A stretch of 64,000 nucleotides of DNA. Source: Candidatus Fermentibacterota bacterium (lineage in GTDB: Bacteria > Fermentibacterota > Fermentibacteria > Fermentibacterales > JCC-6). Positions 1 through 64,000 of the stretch are shown piece after piece; position 1 is the stretch's first letter, and every line of letters starts with the position of its first letter. Under the pieces are notes generated by a model, which worked only from the letters and a program-made list of their open reading frames with translations, did not search any database and had not been told where the DNA came from. The stretch covers positions 6,914 to 70,913 of the forward strand of contig WJMA01000062.1 in NCBI GenBank assembly GCA_014728175.1, given 5' to 3'. The translations under genes and the position numbers were made by a program.

Positions 1-1322
1 ATATCGGAAACCACCCGGACGGTGTAGTTGAAGTCCTCGGGCATCACCGGCCTCAGAGCGCTCTCCGCAAGGTAACCGTGACCTATCTCTCTCCTTCCCG
101 GACCCCGGGCGCGTCTCACCTCACCCACGCTGAAAGAGGGGAAGTTGTAATGGAGAATGAAGCATTTGTGGTACTCCCCGAGTAGGGCGTCGATCCTCTG
201 CTCATCCCTGGATCCCCCCAGGGTGGCCGCTACCAGAGCCTGGGTCTCGCCCCGGGTGAAGAGCGCGGAACCGTGTGTTCGGGGCAGCACACCGACCTCG
301 CACGTGACTTCTCTTATCTGTTCCGGCTTGCGCCCGTCTGGCCTCTGGGTATCCTTCAGAAGCTTTTCCCTGACGTACTCCTTCTCCGCTTTCGACGCGG
401 CCTCCGATACCTCGCCGGACCAGTCCTCCTCCTCATCGGGTTGCACGTCGTATTGGTCATGCAACTCTACCACAGCGCGTTCCTTTGCGCTGCTAAGAGC
501 CTCGCTCATCGCGTTCTTGTCGGCGCTTCCGTAGACCCGATCCAGCTCCTCGGCCACCAGCCCTGCCACCGAGTCGAGAAGGCCGTCCCGCGGGGTCGGT
601 GACTCGAAGGGACGCTTCTCCTTGCCGGCCATATTGACCAGCTCCATCTGCATGGAGTTGATCTTGGAGGCATCGCTGACGGCCAGCTCCACCGCCTCCA
701 GAACCACGTCCTCCGGTACCTCCGAGCAGAAACCCTCCATCATGACCACTTCTCCGCCCTTTACGGAGACCACCAAATCCATATCGCTTCTCTCCAGATC
801 CGACGACTTGGGATTGACAATCAACTCGCCGTCCACCCTGCCGATCTTCACCGGAGAAACCGGACCGTCCCAGGGAATGTCGGAGATCATGAGGGAGGCC
901 GAAGCCCCGACCATGGCCAACAGCGCCGGATCATTCTCTCCATCGGAGCTGAGAGCCAGGCAGTATACCTGGGTCTCGAACATGTAGCCTTCGGGAAACA
1001 GGGGTCGGAGCGGCCTATCTATGAGCCTGGCGGTCAGCACCTCTTTCTCCTGGGGTCTGCCCTCCCGCTTGAAAAAGCCGCCCGGGATCTTCCCCGCGGC
1101 GTAGGTTCGCTCTCTGTACTCTATGGTCAGGGGGAAGAACGGCAGGTCCTTGGGCTCTCTCTCCGAGGTTGAGGCAACCAGGACCGCGGAATCCCCGTAC
1201 CTTACGAGTGCCGCGCCGTCGGCCTGCTTGGCCATTCTACCGGTCTCTATCGTCAGCCGTCTTCCGGCTATCGTTTCTTCCAGCTTGCTTATCATCTTCT
1301 CATCCGCTCTTTCTTCTTTCAT
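1..1322 (-). CDS. pnp: Polynucleotide phosphorylase (PNPase), N-terminal ~440 aa; 3' end runs off window start
   Basis: Minus-strand translation from ATG at 1322 (RBS GGAGCGG) gives MKEERADEKMISKLEETIAGRRLTIETGRMAKQADGAALVRYGDSAVLVAST...RPDGRKPEQIREVTCEVGVLPRTHGSALFTRGETQALV, the classic PNPase RNase-PH domain 1. Lies downstream of rpsO as in most bacteria. Not in ORF track because there is no stop in window. Confidence 0.9.
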   Translation of the reverse strand, partial: MKEERADEKMISKLEETIAGRRLTIETGRMAKQADGAALVRYGDSAVLVASTSEREPKDLPFFPLTIEYRERTYAAGKIPGGFFKREGRPQEKEVLTARLIDRPLRPLFPEGYMFETQVYCLALSSDGENDPALLAMVGASASLMISDIPWDGPVSPVKIGRVDGELIVNPKSSDLERSDMDLVVSVKGGEVVMMEGFCSEVPEDVVLEAVELAVSDASKINSMQMELVNMAGKEKRPFESPTPRDGLLDSVAGLVAEELDRVYGSADKNAMSEALSSAKERAVVELHDQYDVQPDEEEDWSGEVSEAASKAEKEYVREKLLKDTQRPDGRKPEQIREVTCEVGVLPRTHGSALFTRGETQALVAATLGGSRDEQRIDALLGEYHKCFILHYNFPSFSVGEVRRARGPGRREIGHGYLAESALRPVMPEDFNYTVRVVSD

Positions 1323-1393
1323 CCGCTCCGGGCTGCCGCCTCGTTGCCGCAGACCCGACCGGAATGCTCCAGGCATCCGGTATTGTTACTATC

Positions 1394-1663
1394 TTACCTT
1401 CTTATGCCCAGTTCCTTGATCAATTCTCTGTAGCGCTTTACGTCCTTATCTCTCAGGTAGTCCAGAAGTCTTCTTCTTTGGCCCACCAGCTTCAAGAGCC
1501 CCCTCCGGCTGTCGTGATCATTCGGAGAGCGTTTACTATGAGCGGTAAGCTCGCTTATCCTCTCGGTTAACAGGGCTATCTGTACCTCGGTCCTTCCCGT
1601 ATCCTTTTCGTTCGAGCCGAACTGGGAAACCAGCTCAGCCATCCTATCGCTATCGATCGTCAT
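1394..1663 (-). CDS. rpsO: 30S ribosomal protein S15
   Basis: 89-aa ORF ...[68 protein letters not shown] matches the S15 consensus. Confidence 0.95.
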
Positions 1664-2505
1664 TCCTCGGCTACCTCCATTACTTTCCGTACATCCGTCT
1701 TTATGAGCGCAGCCAGATGCTCATCGTCAAGGCCACGCTCAGGTTCTCTTAAAAACTCGACAAACTCCACTTCCACGACTGTACCGTAGGGGAAACTGCG
1801 CCCGTGGGGAGAGTGGGCTTCCACCAGGCCTTTTCGGGTCCGGGGAACGAACACGGCCATGGGTGAACGGCCCAACAGGCCGGCGTAGCTTCCCGCCGGG
1901 GGCAGCAACTTGCAACCGGGCACTCGTACGTTCATGGTGGGAAAGCCCAGTCGCTTTCCTACTCCCCTTCCCCTGGAGACCGGACCCAGGGCCGAGTACC
2001 GTCTACCCAGAAGCCTGGCCGCCTTCTCCAGATCTCCCGCATCGATCAGATCTCGTATCCTCTCGCTCTTGACATCCTTATCTCCGAGCATAACAGGCCC
2101 AACTATAACAACTTCTATGTCTCTATGACGACACCAGGACTGGAGCGTATCCACTCCACCCTCCCTGCGGCGCCCGAAATGGTAGTCGTATCCCACTACG
2201 ATTCTGCGCACGGCGCCGTCTCCGGTGAGCTCGGAGAGGAAATCCCCGGAATCCCTTTCCTGGACCTCCTCATCGAAGCAAAGTACCTCTATGGAGCCGA
2301 CTTCCAGCTCTCCCAGCCTGTTCGCCCTTTCCTGGGGCGTGGTAAGCCTGCGATGCCATTCCGGATAACCGAAGTACTGACGGGGCACCGGCTCGAAGCA
2401 AACCACGGTTGCCTCGGGGTCCCTTCGGAGAGCCTCCCGCACCACCTCGGCATGTCCGAGGTGTATACCGTCGAAGCTTCCCATTACCAGCGTTTTGCCC
2501 GTCAT
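1660..2505 (-). CDS. ribF: Bifunctional riboflavin kinase / FMN adenylyltransferase
   Basis: [21 protein letters not shown]... (FAD synthetase nucleotidyltransferase motif) plus C-terminal riboflavin-kinase region. The ATGA overlap with the truB stop at 2502-2505 was verified in sequence (tcat on + strand). Confidence 0.9.
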
Positions 2506-3371
2506 AGGGGCCTTAGCACACATATGGGCTTCACCGTAGTGCCGTCTCCCCGGCCTATGGCCAGCAACCTGTCGGCCTTGTCCAGAAGACTAACGAAGCC
2601 CTGAGCCTTACCGGGCAGGGCCCTGCCGTGCCTGGCGCTGACCGCGTTTATGCCTCCCAAACTCATGTTGGGGTATCCACGCATGGCTTCGGCCATGGGT
2701 CTCAGCGCCGACGGATCGTCGACCGCAGAGGAGCATTCCTCCACCCGGAACCGACCCACGGACAACCTTCTAATCGACTCGGCGCAACCTCCCGTTTTCA
2801 GGGTGTCGCCGATGTCCCTGGCCAGAGCTCTCACGTAGGTCCCCTTGGATACCCTTACCTCCACCACCGCTCTGCCGAGCGAGTAATCGACCAGAGTCCA
2901 TTCGGTTGCGGTGACCTCCTTGGTGGGCATATCCAGGGGCTCTCCCTTTCTCGCGGCCTTGAAGGCTCTTCTGCCTTCGATACGGACCGCGGAGAACCTT
3001 GGTATACGCTGCTGAAAGGTTCCCGTGAAATCAGCGAGCGCTTCCTCGACCTGGTCCGCGGTTACATGCTCCGCGGAGGTTCGAGAAAGTACCCGGCCGG
3101 AGGAGTCGCACGTATCCGTGGTCACCCCCAGCCGAACGGTGAACCTGTACGTCTTGTCGTGAACCGCCACGAACCGGCTGAGACGGGTAGCCTTTCCCAA
3201 AAGCGCTATAAGCACTCCGGTCGCATCGGGATCGAGAGTGCCCGCATGCCCCCTCTTACCGTAACCCCAGGCCTCGGCGACCAGATCGGCCGCTTCCCGC
3301 GAGGTTACTCCCTCCCTCTTGTCGAGAAGGTAAACGGCGCCATCGGGATGATCCAGGCCGGTAGAGGTCAA
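2502..3371 (-). CDS. truB: tRNA pseudouridine(55) synthase
   Basis: GHAGTLDPDATGVL catalytic-Asp motif. Sits between rbfA and ribF. 4-nt overlap with rbfA stop. Confidence 0.92.
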   Translation of the reverse strand: MTSTGLDHPDGAVYLLDKREGVTSREAADLVAEAWGYGKRGHAGTLDPDATGVLIALLGKATRLSRFVAVHDKTYRFTVRLGVTTDTCDSSGRVLSRTSAEHVTADQVEEALADFTGTFQQRIPRFSAVRIEGRRAFKAARKGEPLDMPTKEVTATEWTLVDYSLGRAVVEVRVSKGTYVRALARDIGDTLKTGGCAESIRRLSVGRFRVEECSSAVDDPSALRPMAEAMRGYPNMSLGGINAVSARHGRALPGKAQGFVSLLDKADRLLAIGRGDGTTVKPICVLRPL

Positions 3372-3712
3372 TCCTCGTTCAGCTCTCTGATCAGGCGGAG
3401 AACCCTATTGCCGTCTTCGATGGAGGTGTCATGTACGAACGACAGGGCGGGAACGGTTTTCAACCGGATCCTATCGGCCAGCAGGCTGCGTATGTAGCCG
3501 TGGGAGGAATCCACTGCCTCCATGGTCTCGGCGCGTTCCTCGTCAGTGCCCATGGTGGAGAAGAAAATGGTGGCATGGGAGCAGTCGGAGGAGAGCTTGA
3601 CCCGGGTGACGGTAACGAATCCGAGACGGGGATCCGATATCTCCCTCTCCAGAATGGAGGCTATCTCCCTGTGTATTATCTCCCTGATTCGGGCGATCCT
3701 TCTGTGGTCCAT
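3368..3712 (-). CDS. rbfA: Ribosome-binding factor A
   Basis: MDHRRIARIREIIHREIASILEREISDPRLGFVTVTRVKLSSDCSHATIFFS is RbfA-like. Start chosen at the internal Met (ORF extends to 3760). Confidence 0.85.
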   Translation of the reverse strand: MDHRRIARIREIIHREIASILEREISDPRLGFVTVTRVKLSSDCSHATIFFSTMGTDEERAETMEAVDSSHGYIRSLLADRIRLKTVPALSFVHDTSIEDGNRVLRLIRELNED

Positions 3713-3723
3713 ATACGTATCCG

Positions 3724-5877
3724 TTAGAGTTCCCTGGAGATCTCCACGATCTTGTAGCACTCGATTATGTCACCCACCTTCAGGTCCTGGAAACCTTCCA
3801 GGCCGATGCCGCACTCGAAGCCCGCGCTTATCTCCTTTCGGTCCTCCTGGAAGTGCTTGAGGGAAGCTATTCTGCCGTTCCATACCTCAACGCCGTCGCG
3901 GACCAGCCTGGCCATGGCGTTCCTGCTTACGGTCCCTCCTACCACGTAGCAGCCGGCAATGTTGCCCACGTTGGGAACCTTGAATATCTCCCGCACTTCC
4001 GCCGAGCCCAGGAACTCCTCCTTTTCCACCGGTTTGAGAAGGCCGGAGAGAGCCTTCTTTATAGTTTCCTCCACGTCGTAGATGACGTTGAACGTGTTGA
4101 TCTCCACTCCCATGGAGTTGGCCTTCTCTCTGGCCCTTATGTCGGGCCTGACCCTGAATCCTATTATCACCGCGTCGGAGGCCGCCGCCAGCATCACGTC
4201 CCCTTCGGTAACTCCGCCCACGCCGCTGTGCACTATCTCCACAGATACCTCGTCGGAGCCCATCTTGGTCAGCGTGTCGACTATGGCCTCTGCCGACCCC
4301 TGGACATCGGCCTTGACTATCAGATTAAGAACACCCTCGCCTTCCTCGGAAGCTTTCCAGAAATCTTCCAGGGTGACGTGCCTTCTCGTCTGTAGGTCAC
4401 GTTCCCTCTCCACGACCTGCCTTCTACGGCTGACCTCCTTGGCCTCCTGCTCGCTGTCTACGGCCGTGAAAGAATCGCCGGCCTCCGGCACTCCGGAAGC
4501 ACCCAGTATCTGCACGGGGAAGCTGGGCTTAACCGAGGCAAGCTGGTTGTCGTTCTCGTCGTACATCGCCCTTATCCTGCCCCGATACTGCCCGGCTACG
4601 AAGTAATCGCCTTCGTGCAGAGTACCGTCTTGGATCAGAACGTTTACCACGCTACCTCGGCGTGAATCGATCTTCCCCTCCAGAACCGTTCCCATGGCCG
4701 GACGGTCGGGGTAGGCGGTGAGCTCCAGCAACTCGGCCTGCAGGAGGATCTTCTCCAGAAGATCGTCAACTCCCTCGCCGGTAATGGCGGAAACCTCGGC
4801 ACAGAGAACCTCTCCACCCCATTCTTCCACCAGGATCTGCCGTCCGGCCAGGTCCTGCTTTATCCGATCCGGATTGGCCGTCGAGAGGTCCATCTTGGAT
4901 ATGGTGACCAGTATGGGAACCCCGGCGGCCCGGGCGTGGTCTATGGCTTCCTCGGTCTGGGGCATCACCCGGCTGTCGGCAGCAATCACCAGAACCACGA
5001 TATCGGTTACCTGGGCCCCTCTGGTCCTCATTGCGGTGAATGCCTCGTGGCCGGGGGTGTCGATGAACGTAATCCTGTCGCCCTCGTCTCCTACCTCGGC
5101 AACGTACGCGCCAATGTGCTGGGTTATCCCTCCGGACTCGCTGGCGATGACGTTGGTGGACCTTATGCGATCCAGAAGGGCCGTTTTCCCATGGTCGACA
5201 TGCCCCATTACGGTCACCACCGGAGGCCGGGTAACCTTTCTCTCGCTCTTCTCCTTGCGTTTTTGCTCCAGCTCCTCGGCCCCGTACTCGCTTACTTTTT
5301 CCACCTCGTAGCCGAACTCGGCACCGAGAAGGGTGAGGGTATCTATATCCAGCCGCTGGTTGGCAGTCGCCATGACACCCAGCTCCAGGCACTTGGAGAT
5401 CACCTTGTTAAGATTCACTCCCATCATGTCGGCCAGCTCGGAGGGGCTGGTAAACTCGGTTATCTTGAGTACGTCCTCCTCGGCGGTCGTAACCTGTTTC
5501 TCGTGCCTTTCCTGCTTCTCCTCCTTGTACTTGCGCCGCCTTTTCTTCCTGGTTCTCGACTTGCTGCTGTCTATCTTGGCCAGCGTATCCTTTACGATCT
5601 TCTCGGCCTCGGCCGTACTGGGAACGCTCTTCTTCTTTTTCTTTCTGCGCCTGCGCTTCTTGCTCCGCGCGGCTCGACTTCTCGCCTTCTGCTTCTCCCT
5701 CTCGAAACGCTCCCTTACCTGGTCCGCCTGCTCGGAGGTGAGGGTGCTCATGTGGCTCTTCACCGTTATCTGCATTCCCGCCAGTACCTTGAGCAGGGCT
5801 TCGCTGGAGAGGTTAAGCTCTCGCGCCAACTCGTAAACTCTCTTTTTCTCGCCCTCTCCCTGAGCCACGTCGATCAC
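3724..5877 (-). CDS. infB: Translation initiation factor IF-2
   Basis: 717 aa with N-terminal MIDVAQGEGEKKRVYELARELNLSSEALLKVL, a K/R/E-rich linker, a GTPase G-domain (GHVDHGKT, DTPGHEAF) and the C-terminal beta-barrel domains. Confidence 0.95.
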   Translation of the reverse strand: MIDVAQGEGEKKRVYELARELNLSSEALLKVLAGMQITVKSHMSTLTSEQADQVRERFEREKQKARSRAARSKKRRRRKKKKKSVPSTAEAEKIVKDTLAKIDSSKSRTRKKRRRKYKEEKQERHEKQVTTAEEDVLKITEFTSPSELADMMGVNLNKVISKCLELGVMATANQRLDIDTLTLLGAEFGYEVEKVSEYGAEELEQKRKEKSERKVTRPPVVTVMGHVDHGKTALLDRIRSTNVIASESGGITQHIGAYVAEVGDEGDRITFIDTPGHEAFTAMRTRGAQVTDIVVLVIAADSRVMPQTEEAIDHARAAGVPILVTISKMDLSTANPDRIKQDLAGRQILVEEWGGEVLCAEVSAITGEGVDDLLEKILLQAELLELTAYPDRPAMGTVLEGKIDSRRGSVVNVLIQDGTLHEGDYFVAGQYRGRIRAMYDENDNQLASVKPSFPVQILGASGVPEAGDSFTAVDSEQEAKEVSRRRQVVERERDLQTRRHVTLEDFWKASEEGEGVLNLIVKADVQGSAEAIVDTLTKMGSDEVSVEIVHSGVGGVTEGDVMLAAASDAVIIGFRVRPDIRAREKANSMGVEINTFNVIYDVEETIKKALSGLLKPVEKEEFLGSAEVREIFKVPNVGNIAGCYVVGGTVSRNAMARLVRDGVEVWNGRIASLKHFQEDRKEISAGFECGIGLEGFQDLKVGDIIECYKIVEISREL

Positions 5878-7229
5878 CTACCTTCGTTTTCTGATTCCTC
5901 CGGCTGATCTTCTTGAGACAAACTGGCTTCCACGGCGCTCCTCCTGGCTTCTACCAGCTTCTCTGCTTCTTCTCTCACCTTCTTCTGAAGCACGGGCCCT
6001 ATTCCCTTTACCTCCAGAAGCTCCTCCTCGGAGGACTCCGCAATGCTGTTGGCAGATCCCAGGCCGGCCAACCTCAGCCGCTCACCCAGCTTTTCGCTGA
6101 CCGAGCTCATCTCCGAGAGGTCGACCATCAGCATCTTCTCGCGCTGTTTCCGTTCCTCCCATGAGGTCTGGGTGACCACGTCAACCCTGGCCCCCACCAG
6201 TCTTCCGGCGAGCCTTACGTTATGACCGTGCTTTCCTATGGCCAGGGACAGCTCGTCGTCGGGGACCACAGCTATCATGTACAGGGGCTCCTGGCCCTCT
6301 TCCGGCTCCTCTATTCTCTCGGTCTCAACATGCATCACCGTTGCCGGCAACAGGGCGTGTGAGACCAGTACGGTCTTATCCAGAGTCCAGGGAAGCACGT
6401 CTATTCTCTCCCCGTTGAGCTCTCTCATCACCGACTGGACCCTGGTTCCCCTCATTCCCACGAAAGTTCCTACCGCGTCCACCCTGAAATCGTTGCTGGC
6501 TACCGCGATCTTGGTCCGTACCCCGGCCTCCCTGGCGATGCCCCTTATCTCGACCACTCCCTCCTCGATCTCGGGTGCCTCTCTTTCGAATAACCTCTGC
6601 ACCAGAAGAGGAGTGGCTCTGGATAGAATCAGCTGGGGCTCGTTGGACTCGGGAGGTTTCACCTCTACAAGTACGGGGGTGATGGGATCGCCCTGGTCGT
6701 ACCTCTCTCCCCTGGCTCTCTCCTCGACGGGAACTACTCCCTCTATGCTGCCGGCTACCTGGACCAGCACCCTGCTTCTGTAAACCTGCTGTACGACGCA
6801 CCTGGGTATTATCTGACCCACTCTCTCCGAGTACTCCTCGTAGACCTGCTCCCTTTCCGCACCCTTCACCAAGGACAGGAACTCCCGACGGAACATGTTG
6901 ACCGCACCGCGGCTGAACTCGTCGATGCGGATGGGCTGGGGAACCTTGCTTCCCAGCTCGGCGTCCGGGTCTATCTTTTTGGCAGCCCTCTTGCTTATCT
7001 GCAGGTGCCCCTCCCCCGGAGTTACCTTGTTCACCACTTCCTTCAGCGCCTGTATGACTATGTCACCGGTCTTCTCGTTCCAGGTGACCCTCACTTCCTG
7101 CGGGCTCCCGTATTCCTTCTCGGTAGCCTTCAACAGGCCATGATGAAGGCTTTCCAACAGTATCTCCCTGTTGACCCGCTTCTCGCGGACCAGCCTGGCC
7201 AGAGCATCTATTCTCTCGAAATTCGGCAC
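5874..7229 (-). CDS. nusA: Transcription termination/antitermination factor NusA
   Basis: 451 aa with S1 and KH domains and an acidic C-terminal tail. 4-nt overlap with infB. Confidence 0.93.
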   Translation of the reverse strand: MPNFERIDALARLVREKRVNREILLESLHHGLLKATEKEYGSPQEVRVTWNEKTGDIVIQALKEVVNKVTPGEGHLQISKRAAKKIDPDAELGSKVPQPIRIDEFSRGAVNMFRREFLSLVKGAEREQVYEEYSERVGQIIPRCVVQQVYRSRVLVQVAGSIEGVVPVEERARGERYDQGDPITPVLVEVKPPESNEPQLILSRATPLLVQRLFEREAPEIEEGVVEIRGIAREAGVRTKIAVASNDFRVDAVGTFVGMRGTRVQSVMRELNGERIDVLPWTLDKTVLVSHALLPATVMHVETERIEEPEEGQEPLYMIAVVPDDELSLAIGKHGHNVRLAGRLVGARVDVVTQTSWEERKQREKMLMVDLSEMSSVSEKLGERLRLAGLGSANSIAESSEEELLEVKGIGPVLQKKVREEAEKLVEARRSAVEASLSQEDQPEESENEGR

Positions 7230-7255
7230 TTTTCAGCTCCCTGATTCTCAGACGC

Positions 7256-7677
7256 CTAGAGCACCTCTACGGCGTTCTTGACCATGTTCACATGGACGAT
7301 CCTGCCGTCGGGAAAGGACAGGCAGGAACCGTCGTAGTCCGTAAGCTCCGCCTCGAACTGCTCGTCGTTTTTCATCCGTACTCTCAACGTCCGACCCACC
7401 GATCGACGCCAATCGACGTCGGTGCTTAGCTCTCGTCCCACGCCGGGAGAGCTGACCTCCAGAATGTAAGGCTCCTCCAGTATCAGGTCGGAGTCCAGTC
7501 GTTCGGAGATCTCTCTCGAAAGATCCGCGCACTCGTCTACCGTAATCCTTCCGGGACGGTCGACCAGGACCCTTACGATACGTCGCCTTCCGGCCCTCGC
7601 CGTGTTGACCTCCACCAGCAGAAAACCCGCCTGGTCAATCACGCTGGCCACGGCTTTCCTCACCGGTTCGAGATCCA
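7256..7677 (-). CDS. rimP: Ribosome maturation factor RimP
   Basis: MDLEPVRKAVASVIDQAGFLLVEVNTARAGRRRIVRVLVDRPGRITVDECADLSREISERLD is RimP-like. Start placed at the Met preceded by GGAGGTG. Upstream neighbour of nusA as usual. Confidence 0.85.
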
Positions 7678-7721
7678 TACAACACCTCCGCCCCGTCGGG
7701 GCAGATCTCATCCAGATTGCC

Positions 7722-7748
7722 ATATAAAACAAAAGCGGGGCACGCCCC
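7722..7748 (-). terminator. Intrinsic-terminator-like hairpin in the rimP leader (attenuator candidate)
   Basis: Minus-strand GGGGCGTGCCCC stem followed by CTTTTGTTTTAT. It sits between the candidate promoter and the rimP start. A second GC hairpin GCCCCGACGGGGC at 7690-7702 abuts the RBS. Confidence 0.45.
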
Positions 7749-7785
7749 ACCTGTCAACACGGGACAATCGATTAACGTGCACAGA

Positions 7786-7814
7786 ATTCTATTGTCTGCC
7801 GGGCCGGATGACAA
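7786..7814 (-). promoter_or_regulatory. Candidate sigma70-type promoter for the rimP-nusA-infB operon (minus strand TTGTCA-17nt-TAGAAT)
   Basis: Reverse complement of 7786-7814 reads TTGTCAtccggcccggcagacaaTAGAAT, about 100 nt upstream of the rimP start. Confidence 0.45.
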
Positions 7815-7870
7815 GTGCTCCGGAAGGGGCGGTCGCAGGTTTTAGTTTACCTCCGGAAGGCCTCGGAGGT

Positions 7871-10840
7871 CTACATGTGATCGGGTAGGGTTATGGCCAT
7901 TTCCTCGCCGTCTATCAGCGCCGATCTCACACTTTGCAGGAACGGGGAGAAGGCGCTTTCCTCCCGGTAATAGAGGTCCTCCTGCATTCGCTCCAGGGAT
8001 CTCTGTACTTCGTACGAGGCTTGCTCGCCCCCCGCCAGCTCGGTCAGGGCTTGCCTGGATTCCTGCATACGATCCACGAGCAGCTCCACGGCCGATGACG
8101 CTTCGGGAGGCATTCCCCAGCACAGGGAGGAGAGAAACAGGTAGTACAGCTCCACCCTGAGAAGCTGAACGTTAGCATCTTCGGAATACTCCCGCGCATA
8201 GCTCTCCACGGTGGACACGGCAAACTCCAGCATGCTTCCCTCCAGCCAAGGCAGCCGTCCGTTATCCGCCAACGCGTAGGTGGGGCCTCCGATTTCGATC
8301 CTGCTCTGGCGCAACGACCTGACCAGACTGTCGGGAACGCTGGGGCTGAAATCCCCTACGGCCATCGAGACCAGTGATGCGAGCCTCCGGTCCATGTCCA
8401 GGAGAGATGTTACGGCGGTAAGGTATCCCGTATGCCATTCGCCTTGGAATGCCTGGGAACGCGCACCCGATATTATTACCCGCAAATGGTTTAGGTTGCC
8501 CGGCCAATGCCCAATATGGGAGTAACCGTCGTAGTAAGCGAAATTGTTGTATTGCAAGAGAGTCCGGAGGCCCTCCAGCTCGCCCCTGCGAGTTCTGATA
8601 ACTCCCGTGACGTACTGAAGGGTAACCGGATTGTGCTCCACTCTGGATGCCAGCTCCCGAGCGTCATCCAGCAGGCCTAGGGTATCACCTTGGTGCAGGC
8701 GTTCCACCAGCTCCGCCGACTGGAGGGTTACGTCCGCGTACAGATGCAGCGAGGAGTCGGACAGCAGCGGCCGGTTGGGGAGGACATCGGCGGCGTAGTC
8801 GGAAAGAATCTCGACCACCTCGTCCGCATTCTCCCGGCCGCGGTACAGGGTGAAGATGAAATGGTTTGCGATTGCCCGTCTTACGGCCGGGCCTTTGTGC
8901 AGGCGGCCGCTCTCGATACTACGCTTGTAGTGATTCAGATAGCCCAGCCACAGAATTATGCGGGCGTCGGAGAAATCCATTATCGGCCCGAACATGAGCA
9001 TTTGCTTGTGGTACTCCCGTGCTCGGTGACCGTACAGCTCGTAAGCCCTCAATAGGGCGTCCACGGACTTGTCCAGCCTGCCGAGTCTGGTATAGGCCAG
9101 GGCGATGTTGTTATGGACCTCCGCATAATCCGGAGCCCTGGCTCTAAGTGAATCGTAGCAGGCCAAAGCCAGGACGGTGAGGCTGTCCGACAGCCTTTCG
9201 TTATCGGATTCCGCGCCTACCCTTTCCAGGAAGGTCTTGATTATCTCGCTGGACGGCTTGGCGGTTATGGCCCTGGTTATGTAAGCGCTGCCCAGGGCGT
9301 ACCATCCGCCCAGGTTGTCAGAATCGACCTGCACGCACATCCTGCAGTTCTTTATGGCGCTGTCGGCCGCGCCCACCGCGTTCTGCCAATGATACAGCGC
9401 CTCCCGAACATGCTCTCGGTTGCCCGTCTCCAGCGCCCGCGAGGCCGCGACCTCCGCGTTGCTCATCTCGGGCTTGGTGTGTACCAGATGTACGTCCTTT
9501 CCCCTGAATAGAAGTCTTCCCGAACGCATGCCGGCCAGGTAATGTGGAATCGTCAACACCGCCAGAACGGCCACCGGAACGATTGCGGCGATCCCCATGC
9601 CCCTGGGTATCGGCCTCGACGAGCGTTCATCGTTTACCAGAATAAGGCCTACGAGCAAGGCCGTCAGGAACTGGGTTGGAGGCCACCTGAGGGCCACCGA
9701 TACCGTCCCCTCCAGCAGTATGCCAGCCAGTGCGGCCAGCAGCCCGATCCTGCAGATGGACCAATCGGTCTTCCTCCTGACGGTTCGCCATACCATCAAT
9801 GCCGCTGCCAGCCATAGCAGGGCCCCTACCATCCCGGTGTCGCTCAGGATCTCCAGGTACTCGCAATGAGCGTGAAGAGTATTGTGACTGACGCCGAGTA
9901 GATGATAGGAGGGGTTTCTGTACCTGGGAAAGACGATCTGGAACGAGCCCGGACCCCAACCGGTGAGGGGCTTGTCCGCGAACATCCCAACGGTACCCGA
10001 CCAAATGAGCTTCCTTACCCTGAGCGTGCCCTGGTCGCTGGTATCGAGCTCGGCCAGGCGGTTGCGCATCAGGTAGACTCCCAAACCCATAACGCAGATC
10101 GCTACGAGTAGGACGGGTACCAGTGATTTGGCCGAGAACTTCTTTCTGAACAGCCCCCACAGCAGGACTGCGAGCCCCCCGAACAGCCCAATAAGGCTAC
10201 CCCTGGTTCCGCTGGCCACGATCGCCACCACGGCCAGAAGACAAAGCACCACCATTAGAACGGCCTTCAGCGCAGTTCTGATCTTCCTGCCCAGAAGAAA
10301 ACCCAGGCCCAGGGGAACGCTTGCCGCGGCGAAGCTGCCCAGAAGGTTGGGGTTTCCCAGGGATCCGGAAACCCGACCGCTCTTGGCCAGAGCCTCATCC
10401 CAGGGCATCAGGCTTACGCCCCGCCATTGCAAAAGGGAGTAAACGAAGAGCAGCAGGCAAGAGCCCAGTATCACCCAGACCACGCGGTCCCTGTCTTTCT
10501 CGGTAAGCATGATGGAAACGCATAGGGCGAGAGCACCCAGGGCGATAAGAGAGAAGATGGCTCCGGGGCCGTTCACGGACTGCGCTCCCAGAAAATGGGT
10601 CAGTACGCTCCAGCCTGCGATGGCCAGGCCAATCATCCCTATGGGGAGAAGCGTTTTGACCGGTATCCCGGATATCTTTCCCCCCAGAATCCCGCCCGCC
10701 AGGATCAGCAGGCACAGCAGGGATCCCGTTACGGCGGCGAACTCCTTCACCAGTATGCTGGAGCGGCTGTTGGGCTCCACAACGAATACCACAACCAGCA
10801 GGATGATTGATAGCAGAGCGATCAAGACCTTGCGTTCCAT
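7871..10840 (-). CDS. O-antigen ligase (Wzy_C/WaaL-like) family membrane protein fused to a large C-terminal TPR-repeat domain
   Basis: About 12 TM helices with the SGTRGS motif typical of O-antigen ligase-like proteins, followed by ~550 aa of TPR-like repeats (ALAYTRLGRLDKSVDALLRAYELY...). Start taken at MERKVLIALL. Overlaps the 3' end of the wecA-like gene. Confidence 0.75.
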   Translation of the reverse strand: MERKVLIALLSIILLVVVFVVEPNSRSSILVKEFAAVTGSLLCLLILAGGILGGKISGIPVKTLLPIGMIGLAIAGWSVLTHFLGAQSVNGPGAIFSLIALGALALCVSIMLTEKDRDRVVWVILGSCLLLFVYSLLQWRGVSLMPWDEALAKSGRVSGSLGNPNLLGSFAAASVPLGLGFLLGRKIRTALKAVLMVVLCLLAVVAIVASGTRGSLIGLFGGLAVLLWGLFRKKFSAKSLVPVLLVAICVMGLGVYLMRNRLAELDTSDQGTLRVRKLIWSGTVGMFADKPLTGWGPGSFQIVFPRYRNPSYHLLGVSHNTLHAHCEYLEILSDTGMVGALLWLAAALMVWRTVRRKTDWSICRIGLLAALAGILLEGTVSVALRWPPTQFLTALLVGLILVNDERSSRPIPRGMGIAAIVPVAVLAVLTIPHYLAGMRSGRLLFRGKDVHLVHTKPEMSNAEVAASRALETGNREHVREALYHWQNAVGAADSAIKNCRMCVQVDSDNLGGWYALGSAYITRAITAKPSSEIIKTFLERVGAESDNERLSDSLTVLALACYDSLRARAPDYAEVHNNIALAYTRLGRLDKSVDALLRAYELYGHRAREYHKQMLMFGPIMDFSDARIILWLGYLNHYKRSIESGRLHKGPAVRRAIANHFIFTLYRGRENADEVVEILSDYAADVLPNRPLLSDSSLHLYADVTLQSAELVERLHQGDTLGLLDDARELASRVEHNPVTLQYVTGVIRTRRGELEGLRTLLQYNNFAYYDGYSHIGHWPGNLNHLRVIISGARSQAFQGEWHTGYLTAVTSLLDMDRRLASLVSMAVGDFSPSVPDSLVRSLRQSRIEIGGPTYALADNGRLPWLEGSMLEFAVSTVESYAREYSEDANVQLLRVELYYLFLSSLCWGMPPEASSAVELLVDRMQESRQALTELAGGEQASYEVQRSLERMQEDLYYREESAFSPFLQSVRSALIDGEEMAITLPDHM

Positions 10841-10869
10841 TGGATCCCTTCGCTGAGCGACGCGGCGCT

Positions 10870-11946
10870 TCAACCGCTTCGGCTCTTCTCGCCCTTCCGT
10901 ATGAAGAAGGTAACCAGCCACACGACTCCCAGGGCGTGCACGAATATCAAGGCCGCCTGGTAAGGAGCCAGTGTCGGCAGAAGCAGAGCCAGAACGCCCA
11001 GAAGAAAAGCCATTACGTAGAGGAGCACCACGGCTTCCCTATGGGTAAGGCCTATTCTCATAAGTCTGTGCGCCAGGTGGTTCCGGTCCGCCTTCATCAG
11101 CGGGGCGCCCTTCGCCTTCCTGTATACAACCACCAGCAGCGTATCCACTATGGGCACGGCCAGTACGAGGACCGGGGTAAGCACGGCCAGCTCCCTTATC
11201 GACCCAGCAGGGGTATACACCCCGAGGACCGCTATCAAGCCCAGCATGAAACCCAGAAGGTTGCTGCCGCAATCACCCATGAACACCGACGCGGGGTTGT
11301 AGTTGTAGACCAGAAAGCCCAACGACGCGCCTCCTACGGCGGCCGCTATAAAGCCCACGGCGAAGTTTCCGTTAAGCATGTTTACCATTGTGAAGAACAA
11401 AGCGGCGATGGCGGCGGTGCCCGCAGCCAGACCGTCGGCATGATCCAGGAGATTGAAGGAATTGGTTATCCCCACCAGCCAGAATACGGTGACCGGAACC
11501 GCCAGCCAAGCCAGGCCTCCCCCGTGCAGGAACAACCTCAGCTGGGCTCCCTTTATCACGAAGTATATGCCTACTAACAGAGCGGATACCGTGTGCAGAA
11601 CCAGCTTCCATCTGGGCTTGATATCCATCAGGTCGTCCACCAGGCCGGTAAGCATCATCAAAAACCCCCCGGCAAGCACCATCACCCCCAGCGACTGCCA
11701 GTTCAGGGGAGTATCCGCTATACGGCCCTCGGATATGTTCGGCCACAGCAGCAGGCCGGTGACTATCGCAGCCGAGAAGGCCACGAAAATGGCCACTCCG
11801 CCCAGCAAGGGCGTCTCCAGGCGGTGTTTCTTTCTATCGCCCGGAACGTCTACCAGGTCCACCCTGAGGGAGAGCATTCTCATCAAGGGAGTCAGTAGGA
11901 TCGAGAACAGCAGCGATATCAGAAACGCCGAGGCGACGATGATCAT
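10870..11946 (-). CDS. wecA: Polyprenyl-phosphate N-acetylhexosamine-1-phosphate transferase (GT4 MraY/WecA family)
   Basis: Multi-TM protein with the DDxxD-like LVDDLMD motif, NSFNLLDHADGLAAG and VFMGDCGSNLLGF motifs of the MraY/WecA family. ATGA overlap with the upstream ABC ATPase. Confidence 0.85.
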   Translation of the reverse strand: MIIVASAFLISLLFSILLTPLMRMLSLRVDLVDVPGDRKKHRLETPLLGGVAIFVAFSAAIVTGLLLWPNISEGRIADTPLNWQSLGVMVLAGGFLMMLTGLVDDLMDIKPRWKLVLHTVSALLVGIYFVIKGAQLRLFLHGGGLAWLAVPVTVFWLVGITNSFNLLDHADGLAAGTAAIAALFFTMVNMLNGNFAVGFIAAAVGGASLGFLVYNYNPASVFMGDCGSNLLGFMLGLIAVLGVYTPAGSIRELAVLTPVLVLAVPIVDTLLVVVYRKAKGAPLMKADRNHLAHRLMRIGLTHREAVVLLYVMAFLLGVLALLLPTLAPYQAALIFVHALGVVWLVTFFIRKGEKSRSG

Positions 11947-12998
11947 ACAGCGACCCTCCGTCCGTCGGGGTCGAACAGGTGAGCTCTGGCAATATCCACG
12001 TCGAATCGTACCTTCTCTCCCAGCTTGGTTTCCGTAGTCGGCCCGCAACGCATGACAAGCTGCTCGTCGCCCACGCTCAGATACACGATCTTCTCGTTGC
12101 CCAGGGTCTCCACAACCTCGATCCCCCCCGTCAAGCTTCCGTCCGACCTCAGGTTAAGATCCTCGGGTCTGACTCCGAACGTATAGCCTTCTCCCTCCCT
12201 CGCCGTCCACCTCGAAGGCAACCTGTCACCCGTGGATAGGACTATCTCCGAGCCCCGGAGGGCGACATCCAGCAGGTTCATGGCCGGGCTGCCTATGAAT
12301 CCGGCCACGAACCGATTGCACGGCTTTTCGTAAAGCTCCGAGGGGATAGCTACCTGTTGGATGCGTCCTTCTCTGAGGACCACAATTCTGTCCCCCATGG
12401 TCATGGCTTCCGCCTGATCGTGGGTAACGTATATCATTGTAGCGCCCAAACGGTTATGTAACCTTATGAGCTCACTGCGCATCTGGACCCTCAGCTTGGC
12501 ATCCAGGTTAGACAACGGTTCGTCGAAGAGGAAAACCTGCGGATGTCTTACTATCGCCCTGCCTACGGCCACCCGTTGCCGCTGCCCTCCCGAAAGCTCC
12601 TTGGGCCTGCGTTCGAGATAGCCCTCCATGTCCAGTATCTCGGCGGCCTCCCTTACGTACTCTCCTATATCATCCTTGGGTGCCTTCCGCATTTTAAGGG
12701 AGAAGGCCATGTTGTCGTACACCGTCATGTGTGGGTAAAGGGCGTAGTTCTGGAAGACCATGGCTATGTCCCTCTCCTGGGGACTCGTCTCCGTTACGTC
12801 CCGGCCGTCTATCAGCATCTTCCCCTCGGTGGGCTCTTCCAATCCGGCAAGGAGCCGCAGGATGGTGGATTTCCCGCACCCGCTGGGTCCGACCAGTACC
12901 AGGAACTCTCCGTCTCTCACCGTAAGGTCGAAGTCCTCCAGAGCCAGGACCTCGCTCCCGTAGACCTTTCGAATACCTTCGAACGTTACCGAAGCCAA
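11943..12998 (-). CDS. Sugar ABC transporter ATP-binding protein (MalK/UgpC/MsmK type, with C-terminal TOBE/MalK regulatory domain); no cognate permease or SBP in window
   Basis: Walker A GPSGCGKST, signature LSGGQRQRVAVGRAI, Walker B VFLFDEPLSNLD, then a ~120-aa MalK-type C-terminal domain. Confidence 0.88.
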   Translation of the reverse strand: MASVTFEGIRKVYGSEVLALEDFDLTVRDGEFLVLVGPSGCGKSTILRLLAGLEEPTEGKMLIDGRDVTETSPQERDIAMVFQNYALYPHMTVYDNMAFSLKMRKAPKDDIGEYVREAAEILDMEGYLERRPKELSGGQRQRVAVGRAIVRHPQVFLFDEPLSNLDAKLRVQMRSELIRLHNRLGATMIYVTHDQAEAMTMGDRIVVLREGRIQQVAIPSELYEKPCNRFVAGFIGSPAMNLLDVALRGSEIVLSTGDRLPSRWTAREGEGYTFGVRPEDLNLRSDGSLTGGIEVVETLGNEKIVYLSVGDEQLVMRCGPTTETKLGEKVRFDVDIARAHLFDPDGRRVAV

Positions 12999-13019
12999 GC
13001 CAGATCAACCTCTCCGCGT

Positions 13020-13379
13020 CTACTCGACCACCAAAAGGGATACCACCCAGTCCCCGAAGCGCGCTCTCTCGGGATTCATCGGGTCCGCGACCAGCTCTAC
13101 CCCGTCGACCAGGAATCCGTACCTGTACCTTCCGCGGGGTAGCTCCACTTGCAGGATCCAGTTACCGTCGCCCACCGGCTCCATCCTACCGACCTCGGGA
13201 TTGACCGTACCACCGGCATCCACCAACCCTCCCCAGTGGTTCCAATCGCCGATCACCTGTACCTTGCAGGCTCCGGGACACCAGAAGCTGAAGCCCTCCG
13301 GAGAGGGCGGCCTTTCCGCCGGCGTCAACATCGTACACCCGAGCATCAAAAGCAGAGCGAAGAACGTGAGCCGACGCAC
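13020..13379 (-). CDS. Small secreted lipoprotein with CBM48 / glycogen-binding (isoamylase N-terminal-like) domain
   Basis: Signal peptide and lipobox (LLLMLGC). VQVIGDWNHWGG...YRYGFLVDG pattern is typical of the E-set/CBM48 fold. Confidence 0.6.
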   Translation of the reverse strand: MRRLTFFALLLMLGCTMLTPAERPPSPEGFSFWCPGACKVQVIGDWNHWGGLVDAGGTVNPEVGRMEPVGDGNWILQVELPRGRYRYGFLVDGVELVADPMNPERARFGDWVVSLLVVE

Positions 13380-14620
13380 TATCTGAGCACTCCTTTCAGT
13401 CCGATCCGGAGCCGCACATCATCTCCGTCCCAGCCGACCTCCATCATCCCGTAGATCGAGCGCACGGAAGCTATCACGGTCAATCGGCCCCTGGGGTCCA
13501 GATCGTCCGATGGGCTGCCGGATAGCTCCAGCCGGGCGTGAACGTCCCTTCGAGGGGAGTATCCGGCCCGACCACCAACCCTCCAGTCATCCTCCATGAT
13601 CTCCACCCAGCCCCCGGCCTGCTGCATCCTGCGTTGGAAGATTGCTGAGATCTTGCCGCTGCAGTCCTCCCATTCGGCCAGGTCGAGGCTGCCCTCCAGC
13701 AGCATCGAGGCCTCGGTAATGGTGGACAGCCCCACCGAGAAGCTGTCCGCCTTGTCCGTTCTCCATTCCCTGCTTCCGTAAAGCCACCCCGAGAGAAGCC
13801 TTTCGGTGCTCCTTACCATCAGCTTGCCTCCAGCCTGCCTTTGGCCGGGCCGCAGGGCGCCGCTCTCCAGACTCAGGCTGTCTCCTGCCATCGCGATCAG
13901 GGGTACCAGCTCCACGCTTACCCGATGGTTGCGGCGCAGCCGCAGGCTCCTGATCTCACCGATCACACCCCAGGAGGATCCTCTATCCGGATCGCCGACA
14001 ACGATCAGGTGGGGGCTGGCGACGGGCAGATCGGTCCAGGCCTTGAGTACATCCAGCCTGTCCGACGCGTCTCCGGGGCCCTCCGTTCTGTAGCTCTCCA
14101 GCGCAAAACTCCCGAATCCCAACCAAGGCGCTCTTACGTTGGTAACCCTCAGGCTGTCTTCCTCCGCCTCCGAAGCCACCAGGTAGCTGGCTTTGAACCC
14201 GAGAAGCCCGCCGGCGGCAAGTCTGGCTCCGACCAGGGAGTCGACCTCGGTACGGTACCAGTCCACCACGGGCACGGACATACCCCACGAGAACGGTTGA
14301 TGATCGGCCAGGAAAACGCCGCCTCCCATCCAGGGGGTTCCAGGCCAGGAGAGATCCAACCGGGCACGGCGGAGGAAGGCGGAGCTGGCGGAGTCCCTTC
14401 TGAAGGCCGGAACCGCCAGAAAATCTACGGTCTTGGGCATCGAGGCGAGCAGCGAGCACTCCAGGTCGACCGAGGAGCTGTCCAGATGCGGCGAGCCGCC
14501 CACCATGGTCAAACCGGCCTCGGCCGAAAGCAGCGGCACGGCATCGAAGCTCCAGCCTTCCGCAGAGTCGGGCTCCGCGGCGATCAAAGCCAATAGAAGG
14601 GATAGACCTACCAGGTCCAT
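13379..14620 (-). CDS. Hypothetical secreted protein (signal peptide; possible beta-barrel)
   Basis: ORF with an N-terminal signal-like MDLVGLSLLLALIAAEP and alternating amphipathic strands. No recognised catalytic motifs. Translationally coupled to neighbours. Confidence 0.5.
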   Translation of the reverse strand: MDLVGLSLLLALIAAEPDSAEGWSFDAVPLLSAEAGLTMVGGSPHLDSSSVDLECSLLASMPKTVDFLAVPAFRRDSASSAFLRRARLDLSWPGTPWMGGGVFLADHQPFSWGMSVPVVDWYRTEVDSLVGARLAAGGLLGFKASYLVASEAEEDSLRVTNVRAPWLGFGSFALESYRTEGPGDASDRLDVLKAWTDLPVASPHLIVVGDPDRGSSWGVIGEIRSLRLRRNHRVSVELVPLIAMAGDSLSLESGALRPGQRQAGGKLMVRSTERLLSGWLYGSREWRTDKADSFSVGLSTITEASMLLEGSLDLAEWEDCSGKISAIFQRRMQQAGGWVEIMEDDWRVGGRAGYSPRRDVHARLELSGSPSDDLDPRGRLTVIASVRSIYGMMEVGWDGDDVRLRIGLKGVLR

Positions 14621-15435
14621 TCGCCCGTTCTGTAACCCACTGAGATCATATGACCTGCCTTCTGCTCCGTAAGACGGATACCGTAATCTACGTTGACCCT
14701 GGATATCGAGAGTCTCGCACCGGCGGACCAAGAGTCCCAGTCGCTGCCCGTTCTCACCGATACCCCCGGACCCAGGCGAAGGTCCGCTCCCACCGCAACC
14801 TCGCCTTCTCTCCCGGAGAGATGCCCTCTGAGGTTGCGGTTGAACACGTAACTGAACGCGTAATTGAATTCCACCTCGCTGGAGGGACCGAATCCCGGAT
14901 CACCGCTGCCGGCCAAACCCGATCCCTCTACCCCTATCCCGGCACAGAAAGTGGGAAACATCGCTATCTGAAGGTTTCCGGCGGCTTCCAATCCCGTGAA
15001 GCTGAGATCTTCTTCCTGGATGTGCCTTAACCCGGCCCTTACCCCCAGCGATACACTGGGACCGAAGAACCCCTCGAGGAAGGCCACAGGGTCACCTGTC
15101 AGCACCCGGGCCGCGCATAGCGTGGCCAACGTGGTGTCGGCAGTGTCAGCCATCCTACCGCGATAAACGCCTCCCCCGGTGAATATCCCACCCAGAGGGC
15201 CTCCGGCGAAGGCTCCCACGGAGAGATCCGTGCTTCCGCCCTCCTCCACCCACTCCTCATGTCCCCAGCCGATGAGGCCCAGCTCCCAGCTTTCCAGACG
15301 TACCAGACCGGCGGGAGCGCTGATGCAGGCGGGTCCGGAAGCCGAGTAGGCTGTCGGCTCTACCGAAAGACCGTAAGACTCGGCGTCAAAAGCACCGGGG
15401 GCACACAGGATGACCAGCGCCAGCAGAGGGGTCAT
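14608..15435 (-). CDS. Hypothetical outer-membrane beta-barrel-like protein
   Basis: Signal peptide MTPLLALVILCAPGAFDA, Gly-rich alternating beta-strand pattern, C-terminal aromatic residues (…GYRTGEWTW). Confidence 0.5.
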   Translation of the reverse strand: MTPLLALVILCAPGAFDAESYGLSVEPTAYSASGPACISAPAGLVRLESWELGLIGWGHEEWVEEGGSTDLSVGAFAGGPLGGIFTGGGVYRGRMADTADTTLATLCAARVLTGDPVAFLEGFFGPSVSLGVRAGLRHIQEEDLSFTGLEAAGNLQIAMFPTFCAGIGVEGSGLAGSGDPGFGPSSEVEFNYAFSYVFNRNLRGHLSGREGEVAVGADLRLGPGVSVRTGSDWDSWSAGARLSISRVNVDYGIRLTEQKAGHMISVGYRTGEWTW

Positions 15436-15501
15436 TCCGCTTCCGACGGGATCGGATACCGGGAGAGACGAGGTGGACAAGCAAGCATTCGGTGATCCTC
15501 C

Positions 15502-16191
15502 TCAAAGGCGCTGCATTATCTCTTCGGGGCTCAAGTGACCGACCCTTCCTCCGGTTACGGTGACGGTAAGGTTGGACTCGATGTCGTCCTCCAGACCCTC
15601 GATAAGGCGCTTGGCGGCCGTCTTCGCGTTCTCCGCCGAGGTCTCTGGGAGTATTATGAGCAGCGCCCCGTAAGAGACCCTGCACAGGTGATCGGACAAC
15701 CGCATGTTTATAAGCAGATCGAGCACCGTTCTATGGGGAATCTCCGTATCCTCGCCGGCCGGAGCCATCAGTATGAAGCTCAGAGGGGTGTCGTAACGCT
15801 TGGACCAGGCCAGCATGCTTCTGATCAAATGTCTGGCGGTCACGGCGTCGCCCAGACGGTAAACGCTGTTGGCCAGCAGGCTCTCGGCTCTGAAACGCAT
15901 CTCCTTGCGCGAGGTGGGCCTGAAGACCACTTCCGATACCCCGGCCTGCCAGGCGAGTTGCCCCTCCTCTCGGGAACCGACAACTCCTATCAGAGGAAGA
16001 AACGGGGTTTGCCAAAGGGCCATGGTCCGGGTGGCGCTCTCCACGCTTTCGATGCCGTCGGCGACTATTATCGATGGCATCTCTTCCCCGCCCGACGGCA
16101 GCCCGGCCTGCGCCTTCTCCCCTCCGGCGCCCTGCAGCATGTCCACCAGTCGTCTGGTCTCGTCTTCATCGGTGCCCAGAACACGAATCAT
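15502..16191 (-). CDS. Hypothetical regulatory protein with degenerate GGDEF-like (nucleotide-cyclase fold) C-terminal region
   Basis: PLSFILMAPAGEDTEI...DHLCRVSYGALLIILPETSAENAKTAAKRLIEGLE resembles a GGDEF domain lacking the GG(D/E)EF active site. N-terminal half resembles a receiver/GAF-less sensor. Weak assignment. Confidence 0.4.
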   Translation of the reverse strand: MIRVLGTDEDETRRLVDMLQGAGGEKAQAGLPSGGEEMPSIIVADGIESVESATRTMALWQTPFLPLIGVVGSREEGQLAWQAGVSEVVFRPTSRKEMRFRAESLLANSVYRLGDAVTARHLIRSMLAWSKRYDTPLSFILMAPAGEDTEIPHRTVLDLLINMRLSDHLCRVSYGALLIILPETSAENAKTAAKRLIEGLEDDIESNLTVTVTGGRVGHLSPEEIMQRL

Positions 16192-16290
16192 GACCGGTAC
16201 GCCCCTCTTCCGATACCGACCTCAGGCTCCACACCAACCTCCCATGAATAACCCTTGAGAGCCCCGTTGAAAAGAGAAACGAAGAGAAGC

Positions 16291-17129
16291 GGGACGTTCA
16301 TAAAGAAATTGGTTCTTCTCCGGAAAAGTGAGTTGATGTAGTAGCTGGTAGATAAGTGACATCGGTACATCCAATCTGTATCTAATTCAAAAGCCGTGAG
16401 TTAGATCACAGAGAGGAGCACCGATGTCGTTGTTGAGTATAGCGAAGTACTTTCCCTGGAGTCGAGTGGTGGTTACGGGTCAGAAGTTGGAGGCTTCATC
16501 CGTGGTCACAGCGATGCGCCCGGATCGGCGTTACAGAATTGTTTGCAGTCGCTGTGGTGGTAATGTGACGAGGACGAGTTCGCACCACGGTAGGAGGGTC
16601 AGGGATTTGGATCTGGGCGGTTGTCGGTCCGCGATAGAGCTCACCTACTGCTAGGCATACTGCCGGGATCGTGGATGTGTAGTGGTGGAGGATCCTGGAG
16701 TGGTAGTTCCCCGGAGGCGGGTAACCCGGCGGTATGCGATATACATCCATGAGTGATGCAGGATGATGACTGTATCAGACGTATCCCGTCACCTGGGTTT
16801 GGACTGGAAGACGGTGAAGGAGATCGATAAGGCCTTCCTTGAATAGGAGTACGGTAAGACGGACTATTCCAATCTTCGTCTGCTTGCGGTGGATGAGATA
16901 TCGAACCTTCGGCGCCACAACCACATGACGGTGGTGTTGGACTACGACAGCGGGCGTGTGGTATGGATGGGTCTGGGGCGTCGCACCGAGACGCTTGAGG
17001 CCTTTTTCGCTGGCATGACGCAGTCTCAGCGAGAGTCTATCGAAGCTGAGGATCAAGTTTTCTTTAGTTTCTTTGTAAACGTCCCGCAATATCTCAAGTA
17101 GATAACTTTAATTGCTTTATGAACGCCCC
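16291..17129 (+). mobile_element. Decayed, internally deleted ISL3-family insertion sequence bounded by 15-bp inverted repeats (GGGACGTTCATAAAG / CTTTATGAACGCCCC)
   Basis: IR-L at 16291-16305 and IR-R at 17115-17129, with 14/15 complementary. Lower GC than surroundings. Encloses ISL3-type transposase fragments. Abuts the wbaP stop codon. Confidence 0.75.
16424..17101 (+). pseudogene. ISL3-family transposase pseudogene (N-terminal zinc-finger and HTH regions; in-frame TAG at ~16842; DDE catalytic domain missing)
   Basis: Fragments RIVCSRCGGNVTRTSSHHGRRVRDLDLGG (zf-ISL3), VSRHLGLDWKTVKEIDKAFLE*EYGKT and LLAVDEISNLRRHNHMTVVLDYDSGRVVWMGLGRRTETLEAFF are hallmark ISL3 transposase segments. Total coding length ~225 aa versus ~400+ aa in intact members. 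Confidence 0.75.
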
Positions 17130-17133
17130 GTAG

Positions 17134-18560
17134 TTAATAGGCACCCCTGCCTTTGAATATGGTCAGAACGGTTCTAATCAGTATGACGAAGTCCAGCATC
17201 AGCGACTGGTTTCGGATGTAGTAAAAGTCGTACTCGATATTCTCGTGCAGCGGCAGGTCCTTCCTGCCCATCACCTGCCACAGGCCGGTCATGCCGGGCT
17301 TGGCGTCCAGGCGGTGCATCTGCCATCGCGCGTAACTCTTCACTATGAACGTCATCTCCGGCCTGGGCCCCACCAGGCTCATGCTGCCGCTCAAGACGTT
17401 GAACAGCTGGGGCAACTCGTCCAGGCTGGTCTTGCGCAGGATCCTGCCGATGAACGTGACCCGGGGGTCGCCCTTCTCCAAAGGCGCCACCTCGTACTCG
17501 TCCGCCTCCGGTTTCATGGTGCGGAACTTATAGAGCGTGAACTCTTTGCCTTTAAGGCCGACTCTCTTCTGCTTGAATATGGGGCTGCCCTTGGTCGTCA
17601 GCAGCAGGATGAGGTAGATCACCACCAGCAGGGGCAGTAGAAGCAGTATCAGAAAGGCCGAGCAGAGCAGGTCCATCGTTCTCTTGAGGAACCGTTGAAA
17701 GAGCGAGGGTCTTCCGTATCCGATCTCGATTATCGGAATCCTGGAGAGATCGTCCAGATCGGTCTTGCCGGTGGCGATCTCGAAGAGGTCGCTCACCAAT
17801 CTGAAGTGTACGTCCTTCTTCCTCACGGTGGATATGATCCCCAGCATCTTCGACCTCTCCAGCTCCGGTGAGGCGAAGAAGACCTCGTCGGCGTCGTGGC
17901 TCTCCACCAGCCGGTGAACGTCGGCCAGGGTTCCGATGACCGGGGCGCCCTCGAACTCCTCCAACTCATCGTCCGGCCGCAGGGTAAGCACTCCGGCTAT
18001 CTCCGGGGCCGGTTCCGGTAGCTGTCTGATCTTCCTTATCACCCGGCGGGCCACATCACCCGTCCCCACCACCAGAATCCTGGGAGCTATGCGAATGGGC
18101 GCTATGAGCTGGGCCAGCTTCTTCGCCCCCGCCCTGGCCATGACGGTCAAGGGCAGGGAGATGATTATGAACATCAGCATCATCAGCCGGGAGTAGTCCT
18201 TCTTGACCAGGTAGCTCGCAGCCATCAGGGAGACGCCCAGGATCAGTAGGGCCTTGATTATCCGCTGCATTCTCCTGACGCTTCCCCCGTACCGACGAGG
18301 TCGATACAGACCGTTTACGCCGAAGCATACCAGCCACAAAATCACTATCACCGGAAGCGTCGGCAGGTACACCGATAGATCGTGGTGGAAGTAATGAAGC
18401 AGGTCCCTCAGAATGGTGTTCCTCAGCCAGAACGTTACTAAAAGGGCCACCGGGGCGGCTATCACGTCGGCAAAGACCAGGAGAACCGCCAGTACCCTGT
18501 CGGCTCTTCTTGCCGGAGCTAGCAAGATTTCCTCCAGAAACGAACGAGTCCCATCGTCAT
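17134..18560 (-). CDS. wbaP: Polyprenyl-phosphate hexose-1-phosphate transferase (WbaP/CpsE-type initiating sugar transferase)
   Basis: N-terminal TM helices, a central Rossmann-like region, and a C-terminal bacterial sugar-transferase domain ([18 protein letters not shown]). True start is unclear (no ATG). A TTG/CTG start near 18530-18560 overlaps the upstream GT2 stop. The ORF-track N-terminal extension to 19029 is rejected. Confidence 0.82.
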
Positions 18561-19481
18561 CCCGGCCAACAGGGCCGCCCCCCGACAGAGTGCGAACGCC
18601 GGGACCATCGGCGCCACGGCCGTATCGACTGCCAGCGTCACCCGCACCAGAGGCAGAGTGGTTATCACGAATGCCGCCAGCCACATCAGTGATAGATAGG
18701 GCATCATCGCCGAGGAGACCAGTACCGGCAGCAGCAGAGATATCAACACCAGCTGCACCTTGAGCATCGCCGGAGTGTACGAATCCGAGGCCGCCTTTCC
18801 CGGGAAACTCCGCACCACTTTCATCCTCCACTTCCCCCGAGACAGTTTCATCCTGAGATATGCGATCCAGGTAGGCTGGTGGCGATGCGCCACCCGCGCC
18901 GGCCGATGGAAGACCAGCCTGTATCCCGCAGTCTTCAGTCGGTAGGAGAGATCCACGTCCTCGTGATCCGGAAGGGGAAAGGACTCGTCGAACCCTCCCA
19001 CCGATTCCAGGGCCTCCCGGGTGAAGCATGCCGAGTAGGTGTCGACCAGATCTACATCTTCGCTCCGGGAAAGCAGCCTATACCGCTCCTCGAACTCCAC
19101 CTGGGCCAGCCGCTGGATCGTTCTCCGGCCTCCGCGGCTGTAACTTCCCTTGACTCCTCCCACTCCGGTCCGCATGGCCCTAAGCATCTCTTCAGCCCAC
19201 GAAGGCTCCGGAACGCAGTCGGCGTCGGTGAACATGACGTAGGGCAGCTCGGATGCCCTCCATCCCCTGTTTCTGGCCGCGGCCGGCCCAGAACCGGGCC
19301 CCGTGAGTACCAGGTCGACCAACCGCCTCACGCCCTCCGGGGGCTCCCCACGTCCGTCTATGGAAACCACTATCCGCAGCTTTCCTCTGATCGTTTGGGC
19401 ATTCAGCGCCTCCACGCAGTCCCGAAGGTTGGGATCGTCGGGCAACGAAGGCACCACCACGGCCGCTACTTGCTCCGACAT
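18519..19481 (-). CDS. Glycosyltransferase family 2 with C-terminal transmembrane helices (HpnI-like architecture)
   Basis: GT-A fold motifs (VVVPSLPDD, FTDADCVPEPSW, DxD-like DHEDVD) and ~3 C-terminal TM helices. Confidence 0.82.
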   Translation of the reverse strand: MSEQVAAVVVPSLPDDPNLRDCVEALNAQTIRGKLRIVVSIDGRGEPPEGVRRLVDLVLTGPGSGPAAARNRGWRASELPYVMFTDADCVPEPSWAEEMLRAMRTGVGGVKGSYSRGGRRTIQRLAQVEFEERYRLLSRSEDVDLVDTYSACFTREALESVGGFDESFPLPDHEDVDLSYRLKTAGYRLVFHRPARVAHRHQPTWIAYLRMKLSRGKWRMKVVRSFPGKAASDSYTPAMLKVQLVLISLLLPVLVSSAMMPYLSLMWLAAFVITTLPLVRVTLAVDTAVAPMVPAFALCRGAALLAGMTMGLVRFWRKSC

Positions 19482-19483
19482 CG

Positions 19484-20926
19484 TCAGCCCCTGTCCGTAA
19501 GCAAGTGCTTCCAGAACGTTCCCAGGGCCTTGAGAATGGTGTGGCGCTCGTCACGGTCGCTGATCACCCGCCACAGCTTGGACGCCAGGTATGAAGGGCG
19601 GAGGTAGAACCTCCTCCGGGCGTAGTTGCAGAACTCGACCAGCTCTCGACCGGAGAGAGACTCCGTTCTGACAACGCAGTTGTGGGTCCCGTCCTCTCCT
19701 AGCCATTCCCGCCAGGAGTCGGCGGTTATCCGGCCGGTTCCCAGGGCCTCCCTGTAAGCCTGGGTCCCCGGGTAGACCATCAGAGGGTAGAACTGGGCAG
19801 TGTCCGGATCCAGGCGCAGAGCGAAATCCAGGGTTCGCTGCATGGTCTCCTTGGTCTCTCCCGGCAGACCAACCAGGAAGCAGCCGTGCACCAATACCCC
19901 CGCCTTCCTGGCGTCCTCGGCGAACCGGAGCATGGTGGCGATATCTATTCCCTTGCGCATGGCATTCAAAAGCTGGTCTTCACCGCTCTCGTAACCGACG
20001 CACACCGTTCTCAGGCCGGCCTTCCGGCACAGCGTCAGAGTCTCGAGGTCCACGTCGGCCCGCATGTTGGCGGTCCATGACAAGTTCACTCCCGAAGAGA
20101 TGACCTCCCGGGCCAGGCTCCTCAGCCGCTCTCGGTCGACCGAGATGGTATCGTCCTCGAAGAACACCGCCCTGACCCGGGGAAGGTTCTCTTCCACCCA
20201 CAGCATCTCCTCCACAACGTTCCTCACCGAGCGCTGACGGAGCTTTTTTCCATGCAGGGTCTGGGGAAACACGCAGAAAGTGCAGCCGTGCGGACATCCC
20301 CTGCCGCCCATTATCATCACCTGAGGATACAGGGCGTTGGGATTGCTGTAGTCGTTAATCCGTAGATGCCTCTTGTAGACCTTGCTTACGAAGGGCAGGG
20401 AGTCCAGGTCCTCCAGGAGGGGGGCCTCTCCGGTGGAAACAGTCTCCAAACCTTCCCTCAGGCAGAGACCGGGGACCTCCGTCAGGTCAGCTTCCCTTTC
20501 GATCGATTCGGCCGCCAAAAGCAAAGGCTTCTCGTACTCCCCCACCACCACTCCGGTGAAGTCGTTTCCCAACCCCACTGTACGCTCCGGGAGCGCCGAG
20601 GGATGGGTTCCCACCAGCAGGACGTTCTCCACCACTTCCGACAGCCGGTCGGCCAGCTCTACATCCGATTCTATGGATGGAGTAGAGGTCTCCAGAACCG
20701 CCATCTCCGGAGAGAAGCCTTCCACCCTCTCGATAACCTCCGGCTCGGACAGCCCGGCCGCAGGGGCGTCCAGGAACAGAACGTCGTGACCGGCCTGCTC
20801 CAGGGCTCCGACCGCGTACGATATCCAAATGGGATAGTACAGAGTTCCGCTGCGGGTCACGGCCGGGCTTCTTTGTCCCCGGCTGTAGTGGGGCAAAAAC
20901 GGCGGGTTAAGAACCGCTATTCTCAT
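19484..20926 (-). CDS. B12-binding-domain radical SAM protein (HpnJ-like family)
   Basis: Start MRIAVLNPPFL. N-terminal cobalamin-binding-like domain. Radical SAM cluster motif GCPHGCTFC. Conserved blocks DLDSLPFVSKVYKRHLRINDY, VGYESGEDQLLNAMRKG and LVGLPGETKETMQRT resemble hopanoid-associated HpnJ proteins (from recalled sequence, not a search). Confidence 0.8.
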   Translation of the reverse strand: MRIAVLNPPFLPHYSRGQRSPAVTRSGTLYYPIWISYAVGALEQAGHDVLFLDAPAAGLSEPEVIERVEGFSPEMAVLETSTPSIESDVELADRLSEVVENVLLVGTHPSALPERTVGLGNDFTGVVVGEYEKPLLLAAESIEREADLTEVPGLCLREGLETVSTGEAPLLEDLDSLPFVSKVYKRHLRINDYSNPNALYPQVMIMGGRGCPHGCTFCVFPQTLHGKKLRQRSVRNVVEEMLWVEENLPRVRAVFFEDDTISVDRERLRSLAREVISSGVNLSWTANMRADVDLETLTLCRKAGLRTVCVGYESGEDQLLNAMRKGIDIATMLRFAEDARKAGVLVHGCFLVGLPGETKETMQRTLDFALRLDPDTAQFYPLMVYPGTQAYREALGTGRITADSWREWLGEDGTHNCVVRTESLSGRELVEFCNYARRRFYLRPSYLASKLWRVISDRDERHTILKALGTFWKHLLTDRG

Positions 20927-21950
20927 CCAGCTCTTCCTTAAGCGCTGACCAGACCTGGTCCACGGATATCCTTTCCATGCAATCGCCTCTCCGGCGGGAG
21001 CATCCGGGGAACACGGAGTTGGAGTAGCAGGGCGCGCATTCCGCATCGGTACCGACCGCGACGATGGCCCGTGGATCGTAGAGGCTGTCGGGGTTGGTGG
21101 GACCGAAGAGCAACACCGGTCTTACCCCCACCGCCACGGCCAGATGGGCCGTACCGGTGTCTACGCCCAGAAAGCCCCGGCACCTGGATATCACCGCGGC
21201 CGTTCGACCCCAATCGGTGGTACCGGTCAGATCCAACGGATCGCAGCTGCTCCTATTGGACACCGAAGCCGATATCCCCACATCTCCCCTACCTCCCAGC
21301 AGGACCACGCTGAAGCCGGTCTCGAAGAGACGGTCCACCAACGCCGCGAATCTTTCCGGCGGCCAGCGTTTCTGGGGCACGGTATCCCGCGGGTTGCAGG
21401 CTCCTCCCGGAGCCACCGCCACCCAGGGGCGCCCGGATGGCAGACGTTTGGCGGCGAAGGATTCCTCCTCGGCCCTCAGAGGGAAGATAGGGCGGTATTG
21501 GGAAGGATCGACCCCGGCTATATCGGCGTACGTCCTACCGGCGAACGCCCAAGGATCGAATCCCACGCATCGCTCCCACTCCCCCAGAGGCTCGCTGCCT
21601 CCACTGCGCATGACCGATCCGGTCAGGAATCTGACCCATCTCCTGGTAAAACCGGATTCTGCAAACACGACAGACCTCTCCACCGCCCGCAGATCCTTCC
21701 GCTTGCCCAGCGACCACAACCCAAGCCTCAGAAGCCCTGCTGGGCCCCGGAATGGAAAGGGAGCCACCAGTACCCTCTCCAGGCCCGGCAAACGCTCCCA
21801 TACCGCCGCGGCGGAGGGACCGCACAGGGCCCACCACCGTCCGCCCCGCCGAACCAGCTCCGTGGCCGCCGGGGTGGCCAGAAGGGAGTCACCGAAGGCA
21901 TGGGTCTTTACCAACAGGCCTATCCCGCTCAAGGATCGCCTCCGGCCCAT
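20907..21950 (-). CDS. Glycosyltransferase family 9 (heptosyltransferase-like)
   Basis: GIGLLVKTHAFGDSLLATPA N-terminal motif and a C-terminal GT-B region (LLGGRGD..., GVDTGTAHLAVAVG) typical of ADP-heptose:LPS heptosyltransferase family. Confidence 0.8.
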   Translation of the reverse strand: MGRRRSLSGIGLLVKTHAFGDSLLATPAATELVRRGGRWWALCGPSAAAVWERLPGLERVLVAPFPFRGPAGLLRLGLWSLGKRKDLRAVERSVVFAESGFTRRWVRFLTGSVMRSGGSEPLGEWERCVGFDPWAFAGRTYADIAGVDPSQYRPIFPLRAEEESFAAKRLPSGRPWVAVAPGGACNPRDTVPQKRWPPERFAALVDRLFETGFSVVLLGGRGDVGISASVSNRSSCDPLDLTGTTDWGRTAAVISRCRGFLGVDTGTAHLAVAVGVRPVLLFGPTNPDSLYDPRAIVAVGTDAECAPCYSNSVFPGCSRRRGDCMERISVDQVWSALKEELDENSGS

Positions 21951-21987
21951 GGATAAGTGACAAGCGCGGATCGGTAAGCGAGAGGTA

Positions 21988-22722
21988 TCAGCCCGACTGC
22001 TTCTCTATCCAATTCCCGAACCATTCGGACATCATCAGCTCGAGTTCCCTGGGCTGCGAGTCGCTCCATACCGGCTCGGTGGAGGGATGCATTACCAGCT
22101 CCACTTCGCCCGGGGGCAACTTGCCCTCGAAGCCCCTCAGGTAATCGCGGTCGACGCTTCCGCTGCGACCGAAACCGAGTATGCAGCTGGTGGTCCTCAT
22201 TCCCAGCTCGGAAGCTTTGGCCGAGAACGATTTGGCGTATCTGTTCAGCACGAAGCCGGTCGGTCTGCGCAGTCTGTCGGGTATGTGGGCGGCCCTGATG
22301 TTCCTAATGCCGTACTGGGTGGCCAATTCCAGGATTACCTCCTGCAGCGCGGGCATGTGATGGAGATGCCTGTGACTGTCCAGGCGGGTGACCATTACAC
22401 CGTTGGAGAGGAGCCTCTCTATCTGCAAGCTCCATTCCTTCTTGGCGTCTTCGGTATACTTTCCTCCCACCAGAAGCCAAGCGGCCAGGGAATCGGGGAA
22501 GGTCGCCTCACTGAGGAAAGGGGACTCGATGCAGTTGAGATGGGCGGATACGGTCTTGTCGGAAGCGGCGATTATTCGGAATGCATGTTCGGACTCGCTC
22601 CCGCTGGCCATTACGCTGAGGCAGTCCACCGTTCCCGCCTTGATGCACTGCTCCACCGCGTCGTTGATCGGTTTGGCCCGACCCACGTCATCGATCGTAA
22701 CCAGAATACGGCGGTCCCTCAT
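21988..22722 (-). CDS. ChbG/HpnK (YdjC) family carbohydrate deacetylase
   Basis: ILVTIDDVG...LDSHRHLH motif pattern of YdjC-like polysaccharide/chitooligosaccharide deacetylases. Confidence 0.8.
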   Translation of the reverse strand: MRDRRILVTIDDVGRAKPINDAVEQCIKAGTVDCLSVMASGSESEHAFRIIAASDKTVSAHLNCIESPFLSEATFPDSLAAWLLVGGKYTEDAKKEWSLQIERLLSNGVMVTRLDSHRHLHHMPALQEVILELATQYGIRNIRAAHIPDRLRRPTGFVLNRYAKSFSAKASELGMRTTSCILGFGRSGSVDRDYLRGFEGKLPPGEVELVMHPSTEPVWSDSQPRELELMMSEWFGNWIEKQSG

Positions 22723-22818
22723 TCTACACTCTCCCGGCCTTTGGGTGTTCTACGGCCCCTCCTCGACCCCAAGCATACAACCACACGTCCGGTGCGCCCA
22801 ACCCGAATCCGGGGGCCA

Positions 22819-24027
22819 TCATTCGCGACATTCCCATTTGGCCTGTCGCAGGACCACCGGTCTTTCCTTCCTCTCTCCCAGCAGGGTAATCCGGAAGCGG
22901 TAATCCAGCCAATGGTAGTCCCGATTCCTGGCCGGATCGGTCAGAGCCAGGCCCATTAGGTACTCCCCGGGCTCGGCGATCTGCAGGTCTATGCTCAGAG
23001 TAGCCTTAAGCCTGTCATCCACCTTCAGAAGCGGCCGGTTGAGCTCCAGGTTGTTCGTGCCCAGCACAGTTTGACCATCCGGCCGATGTAGCGAGAAACC
23101 GAAGACGATCCCGTCCGTAGTTCCCCGAAGACTGCTTACGATGTCCGCGTCCACCACTATGGGCTGCCCCGGTCGGAACCTTCTGCTGGGGACGCCGCTC
23201 TCGTTCCGTACCTCCACGGACTCGAAACGTACTTCCCTGGTACCCCATTCGCTCCTGTCGACGGTTCCGGTGGAAGCCGGGCGGCTGGTCTGCGAAACGT
23301 AGGAGCCGATAACCTCGTCCGGACCTCCATCCATTACCACCCTACCGTCATTAAGCCAGATCACCCTCTCGCACAGCCTGGAGACGGCTTCCATGTCGTG
23401 GGAGACGAAGATTATGGTCCTGCCGGTACCCTGGAAGCCCATTATCCGGTCGTAGCACTTCTGTTGGAAGGACGCGTCACCCACCGCCAGAACCTCATCG
23501 ATGAGAAGGACGTCCGGGTCCACCGATGTAGCCAGGCTGAACCCCAGCCTCATGAACATCCCCGACGAGAAGTATTTCACGGGAATATCCATGAACCTCT
23601 CCAGCTCGGAGAACTCGGCTATGGATGGAAGCAGCTCCCTCATCCGCTGCCGGTCCAGACCCAGGAGAGCCCCGTTGAGAAACACGTTCTCCGCCCCGGT
23701 AAGCTCGGGATGGAAACCCACCCCCAGATCGAGAAGCGAAGCCTTCCTTCCCACCGACTCCACCACTCCCGAGGTGGGACGGTAAATGCCCGCCAGCAAC
23801 TTGAGGGTAGTAGACTTTCCGGCCCCGTTGGGCCCCACGATGCCCACCGACTGCCCGGGCTGCACCCTGAACGTCACGTCGTCCAGCGCCCTGAACAGCT
23901 CCACCCTGGTTCTACGGTTGAACAGGTTGAGAAAGGTCTCCATCAGGCTGACCGTACGGTCGTGGTAGAGCCTGTAATCGAGGCTCACGCCCTCGAAGCT
24001 CACCGTTCCCCTGGCCGGCACGTTCAT
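22819..24027 (-). CDS. wzt: Polysaccharide/O-antigen ABC exporter ATP-binding protein (Wzt/TagH-like) with C-terminal carbohydrate-binding beta-sandwich domain
   Basis: Start MNVPARGTV. Walker A GPNGAGKST, signature FSSGMFMRLGFS, Walker B LLIDEVLAVGD. ~170-aa C-terminal extension typical of Wzt. ATGA-type overlap with wzm. Confidence 0.88.
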   Translation of the reverse strand: MNVPARGTVSFEGVSLDYRLYHDRTVSLMETFLNLFNRRTRVELFRALDDVTFRVQPGQSVGIVGPNGAGKSTTLKLLAGIYRPTSGVVESVGRKASLLDLGVGFHPELTGAENVFLNGALLGLDRQRMRELLPSIAEFSELERFMDIPVKYFSSGMFMRLGFSLATSVDPDVLLIDEVLAVGDASFQQKCYDRIMGFQGTGRTIIFVSHDMEAVSRLCERVIWLNDGRVVMDGGPDEVIGSYVSQTSRPASTGTVDRSEWGTREVRFESVEVRNESGVPSRRFRPGQPIVVDADIVSSLRGTTDGIVFGFSLHRPDGQTVLGTNNLELNRPLLKVDDRLKATLSIDLQIAEPGEYLMGLALTDPARNRDYHWLDYRFRITLLGERKERPVVLRQAKWECRE

Positions 24028-24803
24028 AACTCCTTGACCACGGCTGGCTCGGCCCTTCTGAACACCGCTATGCCCAGGAAGAACAGAACCACGCTCCATA
24101 CGATCAGGGAGGCCCAGCACCATGGCTCGGGCCAAGCTCCCTGGTGCAGAATGCTGTGGAATATCTCCATTAGCCCCGAGAGAGGATTCAGCCTGAGCAC
24201 GGACTCCAAGCCCTCAGGCACTATTCCCCGGCCCAGCGGATATATGACCGGGGATGCGTAGAACCAGGCCAGCAGAAGCACGTCCATCAGCTGCGACACG
24301 TCCCGGTAGTAGATGTTCCAGACCGACAGCATCATGCATATCCCAGAAGTCATAAGGATGAACATCAGCATGGCCACGGGCAGGACCAGGAGGGAGAACC
24401 CGGGGGTATGGCCGAAGGCTATAAGGGCCGTCTCCAACACGATCAGGGAGAGGAGTAGATTGACCGCGTTCGCCGCCACGTTGGCCATGGGAAGGGATAC
24501 CCGGGGGAAGTACACGCTGCGTATCAGCCGGTGATTGTCCAGAAGGCTCTTGGTGGATGCCGAAAGGGACCCCGAGAAGAAGTTCCAGGGCAGGAGGCCG
24601 GTAAGCAGAAAGAGCGAGAAGTGCCTTATCTCTCCCCCGAACCTAATTATCTGGGTGAAAACTATGGTGTACACCACCATGCTGAACAACGGCTTGAGCA
24701 GGAACCAAAAGAAGCCCAGAACGGACCTCTTGTAACGCACCTTCAGCTCCTTGCTTACCAGGCTCTGCATCAAAAGCAGCAGCCTGGACAACCTTCGCAG
24801 CAT
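24024..24803 (-). CDS. wzm: ABC-2 type polysaccharide exporter permease (Wzm/TagG-like)
   Basis: 6-TM ABC-2 permease with characteristic YKRSVLGFFWFLLKPL N-terminus. Confidence 0.88.
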   Translation of the reverse strand: MLRRLSRLLLLMQSLVSKELKVRYKRSVLGFFWFLLKPLFSMVVYTIVFTQIIRFGGEIRHFSLFLLTGLLPWNFFSGSLSASTKSLLDNHRLIRSVYFPRVSLPMANVAANAVNLLLSLIVLETALIAFGHTPGFSLLVLPVAMLMFILMTSGICMMLSVWNIYYRDVSQLMDVLLLAWFYASPVIYPLGRGIVPEGLESVLRLNPLSGLMEIFHSILHQGAWPEPWCWASLIVWSVVLFFLGIAVFRRAEPAVVKEL

Positions 24804-25408
24804 CAGCTATCAGCCCCGGATTCCAGCTTGTGTTCCTCCCGTTTCAGCAGGCGGACTATATTGCTCCTGTGCCTTGCCACCACCACCGCAGCCACCACGC
24901 AACATACTACCCTGACCGGCACCATCCCCGGCCCCGTCTGCAGTAGGAATACTGAGGGAACCAGGGCCAGGGCGGCAAGTACCGAGGACAGCGACACTAT
25001 TCGAAAGACGGCCAGAGTCACCGCGAAAACCCCCAGAGCGGTCAGTACCGGAACCGGGGTCAGAACCACCAGCGAGCCCAGGGCGGTAGCTACTCCCTTG
25101 CCCCCCCGGAAGCCCAGCCAGGGAGTGAATACGTGCCCCGCCACCGACAGGACCGCGCTGATCGACTCCACCAGCACCGTAGAACCCAATAAGCCCGCCA
25201 GAAGGACGGCGCCGGCACCCTTGGAGATGTCCAGAAAAAGTCCGGCAAGGCCCAACGGTATCCCGCATTCCCGCAGTAGGTTGGTCGCTCCCACGTTGCC
25301 CGAGCCGACCTTCCGCAGATCGCTGCCCGCCCACCGGCCTAGTATCCAGGAGAAAGGGATAGAACCCAGAACGAAGGCAATCAGCAGGGCCGCGGCAGTG
25401 CTCATCAA
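24803..25408 (-). CDS. plsY: Glycerol-3-phosphate acyltransferase PlsY
   Basis: LGSIPFSWILGRWAGSDLRKVGSGNVGATN...GGKGVATALG motifs. Confidence 0.92.
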   Translation of the reverse strand: MMSTAAALLIAFVLGSIPFSWILGRWAGSDLRKVGSGNVGATNLLRECGIPLGLAGLFLDISKGAGAVLLAGLLGSTVLVESISAVLSVAGHVFTPWLGFRGGKGVATALGSLVVLTPVPVLTALGVFAVTLAVFRIVSLSSVLAALALVPSVFLLQTGPGMVPVRVVCCVVAAVVVARHRSNIVRLLKREEHKLESGADS

Positions 25409-26703
25409 TGCTTCCTCTTGCGGTACAATATCTTCAATGGAACTCCAGAAAGGTCCAGGGCTTCCGTCAGGCAGTTCCTGAGGTAGCGTCTGTAGCTCTC
25501 GGGGGCATCATCCGGACGATTGGCGAATATAAGCACCTTGGGGGGCCTGGTTCCCACCTGGGTGGCGTAGAAAAATTTGACCTGCCTGCCCCCCGGAGAC
25601 GGCGGCTGGTTCCTCTCCACGGCTTCCTGCAGCACCCGGTTCAGCATCGGGGTAGGCAGCTTGGCCGCCCTCCTCTCCGCCACCCTCCAGGCGGTGGAAA
25701 GGATATCCTCCACTCCCTCCCCGGTCAGCGCGGAATGGAAAAGCACGGGGATCCATCTGGCGGGGCTGAACCGCTGCTCGATCGCCCGCCTCCACAGCTC
25801 ACGGTCCAGGCCCAGATCGATCTTGTTGACCCCGAAAACCACACCTTTGCCTATATCCCAAGCCTTGCCCGCGATTCGCAGGTCCTGGTGGGTAGGATAC
25901 TCGGAGGCATCCAGCATGACATGGACCACGTCGGAAACGCTCATCGACCGCCAGGCCCTTACCGTGCTGTAGTACTCCACGTCGGCCATCTTTCTGGATT
26001 TCCTGCGTAGACCAGCGGTATCCACAATCCTTATGTTGTGCCCTTCCCACCGGATCAGCATGTCCGTGGAGTCCCTGGTGGTTCCGGCCTCCGGCCGAAC
26101 CAGGCTCCTCTCGTGCTTGCATAACATGTTCACTATTGAGCTCTTACCCACGTTGGGCCTTCCCACCACGGCCAGAAGCATCTGCTCGAACTCCGCCTCG
26201 CCGCTGGGGGGAAGAACCTCGACCAGGGCGTCCAGGAAATCTCCCAGACCTCTGCCATGCGTGGCGCTAACCGGCCATGGATCTCCCAGGCCCAGCTCGT
26301 AGAAGTCTCCCACCAGGCCTTCCCGTTTCTCGTTGTCGACCTTGTTTACTGCCAGCAGGACGGGAAGACCAGATTTGCGGGCCACTTCGGCGGCACTGAG
26401 GTCGAAGGGGTGAACACCGGCTGTCACGTCCACCAGCAGGATGAGTACGTCCGACTCGTCTATCGCCAGCCTTACCTGGTTCTCTATGGCCTCCTGCAGG
26501 GGATCTTCGCTTCCTGGAGCCAGACCTCCAGTGTCTATGACGAAGAAGTCACGGTCCCGCCAGGATGCCGTTGCCACGTTTCTGTCGCGGGTAACGCCGG
26601 GCTGGCTGTCTACAATGGCATTCCTTCGGCCAACCAAACGATTGAAGAAGGCCGATTTACCGACGTTAACACGCCCCACGACGGCCACCGTAGGCAAGAG
26701 CAA
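25405..26703 (-). CDS. der: Ribosome-biogenesis GTPase Der (EngA), tandem GTPase domains + KH-like domain
   Basis: Two G-domains (GRVNVGKS; GRPNVGKSS) and a C-terminal KH-like domain. der-plsY adjacency is widely conserved. Confidence 0.93.
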   Translation of the reverse strand: MLLPTVAVVGRVNVGKSAFFNRLVGRRNAIVDSQPGVTRDRNVATASWRDRDFFVIDTGGLAPGSEDPLQEAIENQVRLAIDESDVLILLVDVTAGVHPFDLSAAEVARKSGLPVLLAVNKVDNEKREGLVGDFYELGLGDPWPVSATHGRGLGDFLDALVEVLPPSGEAEFEQMLLAVVGRPNVGKSSIVNMLCKHERSLVRPEAGTTRDSTDMLIRWEGHNIRIVDTAGLRRKSRKMADVEYYSTVRAWRSMSVSDVVHVMLDASEYPTHQDLRIAGKAWDIGKGVVFGVNKIDLGLDRELWRRAIEQRFSPARWIPVLFHSALTGEGVEDILSTAWRVAERRAAKLPTPMLNRVLQEAVERNQPPSPGGRQVKFFYATQVGTRPPKVLIFANRPDDAPESYRRYLRNCLTEALDLSGVPLKILYRKRKH

Positions 26704-26854
26704 GGTATCACCCCCAACCTGATTAGGAACTGCATTATACGCAGGTTCGGGGGACGGGAACAGGCGGCGAAAGCAGTCGAGCTTAACCGAACAAAGCGTG
26801 TAGCGTGTATTTGACGCCTTACAAGAGGTATTTATTCAACCCATTGGAAGTAAA

Positions 26855-27289
26855 TCAGCTACGGTTACCATTCTCTTCGGGCTGGTCTCTGATTCCCCTA
26901 TCCCATGGGTCCCTATTCCTTCCGAACCTTGCCCCGCCCCTTCTTCCATGTCCCCTTCCCCTTCCCGGGCCTCCGGGCCTTCTGGGGGGCATAGAAGCGT
27001 TCGCCACCGCGCTGGAGGGGTCCACCGGCTCGGAGGAAACGATACGGATGCCCGCGTTGTGGAGCATCCAGGCCAGGGGGCGTGATACCCTACCGCAAAC
27101 CAGGGCCTCCACCTTTCTGTCGATCAGCATAGGCACCAGCAGCGACTTGAAGGGCATCTCACGCAGGTCGACCCTTTCCAGCTCGTCGTAGGACCCGTTT
27201 CCGGGCTGTAGCTCGTATATGACCATCTCCTCAGCGAAGTCGAGTACGGGGGCCACTTGCCCCGAGCAGACGGAGACCGCGACTCTCAC
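26855..27289 (-). CDS. NifX/NafY/NifB-C-like (dinitrogenase FeMo-cofactor-binding fold) small protein with C-terminal Arg/Gly-rich tail
   Basis: [27 protein letters not shown]...ALVCGRVSRPLAWMLHNAGIRIV matches the Nitro_FeMo-Co family. Tail PPRRPGGPGRGRGHGRRGGARFGRNRD is RGG-like. Confidence 0.7.
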   Translation of the reverse strand: MRVAVSVCSGQVAPVLDFAEEMVIYELQPGNGSYDELERVDLREMPFKSLLVPMLIDRKVEALVCGRVSRPLAWMLHNAGIRIVSSEPVDPSSAVANASMPPRRPGGPGRGRGHGRRGGARFGRNRDPWDRGIRDQPEENGNRS

Positions 27290-28617
27290 TGCTTCTTCCC
27301 CCTCCGGGGAACGTCGAGCCCCAGCCGTTTTATCTTTCTGTAGAGGGTTGATTTATGTATACCCAACTCTCTGGCGGCGGCCGTCTTGTTCCAGTCGTTC
27401 CTTCTTAGAACGCTCATTATGTAGGACGCCTCCAGCTCTCTCAGACCGCCGGTGCCACCAGCGGTAGGTAAACCAGTGGTGAGCTTCCTGGGAAGGTGCT
27501 CCGTCGATATCCTGTCGCGCTTGCATAGTACGAAGGCTCTCTCTACAAGATTCTCCAGCTCCCTCACGTTTCCCGGGAAATCGTAGGACATAAGCGCGGC
27601 CAGGGCATCGTCCGTCACCCCCTGCACGCTTCTGTTCTCCCTACTGTTGAACTTGGATACGAAATGCTCCACCAACAGGGGAAGGTCTTCCATCCGCTCC
27701 CGTAGCGGGGGCAGATGTATGTTTATCACGTTTATCCTGTAGTACAGGTCGGATCTGAACTCGCCCTTCTCCATCATGGCCTCGATATCCCGGTTGGTAG
27801 CGGCCAGAACGCGGGTGTCGGTTTGCTGCTCCCCCGTGGATCCCAGGGCCTGGTACACGCCGTCCTGAAGCACCCGAAGCAGCTTGGCCTGGATTGCCGG
27901 CGATACCTCGGCTATCTCGTCGAGGAAGATAGTCCCCCCGTCGGCCATGGCGAACCTCCCCGGCTTGTCCCGGTCCGCTCCGGTGAAGGCCCCCCGCACG
28001 TAGCCGAACAGCTCCGACTCCAGAAGGGTGTCCGGAATCGCCGCACAGTTGACGGTGACGAACGGTCCTTCGCTGCGCTTGCTTAGTTGGTAAATTGCTC
28101 TGGCCACCAGCTCTTTGCCGGTTCCGCTCTCCCCGCTGATGAGTACGGTGCTGTTACTGCGGGCAACCAGGGGAAGCAGCTCGAAGATCCCCAGCATGAC
28201 CCGGTTTGTACTTATCAGGCCTCCCAGGGACCTCGCCCTGGTCGCAGGCCTTTCCATGCTGGCGAGGTCGCGAAAAACCTCCACCGCGTACTCTCCATCC
28301 TTACCCGCATCGTCGACCCATCCCGCCGCTATGCTGAGGAGCTTTCTGTTGCCCATGGCGTCGACAGCCTCCGCGTGGCGGGTTCTTACAACGTTTCCGG
28401 TTCTTCTGGCCTCGTCCAGAAGGCAGTCCTCCGTACACCTCTCCGAGCCCAGCACGGTATCGCAACGGCTGCCCGCGGCGTTCTCTCTATTCACTCCGGT
28501 AATCCGCTCGGCCGCCGAGTTCATGAAGACTATCTCCCGCCGCTCGTTCAGCACCAGCACGCCCTCCTCCAGTAGATCGAGGGTTTTCCTCAGCACGGTC
28601 ACATCTGGCTTTGGCAT
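27286..28617 (-). CDS. Sigma-54-dependent transcriptional activator (PAS sensor – AAA+ sigma54 interaction domain – Fis-type HTH)
   Basis: GESGTGKE Walker A, GAFTGA sigma54-contact motif, ESELFGY, C-terminal HTH. N-terminal PAS-like region contains a Cys cluster ([16 protein letters not shown]). Confidence 0.92.
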
Positions 28618-28625
28618 CAGTGCCT

Positions 28626-30077
28626 CTATCTCTCTTCAGGCATTCTCTTGCGATCCACAACGTGCAGCATCGCCAAAAGGCAGGCCCACAGGGCCGAGAA
28701 GCGGTAACCTATTATGGGAGGACCGGTTATGGAGGCCGTAAACAGGACGACCAGAGAGCAGAAGATGCCCAGACACAAGGATGCATCCTCCGGGCCGGGG
28801 CAAACCAGGAACAGCTTCGCGGCTTTCCACAGCGCCAGAACGTACAGCGACCCCAGCGCGGCCACCCCCAAAAGACCCAGGTTCAGCAATGCTTGAAAGA
28901 ACGAGCCATCTACCCATCCCAGGGTTCGTTGCCCACCCGCACTCGGCCGGTAGCAGGAGTAGGTCTCACCCAGACCGTGCCCCACCACCAAGGCGGTTCC
29001 CTCCGCCTTCTCCAGCACCGCCCCCCACGCGATAAACCTGGCTAGAATCGCCGAATCCAGAAGGTAGGATCCGGTCTCGGCCCCCGCTCGGGATGCCACC
29101 TGCTCCGTGGTAAGGACCCCCGCCAGGGAAAGCACGCCCAGGCCCACCAGCACGATTAGCACCAGAGAGAGTGTGGGACGAATTCTGGGCAAGCCTCCCT
29201 TCCTTCTGGCCAGACCAAGAATCAGCGCCATTAGACCGGCCAGGGCAATACCCAGCCACAACGCTCTGCTCTGGGAGATAACTATCCCGGCCAACATCAG
29301 GGCCCCTCCCCCCAGGGCAATCAGCCAGTACGTGGTCCTTCTCCGGGTCCACAGCGTGGATACCAACAACATCAGTATCACCGCCATGGCGTTGGGTTGC
29401 CGCAGTGCAATCCTCAATCCCGTTGAGCGGTAGTAGAGACCGAGCCCCTCGCCGGCAACTCCCCTCAGGAGGAAGACCAGGCCCGAGACGGCTCCCGCCA
29501 GGAAGAGGACGTACAGGAATGCTTTCCTTCTCTCTGCGCTCGCCAGAACCTCGACGGCCGGAAAGAATACCACGTATCCGCCCAGGGTGAACAGGAACCA
29601 GGTTGCGGTTCGCGGATCCCCGTCCGTCGCAATACCATGGAAGAAACCCCCGACCGTTAGCAACAGAAGGGCCGTGATCAGGCCGCCTAAGTAACCGATG
29701 GAGCCATATCTCTTCCCCGGCTCTCTGGTGGCCGCCCAGGCAAAAACAACCCAGGCCATCAGCATCATGTCCGCCCGCAAGAGGAACGGTCCCACCCAGA
29801 ACCCAGCCTCGTATAGCTCGGTCGCGGAGAACACCACCTGCAGCGACAGAGCCAGCAACAGCGTGCGGAAGGGAGACCCTGCGACGACTACCAATGCGCA
29901 GACGGATAGAATCAGGGCAACCGCCAGGACGGCCTCCTGCACCAGCATACCTAGCAGAAGAACCAGTCCGGCTACGGTCAGGGCATAACCGTAGGAGCGC
30001 GTCAGCGGCCCCTCCGCAGGCGACAGCGGGAGGACCCTCGACCTTCCCTCCCCCGAAGGCGTTGGAAGGTCACTCAT
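28626..30077 (-). CDS. O-antigen ligase family (Wzy_C) integral membrane protein
   Basis: About 11 TM helices with a periplasmic-loop motif (VISQSRALWLGIALAG) typical of O-antigen ligase/polymerase-like proteins. Confidence 0.75.
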   Translation of the reverse strand: MSDLPTPSGEGRSRVLPLSPAEGPLTRSYGYALTVAGLVLLLGMLVQEAVLAVALILSVCALVVVAGSPFRTLLLALSLQVVFSATELYEAGFWVGPFLLRADMMLMAWVVFAWAATREPGKRYGSIGYLGGLITALLLLTVGGFFHGIATDGDPRTATWFLFTLGGYVVFFPAVEVLASAERRKAFLYVLFLAGAVSGLVFLLRGVAGEGLGLYYRSTGLRIALRQPNAMAVILMLLVSTLWTRRRTTYWLIALGGGALMLAGIVISQSRALWLGIALAGLMALILGLARRKGGLPRIRPTLSLVLIVLVGLGVLSLAGVLTTEQVASRAGAETGSYLLDSAILARFIAWGAVLEKAEGTALVVGHGLGETYSCYRPSAGGQRTLGWVDGSFFQALLNLGLLGVAALGSLYVLALWKAAKLFLVCPGPEDASLCLGIFCSLVVLFTASITGPPIIGYRFSALWACLLAMLHVVDRKRMPEER

Positions 30078-30081
30078 ATTC

Positions 30082-30624
30082 TCAGGAAGACGCCGCCAGG
30101 TCGGCCACCCGCTCGGACGATGCCTCCGCCACCCATTTCAGCAGCTCGGTATCCCCGTCGCCGAACGCGCCGGGCGTTTCGGAATCCACGTCCAACTCGC
30201 CCACCAGAGCCCCCTCGTGCTCCACCGGCACCACGATCTCCGCTCTCACGTCGGGGCTGCATGAGAGGTAGTTGCTTTCCGTAGTTACATCATCGATGAC
30301 CAGGGTATCGCAGCTCTGGGCGGCCCTACCGCATACTCCCTTTCCGAACGGAATATGAATGTGCTCCGTAGGCTTTCCGGAGTAGGGTCCCAGTACCAGA
30401 TGGTCGGGGCTCTGTTCGGAAACCAGGTAGTACCCGACCCAGTCGCAGCTTTCGGAGTTCTGTCGCAGGTAATCGCACATCATCTGAAGAAGCTCCTCGC
30501 TGGTGAGATCCTTGCGAACCAGGATGCTCTCCAGACCACCTTTGAGAACTTGCCTGCGCAGCTTTTTCCTCAAGTTCGATCTTCCTTTCCGGATGCACAT
30601 GTCCAACCGTTGGCCAACGTCCAT
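30082..30624 (-). CDS. Stand-alone GAF-domain protein (fRMsr/YebR-like)
   Basis: DWVGYYLVSE...IPFGKGVCGRAA...EIVVPV pattern of small GAF proteins. Start uncertain (ORF extends to 30681). Confidence 0.7.
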   Translation of the reverse strand: MDVGQRLDMCIRKGRSNLRKKLRRQVLKGGLESILVRKDLTSEELLQMMCDYLRQNSESCDWVGYYLVSEQSPDHLVLGPYSGKPTEHIHIPFGKGVCGRAAQSCDTLVIDDVTTESNYLSCSPDVRAEIVVPVEHEGALVGELDVDSETPGAFGDGDTELLKWVAEASSERVADLAASS

Positions 30625-30670
30625 AATGATTAGTGGAAATGGAGCGTAACGCAACATGGCCCATCCGGCT

Positions 30671-32911
30671 CTACCGTGCATCGACCGATAACACCAGAAG
30701 CGTCATGTCGTCGCGCTGGGGATCACCGCCCCTGAAGGAGTCTACAAGCTCGAATATGCGCTCTGCCAGCTCCGTTGCGCCCAGCTCGATATGGTTCCTC
30801 ACCACCCCCCTCAGCCTGTCCCTTCCAAATTCCTGCTCCCCATCTTCCTCGACGGTCTCGGTTATCCCATCGGTATACAAGACCAGTTTCGAACCCGGGC
30901 TCAGGACGATCCCACCGGTACGGTAAGCCACGTCCCTCATCACGCCTATTACCAGGCCGCCATTCTTCAACTCGAGGTATTCGCCGCCGGGCTCAACCAG
31001 TATCGGGGGATTGTGCCCGGCGTTGCAGTAACTCATGCGTCTGCTTTTCGGATCCAGAAACGCCAAGAAGCAGGTGACGAACTTGTCCGCGGGCATTCGA
31101 CTCTCCAAATGCCGGTTCAGCCTGGCAACCAGCTCGTCTATTTCAGTACCCTCGGCCAGGAGGGTGGACAGGGTTGCCTGCAGTGCGGACATCAACAGAG
31201 CGCCTCCGGCACCTTTACCGGCTACGTCCGCAACCGTTATCGCGTACCTGCCGTCGGAGAGGGGAATCACGTCGTAGTAATCTCCCCCCACCTGATTGCT
31301 GGAGACGCTGGCCGCGTACATATCGAAACCTTCAATCTCCGGCAGCTCGCTGGGCAGAAGGCTTTGTTGGATTCTACGGGCCAGGTTGAGCTCCTCCCTG
31401 TACCTCTCCCTCTCTATGCTGGCCTCCACCAGACGGGCGTTCTCCAGCGCGGCGGTCACCTGGCGGCAAAAGCTGGCGAAAAGCGCCCTCTGCTCCTCCA
31501 TGAAGCTGAATTTCTTTCTGGAGGCTCCCATGAGAATGCCCATGCTCTCACCGCCGGTTGACAGACGACCGGCCATCAGGGAGCCGATCTGGTCCACCCC
31601 TTCGGTGGCAGGTAGACCTATCTCACTTCGGGAAAGATTGTTGAGCAGCACCACTCCGTCTTCACCCTTCAGAGAATCGTCGAGCCTCCCTACCCATTCC
31701 GATTCAGGTGCCGACCTACCTCCGGCCGACCCCCACCTCTCGAAGCCGTCTTTGGCCAGATAGAGCCAGCTACGCTCGGCCCCCGTAAGCTGGCGGCACA
31801 GCTCGGTGGCCCTGGAAGCGATGAGCTTTTCGTCGAAAGTTGAGTACACCACCTTCGAGAGACTCTGCAGGCTCCTAAGCTCCTTCAGTTTGGCGTCGAG
31901 CAACTTGGCGGTCGGAAGATGCAAAAGAATGGCCAGCAGGGACATGCCCGAATAGATCAGCATGACGGTCGCCACCGAGCCTGCCAGGGCTCCCATGGAG
32001 GCCGAGCAGACGGTAAGCTGCCCACCTTGGTACATCTGCTGAACGCCCAGACTCAGAAACACCCCCCCGACAGAGCCGACCGCAGCCAGGTACTTGCCGC
32101 CCCGACTCAGGTAATGGATCCATTTGTTGCGGAAGCCGTTCACCACTCCCCACAGCACGACCAGAATGTAGGGAACGCTGATGGCCATCTGGTGGACGGA
32201 GTCAGCCAGGTCGAAGGTGACGATCTGGTTGTATCTCTCCAGCCCGAGAGCCACGTAGGCCACGTGGATGAAAACCAGAACGATCAGGGTATGGTACATC
32301 CTCAGAGTGCCCCGCCTGCGTTCGGTTAGAACGAGTCCCCTCATGTTCGCCACCAGAAGAACGGAGATGGCGGCCGCCAGAATCGTAAGCAGTATCCCGG
32401 GAAGGCTTTCGGTGGTTCTTACTCTTATCGCCGGATGGTACACCCGCCGATCCATGCCCAGGCTGCTGGCCCTGGAAACCGACTCCAGAAACGTCCCCGC
32501 AACCGCTCCGGAGGATTCGGCTATCCCTCCCAGAGTGCGGACCAAAGGGTTGGAGGATCGGTCGAGACCGGCTTCCCGCACCGATCTGCTGGTGTAACCA
32601 CGCACCATCTCGTAAACCGTGCCCGAGTCGGCCAGCACCGAGCCGACCTCACCGTTAGAGGATGCTTGTTGGCTGGGGGGGCGCAGCACCAGCCGCAGAA
32701 GCATCGAATCGGCGAACAACGCTCCCAGTAGAAGCAGAATCAGCAGGAGCCTTCTCACCAGGGTCAGGGTAGCGAACAGGCGGCGAACTGCGACGTAGAG
32801 AAGGGCCATGGCGACCAGGTAAACAACGTCCGACCCGACGAATCCCTCGCCGAGTATCGAGCCGATCAAGATCAGAAAGGCCGCTGCAACTGCGGTTATC
32901 GGCTTGAGCAA
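30671..32911 (-). CDS. Membrane sensor protein: N-terminal multi-TM (7TM-receptor-like) domain – GAF – PP2C-type (SpoIIE/RsbU family) Ser/Thr phosphatase
   Basis: About 8 predicted TM helices, then GAF-like, then PPM motifs (YAASVSSNQVGGDYYDV; ITVADVAGKGAGGALLMS; LVLYTDGITE; DDMTLLVLSV). Confidence 0.85.
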   Translation of the reverse strand: MLKPITAVAAAFLILIGSILGEGFVGSDVVYLVAMALLYVAVRRLFATLTLVRRLLLILLLLGALFADSMLLRLVLRPPSQQASSNGEVGSVLADSGTVYEMVRGYTSRSVREAGLDRSSNPLVRTLGGIAESSGAVAGTFLESVSRASSLGMDRRVYHPAIRVRTTESLPGILLTILAAAISVLLVANMRGLVLTERRRGTLRMYHTLIVLVFIHVAYVALGLERYNQIVTFDLADSVHQMAISVPYILVVLWGVVNGFRNKWIHYLSRGGKYLAAVGSVGGVFLSLGVQQMYQGGQLTVCSASMGALAGSVATVMLIYSGMSLLAILLHLPTAKLLDAKLKELRSLQSLSKVVYSTFDEKLIASRATELCRQLTGAERSWLYLAKDGFERWGSAGGRSAPESEWVGRLDDSLKGEDGVVLLNNLSRSEIGLPATEGVDQIGSLMAGRLSTGGESMGILMGASRKKFSFMEEQRALFASFCRQVTAALENARLVEASIERERYREELNLARRIQQSLLPSELPEIEGFDMYAASVSSNQVGGDYYDVIPLSDGRYAITVADVAGKGAGGALLMSALQATLSTLLAEGTEIDELVARLNRHLESRMPADKFVTCFLAFLDPKSRRMSYCNAGHNPPILVEPGGEYLELKNGGLVIGVMRDVAYRTGGIVLSPGSKLVLYTDGITETVEEDGEQEFGRDRLRGVVRNHIELGATELAERIFELVDSFRGGDPQRDDMTLLVLSVDAR

Positions 32912-32954
32912 TCTAGCACGACTCCCGGGCTTTTCGTTTTCGAACCTGCAGGCC

Positions 32955-34277
32955 CTACGTATCCCTATCCGAGTCTTTACAGAAAGCCTTGACTCGGTCG
33001 GGCAACTCGTCCGCCTTCACCTCTTCCTGGGAGCTACTCTCCATATCCTTAAGCCCCACCGTTCCGGAAGCCGCCTCGTCCGGGCCTACCACCGCGGTCA
33101 ATGGAACGCCGCGCTTGCCGGCCAGCTTGAACTGCCGGGACAGGTTGCGCCCGCTCATGTCCATCTCCACGCTGACGCCGGCCGATCGCAGCTTTTCGGC
33201 CAGACGGAGAGCATAGCCTCTTTGCTGGTCGGACATCACGGTCATGAAGAGCGTGGTGGGAGAGGATTCTTTAACCCCTTGCGGAATAAGATCGTAGCTT
33301 TCCAGAAACAGACGAAGGGTAAGCATTCCCAGGCCGAAGCCCACCCCGGAGATCCTCTTGCCTCCGAACAATCCCACCAGATCGTCGTACCTGCCCCCTC
33401 CACAAAGGGCCCTTCTGTTTCTTCCGCCCGTGTCGGCCACCTCGAACACTACCCCCGTGTAGTAGTCCAGGCCTCTGACCACCGAGGCGTCGAAGACCGC
33501 GGGCGCCACCCCCACCTCTTCCAAAAGCCGGTTGAGCTCGACGATCTCCTCGTAGGCTTCGGTATCACCCACCGCGTCTTCCAGCCAGGGATCCTCGACG
33601 TCCCGACATCTGGCAAACCTTAGAAGCGCCCTGGACCGATCATCGTCGCCCACCTCCTCGACCACGTACTCCTCCCATTCCTCGGCGGGCATCTTCTCCC
33701 TGCGATCCACCAGATGGAAGGCCCCCAGCATCTCGTCCTCGGAGAAGCCGGAGGCTACCAGCGCGGCCGCAGCCAGCCTTCTGCTGGAGTAGGCTATCTC
33801 GTAGATATCATCACCGACGCCCAGGCCTTCCATCGACCGCCTGAGCAGCAGAAACATCTCCAGCTCGGCCTGCAGGGAATCACAGCCCAGGATGTCGCAG
33901 TTGAACTGCCTGAACTCCCTGGCCCTGCCCCGCTGGGGGCGCTCGTACCGGTAGCACAGGGGGAACGACATCCACTTGACCGGCCACAACAGCTCGCCGG
34001 CCGAGGCCACCATTCGAGCCAGGGATGGGGTCAGCTCGGGTCTCAGAATCAGCTCCCGCCCGGACTTGTCCTGGAAGTGATAGCTCTGTTCAACCGCCAG
34101 CTCGTTGCCCGATTTGGCCAGAAACAGGTCCAGCGGCTCGATCACCGGCGCGTCGAACTCCTCGAAGCCGTAAGCCTCACCCGCGCTGTGAAGGGCGTCG
34201 AGTACGTACCGGTCCACCCGCATGTCTTCGGGGTAAAGCTGTCGCATGCCCTGGAGAGGCTTTTTCCTCAGGTCCAT
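32955..34277 (-). CDS. hisS: Histidine--tRNA ligase
   Basis: Class II aaRS motifs (ELILRPELTPSLAR; FRQFNCDILG; GGGRYDDLVGLFGGKRISGVGFGLG) and a C-terminal anticodon-binding domain. Confidence 0.93.
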   Translation of the reverse strand: MDLRKKPLQGMRQLYPEDMRVDRYVLDALHSAGEAYGFEEFDAPVIEPLDLFLAKSGNELAVEQSYHFQDKSGRELILRPELTPSLARMVASAGELLWPVKWMSFPLCYRYERPQRGRAREFRQFNCDILGCDSLQAELEMFLLLRRSMEGLGVGDDIYEIAYSSRRLAAAALVASGFSEDEMLGAFHLVDRREKMPAEEWEEYVVEEVGDDDRSRALLRFARCRDVEDPWLEDAVGDTEAYEEIVELNRLLEEVGVAPAVFDASVVRGLDYYTGVVFEVADTGGRNRRALCGGGRYDDLVGLFGGKRISGVGFGLGMLTLRLFLESYDLIPQGVKESSPTTLFMTVMSDQQRGYALRLAEKLRSAGVSVEMDMSGRNLSRQFKLAGKRGVPLTAVVGPDEAASGTVGLKDMESSSQEEVKADELPDRVKAFCKDSDRDT

Positions 34278-34314
34278 AGATCACTCCTGGAGGGGGATAA
34301 GGGCTGGTCGGGGC

Positions 34315-35235
34315 TCAGCTGACCTCCACCCTGTCCTTGCCCTTTTGCTTGGCGCTGAACAGCAGCGAGTGGGCCCGTTCCACTACCGTGTCGGGATCCT
34401 CACCCGGCCTGGCGGCGGTGGCTCCCGCCGAGATCTTAACCTTGATCGGCTGGTCCTCGTAGACGGTGGAAGAAGCCTCCACGATCTTCTTAATCCTTTC
34501 GGTAACCTTGCCGATCTGATCCTTCTCGATGTTCTGAAGTACGATCAGAAACTCTTCGCCGCCCCACCTGGAAACCGCATCGAAGGGCCTGACCGTTCCC
34601 ATCAGGGACCTGGCTACCGTCCGGAGAACCCGGTCACCTGCGTCGTGACCGAAACTGTCGTTCACCTTTCTGAAGGAGTCGATGTCCATGAAGACCACAC
34701 CGTACTTCCTTCCGTACCTTTCCTTCTCCGCCGCCCGTTGCTTCAGAATCTCCTCGACGTACCTGCGGTTACCAACGCCGGTAAGGGTGTCGACCAGGGC
34801 GACCTCCTGCAGGTCCCGCAGTCGCTCTCGCAAAGCGTGCAGAGCGAGGTCTTCCCTGAAGAACTCGATCACGCCGCATACCCGGTCATCCTTGAACAGG
34901 GGAACGGATATAACCGCGACGGGCACCCGGTGGCCGTTCCGGTGGCGAAGGTACATCTTGGATCGTCCAACCTGGCCCGTGCTCATGGCTTCCTCCGCCG
35001 GGCAGTTGGACTCGCAAAGGCTGTTTCCCTCGCTGTCCAGATGCATGAGCAGGTTGTTCGAGCATACCGTTCCCACCGTCTCCGAGGATTTGTGTCCCGT
35101 TATTCGTTCGGCAGACTCGTTCCAGTACATGACCTTTCGGTCGCGATCGAGAACGTACGCTCCCTCGAAGAGGTTGTCGAGCAACTGCTTATCGTACGGC
35201 AAACCGGTAATGGCCTCTTCATTCATAATGAGCAC
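34315..35235 (-). CDS. PAS-domain diguanylate cyclase (GGDEF)
   Basis: N-terminal PAS-like region. An active-site RWGGEEF with an upstream I-site-like RxxD context indicates a catalytically competent GGDEF. Confidence 0.9.
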   Translation of the reverse strand: MLIMNEEAITGLPYDKQLLDNLFEGAYVLDRDRKVMYWNESAERITGHKSSETVGTVCSNNLLMHLDSEGNSLCESNCPAEEAMSTGQVGRSKMYLRHRNGHRVPVAVISVPLFKDDRVCGVIEFFREDLALHALRERLRDLQEVALVDTLTGVGNRRYVEEILKQRAAEKERYGRKYGVVFMDIDSFRKVNDSFGHDAGDRVLRTVARSLMGTVRPFDAVSRWGGEEFLIVLQNIEKDQIGKVTERIKKIVEASSTVYEDQPIKVKISAGATAARPGEDPDTVVERAHSLLFSAKQKGKDRVEVS

Positions 35236-35409
35236 CTCTTCGCCCGAATTCCTTGTCAGCCATCCAAGCCTGGGTGAGACTCACGATAATCCCGGCAGTA
35301 ATAATGTCAAGAATCCCGTAGAATGGAAATCCCGAGCTTGAGGATTCCTCCCCACCCGTCTAGGTTAGGCCTGTGGAATTCTGTCGCCATTACCTGAGGA
35401 GGAGACCCG

Positions 35410-35943
35410 ATGAAGGTTAGGGAAATCTGGTTCCCGTCGCTGGTGGCGCTGATGCTTCTGCTGGGCGGCTGCGGCGAGGACGACCCGTTCGGCCCGGGCG
35501 ACTGGCACAGCGCCCAAAGTTCCGGAATAGCCCTGGAATGGAAGGTCGACGGCGACGATCTGGCAGTAAGGCTGACCGCCCCGTCCACCGGCTGGATAGC
35601 CGTGGGCTTCGACCCCGAGTCCGGAATGAGAAACGCCAATATCATAATAGGTTACGTCGATGACGATGGTCACCATCTGCGGGATGACTTCGGTACGTCC
35701 CAGAGCTCTCACATGTCCGACCTCAGCCTCGGAGGCTTCGACGATGTAACCCACGAGGATGGCTACGAGGAAGGCGACGAGACCCAGATAGAGTTCGTGA
35801 TTCCCCTGGACTCCGAAGACATCTACGACAAGCCCCTGTCGGAGGGGCTAACCTACACCGTGCTTTTGGCCTACGGAGAGGACGGAGCAGACGACTTCGA
35901 GTCCCAGCACGAGCTATGTACCAGCATGGAGATAGAGATATAG
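35410..35943 (+). CDS. DOMON-like (putative heme/sugar-binding beta-sandwich) lipoprotein, paralog 1 of 4
   Basis: Lipobox LLLGGC. Conserved blocks shared with the three paralogs at 45.3-48.0 kb: TGWIAVGFDP, M..AN(I/L)IIGY, RDDFGT, SH, LGG, YDK, LLAYGEDG.DDF, H. The fold assignment comes from the motif pattern, not a search. Confidence 0.65.
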   Translation: MKVREIWFPSLVALMLLLGGCGEDDPFGPGDWHSAQSSGIALEWKVDGDDLAVRLTAPSTGWIAVGFDPESGMRNANIIIGYVDDDGHHLRDDFGTSQSSHMSDLSLGGFDDVTHEDGYEEGDETQIEFVIPLDSEDIYDKPLSEGLTYTVLLAYGEDGADDFESQHELCTSMEIEI

Positions 35944-35957
35944 GTGAAAGGAGCCCC

Positions 35958-36473
35958 ATGGAAAGAGACTTCCAGGAGATCGATCCCAGAAAGCTTGATG
36001 ACAACGTCTTCGAGCTCATTGCCGACCAGTGGATGCTGGTTACGGCCGGCGAGACGGACGGTTACAACACCATGACCGCCAGTTGGGGCGCCATGGGTGA
36101 GCTCTGGAGCAGGAAGATATGCGTGGCCTTCGTGCGCCCCCAGCGGTACACGTACGGATTCATGAACCGCATGGAACGCTTCACCCTCTCCTTCTTCGAC
36201 GAGGGCCATAGGGACAAGTTGGAATTCTGCGGAACCCATTCGGGAAGAGACGTGGACAAGGCGGCCCGAACCGGACTGATGCCCTTCCCCCCCACCGACG
36301 ACACCGTCGCCTTCCGCCAGGCCAGGCTGATCATGGTCTGCAAGAAGATCTACACCCACGACCTCGATCCGGACAACTTCCTGGAGCCGGACATAGAGGA
36401 CTGCTACCCGGAGAAGGGCTACCACCGCATGTACGTCGGGCGGTTGGAGCGGGCACTACGGGCCATCGACTGA
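35958..36473 (+). CDS. Flavin reductase-like (FMN-binding split-barrel) family protein
   Basis: MERDFQEIDPRKLDDNVFELIADQWMLVTAGE...YNTMTASWGAMGELW...FTLSFF fits the flavin_reduct family. 15 nt downstream of DOMON paralog 1. Confidence 0.78.
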   Translation: MERDFQEIDPRKLDDNVFELIADQWMLVTAGETDGYNTMTASWGAMGELWSRKICVAFVRPQRYTYGFMNRMERFTLSFFDEGHRDKLEFCGTHSGRDVDKAARTGLMPFPPTDDTVAFRQARLIMVCKKIYTHDLDPDNFLEPDIEDCYPEKGYHRMYVGRLERALRAID

Positions 36474-36489
36474 TCTCTGCATAAACGAC

Positions 36490-36517
36490 GAGGGGGAGGG
36501 CGGCCGCCCTCCCCCTC
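36490..36517. terminator. Bidirectional intrinsic-terminator hairpin between convergent genes
   Basis: Perfect 14-bp inverted repeat GAGGGGGAGGGCGG/CCGCCCTCCCCCTC between the flavin reductase (+) and the C25 peptidase (-). Confidence 0.6.
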
Positions 36518-36535
36518 TCCCGGTATTTCCGAACC

Positions 36536-38938
36536 TTACCTCAGGACCATCACCGAGCGGGTATCGGTGAAGGCGGGAGCGGACACCCTGACGTGATAAA
36601 CACCTGCGGGCACTCTGGCCCCGCTGGCGTCGGTCAGATCCCATGCCAGGCTGTGGTTTCCGCTCTGCAGCTCGCCCTGGTGGATGGTGGCGACCTTGCG
36701 GCCGGTCAGGTCGAAGACCTCCACCCTGGCATCGCCAGTCGATTCCAGGCCGAACCTGAGCACGGCCGCCTGGTAGGCCGGGTTGGGAGCGATCGAGTAG
36801 ACCGCGCTACGTGGTATCGGTGACTGGAAGTCCTCCGTACCTACGCCGGTAACATCGATCGTCCCCTGGTCGGTGATGAAGTTCCTGGCCCAAACGGCGA
36901 TATCCAAGGTACCGATCGTCTCGGGCTCCACGAAAATATCGATCTCGCCAGACGCATCGGTGTAGTCGATCTCGTAGACCTCTCCGGTCTGCCAGTTACC
37001 CTTTTGCAGGCATACCCTGGCATTCTCCACCGGCGCGCGGCCATCGTCCACCGTCACGTGGACCCAGGTGCTACCGGTTATGGACGCGGGATGGGTTACC
37101 TGGAGATCGCCGGCCTCCTCGGTCCACATGGGCAGCTCGGGATCACCGAACAGGTTGTACTCCTTCATGCACCAGTCCATGTACGTGCTGCAGGGGGGCA
37201 CGAAGAAGTCCATGCTGGTGCCGTGACAGATACCGAGGTTGTAGAGGTCGTTCTCCCAGTGATCCTCGTAGAACCTTATACACAGCCTCTCGCTGGGGCC
37301 CTTGCAGGCTCCGGCGAAGTTGCCGAATCCGTAACGGCTGTTGAAGCAGCCGAAGCCGGCTCCCTCCGGGGAAGCGATCCAGGCGTCGCCGCAGCACTCG
37401 TAGCCGTCCAGCTGCCCGATGTTGCAGGCTATGGACTGCCACAGGGCCGGCAGGTTGCCCGAAGAGATGTTGGTCTGGGCCATTATGTGGTCCACCGTGT
37501 AGTTGCTTCCGTAGGAGGTGTACATGTAGGTCTGGCTGCCGTGGCTGGCATGGAACACGTGGTGGGGCCCGGCATCGATCATCTCTCTGGTGAGGTCGGA
37601 GTTGTTGGTTCCTCCGGACTCGTAGAGCTTTTCCTCTTCCCACTGGGCGTTGGGCACGAACGTGGAGATTGACTCCGCGTCGGCGCTGCCGGGAATGTAT
37701 GGCGAGCTCCACAGGATTCCCGTGGTGTAGCCCATCCGCAGCTCTATGGGCGAGGTCTCGAAGTAATCGTAGGACTGGACCTGCTCGTAGATGAGAACCT
37801 TGTCCACGAACAGCTCGGCCTCGGAGACCGAGTTGACGCTGGCTCTTCCCACCCAGAGATCGGGATGGTAGTCGACCTGGTCCCAGCCGGCCGGCTGGGG
37901 ATACTCGTAGGGATAGGGCACCTCACCGTAGACCTGATCGCAGTTGGCGTCCCACAGGTCCACGCCCGGGGAGGTGTCGTTGATGTCCGCGTAGTAAAGG
38001 TCTCCGGGAGCTTCCTCGGTGTACGATGAGCTTCCCACCAGCATGACGTCCCGACACTCGACCTTGTCGTCGTCGCCGTATATGAGCACGTAGTCGGCAC
38101 CCTCATCACGGCAGTCGGTCAGGAACGCGCGCATGTCCTGCTGGAGGTCGACACAGGAATACTCGCCGTCCACCCAGGTGGTCGTGTACACGTTTGCCGG
38201 TATGCCCTTGGCCGTCTTCCAGTCGGCCAGCTCCTGGGCCTGGGTCTCGTACTCGTCTGCGGTGATTATGACGTACCGGCCGTAGGCCAGCTCGCGCTCC
38301 GACACCAATGTGGCGCCGGAAGGGCTTACGTCCTGCGGGTTGACGACCAGCCTTCTGGCGATTTCCATCGCCTTTTCCTCGCTGGACGCCGCCCTGCGGC
38401 TGACCAGACGCACCGAAGGGTCCTCCTCGTAGGTAACCCTTACGGTCATATCGGAAAGAACCTGCAGGGTCCTGCTGGCCGGGTTCCACCGTACCGGGAA
38501 GACGTTCATGTAGGCCATTGGTATCCCCCAGTAGACGCTGGAGCTGTGCAGAGCCGCCATGGATCTGGGGAAGTAAGTGCTCCGGTCGTAGATCTCCGGA
38601 TTAGGGAGGGCCTGAACGTAATCCATCTCCACCGAGAGAGGGACGGGCTCGTTGGCCGGAAGGATATCGTAGCAACCGTGCATGTCTTCGTAACGGGCCT
38701 CCACCACCTCGACACCGGTAGCCTTGCAACCGGTGGGAAGGGCCACCCTGACCGGCATGACCGGCAGGTAGGGCGAGCCTTCCTTCACGATGTTGGGCAG
38801 ATTGCCGACGGTTACTACGGTGTAGATCCCATCCTCGGTGAGCTCTACATCGGACCGATCGAAGGGTACGGTAACCGTCAGCTCGCCCGCCGCAGCCGCA
38901 ACGACGCAGACCAGCACGAGCATAGCTGTCAAGCGCAT
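36536..38938 (-). CDS. Peptidase C25 (gingipain-like) family cysteine protease with C-terminal T9SS sorting domain
   Basis: Signal peptide MRLTAMLVLVCVVAAAAG. Propeptide-like N-domain. Caspase-like catalytic region (…HASHGSQTY…, …IACNIGQLDGYECCGDAW…). Ig-like domains. ~80-aa C-terminal CTD (…VYSIAPNPAYQAAVLRFGLE…GVYHVRVSAPAFTDTRSVMVLR). Confidence 0.8.
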   Translation of the reverse strand: MRLTAMLVLVCVVAAAAGELTVTVPFDRSDVELTEDGIYTVVTVGNLPNIVKEGSPYLPVMPVRVALPTGCKATGVEVVEARYEDMHGCYDILPANEPVPLSVEMDYVQALPNPEIYDRSTYFPRSMAALHSSSVYWGIPMAYMNVFPVRWNPASRTLQVLSDMTVRVTYEEDPSVRLVSRRAASSEEKAMEIARRLVVNPQDVSPSGATLVSERELAYGRYVIITADEYETQAQELADWKTAKGIPANVYTTTWVDGEYSCVDLQQDMRAFLTDCRDEGADYVLIYGDDDKVECRDVMLVGSSSYTEEAPGDLYYADINDTSPGVDLWDANCDQVYGEVPYPYEYPQPAGWDQVDYHPDLWVGRASVNSVSEAELFVDKVLIYEQVQSYDYFETSPIELRMGYTTGILWSSPYIPGSADAESISTFVPNAQWEEEKLYESGGTNNSDLTREMIDAGPHHVFHASHGSQTYMYTSYGSNYTVDHIMAQTNISSGNLPALWQSIACNIGQLDGYECCGDAWIASPEGAGFGCFNSRYGFGNFAGACKGPSERLCIRFYEDHWENDLYNLGICHGTSMDFFVPPCSTYMDWCMKEYNLFGDPELPMWTEEAGDLQVTHPASITGSTWVHVTVDDGRAPVENARVCLQKGNWQTGEVYEIDYTDASGEIDIFVEPETIGTLDIAVWARNFITDQGTIDVTGVGTEDFQSPIPRSAVYSIAPNPAYQAAVLRFGLESTGDARVEVFDLTGRKVATIHQGELQSGNHSLAWDLTDASGARVPAGVYHVRVSAPAFTDTRSVMVLR

Positions 38939-39068
38939 CTCACACTTCCTCTCATGAGAGTATTTCAGTAAGCGAGGTAAATCAAGTAGACGACTAATAA
39001 GCCATTCATACAAAAACTTACTACAAAATTACATGCACAATCCAACGACCAAAGGCAAGATTCACCCG

Positions 39069-39127
39069 AGGGACGTTCCTAGCTTTCTGGGCTTTTTCGG
39101 GGTTTTTGAGTTTTTTGAAAACGTTCC
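39069..39127 (+). repeat. Solo-TIR remnant related to the MITEs at 50.5/52.0 kb
   Basis: AGGGACGTTCCTAGCTTT followed by a T-rich stretch and AAAACGTTCCG. The first 14-18 nt are near-identical to the left TIR of both MITE copies. Confidence 0.5.
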
Positions 39128-39237
39128 GCAGTCGGGTTTGCCCGCGGGGGGAAAGGTTTGTATCCTTTAGCGCGTAGGCAGCTATCGCGGTTTTGGACGA
39201 TTGAGATCGGGGATGATAATCTGGGAGGGGGCACGGC

Positions 39238-39711
39238 ATGGATGCCGAGCTGGAGAAGATAGCCCTTCAGGGAAGCTGGACGGACCGGGACTCCGACACC
39301 TTATCCGACGAGGCCAAGGAAGACACCATCGGCGACAGGCGGAAGTACATATTCTACTGCCCGTACTGCGACCAGGAGTTCGTCACCGATAAGCGTTACC
39401 GGGTCACCGGAAACGTGATCAGCGAATCCGTGAAGACCGGATGCTTCTGGAAGATGCAGGAACTCATCTGGGAGACCTTCTACCGGATTCCTCTCATCGG
39501 CCATTACCTCGGAGAGCGGGCCGAGCGCAAGGTGGACGAGAGGGAGGACCGCATGGAGGACAAGAAAGACCGCAAGACCCTCCTCGAGGCTTTCGAAGAG
39601 GTCAAGGGCAACTTCGTCCAGTGCTCGAAGTGCGGCCGGTACACCTGCGAGTCCTGCATGCAGGAAGCTGTCTGTGGCTTCTGCCGAGACGGCTTCTCCC
39701 CCGAGGAATAG
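39238..39711 (+). CDS. Hypothetical protein with two zinc-ribbon-like Cys clusters
   Basis: CPYC…(N-terminal) and CSKCGRYTCESC…CGFC (C-terminal), a charged central linker and a good RBS (GGGAGGGGG). No recognised family. Confidence 0.55.
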   Translation: MDAELEKIALQGSWTDRDSDTLSDEAKEDTIGDRRKYIFYCPYCDQEFVTDKRYRVTGNVISESVKTGCFWKMQELIWETFYRIPLIGHYLGERAERKVDEREDRMEDKKDRKTLLEAFEEVKGNFVQCSKCGRYTCESCMQEAVCGFCRDGFSPEE

Positions 39712-39723
39712 CTCCTTTAACGT

Positions 39724-40653
39724 CTAGTCAGTCGAAGCCGGAACCTTTTCGCCTTCCACCATCTTCATCTGGAATGGCTTGCTGGCCTCGCCGAAGTAAA
39801 GCGTCTGGTGGGGGAACGGTATCTCTATGCCCCGCTCGTCGAAGGCCTTCTTTATCCGGCGCAGGAACTGACGACCCACCTCCCATTGCTTTACCGGCTT
39901 GGTCTTCATTCGGGCCTTTATCACCACCGCGGAGTTAGCGAACTTGTCCACCCCGAAGATCTCCAGGTCTTCCAGTATCATCCTGCCGTAGTAGTCGTCG
40001 GCCCGCATTTCGGCCCCCACCTCCTCCATGATCCTGACCACCTCGTCGGTGTCCTCCTTGTAGGCGACCCCTATCTCGAACATGTATGCCGACCAGTCGT
40101 GGGTCATGTTGCTGAGGCTGTTTATGCTGCCGTTGGGGAACACGTGCACCACTCCGGCCAGGTCGCGCAGCACTATGGTCCTGAAGTTGACCTGTTCCAC
40201 CAACCCGCCTGTACCGTTGATGATCGCCACGTCACCAACCCGGACCTGGTTCTCCAGTAGAAGGAACAGCCCGGATATGACGTCCTTGACCAGATTCTGG
40301 GCACCGAAGCCTACCGCCAGACCGATGATGCCCGCGCTGGCCAGGATCGGGCCGATATCCACGCCTATCTCCCCCAGCAGTATCAGGGAGACGATGCCCC
40401 AGAAAGCGACGGAGACCGCCTGACGAATCAGCTTCATGATTGTCTCTACCCTCTTGGTCGCCTCGGAAGGGGCCTCTCCATCCGTCTGGTGCCTCTTTTC
40501 CAGCCTGCGCTGCAACCCATTAAGCAACCTCCGCAGACCCATCCTGCTAATCCAGGCCAGTACCAGGATGAAAACGATCCTCAACAGGCCAAGCAGCTTC
40601 TCCTGCCACATTATTTCCCCCAAGAATTCTTCAAGAGAACCCATTCCTTCCAT
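39724..40653 (-). CDS. mscS: Small-conductance mechanosensitive channel (MscS family)
   Basis: 3 TM helices, then the MscS beta-domain (GDVAIINGTGGLVEQVNFRTIVLRDLAGVVHVFPN). Confidence 0.88.
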   Translation of the reverse strand: MEGMGSLEEFLGEIMWQEKLLGLLRIVFILVLAWISRMGLRRLLNGLQRRLEKRHQTDGEAPSEATKRVETIMKLIRQAVSVAFWGIVSLILLGEIGVDIGPILASAGIIGLAVGFGAQNLVKDVISGLFLLLENQVRVGDVAIINGTGGLVEQVNFRTIVLRDLAGVVHVFPNGSINSLSNMTHDWSAYMFEIGVAYKEDTDEVVRIMEEVGAEMRADDYYGRMILEDLEIFGVDKFANSAVVIKARMKTKPVKQWEVGRQFLRRIKKAFDERGIEIPFPHQTLYFGEASKPFQMKMVEGEKVPASTD

Positions 40654-40711
40654 CCTCTCTGCTTGGAGTTCCAGATATGAAGTCGCCCGGTCCTATATTG
40701 GCAAAAAAGTC

Positions 40712-41412
40712 TCAGGAATGCTCTTTCGTAGCGTACGCGGCAATCGCTCTGCAATGGATATCGGTCGTATCCAGAAACGGAACGCCCTTGTACGGCCCCC
40801 GAAGGATCATAGGCAACTCCGTGCATCCCAGAATGAGGCCGTCGATGTCGCTTTTCTCGATCATCCTCGATACGATTTCAAGCAACCCCGTCCGCGTACC
40901 ATCGACTACCTCTCCGTGGCGCAACTCGGTCATCAAGGCGTTGTCTACGTAATCCCGATCTTTCTCGTTCGGCACGATCACGGTGATACCGAGGTCGGAA
41001 GCGGCCTCTTCGTAGAATCCCCCATGGTGAACCTCGTACCCATCAGACCGACCTTCCTTACACCCATCCGGTCCGCTTTCCGCAAGGTTTGCTGCACTAT
41101 GCTGATCATTGGAAGCGGGGATTGCTTTTCGATCTCGACAAAATACACGTGCGGCGTGTTTGCGCTGATGGCGGCGAAGTCGGCACCCGCCCTCTCCAGG
41201 CGACGCACCATGCCCAGGAACCACTCCACCGCCGAGGAAGAGTCGGAATCCCTGAGAAAGTCGAACAAAATGCTTATGTCCGCACTGTATATTACCATCT
41301 CAGGATTAGATAGCTCATCGAAGCAATTAGGCTTGCAGTAGCGGATAATTCTGTCGTAGTACAGCTTAGTGGCCTCGGGGCCCAGTCCACCGATCAGACC
41401 GATCCTTTTCAA
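40712..41412 (-). pseudogene. Aspartate/glutamate racemase family gene interrupted by a -1 frameshift in a C5/G5 homopolymer (41029-41033); authentic pseudogene or sequencing error
   Basis: N-terminal frame MKRIGLIGGLGPEATKLYYDRII...GLMGTRFTM (ends 40978). C-terminal frame GGFYEEAASDLGITVIVPNEKDR...GLILGCTELPMIL... Inserting one G at the G5 run restores a continuous ~235-aa Asp/Glu-racemase-like protein. Confidence 0.75.
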
Positions 41413-41927
41413 TGCTCGCTATCTTTCTCGGGCTTTACGAGATCCAGCTCCCAGTACACTACATCCGGCAGAGGATTGTCGTAGTACGGCTCCACCCGCT
41501 GAAAACCCATCGACTCGTACAGACCCATAGCCTCCCTCAACGAAGATAACGTATCGAGTCGCATCCTGCTGTATCCCATCCTACGGGCCCTTCGGATTAT
41601 CGACTCCGATAGCGCTCTGCCCAGGCCCATCCCCCTGTACTCGGGCCTTACGTACAGCCTCTTCATCTCGCAAATGCCCTCACCCAGGCTCTTGAGGGCC
41701 ACACAACCCGCTGCTCTACCTTTTGGGTACGCAATGAGGATGGCTCCCCCGGGCGGTCCGTACTCCCCCGGCAGGTTCCTCACCTCCCGGTCGAAATCTT
41801 GAAAAGAGAGGTCCAGCCCCAGGTAGCTCTCGTACTCCAGGAACAGGAGCCTTGCGTCCTCCAAACGCTCGGAGGTGTCGGCAGCAAATATCCGAGTTCC
41901 TGATGAGTCCCGATCCTCTGTGGCCAT
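41409..41927 (-). CDS. GNAT family N-acetyltransferase
   Basis: Acetyl-CoA binding motif region RLYVRPEYRGMGLGRALSE and C-terminal YESMGFQRV. Start at MATEDRD, overlapping the upstream OMP stop. Confidence 0.8.
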   Translation of the reverse strand: MATEDRDSSGTRIFAADTSERLEDARLLFLEYESYLGLDLSFQDFDREVRNLPGEYGPPGGAILIAYPKGRAAGCVALKSLGEGICEMKRLYVRPEYRGMGLGRALSESIIRRARRMGYSRMRLDTLSSLREAMGLYESMGFQRVEPYYDNPLPDVVYWELDLVKPEKDSEH

Positions 41928-42412
41928 CAGATGAGAGCGGAAAGGGAAAGCCCGGTCCATACTCCTTCGAAGTTGATTACGTTGAATCTGCAGGAGAGAT
42001 CGAAGAGCAGAGGGTTTACTCCGAAGCATTTGCCCAACTGGACGTACATGCCACCAAAGGAACCCTCCCAGTACGACTCAAGGCCCTCTCCCAAATCCTT
42101 GCGGGCCTCTACGTGGTACAGGGCGGGACCGCCGGAGAAGCTAAGGCCTATGGCATCCTTCCTGATGCCCGCGGTAAGGGCAACCAGGGAATAATCGTAC
42201 CCCTGGGAGGAATCCGGATCGATCTGCAGCGGCGACAGCTGGAAATCGCCTTCCAGGTCGAAGACGGGTAATTGATAAACGCCCCGGATCCCCAGAAGGA
42301 AGCTTACCCGCCAGGGATCGTCGTCCTCCTGTATCGGAACAAGTGCGCCCAGAGTAGGGCCTACATCGAACCCCTCCAACACCGCCAGAAGCACTAAGAC
42401 ACAACTCATCAT
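41927..42412 (-). CDS. Small outer-membrane beta-barrel-like protein (hypothetical)
   Basis: Signal peptide MMSCVLVLLAVLEG, alternating beta-strand pattern, ~160 aa. Start uncertain. Confidence 0.5.
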   Translation of the reverse strand: MMSCVLVLLAVLEGFDVGPTLGALVPIQEDDDPWRVSFLLGIRGVYQLPVFDLEGDFQLSPLQIDPDSSQGYDYSLVALTAGIRKDAIGLSFSGGPALYHVEARKDLGEGLESYWEGSFGGMYVQLGKCFGVNPLLFDLSCRFNVINFEGVWTGLSLSALI

Positions 42413-42850
42413 GATGGCAATAACCTCCGGTTTTGCGATCAATCCGATCCGCATACGCTACCGGCTCAATATGCTCCGATGACCGTGAACCGCAAGCGCC
42501 GGCTACGGCCCTTCCTGGTACTCCTCCAGGCTCAACCCTCCCGTGGTGAACGGACGGGCGTAGACCAGCCAAAGCGGGGCCCCGGACAGGCTCTGCCAGT
42601 CGGGGATCCACAGATAACCGGATTCCAGGCCCACACTCTCCGAGAGATTCCGGGATCTCTCGTTTGCAGCACCTCGGGGACGGGGGAATGATAAACTGGA
42701 TATAAACAGTAGATCGAGCCGCCCAGGCGGTCATTATGTTGTAGGCGATACTCCCTTGCACTAGATTATCGCTATTGGGGTTCTTATCTATCGTTTCTAG
42801 AGATTGGATAAGAAACTCGCGTTGATTGACCAACTAGCCGGAAATTAATA

Positions 42851-45340
42851 ATGAACGAAGACATCGAGCAACTCAAAGCCCGGATAGAACAGGAGTCTGA
42901 GCCCTGTAACCGCGTCGAGCTCATCGCCATGCTGGCCTGGACAACCAAGTATTCCGATCCCGGCCGAGCCGTCGAGCTGGGCGAGCAGGCCCTCGAGCTA
43001 GCCCAGGAGCACGGTTGTCGAGACGGTGTGGGTATGGCCTACCTGGCCGCGGCTATGGGAAACCTCCACCAGAGCCACTTCGAGACCTCCGAGAAGTTGG
43101 CTAGATCCGCCCTTGACATCTACGAGAAGCAGGAAAAACAGGAGGGTTTGAGGAGCGCTCACAACGTTATAGGCTCGGTCTATCTGAGATGGGGAAAGCA
43201 TGCCGATGCCTTATCTCATTTTCTGGCCTCTCTCAGGATTGACGAGCAGCTGGGCGAAGGTGCCGACCCGGGTATAACCAGCAACCTGGGACAGGTCTAC
43301 ATGCATCTCGGCGATTATGAGAACGCGCTCGATTACTTTCTGAGAGCAAAGTCGCAGTCGGACGGCATGACCGGTCCCGCCGACCTGAAGGCAGTCGTTT
43401 TCATAAACCTGGGTAGCGTTTACAAGGCCTTGGACGATCCCAGAACCTCACTGGACTTCTTCTCACAGGGACTGGAGATATGCGAGGCGAACGACATGCT
43501 TCAGGCCACAGCCTCCACCTACTCGGAGATGGGACACGCCGAGGGCATGCTTGGCCGGTTCGAAGACGCGCGGGAAAGCCTTCTGCATTCCTTAGAGATG
43601 TTCGAGCAGATGGGCGACGCAAAGGGAGCGGCGGACACCCTGGTAAGGCTGGGCGACCTGGAGATGAAGGCCGGGGCCGTCGATAAGGCTCTTACTTACT
43701 ACCAGGAGAGCATAGATACCTACGCCCAACTCGAGGATCTGCACGGAACGATAGAGGCCATGTTGGGCAAAGCCACCGGCCTGATACGCGGCAATCCCAA
43801 GGGCGCCCTGAAGATTCTGCAGAGCATCAGGGAACAAGCATCGGGGCACAGGTCTCTGTCACAGCTTCACCGCCTTCATAAGCTCCTCTCCGAAGCCAAC
43901 GAGAAGGTCGGTAATGCCGAGGAGGCTCTGGCGAGCTACAAGGAACAGCACAGGCTGGAGCTGGAGATACGCTCAGAGCGCACGCAGAAGAGGCTCCAGA
44001 GCCTCAAGATGTCCAACGAGGTCGACAGGGCGCACAAGGAAGCGGAGATCTACAGGCTCCAAACCCAGGAGCTCTCCCGCAGCAAGGAAGAGCTGGAGGA
44101 GCTGGTGAGAAAGAGGACCCAGGAGCTGGAATCGGAGATAAGGATCAGGCAGCTCTCCGAGGACTTCCGACGACAGCTGGAGATGGAGTTCGGGCGGGAC
44201 CAGAGGCTGGCCAGCCTGGGCGAGCTGGCCGGCGGCATAGCGCACGACTTCAACAATGTTCTTACCGTAATAAGCGGAAACGCCGAGATGGCCAGGCTGG
44301 AGACAGATCCGGATTCGATTCACGAACGCATAGACGCCCTTCTCAAGGCCACTGCAAACGGAGCTGCCCTAACCGGGCAACTTTTGGCCTTCAGTAGGCA
44401 TAGACCGATAAAGAGGGAACCCGTAGACATAGGCAAGGTGGTCCGGGAAACCACGACCATGCTCAAGAGGACCATGGGGCGTCGGGTGACAGTAAACCTT
44501 GAGCTTCCCGAGGAGTCGCTCTACGTTCTGGGTGACCGTCAGCAGCTTCAGCAGGTTCTGATGAATCTGGTGCTCAACGCCAGGGATGCAGTCGAAGAAG
44601 GCGGTACGATCACCATCTTTACGTCCCGTCCGGCCCTGGATCGGATAAAGGTGCCGGCGAACAGATCCGCTGCGGAATACGGCTACGTGATACTGGCGGT
44701 CTCCGATGACGGGATGGGAATCCCCCGGGAGATACAGGACAGAATCTTCGATCCTCTGTTCACTACAAAGGAATCCGGTCAGGGAACGGGACTGGGATTA
44801 TCGGTTGTGCACGGGATCGTAACCCAGCTGGACGGCTGGATAGATATCGAGAGCGAGGTTGGACACGGAACCACTTTCAGGGCCTACCTTCCCCAAGCCG
44901 CGGTCCGACCGTCCGGAGCAGAAGTGGAGGACGAAGCCACCGCGAAGGGCTCCACGGGCCACGGGGAAAAGATCCTGCTTGTGGAGGACAACCAGGACGT
45001 TCTCGATTTCGTGGCCGCGGTACTGCAGACCAGAGGATACCGGGTGATCAAGGCTCTGACGAAAAAACAGGCCCTGAATCTCTACGAACAAGAGAGCGGT
45101 GAGATAGACCTGTTGTTCATAGACGTGATGCTCCCCGACGGCTCGGGCATCGATCTGGCCCGGGAGCTGACTTCAGAGAAGCCGGAGACTCCGGTAATCC
45201 TCGGCAGCGGTTTCACACCCTCCAAGGACGCCTGGGATTACGTGGAGTCCAACGCGGTTCCCTTCCTGGAGAAACCCTACAGCGTAGCCAGCTTGTTCGA
45301 CGCGGTATCCAACTCACTGCGCGGGGCTGAGCAGCTCTGA
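42851..45340 (+). CDS. Hybrid sensor histidine kinase: N-terminal TPR repeats – coiled coil – HisKA/HATPase_c – C-terminal receiver
   Basis: ~330 aa of TPR-like repeats. Coiled coil. H-box GELAGGIAHDFNNVL. N/G1/G2 boxes (LVLNARDAV, DDGMGI, GTGLGLS). Receiver with phospho-acceptor Asp in LLFIDVMLPDGSG. Confidence 0.9.
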   Translation: MNEDIEQLKARIEQESEPCNRVELIAMLAWTTKYSDPGRAVELGEQALELAQEHGCRDGVGMAYLAAAMGNLHQSHFETSEKLARSALDIYEKQEKQEGLRSAHNVIGSVYLRWGKHADALSHFLASLRIDEQLGEGADPGITSNLGQVYMHLGDYENALDYFLRAKSQSDGMTGPADLKAVVFINLGSVYKALDDPRTSLDFFSQGLEICEANDMLQATASTYSEMGHAEGMLGRFEDARESLLHSLEMFEQMGDAKGAADTLVRLGDLEMKAGAVDKALTYYQESIDTYAQLEDLHGTIEAMLGKATGLIRGNPKGALKILQSIREQASGHRSLSQLHRLHKLLSEANEKVGNAEEALASYKEQHRLELEIRSERTQKRLQSLKMSNEVDRAHKEAEIYRLQTQELSRSKEELEELVRKRTQELESEIRIRQLSEDFRRQLEMEFGRDQRLASLGELAGGIAHDFNNVLTVISGNAEMARLETDPDSIHERIDALLKATANGAALTGQLLAFSRHRPIKREPVDIGKVVRETTTMLKRTMGRRVTVNLELPEESLYVLGDRQQLQQVLMNLVLNARDAVEEGGTITIFTSRPALDRIKVPANRSAAEYGYVILAVSDDGMGIPREIQDRIFDPLFTTKESGQGTGLGLSVVHGIVTQLDGWIDIESEVGHGTTFRAYLPQAAVRPSGAEVEDEATAKGSTGHGEKILLVEDNQDVLDFVAAVLQTRGYRVIKALTKKQALNLYEQESGEIDLLFIDVMLPDGSGIDLARELTSEKPETPVILGSGFTPSKDAWDYVESNAVPFLEKPYSVASLFDAVSNSLRGAEQL

Positions 45341-45345
45341 CAGGG

Positions 45346-45906
45346 CTATTCGGCCGACTTAATGCCGGCCCAGGTAAGGCCGTCGAAGGACAACGCCCAT
45401 ATCTCTATTTCCGTGCTGGTTACAAACTCGTGCTTGGTTGTGAAGTTGTCCTCGCCGTCGGCCCCCCGAGCCAGCAGCACCGTGTAGGTGTTTCCCGGGA
45501 CCAGCTGCTTGTCGTACTGGTCTCCAGAATCCAGGGGAATGGTGAAACGAACCTCCGTCTCCCCACCGCTCTCCGAGCCTCCGTCGAGAAGAACATCATG
45601 AGTTCCGCCCAAGGACGTGTCGGCATCGTGCGAGAAAGTCTGATAGCCGTAGTCGTCCCTGATCTCGGTGCTTTCCGTGGTTACGTACCCGATAATCATG
45701 TTTGCACCGAGCATCATGGACTCGGGATCGAAACCAACGGCTACCCAGCCGGTGGTGGGGCCGGTGAGCTCCACGGCAAGCGAGTCCCCGGGTTGAGTGG
45801 TCCATCTAAGCGTAAAACCCTCAATCTCGAGCCCTTGCCATCCTTGGCCTAATGCGCTGCAGGGTAAAAGACAAAACAGAAATATCAACAGGTAGAGCTT
45901 CTTCAT
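45346..45906 (-). CDS. DOMON-like lipoprotein, paralog 2 of 4
   Basis: MKKLYLLIFLFCLLPCSALG lipobox. Conserved blocks TGWVAVGFDPESMMLGANMIIGYV…RDDYGYQTFSH…LGG…YDK…LLARGADGEDNF…H. Confidence 0.65.
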   Translation of the reverse strand: MKKLYLLIFLFCLLPCSALGQGWQGLEIEGFTLRWTTQPGDSLAVELTGPTTGWVAVGFDPESMMLGANMIIGYVTTESTEIRDDYGYQTFSHDADTSLGGTHDVLLDGGSESGGETEVRFTIPLDSGDQYDKQLVPGNTYTVLLARGADGEDNFTTKHEFVTSTEIEIWALSFDGLTWAGIKSAE

Positions 45907-46033
45907 AAAAACACCTCGAATTTTCGGATTGTAATTCACGACCCCGACACTAGGAACATATCGGTTTGGGTTTGGCAATCCAATACCGCTCTCATGCGAA
46001 AGCACCATCCCCGAATCTTCTGCGGAGGTCTGA

Positions 46034-46795
46034 TCAGAATGAGAACATCCTGCGAATCGAGAAGCCGAGGAAAAGCCCATCGTGGGCCGTTCCGCTGAGC
46101 TGATCCGCCATTCCGATGCCTTGGCTGTTGCTAAGAGCGACGATGAACTGATGCCCCCACGTAGTCGCTCTTATACCGAACGAGAACGCATCCTCCGCGA
46201 GAATATCACTCGGAGTGCCTTCTTCCTCACGATCCAACACCGGGAAGAACTCCCCCGTCACGCTCAACTTATCCACAAGCTCAACGTCCAGACCGATGCC
46301 GGGGCCGCCCCTGTCGGAGTATCCGTCGTAGCAGTAACCAACAATGGGCACCAGCCTATTCCAGAACGGACCCGAGGTAAGGGTAATCAGGCCCACAAAA
46401 TCACCCTCACGTCCCTTAACCGGGTCGATTTCCAACGACTTGAATCCCAGATATGCGTAGGTCTCCATCCCCCGGAACGGAAGGGTCTGAGACCAACCGA
46501 TCCCTCCCAAGTAACGGCTTCCGGACCTTACGTGGCCCAACCTAACGTCCAACCGGCGCCAGGGAAATAAACGTAGATCAACTCCCACGTTCGCACCAAC
46601 ATCCATGCCGAAGAAATCTTCGAAAGGATCCTCACCGAAGGCCTCCCCGTAGAACCTGTGGTCAACCCGCAGCTCCAGGCTCCCCGTCTCCACCTCCGTG
46701 TAGGGCACTCTCAGGTTAAGCATCCCCCTCTCGAAGCACGTAGCTACGGCCGGAAAGACCAAAAGAATCAGCATTATTCGCATTACGTTGCCCAT
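46034..46795 (-). CDS. Outer-membrane beta-barrel protein (C-terminal Phe; DUF5777-like) embedded in the DOMON-like lipoprotein cluster
   Basis: Signal peptide, 250 aa of alternating strands, C-terminal …FLGFSIRRMFSF OMP-type terminus. 5-8 nt from the upstream paralog stop, so co-transcription is likely. Confidence 0.55.
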   Translation of the reverse strand: MGNVMRIMLILLVFPAVATCFERGMLNLRVPYTEVETGSLELRVDHRFYGEAFGEDPFEDFFGMDVGANVGVDLRLFPWRRLDVRLGHVRSGSRYLGGIGWSQTLPFRGMETYAYLGFKSLEIDPVKGREGDFVGLITLTSGPFWNRLVPIVGYCYDGYSDRGGPGIGLDVELVDKLSVTGEFFPVLDREEEGTPSDILAEDAFSFGIRATTWGHQFIVALSNSQGIGMADQLSGTAHDGLFLGFSIRRMFSF

Positions 46796-46802
46796 GGCCG
46801 AG

Positions 46803-47369
46803 TCAAATTTCCAGGGAGACGGATTCTGCGTAGACATGCCCGGAGCTGAAGTCGTCTGCACCGTTAGACCCGTAGGCGAATATCACCGCGTAGGTCGTTC
46901 CCTCGACCAGGGCTTTATCGTAATCGTCGCCCGAATCCATCGGTATGCGAAACTCTATCTGCGTCTGGATTGGATCGCTGCCTTCCGAACCCTTCACCAA
47001 CACGATATCATGGGTGCCGCCCAGGGTGGTGTCCGCGTCGTGTGAGGTCTGCCCGGTTCCGAAATCATCCCTGATCGATGTGGAGCCAGCAGAGACGTAG
47101 CCGATTATCAGGTTGGCTTCGCTCATGAAGGATGTGGGATCGAAGCCCACCGCGACCCAGCCCGAGGTCGGAGCGGTTATCCTTGAGTTCAATTCGGCCA
47201 GGGAATCATCGACCATCCACTCGAAGGTGACGTCGTCTACGGAATACTGATTCCAGCCCTCCTCGTTCTCGGAGGGCCCAGTCGAATCGCCACAGCCGGC
47301 TAGCACAATACCAGCCGCTGCGATAAGGACCGTCACTCTCGAAACCAATAGCCTGCTCATGATATCCAT
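46803..47369 (-). CDS. DOMON-like lipoprotein, paralog 3 of 4
   Basis: MDIMSRLLVSRVTVLIAAAGIVLAGCGD lipobox. Conserved blocks SGWVAVGFDPTSFMSEANLIIGYV…RDDFGTGQTSH…LGG…YDK…IFAYGSNGADDF…H. Confidence 0.65.
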   Translation of the reverse strand: MDIMSRLLVSRVTVLIAAAGIVLAGCGDSTGPSENEEGWNQYSVDDVTFEWMVDDSLAELNSRITAPTSGWVAVGFDPTSFMSEANLIIGYVSAGSTSIRDDFGTGQTSHDADTTLGGTHDIVLVKGSEGSDPIQTQIEFRIPMDSGDDYDKALVEGTTYAVIFAYGSNGADDFSSGHVYAESVSLEI

Positions 47370-47394
47370 CCTTCCCATCTTCCCTTCGGGGGAG

Positions 47395-47961
47395 CTAAAG
47401 CTCGATCTCGACCTTGACCACCCAAACGTGGTACTCGTCGAAATCGTCCGAACCGTCCTCCCCGTACGCCAAAAGCACCTCGTGGAGGCTCCCGGGTACC
47501 AGTTCGGTATCGTATTCGTCCCCCGATGACAGCAGCTTGGTGAAGGAGATGGTGGTTCTGCCATCCTCTTCAGATCCGGTAACGTCGATCAAATCACTGG
47601 TTCCACCCAGCTCGGTATCGGCCCGGTGAGACGTGTGGCCGGTTCCATAATCGTCCCTCAGGAATACCTCCCCGCCAGAAAAGTAGCCTATCATAAGGTC
47701 CGCATCCTTCATGGCTGCCGTTGGGTCGAATCCGATAGCCACCCATCCAGTGGTAGGAGCGGCCATGGTGACCCTGAGACTGTCACCCCTTGGATAAAGT
47801 GATAGCTCGAAACCATCCATGGTAATATCATGGTTTTCAACTACTTCCGGCTCGCTTTCCGGCTCCGATCCCTCTGCGGGGCGTCCCGAAGCCGCTCCTC
47901 CGCAACTCCCAAATGCCGCCATTAGACCCAGCAGTAGCAGGATCAACGAAATTCTTGCCAT
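47395..47961 (-). CDS. DOMON-like lipoprotein, paralog 4 of 4
   Basis: MARISLILLLLGLMAAFGSCGG lipobox. Conserved blocks TGWVAIGFDPTAAMKDADLMIGYF…RDDYGTGHTSH…LGG…YDT…LLAYGEDGSDDF…H. Confidence 0.65.
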   Translation of the reverse strand: MARISLILLLLGLMAAFGSCGGAASGRPAEGSEPESEPEVVENHDITMDGFELSLYPRGDSLRVTMAAPTTGWVAIGFDPTAAMKDADLMIGYFSGGEVFLRDDYGTGHTSHRADTELGGTSDLIDVTGSEEDGRTTISFTKLLSSGDEYDTELVPGSLHEVLLAYGEDGSDDFDEYHVWVVKVEIEL

Positions 47962-48117
47962 CGTAACCTCCGTTTCAACGATAATATCATATGATTCTAC
48001 TCTAGTTAAGGCGGACTTTGGCCACCTCTTCGCTCAAACTCATCGGTCCTATATCGAGAGGTGGATTATATTCGCCTTCGTATGCGCTTGCTCGAACTGC
48101 AACCGGAGGAATCTTCC

Positions 48118-50523
48118 ATGGTCTTACTCGTGATCCTGGCTTTGCCCTTGGCAACATCCTCGGCCCCCGCCCAAACAACCTACATGGAACCCGACTCAGG
48201 GCTGGTAAAGATAGTGGATGCTCAGCTCGCTCCCTGGATCAGTATCTCGCCCGACTGCAGATACTGGGCCCTTAGAACGCCATTACGCCATCCCTCCATA
48301 GCCGAGCTGGCCCGGGAAGAGCTGAAGCTGGCCGGGTTGCGCTTCAGCCCTGCGACCTACGCACCCACCAGAAGAACCAGGTACATTGGCATTGAGCTTA
48401 TGGAATACCCCGGTCTCGAGGTTCACAGCGTATCCGGACTGCCGGATAACCTTCGAAGCCTGAGCTTTCGCTGGTCTGCGGACGGCGCGAAGCTGGCCAT
48501 GACGAACGAGACCTCCGAGGGAGTCGAGTTGTGGGTCCTAGATGCCGAGAAGGCGGAGTCAAGAAGGATTCTGGGGCCACACGTCAGCCTCGCGGCTTAC
48601 GAGATGCCCCTGTGGCTTCCCGATGGCTCGGGTCTCGTTTGCTGCACCGTACCGGAGGAACGAAGCGGCCCTCCGGGTGAAGATCCGGTACCCGCCGGAC
48701 CGGTGATCCGGGAGACCTTCGGTGAGGAGGCGCCGGTAAGAACCTTACAGGACCTGTTGGAGGACCCACACGACAAGGACCTATTCGAGTATTACCTAAC
48801 CTCGCAATTGTCCATCGTGCGCCTGGACGGGACTGTTGAGCGCATCGGCCGACCGGGGATGATCTGGGCTTATCTCCCATCGCCCAACGGCGAGTACCTC
48901 CTGGTCGAGCGGCTCCACAGGCCCTTCTCCTACTCCGTCAACGCCTGGAGGTTCCCCACCACCATCGAGGTGTGGGACATGGAAGGCAACGTGGTCCTCG
49001 AGCTGGCCGACCTTCCCCTGAGAGAGGAGATACCGATAGCCCGGGGCAGTACCTACAAGGGACCCAGAAGCGTTGATTGGCGGAGCAACACCGATGCGAC
49101 CCTGTGCTGGGTGGAGGCGCTGGACGAAGGCGATGCAGGTTCGGAGGCCGAGCTGCGCGACCGGGTGTTCTCTCTACAGGCTCCGTTCGACTCCGAGCCC
49201 CGCCAGCTCATGGACCTGGAGTACAGGTTCGGGGGCATAGACTGGGGGAACGATTCACTCGCATTGGTCTCCGAATGGTGGTGGGTAAATAGAAGGTACA
49301 GGACCTGGCGGATAAGGCCCGGCCGGGATCGATGCCGACCGGAGCTGGTTCTGGACTACGTGTGGGAGGACAGGTACAACCATCCCGGCAATCCTCTGCG
49401 GAAGCGCAACGACCGCGGTCATCTGGTCCTGGTAGTCTCTGCGGACGGTGGATCGATCTACCTTCAGGGTAGAGGTGCATCGCCCGAAGGGAATAGGCCC
49501 TTCCTGGACCGTCTCGATCTGGCCACCCTGCAAAAAGAGCGGCTCTTCCGATCCCGGCCCCCATTCTACGAGCAACCGATCAGACTCGTCGACGACAGTT
49601 ATACCGAGCTCCTGTTGCGGCGGGAGTCCCCCGAGCAATACCCGAACTACTACGTCAGGAATCTGGAAAATGATACGGAGAGCCAGGTTACCTTCTTCGA
49701 AAATCCATTCACTCAACTCCAAGGCATGCACAAAGAGCTTCTCACGTACGCTCGAGGAGACGGCATCGAGCTATCCGCCATGCTCTACCTTCCCCCCGGT
49801 TACGATCCCGGCGAAGGCCCTCTTCCTCTGATAATGTGGGCCTATCCCCAGGAATACAGGTCCTCCGCCGCCGCCAGCCAGGTGAGCGGGTCGCCCTACG
49901 AGTTCGATTACCTCGACTGGTGGTCCCCGCTGATCTGGCTTACCCGCGGTTATGCCGTTCTCGAAAACCCGGCCATGCCCATAGTCGGCGAAGGCGACCG
50001 AAAGCCCAACGACGATTTCGTGCCCCAGCTGGTGATGAGTGCCAGAGCGGCCGTAGACAAGGTGGTCGATATGGGCGTAGCCGACCCCGATAGGATAGTT
50101 ATCAGCGGGCATTCGTACGGTGCGTTCATGACCGCCAACCTGCTGGCGCACTCCGACCTGTTCTGCGCAGGTATTGCCAGGACCGGTGCGTACAACCGGA
50201 CCCTCACCCCATTTGGCTTCCAGAGCGAGGACAGGTCGCTGTGGGAGGCGACAGACGTCTATGTGGAAATGTCTCCCTTCATGAACGCAGACTCCATAGA
50301 GGAGCCCATTCTATTGATCCATGGGGAGGAAGACCGCAACTCCGGTACCTTTCCCATGCAGAGCGAACGGATGTACGAAGCGCTGAAAGGGCTGGGCGGC
50401 ACCGCCAGGCTGGTTATGCTTCCGCTGGAGGGCCATTGGTACGAGGCCAGGGAGTCGGTTCTGCACGTGGTCTGGGAGACCCAGCAATGGCTGGACGAGT
50501 ACGCATCCCAGGGACGTTTCTAG
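48118..50523 (+). CDS. Prolyl oligopeptidase family S9 peptidase (beta-propeller + alpha/beta hydrolase; acylaminoacyl-peptidase/DPP-like)
   Basis: C-terminal catalytic domain with nucleophile elbow GHSYGAF, downstream Asp/His regions (…HGEEDRN…; …EGHWY…) and an N-terminal propeller. Start could be GTG 48061, ATG 48082 or ATG 48118 (signal-peptide-like MVLLVILALPLATSSAPAQ). Confidence 0.85.
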   Translation: MVLLVILALPLATSSAPAQTTYMEPDSGLVKIVDAQLAPWISISPDCRYWALRTPLRHPSIAELAREELKLAGLRFSPATYAPTRRTRYIGIELMEYPGLEVHSVSGLPDNLRSLSFRWSADGAKLAMTNETSEGVELWVLDAEKAESRRILGPHVSLAAYEMPLWLPDGSGLVCCTVPEERSGPPGEDPVPAGPVIRETFGEEAPVRTLQDLLEDPHDKDLFEYYLTSQLSIVRLDGTVERIGRPGMIWAYLPSPNGEYLLVERLHRPFSYSVNAWRFPTTIEVWDMEGNVVLELADLPLREEIPIARGSTYKGPRSVDWRSNTDATLCWVEALDEGDAGSEAELRDRVFSLQAPFDSEPRQLMDLEYRFGGIDWGNDSLALVSEWWWVNRRYRTWRIRPGRDRCRPELVLDYVWEDRYNHPGNPLRKRNDRGHLVLVVSADGGSIYLQGRGASPEGNRPFLDRLDLATLQKERLFRSRPPFYEQPIRLVDDSYTELLLRRESPEQYPNYYVRNLENDTESQVTFFENPFTQLQGMHKELLTYARGDGIELSAMLYLPPGYDPGEGPLPLIMWAYPQEYRSSAAASQVSGSPYEFDYLDWWSPLIWLTRGYAVLENPAMPIVGEGDRKPNDDFVPQLVMSARAAVDKVVDMGVADPDRIVISGHSYGAFMTANLLAHSDLFCAGIARTGAYNRTLTPFGFQSEDRSLWEATDVYVEMSPFMNADSIEEPILLIHGEEDRNSGTFPMQSERMYEALKGLGGTARLVMLPLEGHWYEARESVLHVVWETQQWLDEYASQGRF

Positions 50524-50647
50524 CTTTTTTAGCTCTTTTGGCTTTTCTTCAAACCCACTTCCGTATGAAAGTCTTGAGTTTCATATAGTAAAGGCAGATT
50601 AGGAGTTAGCGAGGTGCTTTAACTTCTTTAGGAACGTCCCGGAGTTA
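50504..50647 (+). mobile_element. MITE-like element copy A (~144 bp) with terminal inverted repeats GGGACGTTTCTAGC / GGAACGTCCC and an internal hairpin
   Basis: Left TIR 50511-50524, right TIR 50631-50640 (exact reverse complement of GGGACGTTCC). Internal hairpin TATGAAA…TTTCATA at 50564-50585. ~90% identical to copy B. Overlaps the last codons and stop of the S9 peptidase gene. Confidence 0.7.
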
Positions 50648-50649
50648 CG

Positions 50650-51954
50650 CTAGATGTAGGCCATGTCTTTGAACCACTTTGCTTTATGATCTCCAACCTC
50701 CACGGGATCCGGTATGGCTACGGGAACCGTGGCCCAGTACGTCCGCACATTCTCAACCTGGGTTCTGTCGGGAGCTAGCCTGCTATCCTCGTCCTCAAAT
50801 CCCTGGGACAGATCGTACCCCCACGCTGAGTCAGCATCAGCATCCCACAGGACTTTGGCATCACCGAAACGAACCGCCGCTCTCTGCTTCAAGCCCGTGT
50901 TTACACCACTGGAGGGAACACCTTCGTGCCCGACGCCGTCAGTAGGAAGAAGAGAGACGCCCTGAACGTAATCAGGAACAGAACCCTCAGTCAGGTGCAT
51001 TAGGGTAGGAAGGATATCGTACTGGCCCACTACGTCATCAACCACTGAATCCTCGGGAATCCCGGGACCGCTCATGATGAGGGGAACGTGGATGGTTTCT
51101 TGGAAGAACTGCCGGCCATGGAACATCATTCCGTGATCAAGGAATTCTTCGCCGTGATCGGCCACCACCACGATTATGGTGTTCTCATCCAACCCTCTCT
51201 GCCTTAAACCCGCAAACAGCCTGCCCAACTCGCGATCACAGTAGCGAATCTCCATGTCGTAGCAGCTCATCATATCGTGCATCTCGCGCACCGTGATCCG
51301 GCCGTTCGCGTTCCGTCTTCGGATCGAAGAGGCCGATACGTTGGCCAGATCCTGCGGACCATCAGGTGCCGTATACGGCCAGTGGGGATCGAAGAAATGG
51401 GCAACGATGAAGAAGGGTTGCTCTATATCGCCGTCTACCCACTCGAAGATTCTATCTACGACCACCTCGGCATCGACCGTCTCCCTGCATCCCTCCACGT
51501 CGTAGCTTTGACAACCCCGGGTAAAACCGTACTCCACGTCCATGACCGGAGCGTTGAATATGCCGAAGGTAGCGTAATCCATCTCCGAGAAGAGATCGGG
51601 TAGGGTACTCAGCTCTCTTCCTATTCCGTACAAATGTTCCCCCCTGGTACCGGCCAAATGGGCCCTCTCTGTGACGCCAGTAAAAATCGAGGTCATGGAG
51701 GGAAGGGTCCAGGAGCTCTGTGCCTGGCAGCAGCTCCATCTTACGCCCTCCGAAGCAAGGCTATCCAGATGATCGGTTATCTTCCCATCGTATCCATAAC
51801 AATGAAGATGGTCCGCTCTGAGGGTATCGATGAGAACTAGGAGTACGTTCGGTCTTTTGCCGTCGCTCGAGCAGCCGACGAGCAACGCGGTCAGAAAAAG
51901 AATAGAACATCTGAGCACGCGGTGATTAGAACCAACGATGTAATGGGTGATCAT
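50650..51954 (-). CDS. Sulfatase-like hydrolase (alkaline phosphatase superfamily); canonical CxPxR formylglycine motif not evident
   Basis: N-terminal metal-binding PNVLLVLIDTLRADHLHCYGYD. Core sulfatase-domain blocks (…GRQFFQETIHVPLIMSGPGIP…YDILPTLMHL…). The position expected for C-x-P-x-R reads SSWTLPSMTSIFTG. Confidence 0.75.
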   Translation of the reverse strand: MITHYIVGSNHRVLRCSILFLTALLVGCSSDGKRPNVLLVLIDTLRADHLHCYGYDGKITDHLDSLASEGVRWSCCQAQSSWTLPSMTSIFTGVTERAHLAGTRGEHLYGIGRELSTLPDLFSEMDYATFGIFNAPVMDVEYGFTRGCQSYDVEGCRETVDAEVVVDRIFEWVDGDIEQPFFIVAHFFDPHWPYTAPDGPQDLANVSASSIRRRNANGRITVREMHDMMSCYDMEIRYCDRELGRLFAGLRQRGLDENTIIVVVADHGEEFLDHGMMFHGRQFFQETIHVPLIMSGPGIPEDSVVDDVVGQYDILPTLMHLTEGSVPDYVQGVSLLPTDGVGHEGVPSSGVNTGLKQRAAVRFGDAKVLWDADADSAWGYDLSQGFEDEDSRLAPDRTQVENVRTYWATVPVAIPDPVEVGDHKAKWFKDMAYI

Positions 51955-52028
51955 GTCCTACCTAAAAATTCCCTCATCAAGTGGATGATTCAGGTCACAA
52001 CCTTGGCTCACCTTGCCGCTCGGTCAAC

Positions 52029-52171
52029 CATCCCTCAGGGACGTTCCTGGCCTTTTTAGTTTTTTTGGCTTTTCTTCAAACCCACTTCCGTATGGAAACC
52101 TTGAGTTTCATATAGTAAAGGCAGATTAGGAGTTAGCGAGGTACTTTAACTTTGAGAACGTCGCGGAGTTA
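52029..52171 (+). mobile_element. MITE-like element copy B (~143 bp), same orientation as copy A
   Basis: Left TIR GGGACGTTCCTGGC 52038-52051. Degenerate right TIR GAGAACGTCGC 52154-52164. Internal hairpin TATGGAAAC…GTTTCATA. Terminal GGAGTTA supplies the TAA stop of the adjacent OMP gene. Confidence 0.7.
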
Positions 52172-53299
52172 GAAGTAGTACGATGTGGTGACGTAGTAGA
52201 CGTCCGCGTATGAGCCCAGGTCTTCGCTATCGGAGCCGAAGCTGAGCTGTGAGCCCACCCCCAGGAAGACGTTCTGGGCAATGCTGTAGTCGACGGAGAG
52301 CATACCGTAGGCGGACGGTTCCTCCAGATTGACGAACCCGCTGGGAGTTACGGTCAGCAGAGGGGAAGCCTGCCAGCTCAGACCGTGGATCAAGTATTGG
52401 CTTCCGTTCAGGTAGACGTTCGGCCCCTGCCCTAGCTCGCGTGCTCTGTGAGACGAGTAGTGGTACTCGATCTGGCCGTAGAGGTCTGCAGCCAGCCTGT
52501 AGTCGGCTCCCAGGCTTGCCCTTAGCATGGTCTCCCCCGCCCGTCGTGACATCCCCCCGAGGAAGGTGCACGTTCCGTCGAACCAGACGCTGGCTCCTCC
52601 CGCCGCCCTCGACGCGTTGCAGCCCAATACGATGTCCCGCCTGTGGACGCCCACTATCAGGTCGATGTCCGATCGGGCTACGTAGTTGTGCAGTCGGGCG
52701 TAGATCGCGCTGCTGTCGGGAGCTGCGTGGTACCCCGAGACTACTCCCAAATCCAGTTCCGAGAAGAGCCCGAGCGGTACCCTTGCTCTCAGCGCATCGA
52801 CTCCCTGTCTGTTCTCGCTCTCCAGCTGGTTGAACGGGTAGGGTGCAAGGAAATCGCTCGGAGACACGAAGTGGGCGGTACCCCATGAGACGGCCTGTCT
52901 ACCTGCGATGACATCGGCAAACGAGAGCCTCAGTGTGGCGTTGAGTCTGTCGATGTTGGACAGAACGGCGAAACTCGTGGCGCTGTCGACATGCTCCGGG
53001 TGAAGGTAGAGGTCTGGGTCGGAGACCCGCAGCCCAGTTCTCCCCGAGTCACCCCAGAGTCTTCCGTCGCGAACGGTAGGCAAGAGGACGTACGCCCCCT
53101 CCAGCCGCAGGGTTCTCGAAATCCTGATACCGGATTCAAGGCGCAGAATACCTTGCCACGAGCCCGCCTCGCACAGGCTATCGTTTGGAAGGAGAGTATA
53201 TAGGGCGTAGCTCTTCCAGTGTCCGGCCAACCCTACCGGCGCGGCAAGGGCCGGAGCGAAGCAGAGCAGAAGAGCTAGTGCGCTAAGCCTTCCTCTCAT
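52169..53299 (-). CDS. Hypothetical outer-membrane beta-barrel protein (C-terminal …TTSYYF)
   Basis: Signal peptide MRGRLSALALLLCFAPALAAP. 376 aa with strand-like periodicity and a C-terminal Phe. Last gene of the TetR/LolA-like/ABC operon. Confidence 0.5.
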   Translation of the reverse strand: MRGRLSALALLLCFAPALAAPVGLAGHWKSYALYTLLPNDSLCEAGSWQGILRLESGIRISRTLRLEGAYVLLPTVRDGRLWGDSGRTGLRVSDPDLYLHPEHVDSATSFAVLSNIDRLNATLRLSFADVIAGRQAVSWGTAHFVSPSDFLAPYPFNQLESENRQGVDALRARVPLGLFSELDLGVVSGYHAAPDSSAIYARLHNYVARSDIDLIVGVHRRDIVLGCNASRAAGGASVWFDGTCTFLGGMSRRAGETMLRASLGADYRLAADLYGQIEYHYSSHRARELGQGPNVYLNGSQYLIHGLSWQASPLLTVTPSGFVNLEEPSAYGMLSVDYSIAQNVFLGVGSQLSFGSDSEDLGSYADVYYVTTSYYF

Positions 53300-53978
53300 C
53301 CTCCGCTATCCTGCCATCCCTGAGGATCACCACTCTGGTCGCACGCTCCATCACTATCTCGTCGTGGGTGGAGAAGAGGAACGTCATTCCAGTGCTGCGG
53401 TTCAGCTCGCGCATCATATCCAGCAGCTCCCCGGACGTCTCGGAGTCCAGATTGGCGGTGGGCTCGTCGGCCATAACCAACGATGGTTTCGCGGCCATGG
53501 CCCTGGCGATGGCCACTCGCTGCTGTTGGCCTCCGGAAAGCTTTGAGGGAAGGGTATCGATGTAGTCTTCCAGGCCAACATCCTCCAACATTTCCTCCAC
53601 CCTTTTCCGACGCTCCTCCGCGGACACCCCCTGAAGGAGCATCACGTACTCAACGTTCTCCGCAGTGGTTAGTACAGGAATCAGGTTGTAGGCCTGAAAT
53701 ATGAACCCGATCTTATCCCGCCTGAAATCGGAGAGCTCCCTTCCGGACATCCTGCCGATGGATTTGTCCTCCAGAAAAGCCTGGCCCTTTGAAGGAGTAT
53801 CCAGGCCCGCCATCATGTTAAGGAGCGTGGTCTTGCCGGAACCCGAAGGTCCCACCAGAGCGGTGAACTCCCCCCCGTGTATCTCCAGGTCCACTCCCCT
53901 GACCGCATGGACCGGGACGCCGTCGTCATCGTAAGTCTTGTGCAGGTTCTCGGTCTTGATTACAGCTTGCATTCCCAT
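53283..53978 (-). CDS. ABC transporter ATP-binding protein (MacB/LolD-type)
   Basis: Walker A GPSGSGKTT, Q-loop, signature LSGGQQQRVAIARAM, Walker B LVMADEPTANLD. Confidence 0.9.
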   Translation of the reverse strand: MGMQAVIKTENLHKTYDDDGVPVHAVRGVDLEIHGGEFTALVGPSGSGKTTLLNMMAGLDTPSKGQAFLEDKSIGRMSGRELSDFRRDKIGFIFQAYNLIPVLTTAENVEYVMLLQGVSAEERRKRVEEMLEDVGLEDYIDTLPSKLSGGQQQRVAIARAMAAKPSLVMADEPTANLDSETSGELLDMMRELNRSTGMTFLFSTHDEIVMERATRVVILRDGRIAEDERKA

Positions 53979-53985
53979 CCGCCTC

Positions 53986-55206
53986 TCAGAGGCTCTTGCG
54001 CATCGCATCCGCCGGTTTCAGCCTGGCGGCATGAACCGCAGGATATACGCCGACTATCAAGGTCACGAAGAACACGATTATGGGGTACTTGATGAACTGG
54101 TTCGCGGTACTGATCGTGTAGATGGGTTCGCGGAAGGTCACTCCCGCCGTTTCGATGCCCGTGTAATCGATGCCGATCTCGGCGAACAGAAGGTTCAGAC
54201 CCAGGCCCAGAACGGAGCCCAGCACGATGCTCAGCAATCCCAACCAGGCAGCCTCCATCAGCATCAGCTTGGCGACGTCCGTCGCTCTGGTCCCTATCGC
54301 CTTGAGTACCCCGAACTCGAACATCCGCTCGTATATGGACATGAACAGGGTGTTGATTATGCCGAAGATCACGATACCGAATAGAACAACCCCCACGATC
54401 AGGGTGGACAAATCGCTCATCTCGAACATCACCTGCAGCTGAGGCAGCAGCTCCACCCACGATTCCACGACGTTGCCCGATTCCGCCAGATGGGCTATTT
54501 CTTCCTCCGGCGCGCTTCTCCAATGCTCGGCACCCCGGTAGTCGACCGCTATCTCGTGCACCCCCGACAGGCCCAGCATGGACTGGGCCTTTTCCAAAGA
54601 GACGAACGCCGTGGTCTTGTCGAACTCGGCCGAGCCGAATCTGTAAAGCCCCCCTACCCTGAGCATTTCCTGGTAGAGGTCGCCGGTACCGGCCATCGAG
54701 ATGGTCACCACCACCCGGTCTCCCAGCTCTACGTCCAGCTGATCGGCAAGATCGACGCCTATTACCAGATGAGACTCCCCACCCACGTAAGAGCCTTCGA
54801 CCATCGCTTCGTCCAGCATGGAAACCGAGCGCTCCCTGGATGGATCTATGCCGTACAGAGCAACCATCGACATGTCGGCCGCCGAGCTCAGCATCCCTTG
54901 GGCTACTACCCTTCTGGTGTAGTTCTTCACCCTCGGGTCTGAGGCCAGCGAGGAAAGAACCGAATCCGGCCGCTCGATGGTAAGCTCTGCCGACATGCTC
55001 CTGGAGAAATTCTGGTTATGTATCTGCAGGTCTCCCATCCAGGATGAGGTGGCGGACCTGACCAGCCCGTCGCTCATGCCGATGATCACCGCGTCGGTGA
55101 AAATCAGCGAGGCCAGGCCTATGCCTATGGCGATACCCGCTATAAGCGTACGTCTCTTGTTCCTAAGCAGGTTCCGCCAGGCCACCTTGAGGAACCTCAG
55201 ATACAT
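53986..55206 (-). CDS. ABC transporter permease, FtsX-like (MacB/LolC/E family)
   Basis: N-terminal TM, large periplasmic MacB_PCD-like domain, and a C-terminal 3-TM FtsX domain. Confidence 0.85.
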   Translation of the reverse strand: MYLRFLKVAWRNLLRNKRRTLIAGIAIGIGLASLIFTDAVIIGMSDGLVRSATSSWMGDLQIHNQNFSRSMSAELTIERPDSVLSSLASDPRVKNYTRRVVAQGMLSSAADMSMVALYGIDPSRERSVSMLDEAMVEGSYVGGESHLVIGVDLADQLDVELGDRVVVTISMAGTGDLYQEMLRVGGLYRFGSAEFDKTTAFVSLEKAQSMLGLSGVHEIAVDYRGAEHWRSAPEEEIAHLAESGNVVESWVELLPQLQVMFEMSDLSTLIVGVVLFGIVIFGIINTLFMSIYERMFEFGVLKAIGTRATDVAKLMLMEAAWLGLLSIVLGSVLGLGLNLLFAEIGIDYTGIETAGVTFREPIYTISTANQFIKYPIIVFFVTLIVGVYPAVHAARLKPADAMRKSL

Positions 55207-55218
55207 CCCGTCCCTCCT

Positions 55219-56433
55219 CTAGTAGGTGCGCATCGCTTCTGCGGGTCTGGTCCGGGCCGCCTTAAGTGCGGGTACCAGGCAGACCAGCATGGCGGTGAGC
55301 AAGACGGTCAGGGTGGGCAGGTACAGGCTACGGGGGGTAAAGGCAGCACGCATCTCCTGAAAGGACATGCCTCCGTAAGTAACCTCTTGAGATAGGCTTA
55401 TGCCAGTTTCCGAAAGGATGTGTATGCCCAGCAGACCCAAGGGTACACCTACCGCTACGGCGACTACGGAAAGTATGAGGGTCTCGATGACCACCATGGA
55501 GACTATCCCGGAGGGACGGGTACCCAGGGCCCTGAGGACACCGTACTCCCTGCGCCTCTCCAGAACGGACATTAGAACGGTATTAAGTACGCCCACCGCT
55601 ACCACGATCATTATTACCAGAAGCATAACCCACATGCCGGCCATGTCTGCCTTCATCGCCCTGTAGAAGTCCTGTGCGAACACTTTCCAGGTTACCACCT
55701 CTACATCTCCTCGTTCCACGGCCTCTGCTATCCCGGCCGCGATACCGTCCAGTCCCTGCATGGTCTCCGTCATGACGGCTATCTCGTGCGCGCTTCCCTG
55801 TAATACCAGTAACTCCTGTGCATCGCTTATGTGCAGGTACATGTTTGCCCGGTCCGACATCATGTCACCGGTCTCTATCAGGCCTACTACCACGTACCCT
55901 TCGTTGGCTATGGAGCCGTCCGCCCCTTGCGATAGAACCGCTACGGTATCTCCGATGCCTGCCTGCAGTCTCTCGGCCAGGCCCTCTCCCAAGACAGCTT
56001 CCCGTCTCGGTACGCCGCTCAGTGTCTCTCCTTCCACCAGCTGCTTGGATAGGGCGGTGGCCTCTTCCTCCAGAGCAGGATCGATACCCACCAGTTTTCC
56101 GGCTGCACTCTGGTCCCGTACCGATAGAAGACCTCCGGAGTAGATTCTGGGAGCCCAGGCTCTTACCCGGTCCAGGTCATCGATAGTACTCCCGAGTTGT
56201 TCGTAGTTAGAGATTTTGTCGTACAGTGAGGGGTCTTCCCTGTAGCCTTTGTGGTGCAGCTGGATCTGTCCGGTTCTGGTGTCGGTAAAGAGCCTTATGA
56301 TGTCATTGTAGGTTCCGTCCGCCCATCCGATGGAAAGCGCGCAAAGAAAGAAGCCGCCGGTCATGGTGAGAATCGTAAGCAGGGACCGTCTTCTCTGACG
56401 AAGCACGTTCCTAAAGGACAGCTTGAGCAGCAT
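55219..56433 (-). CDS. ABC transporter permease, FtsX-like (second paralog)
   Basis: Same architecture as the preceding gene. Tandem FtsX-type permeases, as in LolC/LolE. Confidence 0.85.
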   Translation of the reverse strand: MLLKLSFRNVLRQRRRSLLTILTMTGGFFLCALSIGWADGTYNDIIRLFTDTRTGQIQLHHKGYREDPSLYDKISNYEQLGSTIDDLDRVRAWAPRIYSGGLLSVRDQSAAGKLVGIDPALEEEATALSKQLVEGETLSGVPRREAVLGEGLAERLQAGIGDTVAVLSQGADGSIANEGYVVVGLIETGDMMSDRANMYLHISDAQELLVLQGSAHEIAVMTETMQGLDGIAAGIAEAVERGDVEVVTWKVFAQDFYRAMKADMAGMWVMLLVIMIVVAVGVLNTVLMSVLERRREYGVLRALGTRPSGIVSMVVIETLILSVVAVAVGVPLGLLGIHILSETGISLSQEVTYGGMSFQEMRAAFTPRSLYLPTLTVLLTAMLVCLVPALKAARTRPAEAMRTY

Positions 56434-56441
56434 GTCCTACC

Positions 56442-57179
56442 CTAGTTCTGGGATCTCAGATTGCGCATGCTGAAGATGTTCGGATCAACGCCTATGTCGA
56501 AATCCGCTTCCAGAAACGTCAAGGTGGTCGAGCCCTCCTCGTCCTGCGGAACCAGCTCCATAACGGTGGGGATGGTCCTACCCCCCATCTCGGCGTACTC
56601 CCCGTAGTTCATTACCCGCATCAGATCTCCGTCCTCGTCGTAGTACCTCATCCAGACCGGAAGGAGGTCCTTCTCGCGGACGCAACAGATCACCTTGCCC
56701 CAGACCACGGGAGCATCGGAATGCGGGGTGAGCTCTATGTAGAGCATTCCCTCCCTGGAGTCCCCTATCCGGGTCCAGGCGTAATCGTAATCATCGAAGA
56801 AGGTGGTCTCGCGAACCAGATCGTCGTTAGTGAAGTCCGACCCCATCCAGGAGCCCATCATCATTGACGGAGGTATCCTCATGATACTGTTGGTGTTGGG
56901 GAGATAGTTCCACATCTCGTTACCTATCCTGAGGGTGGCCATTCCGGCCTCTCTGGGCGGCGAAACTATGCGGATGAAAGTCTTGTCCATGCCCTCGGTC
57001 CAGACCTTCATCTCCAGGGTTCGTTCCCAGTTGGGGGTGGTTATGTGCATCTTCATCTCGGAGTAGCTGCTCTCACTACGGTAAAGGCTGTCCAGGAAAC
57101 TGATCGTTTGCTCCAGCGATGGGCCGGAGGCTAGAGCGAGACCAACCGAAACCAGGATAGGAGACAAAAGCCATCGCAT
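56442..57179 (-). CDS. Outer-membrane lipoprotein-sorting (LolA-like fold) protein
   Basis: Signal peptide. ~230 aa resembling the 'outer membrane lipoprotein-sorting protein' family that co-occurs with FtsX-type ABC systems. Confidence 0.6.
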   Translation of the reverse strand: MRWLLSPILVSVGLALASGPSLEQTISFLDSLYRSESSYSEMKMHITTPNWERTLEMKVWTEGMDKTFIRIVSPPREAGMATLRIGNEMWNYLPNTNSIMRIPPSMMMGSWMGSDFTNDDLVRETTFFDDYDYAWTRIGDSREGMLYIELTPHSDAPVVWGKVICCVREKDLLPVWMRYYDEDGDLMRVMNYGEYAEMGGRTIPTVMELVPQDEEGSTTLTFLEADFDIGVDPNIFSMRNLRSQN

Positions 57180-57181
57180 CC

Positions 57182-57787
57182 CTAACCGTTTCCCTTCAGG
57201 TTGCCTCTAAGAACGGTCTTGACTGACTCTCTCAGGGAATCTTTCAAGAGTTTCTCGGTTCGGTGGGGGTCGAAGGTAAGCAAAATCAACTCGGTCATCA
57301 GCAAGGAGTAACATATCCAGGCCAGCCTCGACGAATCGGCGCCGGGTAACAGACTACCACTTCTGCGCTGATTCTGGAACAACTCCGTAAGCTTGCCTAC
57401 GAAGCGCCAGTCCATCTCCATCATCTCCACACCCATCTCGGAATGAGCCTCGGCGATACTGGCTATCACCAACTCACGAACCAGGTCTCGGCCGTAACCG
57501 AGTGTGAAGTCGACTACCCTGCAGAGGTACTCGTAAACGGCATCGAACGGATCTTTACCGGTGGGCATCGGTGACTCGTAGAGGGACTCCGCATCCTCAC
57601 GGACAACCGCCAGCATCAGCCGTTGCTTGGAGCTGAAGTAGTTGTACAGGGTACCAACGCTGACGTCGGAGCGCGCGGCGATACCCTGCATGCTAGTCGC
57701 GGCGTAGCCGTTATGTACGAACAGTTGCTTGGCGGCGGCTAGTATTCCCCTGCGCCTTTGCTTCTTGTGTTTTTCTCTCAGTCCCAT
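57182..57787 (-). CDS. TetR/AcrR family transcriptional regulator
   Basis: N-terminal HTH AAAKQLFVHNGYAATSMQGIAARSDVSVGTLYNYFSSK. Confidence 0.9.
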   Translation of the reverse strand: MGLREKHKKQRRRGILAAAKQLFVHNGYAATSMQGIAARSDVSVGTLYNYFSSKQRLMLAVVREDAESLYESPMPTGKDPFDAVYEYLCRVVDFTLGYGRDLVRELVIASIAEAHSEMGVEMMEMDWRFVGKLTELFQNQRRSGSLLPGADSSRLAWICYSLLMTELILLTFDPHRTEKLLKDSLRESVKTVLRGNLKGNG

Positions 57788-57885
57788 AATTGAACCTCTT
57801 CAATCTTGAACAGGATCAATTATGTAACGGATTCAAACTATGTCAATACGAATTCATCTCTACTGGGACTTTGAACGAATCCTCC

Positions 57886-60126
57886 CTATCTACCGATCAG
57901 CACCAGCTTCCTGGCGTCGCTCCTCTGACCCGAACGGGCGACGAGAACGTAGACGCCCATTGGTACGGACTCGGAGAGCATAAGATCGGTATCCATGCGG
58001 GTTGCGGAGCCACCAGGAACGAAGGACGAGGTCACCTTTCTTCCGGCCATATCGTACAGGAATATCTCACAGGGCTCGTTTCCACCCAATCCGGTTACGG
58101 ATACCGGTATCGAGCGGTCTGTCGGATTGGGCGCAGATATCACAATCCTCTCTGCCGCCTCGCTGTTGCTCTCTTCTTCAATCCCCACGGGTTCCCATTG
58201 GATGGTCACCTGGTGGCTTCCCCCGGAAAGACCGTCTGCATCCACAAAGACCCTGTTGCCGTCGTGAACCTCCCAAGTGGCCGGCTGCCCATCCACCATA
58301 GCGGATATGTCTGTGACCGATTCGGGGAGCTTAGCCACCACCGTCTGGCCGTAACTGGTCGAACCTGTGAAGTACAGGCTGGCCGACGTCCAGGTGGAGC
58401 GGACGCTGTCTACGGTCGAGACGTAGAGCTCGTCCATGAGCTCCGCGTAATCCACAGGGAGCAGCCACCCGAAATGTGGGTAGTCCTGCTCCAGGGACGT
58501 GCACAGACTGTCTATTCTGTCGTATGCGGGTTGTCCTCCGAAGATCGCTATTGGGTGGCCTCCCAGCAGACCGTGCTTTCCGCGCTCCATGACCCTGCTC
58601 AGGTAGTCGTAGTTCATCATCTGATTGTAGTCGGCCCACCATACGGTGTTCGCTCCCCACATCCGCCCGTAGGGTGTCTCGTACTTGGATAGATAGAGGT
58701 CCCAGAACCACTCCCCCGCCATCCATTCGTTCCATCGGGCACCGTTGCTGTAATAACGGAAGCCGTGGTCGACCAAGGCCCAGAGAGCGCTGAGACTCAC
58801 CCTGTTGCCGGGAGGCCTGAGGGTTCTCATAGCTTCCTGCGCATCCAGTCCAATATCGGTGTAATCACTCCGTATCATGTCGAAGCGCTCCTGGTGCTCC
58901 TCCAGTTCGTAGGTGATGAATTCGTGGTATGGATCCCAGGCCGAATCCGGGCACGGGGTGTGATGGTAGCCGTGACACCCGAGGTTAACCCTTTCGGACC
59001 ATGGGTAAACGTCGTTCTGGATGTTGATCAGCCACTGCTTGTAGTCCGCCGGAGCCTCGGTAGAGATTCTCCACGTGCAGTGCCAGTGCGACCAGCTGTC
59101 CTGGTGTCCCGGTTCGTACCACATGGAATCGCAGTTGCCTTGCAGAATACCATCTCCGAGAATCAGTATGTTCATATTCATTTGTGGATGATCCTCGAGA
59201 ATTCTTATCAATGTGGCACTTACCCACTCGTCACCGGATGAGGTCTCGGAAAAGCCCCACATGTAGCCCTGAGCGGGATGAAGAAGAGGAATCTCGTCCA
59301 TTATCCAGCTGGCAGTTCTCTCGTACATATCGGGATGGTACGAGAAGTAGATCGGTGTATGATCGTCCTCGACGAACATCCGTACGTAGTAGCTGCTGCT
59401 GCTTCCAGGGCCCAACCGGGAGTGAAGATCGGGGCCTGCGCAGTTGTCCCGAGGCGGCTCGACGTCAAAAAATCTTATGCTAAGGTACTCGTTGTCCGGA
59501 TACTCCTCGCCCGAGACGGTCAGCATTGCTTTCGACGGATTGGGGAAGTTGAACCAGGTGTCGATCTCGCATCCCGGGCCGTAAAGCTCCACCTCCTGAT
59601 CACCGGATACACGGAAGGTCTCGTGTGTCCCGTTAAGGGCGTTGCGTCTGTCCACTTCTATCGTTTGGTTATGGAACTTGACAAAACCACCCACGTAGGG
59701 CTTGAGCCCGAAGTCCGCTTCCAGAGGTAAGGATATCTCGGCCGTATCGGTTGCCGACACCTGGTAGGTTACCTCCAATCCCCTTCCGACCAGCCTGTAG
59801 GTAACGGAGAGGCTTATGGGGAGCTCCTCCATCGTGGAGTGATCGATCATCCCCGAGGAAGAGAAAGTGGCGGAGGCAGTACCATGCATTGCCACCGTTC
59901 CGTCCATTGGAACGAAGTCACCGGAATGAACGCTTCCGTAATCTCCACCTTCGGCGAGATCTACGCCGGTTTGGAGATCCAAGAGCTCCAGTAAGGAACC
60001 AGCACGGGAATCGGTTGTCTGAACCGGCGAGACAACCGCCCTCATGTAACCGTTCCATAGAGTATCACTCTGGTCAGGGCTGCCTGCGACCAAACACAAA
60101 GTGAGAAGAAAAGGCGACAACACGGC
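57886..60126 (-). CDS. Large secreted hypothetical protein with C-terminal T9SS sorting domain
   Basis: Start reassigned to GTG at 60126 (RBS GAGGAAGGAG; signal peptide VLSPFLLTLCLVAGS). His/Cys/Trp-rich central region (…WSHWHCTWRI…GCHGYHHTPCPD…). C-terminal ~80-aa CTD (…IVISAPNPTDRSIPVSVTG…YVLVARSGQRSDARKLVLIGR). Confidence 0.6.
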   Translation of the reverse strand, partial: AVLSPFLLTLCLVAGSPDQSDTLWNGYMRAVVSPVQTTDSRAGSLLELLDLQTGVDLAEGGDYGSVHSGDFVPMDGTVAMHGTASATFSSSGMIDHSTMEELPISLSVTYRLVGRGLEVTYQVSATDTAEISLPLEADFGLKPYVGGFVKFHNQTIEVDRRNALNGTHETFRVSGDQEVELYGPGCEIDTWFNFPNPSKAMLTVSGEEYPDNEYLSIRFFDVEPPRDNCAGPDLHSRLGPGSSSSYYVRMFVEDDHTPIYFSYHPDMYERTASWIMDEIPLLHPAQGYMWGFSETSSGDEWVSATLIRILEDHPQMNMNILILGDGILQGNCDSMWYEPGHQDSWSHWHCTWRISTEAPADYKQWLINIQNDVYPWSERVNLGCHGYHHTPCPDSAWDPYHEFITYELEEHQERFDMIRSDYTDIGLDAQEAMRTLRPPGNRVSLSALWALVDHGFRYYSNGARWNEWMAGEWFWDLYLSKYETPYGRMWGANTVWWADYNQMMNYDYLSRVMERGKHGLLGGHPIAIFGGQPAYDRIDSLCTSLEQDYPHFGWLLPVDYAELMDELYVSTVDSVRSTWTSASLYFTGSTSYGQTVVAKLPESVTDISAMVDGQPATWEVHDGNRVFVDADGLSGGSHQVTIQWEPVGIEEESNSEAAERIVISAPNPTDRSIPVSVTGLGGNEPCEIFLYDMAGRKVTSSFVPGGSATRMDTDLMLSESVPMGVYVLVARSGQRSDARKLVLIGR

Positions 60127-60475
60127 GACTCCTTCCTCTATCAATACGAAAAGGGTGTGGATTTTCGAAGACAATAACTCATTTCAATTATAATTCTCGA
60201 TCTTCCAACCGCAAGGCTACAAACTAGTAAGTTCACTCGTATTCCCCGCCCTCGATGGAACGCATTTCCTGACGGCTAGGGCCTTCCGCCACCCGTCGCC
60301 GCGATGCGCATCCCAGGATCTCCCGGAGATACGTAGAAGGAACGCGGGAGGGTTTTCGCAGAAAATGCTGATTCTCGCATACGTTTAACTATCTTTAAGT
60401 TACAAACATTTGTTTGCCGTTGACTCCACAATTGCCTATTCTATGAGAAAAAGATAATGCTGGTAGGGAGATATC

Positions 60476-62653
60476 GTGCAAGCTTTTTTGCTTCTGTCGA
60501 TCCTGCTCACATCCAATCCGCAGCCCGAGCTGGTAGCCGTTCGGGTCGAAGAGGGACCCTCGATTGACGGTCTTCTGGACGACCCCGCCTGGCAACGGGC
60601 ACAGACCGTCCACTGCACCCTCCTGCAGTATAGCCCGGACTACGGCATGCCCATGACCGAGCCCACGGAGATCTCCATCCTCTACGACGAGAAGCACATC
60701 TACTTCGGCTTCCAGATGGACGACCCCGACCCGGCGACCATGATGGAGGGGTTGACCCCCAGAGACAACTACGTGACCGGTGAGTGGATCGCCGTTCTGC
60801 TGGATACCTGGGGCGACGGCAGGGAGGCGACCAGCTTCGAGATCAGCCTGGCCAACTCGCAAATGGACTCCAAGGTAACCCCTTACGGTCACTGGGACTA
60901 CAGCTGGGATTCCGTCTGGGAGAGCGGTACCCATGCCAACGAGCAGGGCTGGTCGGCCGAGTTCGCCATACCCTTCAGCTGCCTGCGATTCGATCAGACC
61001 CACGAGAGCCAGGTCTGGACGGTCAACTTCCAGCGCATTCTGGGCAAGACGCGGGAGAACGGCTGGTTCATCCTGTCAGAGGCCCGGCAGATGGCCCAGC
61101 TGGAGGCGTTCGCTCCCATCAATGGTATACATGGGATCAGGGGCTCCCTGGGCGCCGAGATACGACCCTACGGTGCCTCCAGCTTCTACCACAGCGAGGA
61201 TCCCGACGACTGGGACTCCGACCTGGATGCCGGACTGGACGTCAAGCTGGGCATAACCAGCGGTGTGGCCGCTGATCTCGCCCTTAATCCCGACTTCGGC
61301 CAGGTGGAGGCGGACGAGGCGGAGATGAACCTGTCGCATTTCGAGCTCTTCCTGGACGAGCGAAGGCCCTTCTTCCTGGAGTCGCAGAGCCTCTTCGAGA
61401 TGCCCTTCGAAATGTTCTACTCCAGGCGGATAGGTGCCGTGGCGCCCAACGGCGAGGTCATACCCATACTCGGCGGAGCGAAGATCTCGGGGTCGTCGGG
61501 AAACGGCCTGCGCTTCGGATTCTTGGACGCGGTTACCACGAGGATAACCGAGGATACCCTCACCGTAACCCCTGCGGCCAATTACGGGGTCTTCAGGGCC
61601 GTAAAGGAATTCGGACCCTACGACTACGTCGGCCTTTCGGCCACGAGCAGAGAGGTCTGGGAGCAGGGCGACTTCGACTGCGGCTACGACAGGGCGTTCG
61701 CGCTGGATGGAACGCTCCTGGTGCCCGGCAACCACGTGGTGGACGGAGCAGCGGCCAGATCGTACCTCGACGGCAACGTAAACGACGGGGCCTACAGGGT
61801 CGGCCTCTGCAAGGTGAGAAGCACGTTCACCTACAACGCCGGGGTGCAGTATGTGGGAGAAAACTTCGACGTCAACGGGACCGGGTATACCACGGTCACG
61901 GGCTATTGGGAGAGCTGGGCCGGCCTGCACCGGACAGTCATGCCTGAGGAGACCTTCAGCCAGATCAACTACGGCCTGCAAGGACATTACTCCGAGCTGA
62001 TCGACGGCGAACCGAGGGTTAGGAACCTGCACGCCAACGCCAATCTCACCCTGAAGAGCGGCGCCTACTTCGGCGCCGACCTCAACTACGCCGCCAAGAG
62101 CTTCGATCCCTACGAGGGCCCTGAGGGGCACACCTACGGCGACAGGCCGAGCTTCCACATTCATGCCGGTACCAACCACTTCAACGACTACTACATCACC
62201 GGCGGCGCGGGGGGTGGCGTGTTCGACGACGAGGGGAGCTTTCAGAACTACGACGTGACTCTGAGGGCCAAGCCCGCCCAGGCCCTGGAGCTGAGGCTCT
62301 CGGGGAACTGGTTCTCTACGAAGGATACCGAGAACTACAACTGGGAGGTCGGGGAGTGGGATAATAGGCGGACCAACTGGAAATCCCTGATCCTCAAGGC
62401 GGGCTATATGTTTACGCCCAGGGTCAACCTTCGGTTGTTCTCGCAGTACTCGAGGTTCGCGATGGACTACTCGCTCAGTGAGGAATCCGAAAGCAGCGAG
62501 ATAACCGCGAACCTCCTGTACAGCTGGCAGTACATGCCCGGAAGCATGTTCTACCTTCTGGTCGAGAACCTCTTCCAGGAGAAGGAAGACGGCGGCTTCG
62601 AGAATCCCGACGTCGGTCTGTACGGCAAACTGACCTGGTATCTCCCGGTCTGA
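60476..62653 (+). CDS. DUF5916-like secreted protein with N-terminal CBM9-like domain (family of unknown function common in FCB bacteria)
   Basis: Signal peptide. N-terminal carbohydrate-binding-like block (VRVEEGPSIDGLLDDPAWQRA…HIYFGFQMDDPDP…). Long C-terminal beta-rich domain ending …GKLTWYLPV. Confidence 0.55.
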   Translation: MQAFLLLSILLTSNPQPELVAVRVEEGPSIDGLLDDPAWQRAQTVHCTLLQYSPDYGMPMTEPTEISILYDEKHIYFGFQMDDPDPATMMEGLTPRDNYVTGEWIAVLLDTWGDGREATSFEISLANSQMDSKVTPYGHWDYSWDSVWESGTHANEQGWSAEFAIPFSCLRFDQTHESQVWTVNFQRILGKTRENGWFILSEARQMAQLEAFAPINGIHGIRGSLGAEIRPYGASSFYHSEDPDDWDSDLDAGLDVKLGITSGVAADLALNPDFGQVEADEAEMNLSHFELFLDERRPFFLESQSLFEMPFEMFYSRRIGAVAPNGEVIPILGGAKISGSSGNGLRFGFLDAVTTRITEDTLTVTPAANYGVFRAVKEFGPYDYVGLSATSREVWEQGDFDCGYDRAFALDGTLLVPGNHVVDGAAARSYLDGNVNDGAYRVGLCKVRSTFTYNAGVQYVGENFDVNGTGYTTVTGYWESWAGLHRTVMPEETFSQINYGLQGHYSELIDGEPRVRNLHANANLTLKSGAYFGADLNYAAKSFDPYEGPEGHTYGDRPSFHIHAGTNHFNDYYITGGAGGGVFDDEGSFQNYDVTLRAKPAQALELRLSGNWFSTKDTENYNWEVGEWDNRRTNWKSLILKAGYMFTPRVNLRLFSQYSRFAMDYSLSEESESSEITANLLYSWQYMPGSMFYLLVENLFQEKEDGGFENPDVGLYGKLTWYLPV

Positions 62654-62719
62654 ACGGGATCACAGCCGGGCTTAACGATTCCGACGAATTAGAGCCACCG
62701 GTATCCATGTCATGCAAGC

Positions 62720-63253
62720 TTGCCGCGGCAACGGCTTTCCGCCAGGTCGGACTTTTCCCATATAAGGATCTGGAAAACGGCACCCGACATCCAAGCAAAA
62801 AGGGAGCCAGTGAAGACTGCGATCATCGTTCTAGTGGCAGCCGTGGCCCTCGCAGCAGCCGTGGAGGTCCTCGTAACCGAGGAAGAGCTGAAGTCGGCTT
62901 TCGACCAATTCGAGCTCGCCTCCAACGTTACTTCGATGCAGGTGGAAATCGGTACGCGGAGGATTCTGTTGGACGTGAGTCGCGTCAACTTCCTCTCGGG
63001 TTGGGAGACAAAGCTTCACATGGAGGTACGCCTGGTAGCGAGATACGACCTCTTGACGCCGATCATTCTTGACGTCTCCTCGAACGGTACCGGAACCGCC
63101 TACGGCAGGACCGACCTGTGGAGCTACCGGATCATCCGGGCAGTCGAGCAGTTCTACAACCCCGGCGAGGTTTTCTTGAAGAGCTTTACGTTGGGCAACG
63201 ACGAGATAAGGCTGGAGTTCGACTCACTTCCCTCCGAGCTCGGAACGGACTAG
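62720..63253 (+). CDS. Hypothetical secreted/membrane-anchored protein
   Basis: ORF with a hydrophobic segment VKTAIIVLVAAVALAAAVEVL (possible GTG start ~62813). No recognised domain. Confidence 0.4.
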   Translation: MPRQRLSARSDFSHIRIWKTAPDIQAKREPVKTAIIVLVAAVALAAAVEVLVTEEELKSAFDQFELASNVTSMQVEIGTRRILLDVSRVNFLSGWETKLHMEVRLVARYDLLTPIILDVSSNGTGTAYGRTDLWSYRIIRAVEQFYNPGEVFLKSFTLGNDEIRLEFDSLPSELGTD

Positions 63254-63339
63254 GCGGCCGATCGAAAATGGTTCGAATAGGGTCCATCCAACTTGCTGCA
63301 CCCGCTTCATACGCTCCTACAAGGGAATCGGAGGACACC

Positions 63340-64000
63340 ATGATGACACCCACTGAACGCATCGGTAGGAAAAGACCGCAAGTAGTAGCAACAGCCTTAA
63401 CCGTGGGAATTCTGCTCATCGGGGCATGCGGCAGAGGAGGTGGCTCGGGCCCGTCATCTATAGAGATAAACGAGGAGCCGGGAACGCTCATCGGCGGCAG
63501 CATGGCCTTCGACGGAACCCACATCTGGACCATGAGCATCACCCAGGGATTCGATACGAATGCCGTCAGGAAGATCATCAAGATCAACATGAACGGTGAG
63601 ATAGTCGATTCCTTCCAGCCCGACGAAAACATCTCCGGGGATCTGTGCTTCGACGGAGAGACCCTGCGGACCGGCTACGCTTTCGGCTGGGAGGCGGGCG
63701 CCGTGTACGCCGATCACAAGGCCATCTATGCGATCGACCCGGAGACGAAGGAGCTCACGAACGAGTTCAGCCTTCCCGAGTTTTTCGATGACCTCGATGG
63801 TCTTACTGCTACTCCGGGTACTCTGTGGGCGATGGTGATGAAACGCGATGAAGAAAGGGTAAGAGTCGAGTACCTCTACAAGATCGACCTGGTAACCAGA
63901 AGAACCCTGGAGAAGTACGAGTTCACGGAATTCAACAGCTGCACCGGAATCGCCTTCCTCGACGGGGACATCTGGGCCCTCACCGGAACCTTCTCCAAAG
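63340..64000 (+). CDS. Hypothetical lipoprotein (5' partial view; runs off window end)
   Basis: ATG at 63340 preceded by GGAGGACACC. Lipobox ILLIGACG. Open reading frame continues to window end without a stop (not in ORF track). Confidence 0.5.
   Translation, partial: MMTPTERIGRKRPQVVATALTVGILLIGACGRGGGSGPSSIEINEEPGTLIGGSMAFDGTHIWTMSITQGFDTNAVRKIIKINMNGEIVDSFQPDENISGDLCFDGETLRTGYAFGWEAGAVYADHKAIYAIDPETKELTNEFSLPEFFDDLDGLTATPGTLWAMVMKRDEERVRVEYLYKIDLVTRRTLEKYEFTEFNSCTGIAFLDGDIWALTGTFSK

Follow-up and report, generated by a model that had tools for sequence, protein, structure and literature searches.

Two non-coding repeats of about 140 bp, copies A and B, bracket a sulfatase gene in the 64,000-nucleotide stretch of Candidatus Fermentibacterota DNA analysed here (the window), and are probably members of a new MITE-like family of AT-rich elements with inverted termini. 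In these features they agree with bacterial MITEs as defined in the literature (PMC2229807). Copies of the family mostly hug the 3' ends of genes, and one copy has been hit by an IS.

Structure of copies A and B

The overall identity of A and B is 88-93%: alignment of positions 50504-50647 with 52029-52171 gave 93% identical columns and BLASTN gave 88% over 146 nt, which bears out the sequence-only reading of two repeats about 90% identical. The ungapped core (50509-50625 and 52036-52152) forms 117-bp direct repeats of 92% identity, and the 23-mers and 30-mers conserved in both copies occur exactly twice in the window, compared with zero expected occurrences. The two copies have the same orientation on either side of the sulfatase gene and are, as had been proposed, direct repeats. 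They are AT-rich (42-44% GC versus 59%), and no frame is open for more than 32 codons, in agreement with their earlier description as non-coding. The similarity stops short of coding sequence, which excludes a larger segmental duplication including coding sequence, an alternative that the earlier reading had itself raised. Across the family the size varies from 69 to 141 nt, and copies of this length with open stretches of at most 32 codons have the dimensions (below about 300 bp) and non-coding character of bacterial MITEs.

The inverted termini share the core GGGACGTTYC, and about 25-40 nt are conserved at each end. The two ends, T1 (consensus GGGACGTTCYTAAAGAAGTTAAAG) and T2 (consensus CAYCCnnGGGACGTTYCTAGCYTTTTT), match each other over 13-21 nt, while within a single end near-palindromy is limited to 10 nt (GGRACGTYCC), beyond which the sequence is non-palindromic. 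In copy A the T2 end (ATCCCAGGGACGTTTCTAGC...) lies at the low coordinate and the T1 end (reverse complement ACTCCGGGACGTTCCTAAAGAAGTTAAAG) at the high coordinate. The terminal repeats had been described as perfect; they are indeed inverted, but 10 of 11 positions are complementary in A (GGGACGTTTCT ... AGGAACGTCCC) and 8 of 11 in B (GGGACGTTCCT ... GAGAACGTCGC), the ends of B being less well kept (GCGACGTTCTC, and in T1 a deletion of 3 nt). Likewise, the inner hairpin TATGAAA..TTTCATA, attributed to both copies, is found in A, but it is shifted in B (TATGGAAAC..GTTTCATA) and is not kept in the copy of the relative L002.

Table 1. Positions of the elements, neighbouring genes and associated features in the window
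Feature	Position	Strand	Remarks
T1-type end	16289..16310	+	GCGGGACGTTCATAAAGAAATT, cut off by ISL3 insertion
Decayed ISL3-family IS	16311..17047	+	own left repeat GGTTCTTCTCCGGAAAAGTG; right end missing
T1-type end	17048..17089	-	reverse complement GCGGGACGTTTACAAAGAAACTAAAG...
Further T1-type end	17100..17133	-	reverse complement GGGGCGTTCATAAAGCAATTAAAG
Short member	39064..39132	+	69 nt; T2 end and T1-like end, almost no centre
S9-family peptidase gene	48061..50523	+	last ~6 codons and TAG stop within T2 end of A
TACGC, left (candidate target-site duplication of A)	50500..50504		
Copy A	50505..50645	-	141 nt, 41.8% GC
TACGC, right (candidate target-site duplication of A)	50646..50650		overlaps last base of sulfatase stop
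Sulfatase-family lipoprotein gene	50650..51954	-	Pfam Sulfatase, 1.8e-44; bracketed by A and B
Copy B	52030..52169	-	140 nt, ~43% GC; same orientation as A
376-aa signal-peptide protein ('OMP') gene	52169..53299	-	ends ..SYYF; copy B abuts stop

Genes adjoining the elements

The TAG stop of the S9 peptidase gene is located inside the left terminus of A, as the earlier reading had noted. The protein ends in ..WLDEYASQGRF* in the window and in ..WLESHVSN* in L002, where the 3' end of the S9 gene has no element and the downstream gene is different. The origin of the last peptidase codons and stop from copy A is thus supported.

The sulfatase gene has its stop (50650-50652) 4 nt past the end of A and a GC content of 54.6%, compared with 60-61% in the neighbouring genes. 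Its orthologs in L015 and L016 are 62-68% identical and occur in unrelated contexts, with no element flanking them. The locus between the 'OMP'-like gene and the peptidase is variable: among the relatives compared, a sulfatase is present there in the window lineage only, and L002 carries a beta-propeller gene instead.

The putative 'OMP' gene is the last in a cluster encoding TetR, LolA-like, two FtsX and ABC-ATPase proteins; its product has a signal peptide and a C-terminal YYF and matches no Pfam family. Its TAA stop is the reverse complement of 52169-52171, the first base of which is the last base of B. The position of ..SYYF-stop is identical in relatives whose element is a different one (L003) or whose junction differs slightly, indicating that this stop is ancestral, and the suggestion that it had been co-opted from the element is not supported.

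Other members of the family and a decayed ISL3 insertion

A profile of the ends, seeded with A, B and the L002 copy alone, was run over 230 kb; local shuffling of that sequence, repeated 30 times, never scored above 10.4 bits. Every match is intergenic, and the family extends beyond A and B, with four loci in the 64-kb window, two in L001 (190-226 and 11127-11160) and one in L002 (10273-10401), the latter two being metagenomic genomes of relatives. The short member, itself absent from the profile, was matched at 39064-39101 (23.0 bits, E 1.2e-5) and was also found in a separate search (E 5.8e-4); it sits between the start of a C25 peptidase gene (39013, - strand) and an ORF at 39238 (+ strand). 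Other matches were 17136-17105 (14.5 bits, E 0.007; likewise absent from the seed), L001 223-195 (13.8 bits), 16290-16310 (11.9 bits) and 17087-17061 (11.4 bits). The end at 17100-17133 starts 4 nt after the TAA of a sugar-transferase gene (17134-19029, - strand). In four different genes a T1 end is found 2-9 nt downstream of the stop, and in two different genes the stop is furnished by a T2 end, each time in the frame CGT TYC TAG. The 39064 copy is an exception, lying away from any gene's 3' end.

No copy was found in about 100 kb of more distant relatives (L003, L010, L011, L013-L016), and exact-pattern scans of genome, metagenome, viral and plasmid collections returned nothing related. Within the sequences searched, the family is confined to a narrow group within Candidatus Fermentibacteria.

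The ISL3 IS is inserted inside a copy of the element: the T1-type ends on its two sides (16289-16308 and 17048-17089) form a 20-21-nt inverted repeat that is 90% complementary. The transposase pseudogene contains three in-frame stops and is truncated at about 210 of about 391 residues. The left repeat, from 16311 onward, is common to the ISL3 copies of L012-L014 and shares 39-46% identity with the T1 and T2 ends (shuffle p 0.03-0.4); the ends profile gave no match in the ISL3 copies tested (L010, L011, L013, L014). Mobilisation in trans by an ISL3-type transposase, which had been put forward earlier, is not supported, the only ISL3 gene of the window being this truncated pseudogene with different inverted repeats, and an ISL3-derived MITE was rejected on the same mismatch of termini, although another member of the ISL3 family elsewhere in the genome might still match. 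ISL3 elements make 8-bp duplications (PMC4133298, Table 1), while the candidate duplication at A is 5 bp long. No other transposase was found among about 58 large ORFs scanned across the window, and neither these ORFs nor exact-pattern scans of public collections revealed an autonomous element with matching ends. The family was probably spread in trans, by a transposase that recognises the ends and has its gene outside the window.

Target duplication and the origin of the sulfatase bracket

The search for target-site duplications had a mixed outcome. The TACGC repeat flanking A is a candidate, with a 3.2% chance per copy given the search freedom used; none was detected at B or at the 39064 copy, and none was seen by eye at L002. 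Of the complete copies, which number four (A, B, 39064-39132 and L002), one thus has a candidate duplication; a single hit of this kind in the set checked would be expected by chance about 10% of the time. The outer flanks of the A-sulfatase-B unit differ (TACGC and TAGAA), so that composite transposition is unsupported. The composite-transposon arrangement previously proposed and a TIME-COMP-like unit both lack support; the only candidate duplication brackets A alone, and the sulfatase orthologs elsewhere have no flanking elements.

The bracket could alternatively have arisen through recombination sites, the sulfatase gene having entered as a circular unit with one element that recombined with the resident element behind the 'OMP'-like gene. 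The two direct copies enclose exactly one gene, one element follows each of the two - strand genes, and the low GC content of the sulfatase and its lineage-restricted presence at the locus, with orthologs elsewhere, would suit such an entry. However, neither an integrase nor any other recombinase is encoded in the 64 kb, the 5-bp repeat flanks A alone, as in a simple insertion of A, and the sulfatase orthologs occur without the element while other family members are solitary, making this route highly improbable. The scenario resembles integron attC cassettes or units captured between repeats. Membership in the attC sites was rejected: by inspection, the end motifs GTTYYY...RRRAAC have the reverse of the attC order RYYYAAC...GTTRRRY, and the window has no integrase.

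For a MITE-like family, the arrangement would instead be a by-product of separate insertions, with no sign of joint movement. Copy B would be an old resident behind the 'OMP'-like gene and A a younger insertion, which may have duplicated TACGC on landing between the convergent S9 peptidase and sulfatase genes and rewritten the last codons of the peptidase.

Conservation of the ends and folding

The site of copy B is also the element site in L001 and L002, directly after the 'OMP' stop; the L001 contig breaks 29 nt into the element behind this gene. Between the window and L002 the T1 end is 76-84% identical and the T2 end 72-78%, while the centre is 46-48% identical, and four-fold degenerate sites of the adjacent gene are saturated (43% identical). 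The ends are thus kept while the centre drifts between relatives. A clean empty site was not found among the relatives compared, nor a strain with more than 90% identical proteins in the collection searched. Conservation of the ends at the same site despite saturated neutral sites makes host selection on the ends possible, and such selection could suit an exapted or a never-mobile element.

A host-selected palindromic 3'-end module of REP type would account for this conservation. The ends would then act as binding sites or arms of an RNA hairpin in termination, mRNA stabilisation or operon punctuation, and the module would have spread rarely or by recombination, without a dedicated cut-and-paste transposase. 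The placement of T1 ends behind the stops of four genes and the stops donated by T2 ends speak for it, since REPs are known from positions at most 20 bp from ORF 3' ends and as donors of TAG stops (PMC3733652). The T2 core, a small hairpin followed by T runs that was flagged as terminator-like in B by the scan, and an unrelated palindrome with a 23-bp stem at the same spot in a more distant relative point the same way. Nevertheless, the ends are 10-nt near-palindromes rather than 20-40-bp stem-loops with a GTAG or CGTC tag, the window contains no RAYT or Y1 transposase, the 39064 copy lies away from a gene 3' end and one copy tolerates an IS insertion. Moreover, the hairpins of most copies are no more stable than shuffled sequence, and the strand on which the 'OMP' and sulfatase genes are transcribed has no canonical terminator. 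This explanation is considered unlikely.

In predicted folds, extended terminal pairing covers 12-15 bp, and the terminal stem is the only one common to all copies. A reaches a fold z-score of -3.1 on the + strand, and the remaining copies and strands give values of -0.3 to -1.9, so that thermodynamic support for the hairpin is modest. The folding of A and a central block shared with the L002 copy (TATGAAAC) might suggest a small RNA gene or cis-regulatory RNA in two copies. Yet copy B folds no better than shuffles, neither a promoter-like site nor a terminator on the relevant strand is present, and conservation does not extend to the inner helices; this interpretation is very improbable indeed. 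A known structured RNA was rejected because no Rfam match was obtained at the gathering score or at E <= 5, and because covariation is slight, with a compensatory change in 1 of 29 predicted pairs and an unfavourable covariation term (+1.46).

As MITE-like elements, A and B would be transcribed as 3'-UTR or intercistronic RNA, in which the termini can pair into a long hairpin that may affect transcript stability or termination. It is doubtful, and a shade more so than the REP-type module, that the ends are under host purifying selection and that the family is a mobile module for 3' ends, equipped with a stop codon, a hairpin and a U-rich tract. If so, the elements would be targeted just after stops or retained there as gene ends or operon punctuation, and copy B would couple the sulfatase gene to the upstream transporter operon.

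Significance

The family is an ordinary kind of bacterial repeat in a little-studied phylum and involves no new mechanism; only if host selection on the ends were established would a new mechanistic question arise. Metagenomes are the sole source of knowledge on this candidate phylum, to which a repeat family is now added; no paper on the phylum was found to mention transposases. The elements break assemblies, two Logan contigs ending 29 nt inside them, and change where annotated genes end, the C-terminus of the S9 peptidase being one example. The spot that they mark is variable: relatives have different genes between the 'OMP'-like gene and the peptidase. The direct repeats formed by A and B make the sulfatase gene deletable by homologous recombination and, given their length and identity, prone to such loss.

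Comparison with known repeat families

REP and REPIN sequences are GTAG- or CGTC-tagged, RAYT-linked units with 8-13-bp stem-loops, occurring as inverted pairs with 20-100-bp spacers, and their termini sometimes provide a stop codon (PMC3733652). The elements described here share these stops and inverted pairs with them, and also a preference for sites at most 20 bp from ORF 3' ends, be the neighbouring genes convergent or co-directional. Membership was rejected, since their units lack the tagged 20-40-bp stem-loop and the window has neither a RAYT gene nor a Y1_Tnp domain.

RUP of Streptococcus pneumoniae, derived from IS630-Spn1, is a non-coding element of about 100 bp with stops in all frames and is associated with ISs (PMC2229807), traits that the present elements share. 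However, the ends of RUP closely match the repeats of the parent IS, whereas here the ISL3 repeat differs and no parent was found; RUP inserts into ISs, while here the IS sits inside the element.

The Tn3-derived TIMEs make 5-bp target duplications, the length of the candidate at A, and have conserved ends of about 38 nt; two such elements in the same or opposite orientation mobilise the intervening DNA experimentally, and most database copies lack recognisable duplications (PMC4133298). Unlike the ends described here, which match over 13-21 nt, TIME inverted repeats match over about 38 bp; the window has no Tn3-family transposase and no duplication around A-sulfatase-B.

Correia (NEMIS) elements of Neisseria comprise 107- and 155-bp variants co-transcribed with neighbouring genes (PMC2229807). 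They differ in their 24-26-bp inverted repeats, TA duplication, IHF site and promoter elements, none of which was seen here, and resemble the present family in having long and short variants that share ends (69 and about 140 nt here).

ERIC (IRU) sequences are 127-bp MITE-like repeats of enterobacteria (PMC2229807), with orientation-dependent effects on mRNA stability (De Gregorio 2005, as summarised in PMC2229807). They have no sequence similarity to the present elements, and their TA termini and TA duplication contrast with the GGGACG termini and 5-bp candidate duplication found here. The two families are alike in size, short terminal inverted repeats and lack of coding capacity, and probably also in occupying transcribed intergenic sites near ORF ends, where the ends of the transcript can pair.

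Two non-coding repeats beside the sulfatase gene

Alignment of 50504-50647, spanning copy A, with 52029-52171, spanning copy B, gives a column identity of 93%, with 92% over an ungapped core of 117 nt, and BLASTN matches the two copies at 88% over 146 nt, which bears out the roughly 90% identity given in the sequence-only reading. The 23-mers and 30-mers conserved between them occur in the window only these two times, versus none expected. The similarity ends a few bases from the flanking genes, which rules out a larger segmental duplication taking in coding sequence. Both copies are AT-rich (42-44% GC versus 58.8% for the window) and, as had been claimed, non-coding, with no open stretch longer than 32 codons. 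The termini do form inverted repeats, but not the perfect ones described, matching at 10/11 positions in copy A and 8/11 in copy B. Tiny reading frames starting from a conserved ATGAAAC (products MKLKTFIRKWV in A, MKLKVSIRKWV in B and MKRYIPRREEPKKTKKG in the copy on the related contig L002) were dismissed as genes, conservation stopping after MK.

The TAG stop codon of the peptidase lies within the left terminus of copy A, 4 nt separate this copy from the stop of the sulfatase gene, and copy B adjoins the TAA stop of the gene for the 376-aa protein. This protein, labelled 'OMP', has the signal peptide and C-terminal YYF, and no Pfam family matched it even at E <= 1. A hypothetical protein from a Candidatus Fermentibacteria MAG (GF402_11145) is 100% identical to it. 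In Fermentibacteria its gene is kept as the last of a TetR / LolA-like / FtsX x2 / ABC-ATPase cluster, and its relatives with 28-38% identity come from MAGs, those of Elusimicrobia among them. Possibly the protein serves a MacB-type transporter as an uncharacterised partner in the outer membrane.

Features of the window and of related contigs (plain coordinates refer to the window)
Feature	Position	Strand	Remark
S9-family peptidase	48061-50523	+	followed by copy A
Copy A	50505-50645
Sulfatase-family lipoprotein	50650-51954	-	between copies A and B
Copy B	52030-52169
376-aa signal-peptide protein	52169-53299	-	C-terminus ..SYYF; next after copy B
ABC ATPase, two FtsX/MacB permeases, LolA-like protein, TetR regulator			beyond the 376-aa gene
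Element copy in L002	L002:10273-10401
Further end	39064-39101		23.0 bits, E 1.2e-5, ends profile
Further end	17136-17105		14.5 bits, ends profile
Further end	16290-16310		11.9 bits, ends profile
Further end	17087-17061		11.4 bits, ends profile
Further end	L001:223-195		13.8 bits, ends profile
Decayed ISL3-family insertion sequence	16311-17047		left repeat intact, right end deleted
Sugar-transferase gene	17134-19029
DOMON-domain ORF	46803-47564	-
DOMON-domain ORF	47395-47961	-
Other DOMON gene	45346-46080
Other DOMON gene	35410-35943
Palindrome in L003	L003:11118-11208		directly after stop of OMP-like gene
Second, partial palindrome copy	L003:15631-15648		4.5 kb off
Palindrome fragment in L004	L004:1477-1505		contig breaks 29 nt into palindrome

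Further members of the element family

Related loci were reached through orthologs of the 376-aa gene. Contig L002, from IMG metagenome 3300035158, encodes an ortholog with 68% amino-acid identity (codon alignment) and carries one copy of the element directly 3' of the ortholog's stop; from the other side a beta-propeller gene converges on the element and has its stop in the far terminus. In the Logan contig L001 (SRR7614767; 68% identity) only the first 29 nt of the same element precede the contig break. The element has two types of conserved end, T1 (GGGACGTTCYTAAAGAAGTTAAAG), on the side towards the 376-aa gene, and T2 (CAYCCnnGGGACGTTYCTAGCYTTTTT). A profile seeded solely with the termini of copies A and B and of the L002 element detected further ends, intergenic in every case, and each of them scored above 10.4 bits, the highest value reached when the same 230 kb was locally shuffled 30 times. 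At 39064-39132 the element measures just 69 nt, barely more than its two ends.

In about 100 kb of more distant relatives (L003, L010, L011, L013-L016) no copy was found, and the family, as judged from the contigs searched, is confined to a narrow clade. Exact scans with 20-21-nt patterns gave no match to GTAAAGGCAGATTAGGAGTT in genome_contigs or metagenome_contigs and none to ACGTTCYTAAAGAAGTTAAAG in genome_contigs. The five matches of ACGTTCYTAAAGAAGTTAAAG in metagenome_contigs were all due to chance, in coding DNA of organisms with 38-41% GC, and two exact scans of viral_contigs likewise gave only chance matches in coding DNA. Plasmids yielded no match by BLASTN.

Between the window and L002, the protein of the adjacent gene is 68% identical and its four-fold degenerate sites, at 43%, are saturated. 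The T1 end (~38 nt) retains 76-84% identity and the T2 end (~40 nt) 72-78%, and the centre 46-48%. Conserved ends, a drifting centre and size variants are the signature of ends recognised by a transposase. Host selection on the ends would give the same pattern of conservation; the data at hand fit either reading.

At the RNA level, the terminal stem is the one structure shared by all three copies (A, B, L002) in the consensus fold, with a compensatory change in 1 of 29 predicted pairs, and the internal hairpin thought to be shared is not conserved among them. Folding energies are unremarkable save for the + strand of copy A (z -3.1), and Rfam returned nothing relevant at gathering or E-value thresholds. 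Neither a sigma-70 scan nor inspection by eye for the Bacteroidetes-type TAnnTTTG motif revealed a sulfatase promoter within or after copy B, so transcription of the gene may start in the upstream operon and run on through this copy.

The ISL3 insertion sequence

The segment 16289-17089 has arms of 20 nt that are 90% complementary and contains an ISL3 transposase frame (Pfam HTH_Tnp_ISL3, 1.2e-10; DDE_Tnp_ISL3, 7e-8), which is interrupted by three in-frame stops and breaks off near residue 210 of 391. The initial reading of this ~800-bp segment (16290-17092) as an ISL3 element with the element ends as its inverted repeats, which would have borne out the sequence-only reading, was rejected, because related ISL3 copies place the insertion sequence repeat at 16311, inside the GGGACGTT end. 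L012-L014 have GG(T/A/C)TCTTCTCC(G/C)GAAA as the left repeat, and its complement forms the right repeat in L013 and L014. Thus, the insertion sequence interrupts a copy of the element. It lies within a nest of three T1-type ends, downstream of a sugar-transferase gene.

Mobilisation in trans by an ISL3-type transposase, as suggested from the sequence alone, is therefore unsupported: the frame is a pseudogene, the repeat of the insertion sequence shares only 39-46% identity with T1 and T2, and the target duplications of ISL3 elements are 8-bp (PMC4133298, Table 1). A scan of ~58 large ORFs across the window yielded neither a second transposase nor a recombinase.

Origin of the arrangement around the sulfatase gene

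Copy B is probably the older, resident copy, because it occupies the site where relatives have an element; its ends are more degenerate than those of copy A. Copy A is flanked by TACGC (50500-50504 and 50646-50650), and a repeat of this type has a chance of 3.2% per copy, given the freedom allowed in boundary placement, which makes it suggestive of a target duplication, not proof. If this duplication is real, copy A would have inserted alone between the convergent peptidase and sulfatase genes, and the peptidase would then run on into T2 of this copy. The peptidase ends in ..WLDEYASQGRF* in the window versus ..WLESHVSN* in L002, where T2 supplies the end of the beta-propeller gene, again in the same frame (CGT TCC TAG).

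Other miniature elements do form composite units (PMC4133298). No duplication surrounds the whole A-sulfatase-B unit, and sulfatase orthologs (62-68% identical) are found in unrelated contexts lacking the elements; therefore, the suggested composite-transposon arrangement gains no support as a unit whose three parts moved together. The sulfatase at this spot is lineage-specific, a different gene being present in L002. Its GC content is 54.6% versus 60-61% in its neighbours, though its closest homologs are all from Fermentibacteria, and the gene may have been acquired from a related lower-GC lineage.

The region from the OMP-like gene to a TPR histidine kinase is variable among relatives (45346-53299, L002:9145-16464, L003:10001-13216). 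It contains the sulfatase, the S9 peptidase and a DOMON/DUF5777/DOMON cluster in the window, a beta-propeller gene and an S9 peptidase adjoining the kinase in L002, and a DOMON cluster immediately after the OMP-like gene in L003. Two of the DOMON ORFs in the window share 170 nt on the same strand, which suggests a mis-called start or a frameshift.

L003 (GCA_964423505.1) is a more distant relative, with an OMP-like protein 50% identical. Its gene is followed by an unrelated ~90-nt palindrome with 23-bp perfect inverted termini (GGTCGGGCCAAGATAGCTAAGAT) and a fold of -54.5 kcal/mol (z -6.25), and the Logan contig L004 breaks within this palindrome as L001 does in the window-type element. The palindrome appears to represent a separate family of miniature elements at a comparable site.

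Relationship to known elements

T1 resembles the Tn21-type 38-bp repeat (TAAAGCAC..GCTAA); a relationship was set aside, since the resembling part of T1 is absent from other family members. T1 ends lie 2-9 nt past the stops of four different genes, close to gene ends as bacterial MITEs and REPs typically are (PMC2229807, PMC3733652). Thus, of the sequence-only reading the observation itself stands, without the ISL3 and composite-transposon ideas, and calling the repeats MITEs is reasonable, though proof is incomplete. They form a new family within a well-known class of elements; the phylum is a poorly studied one.
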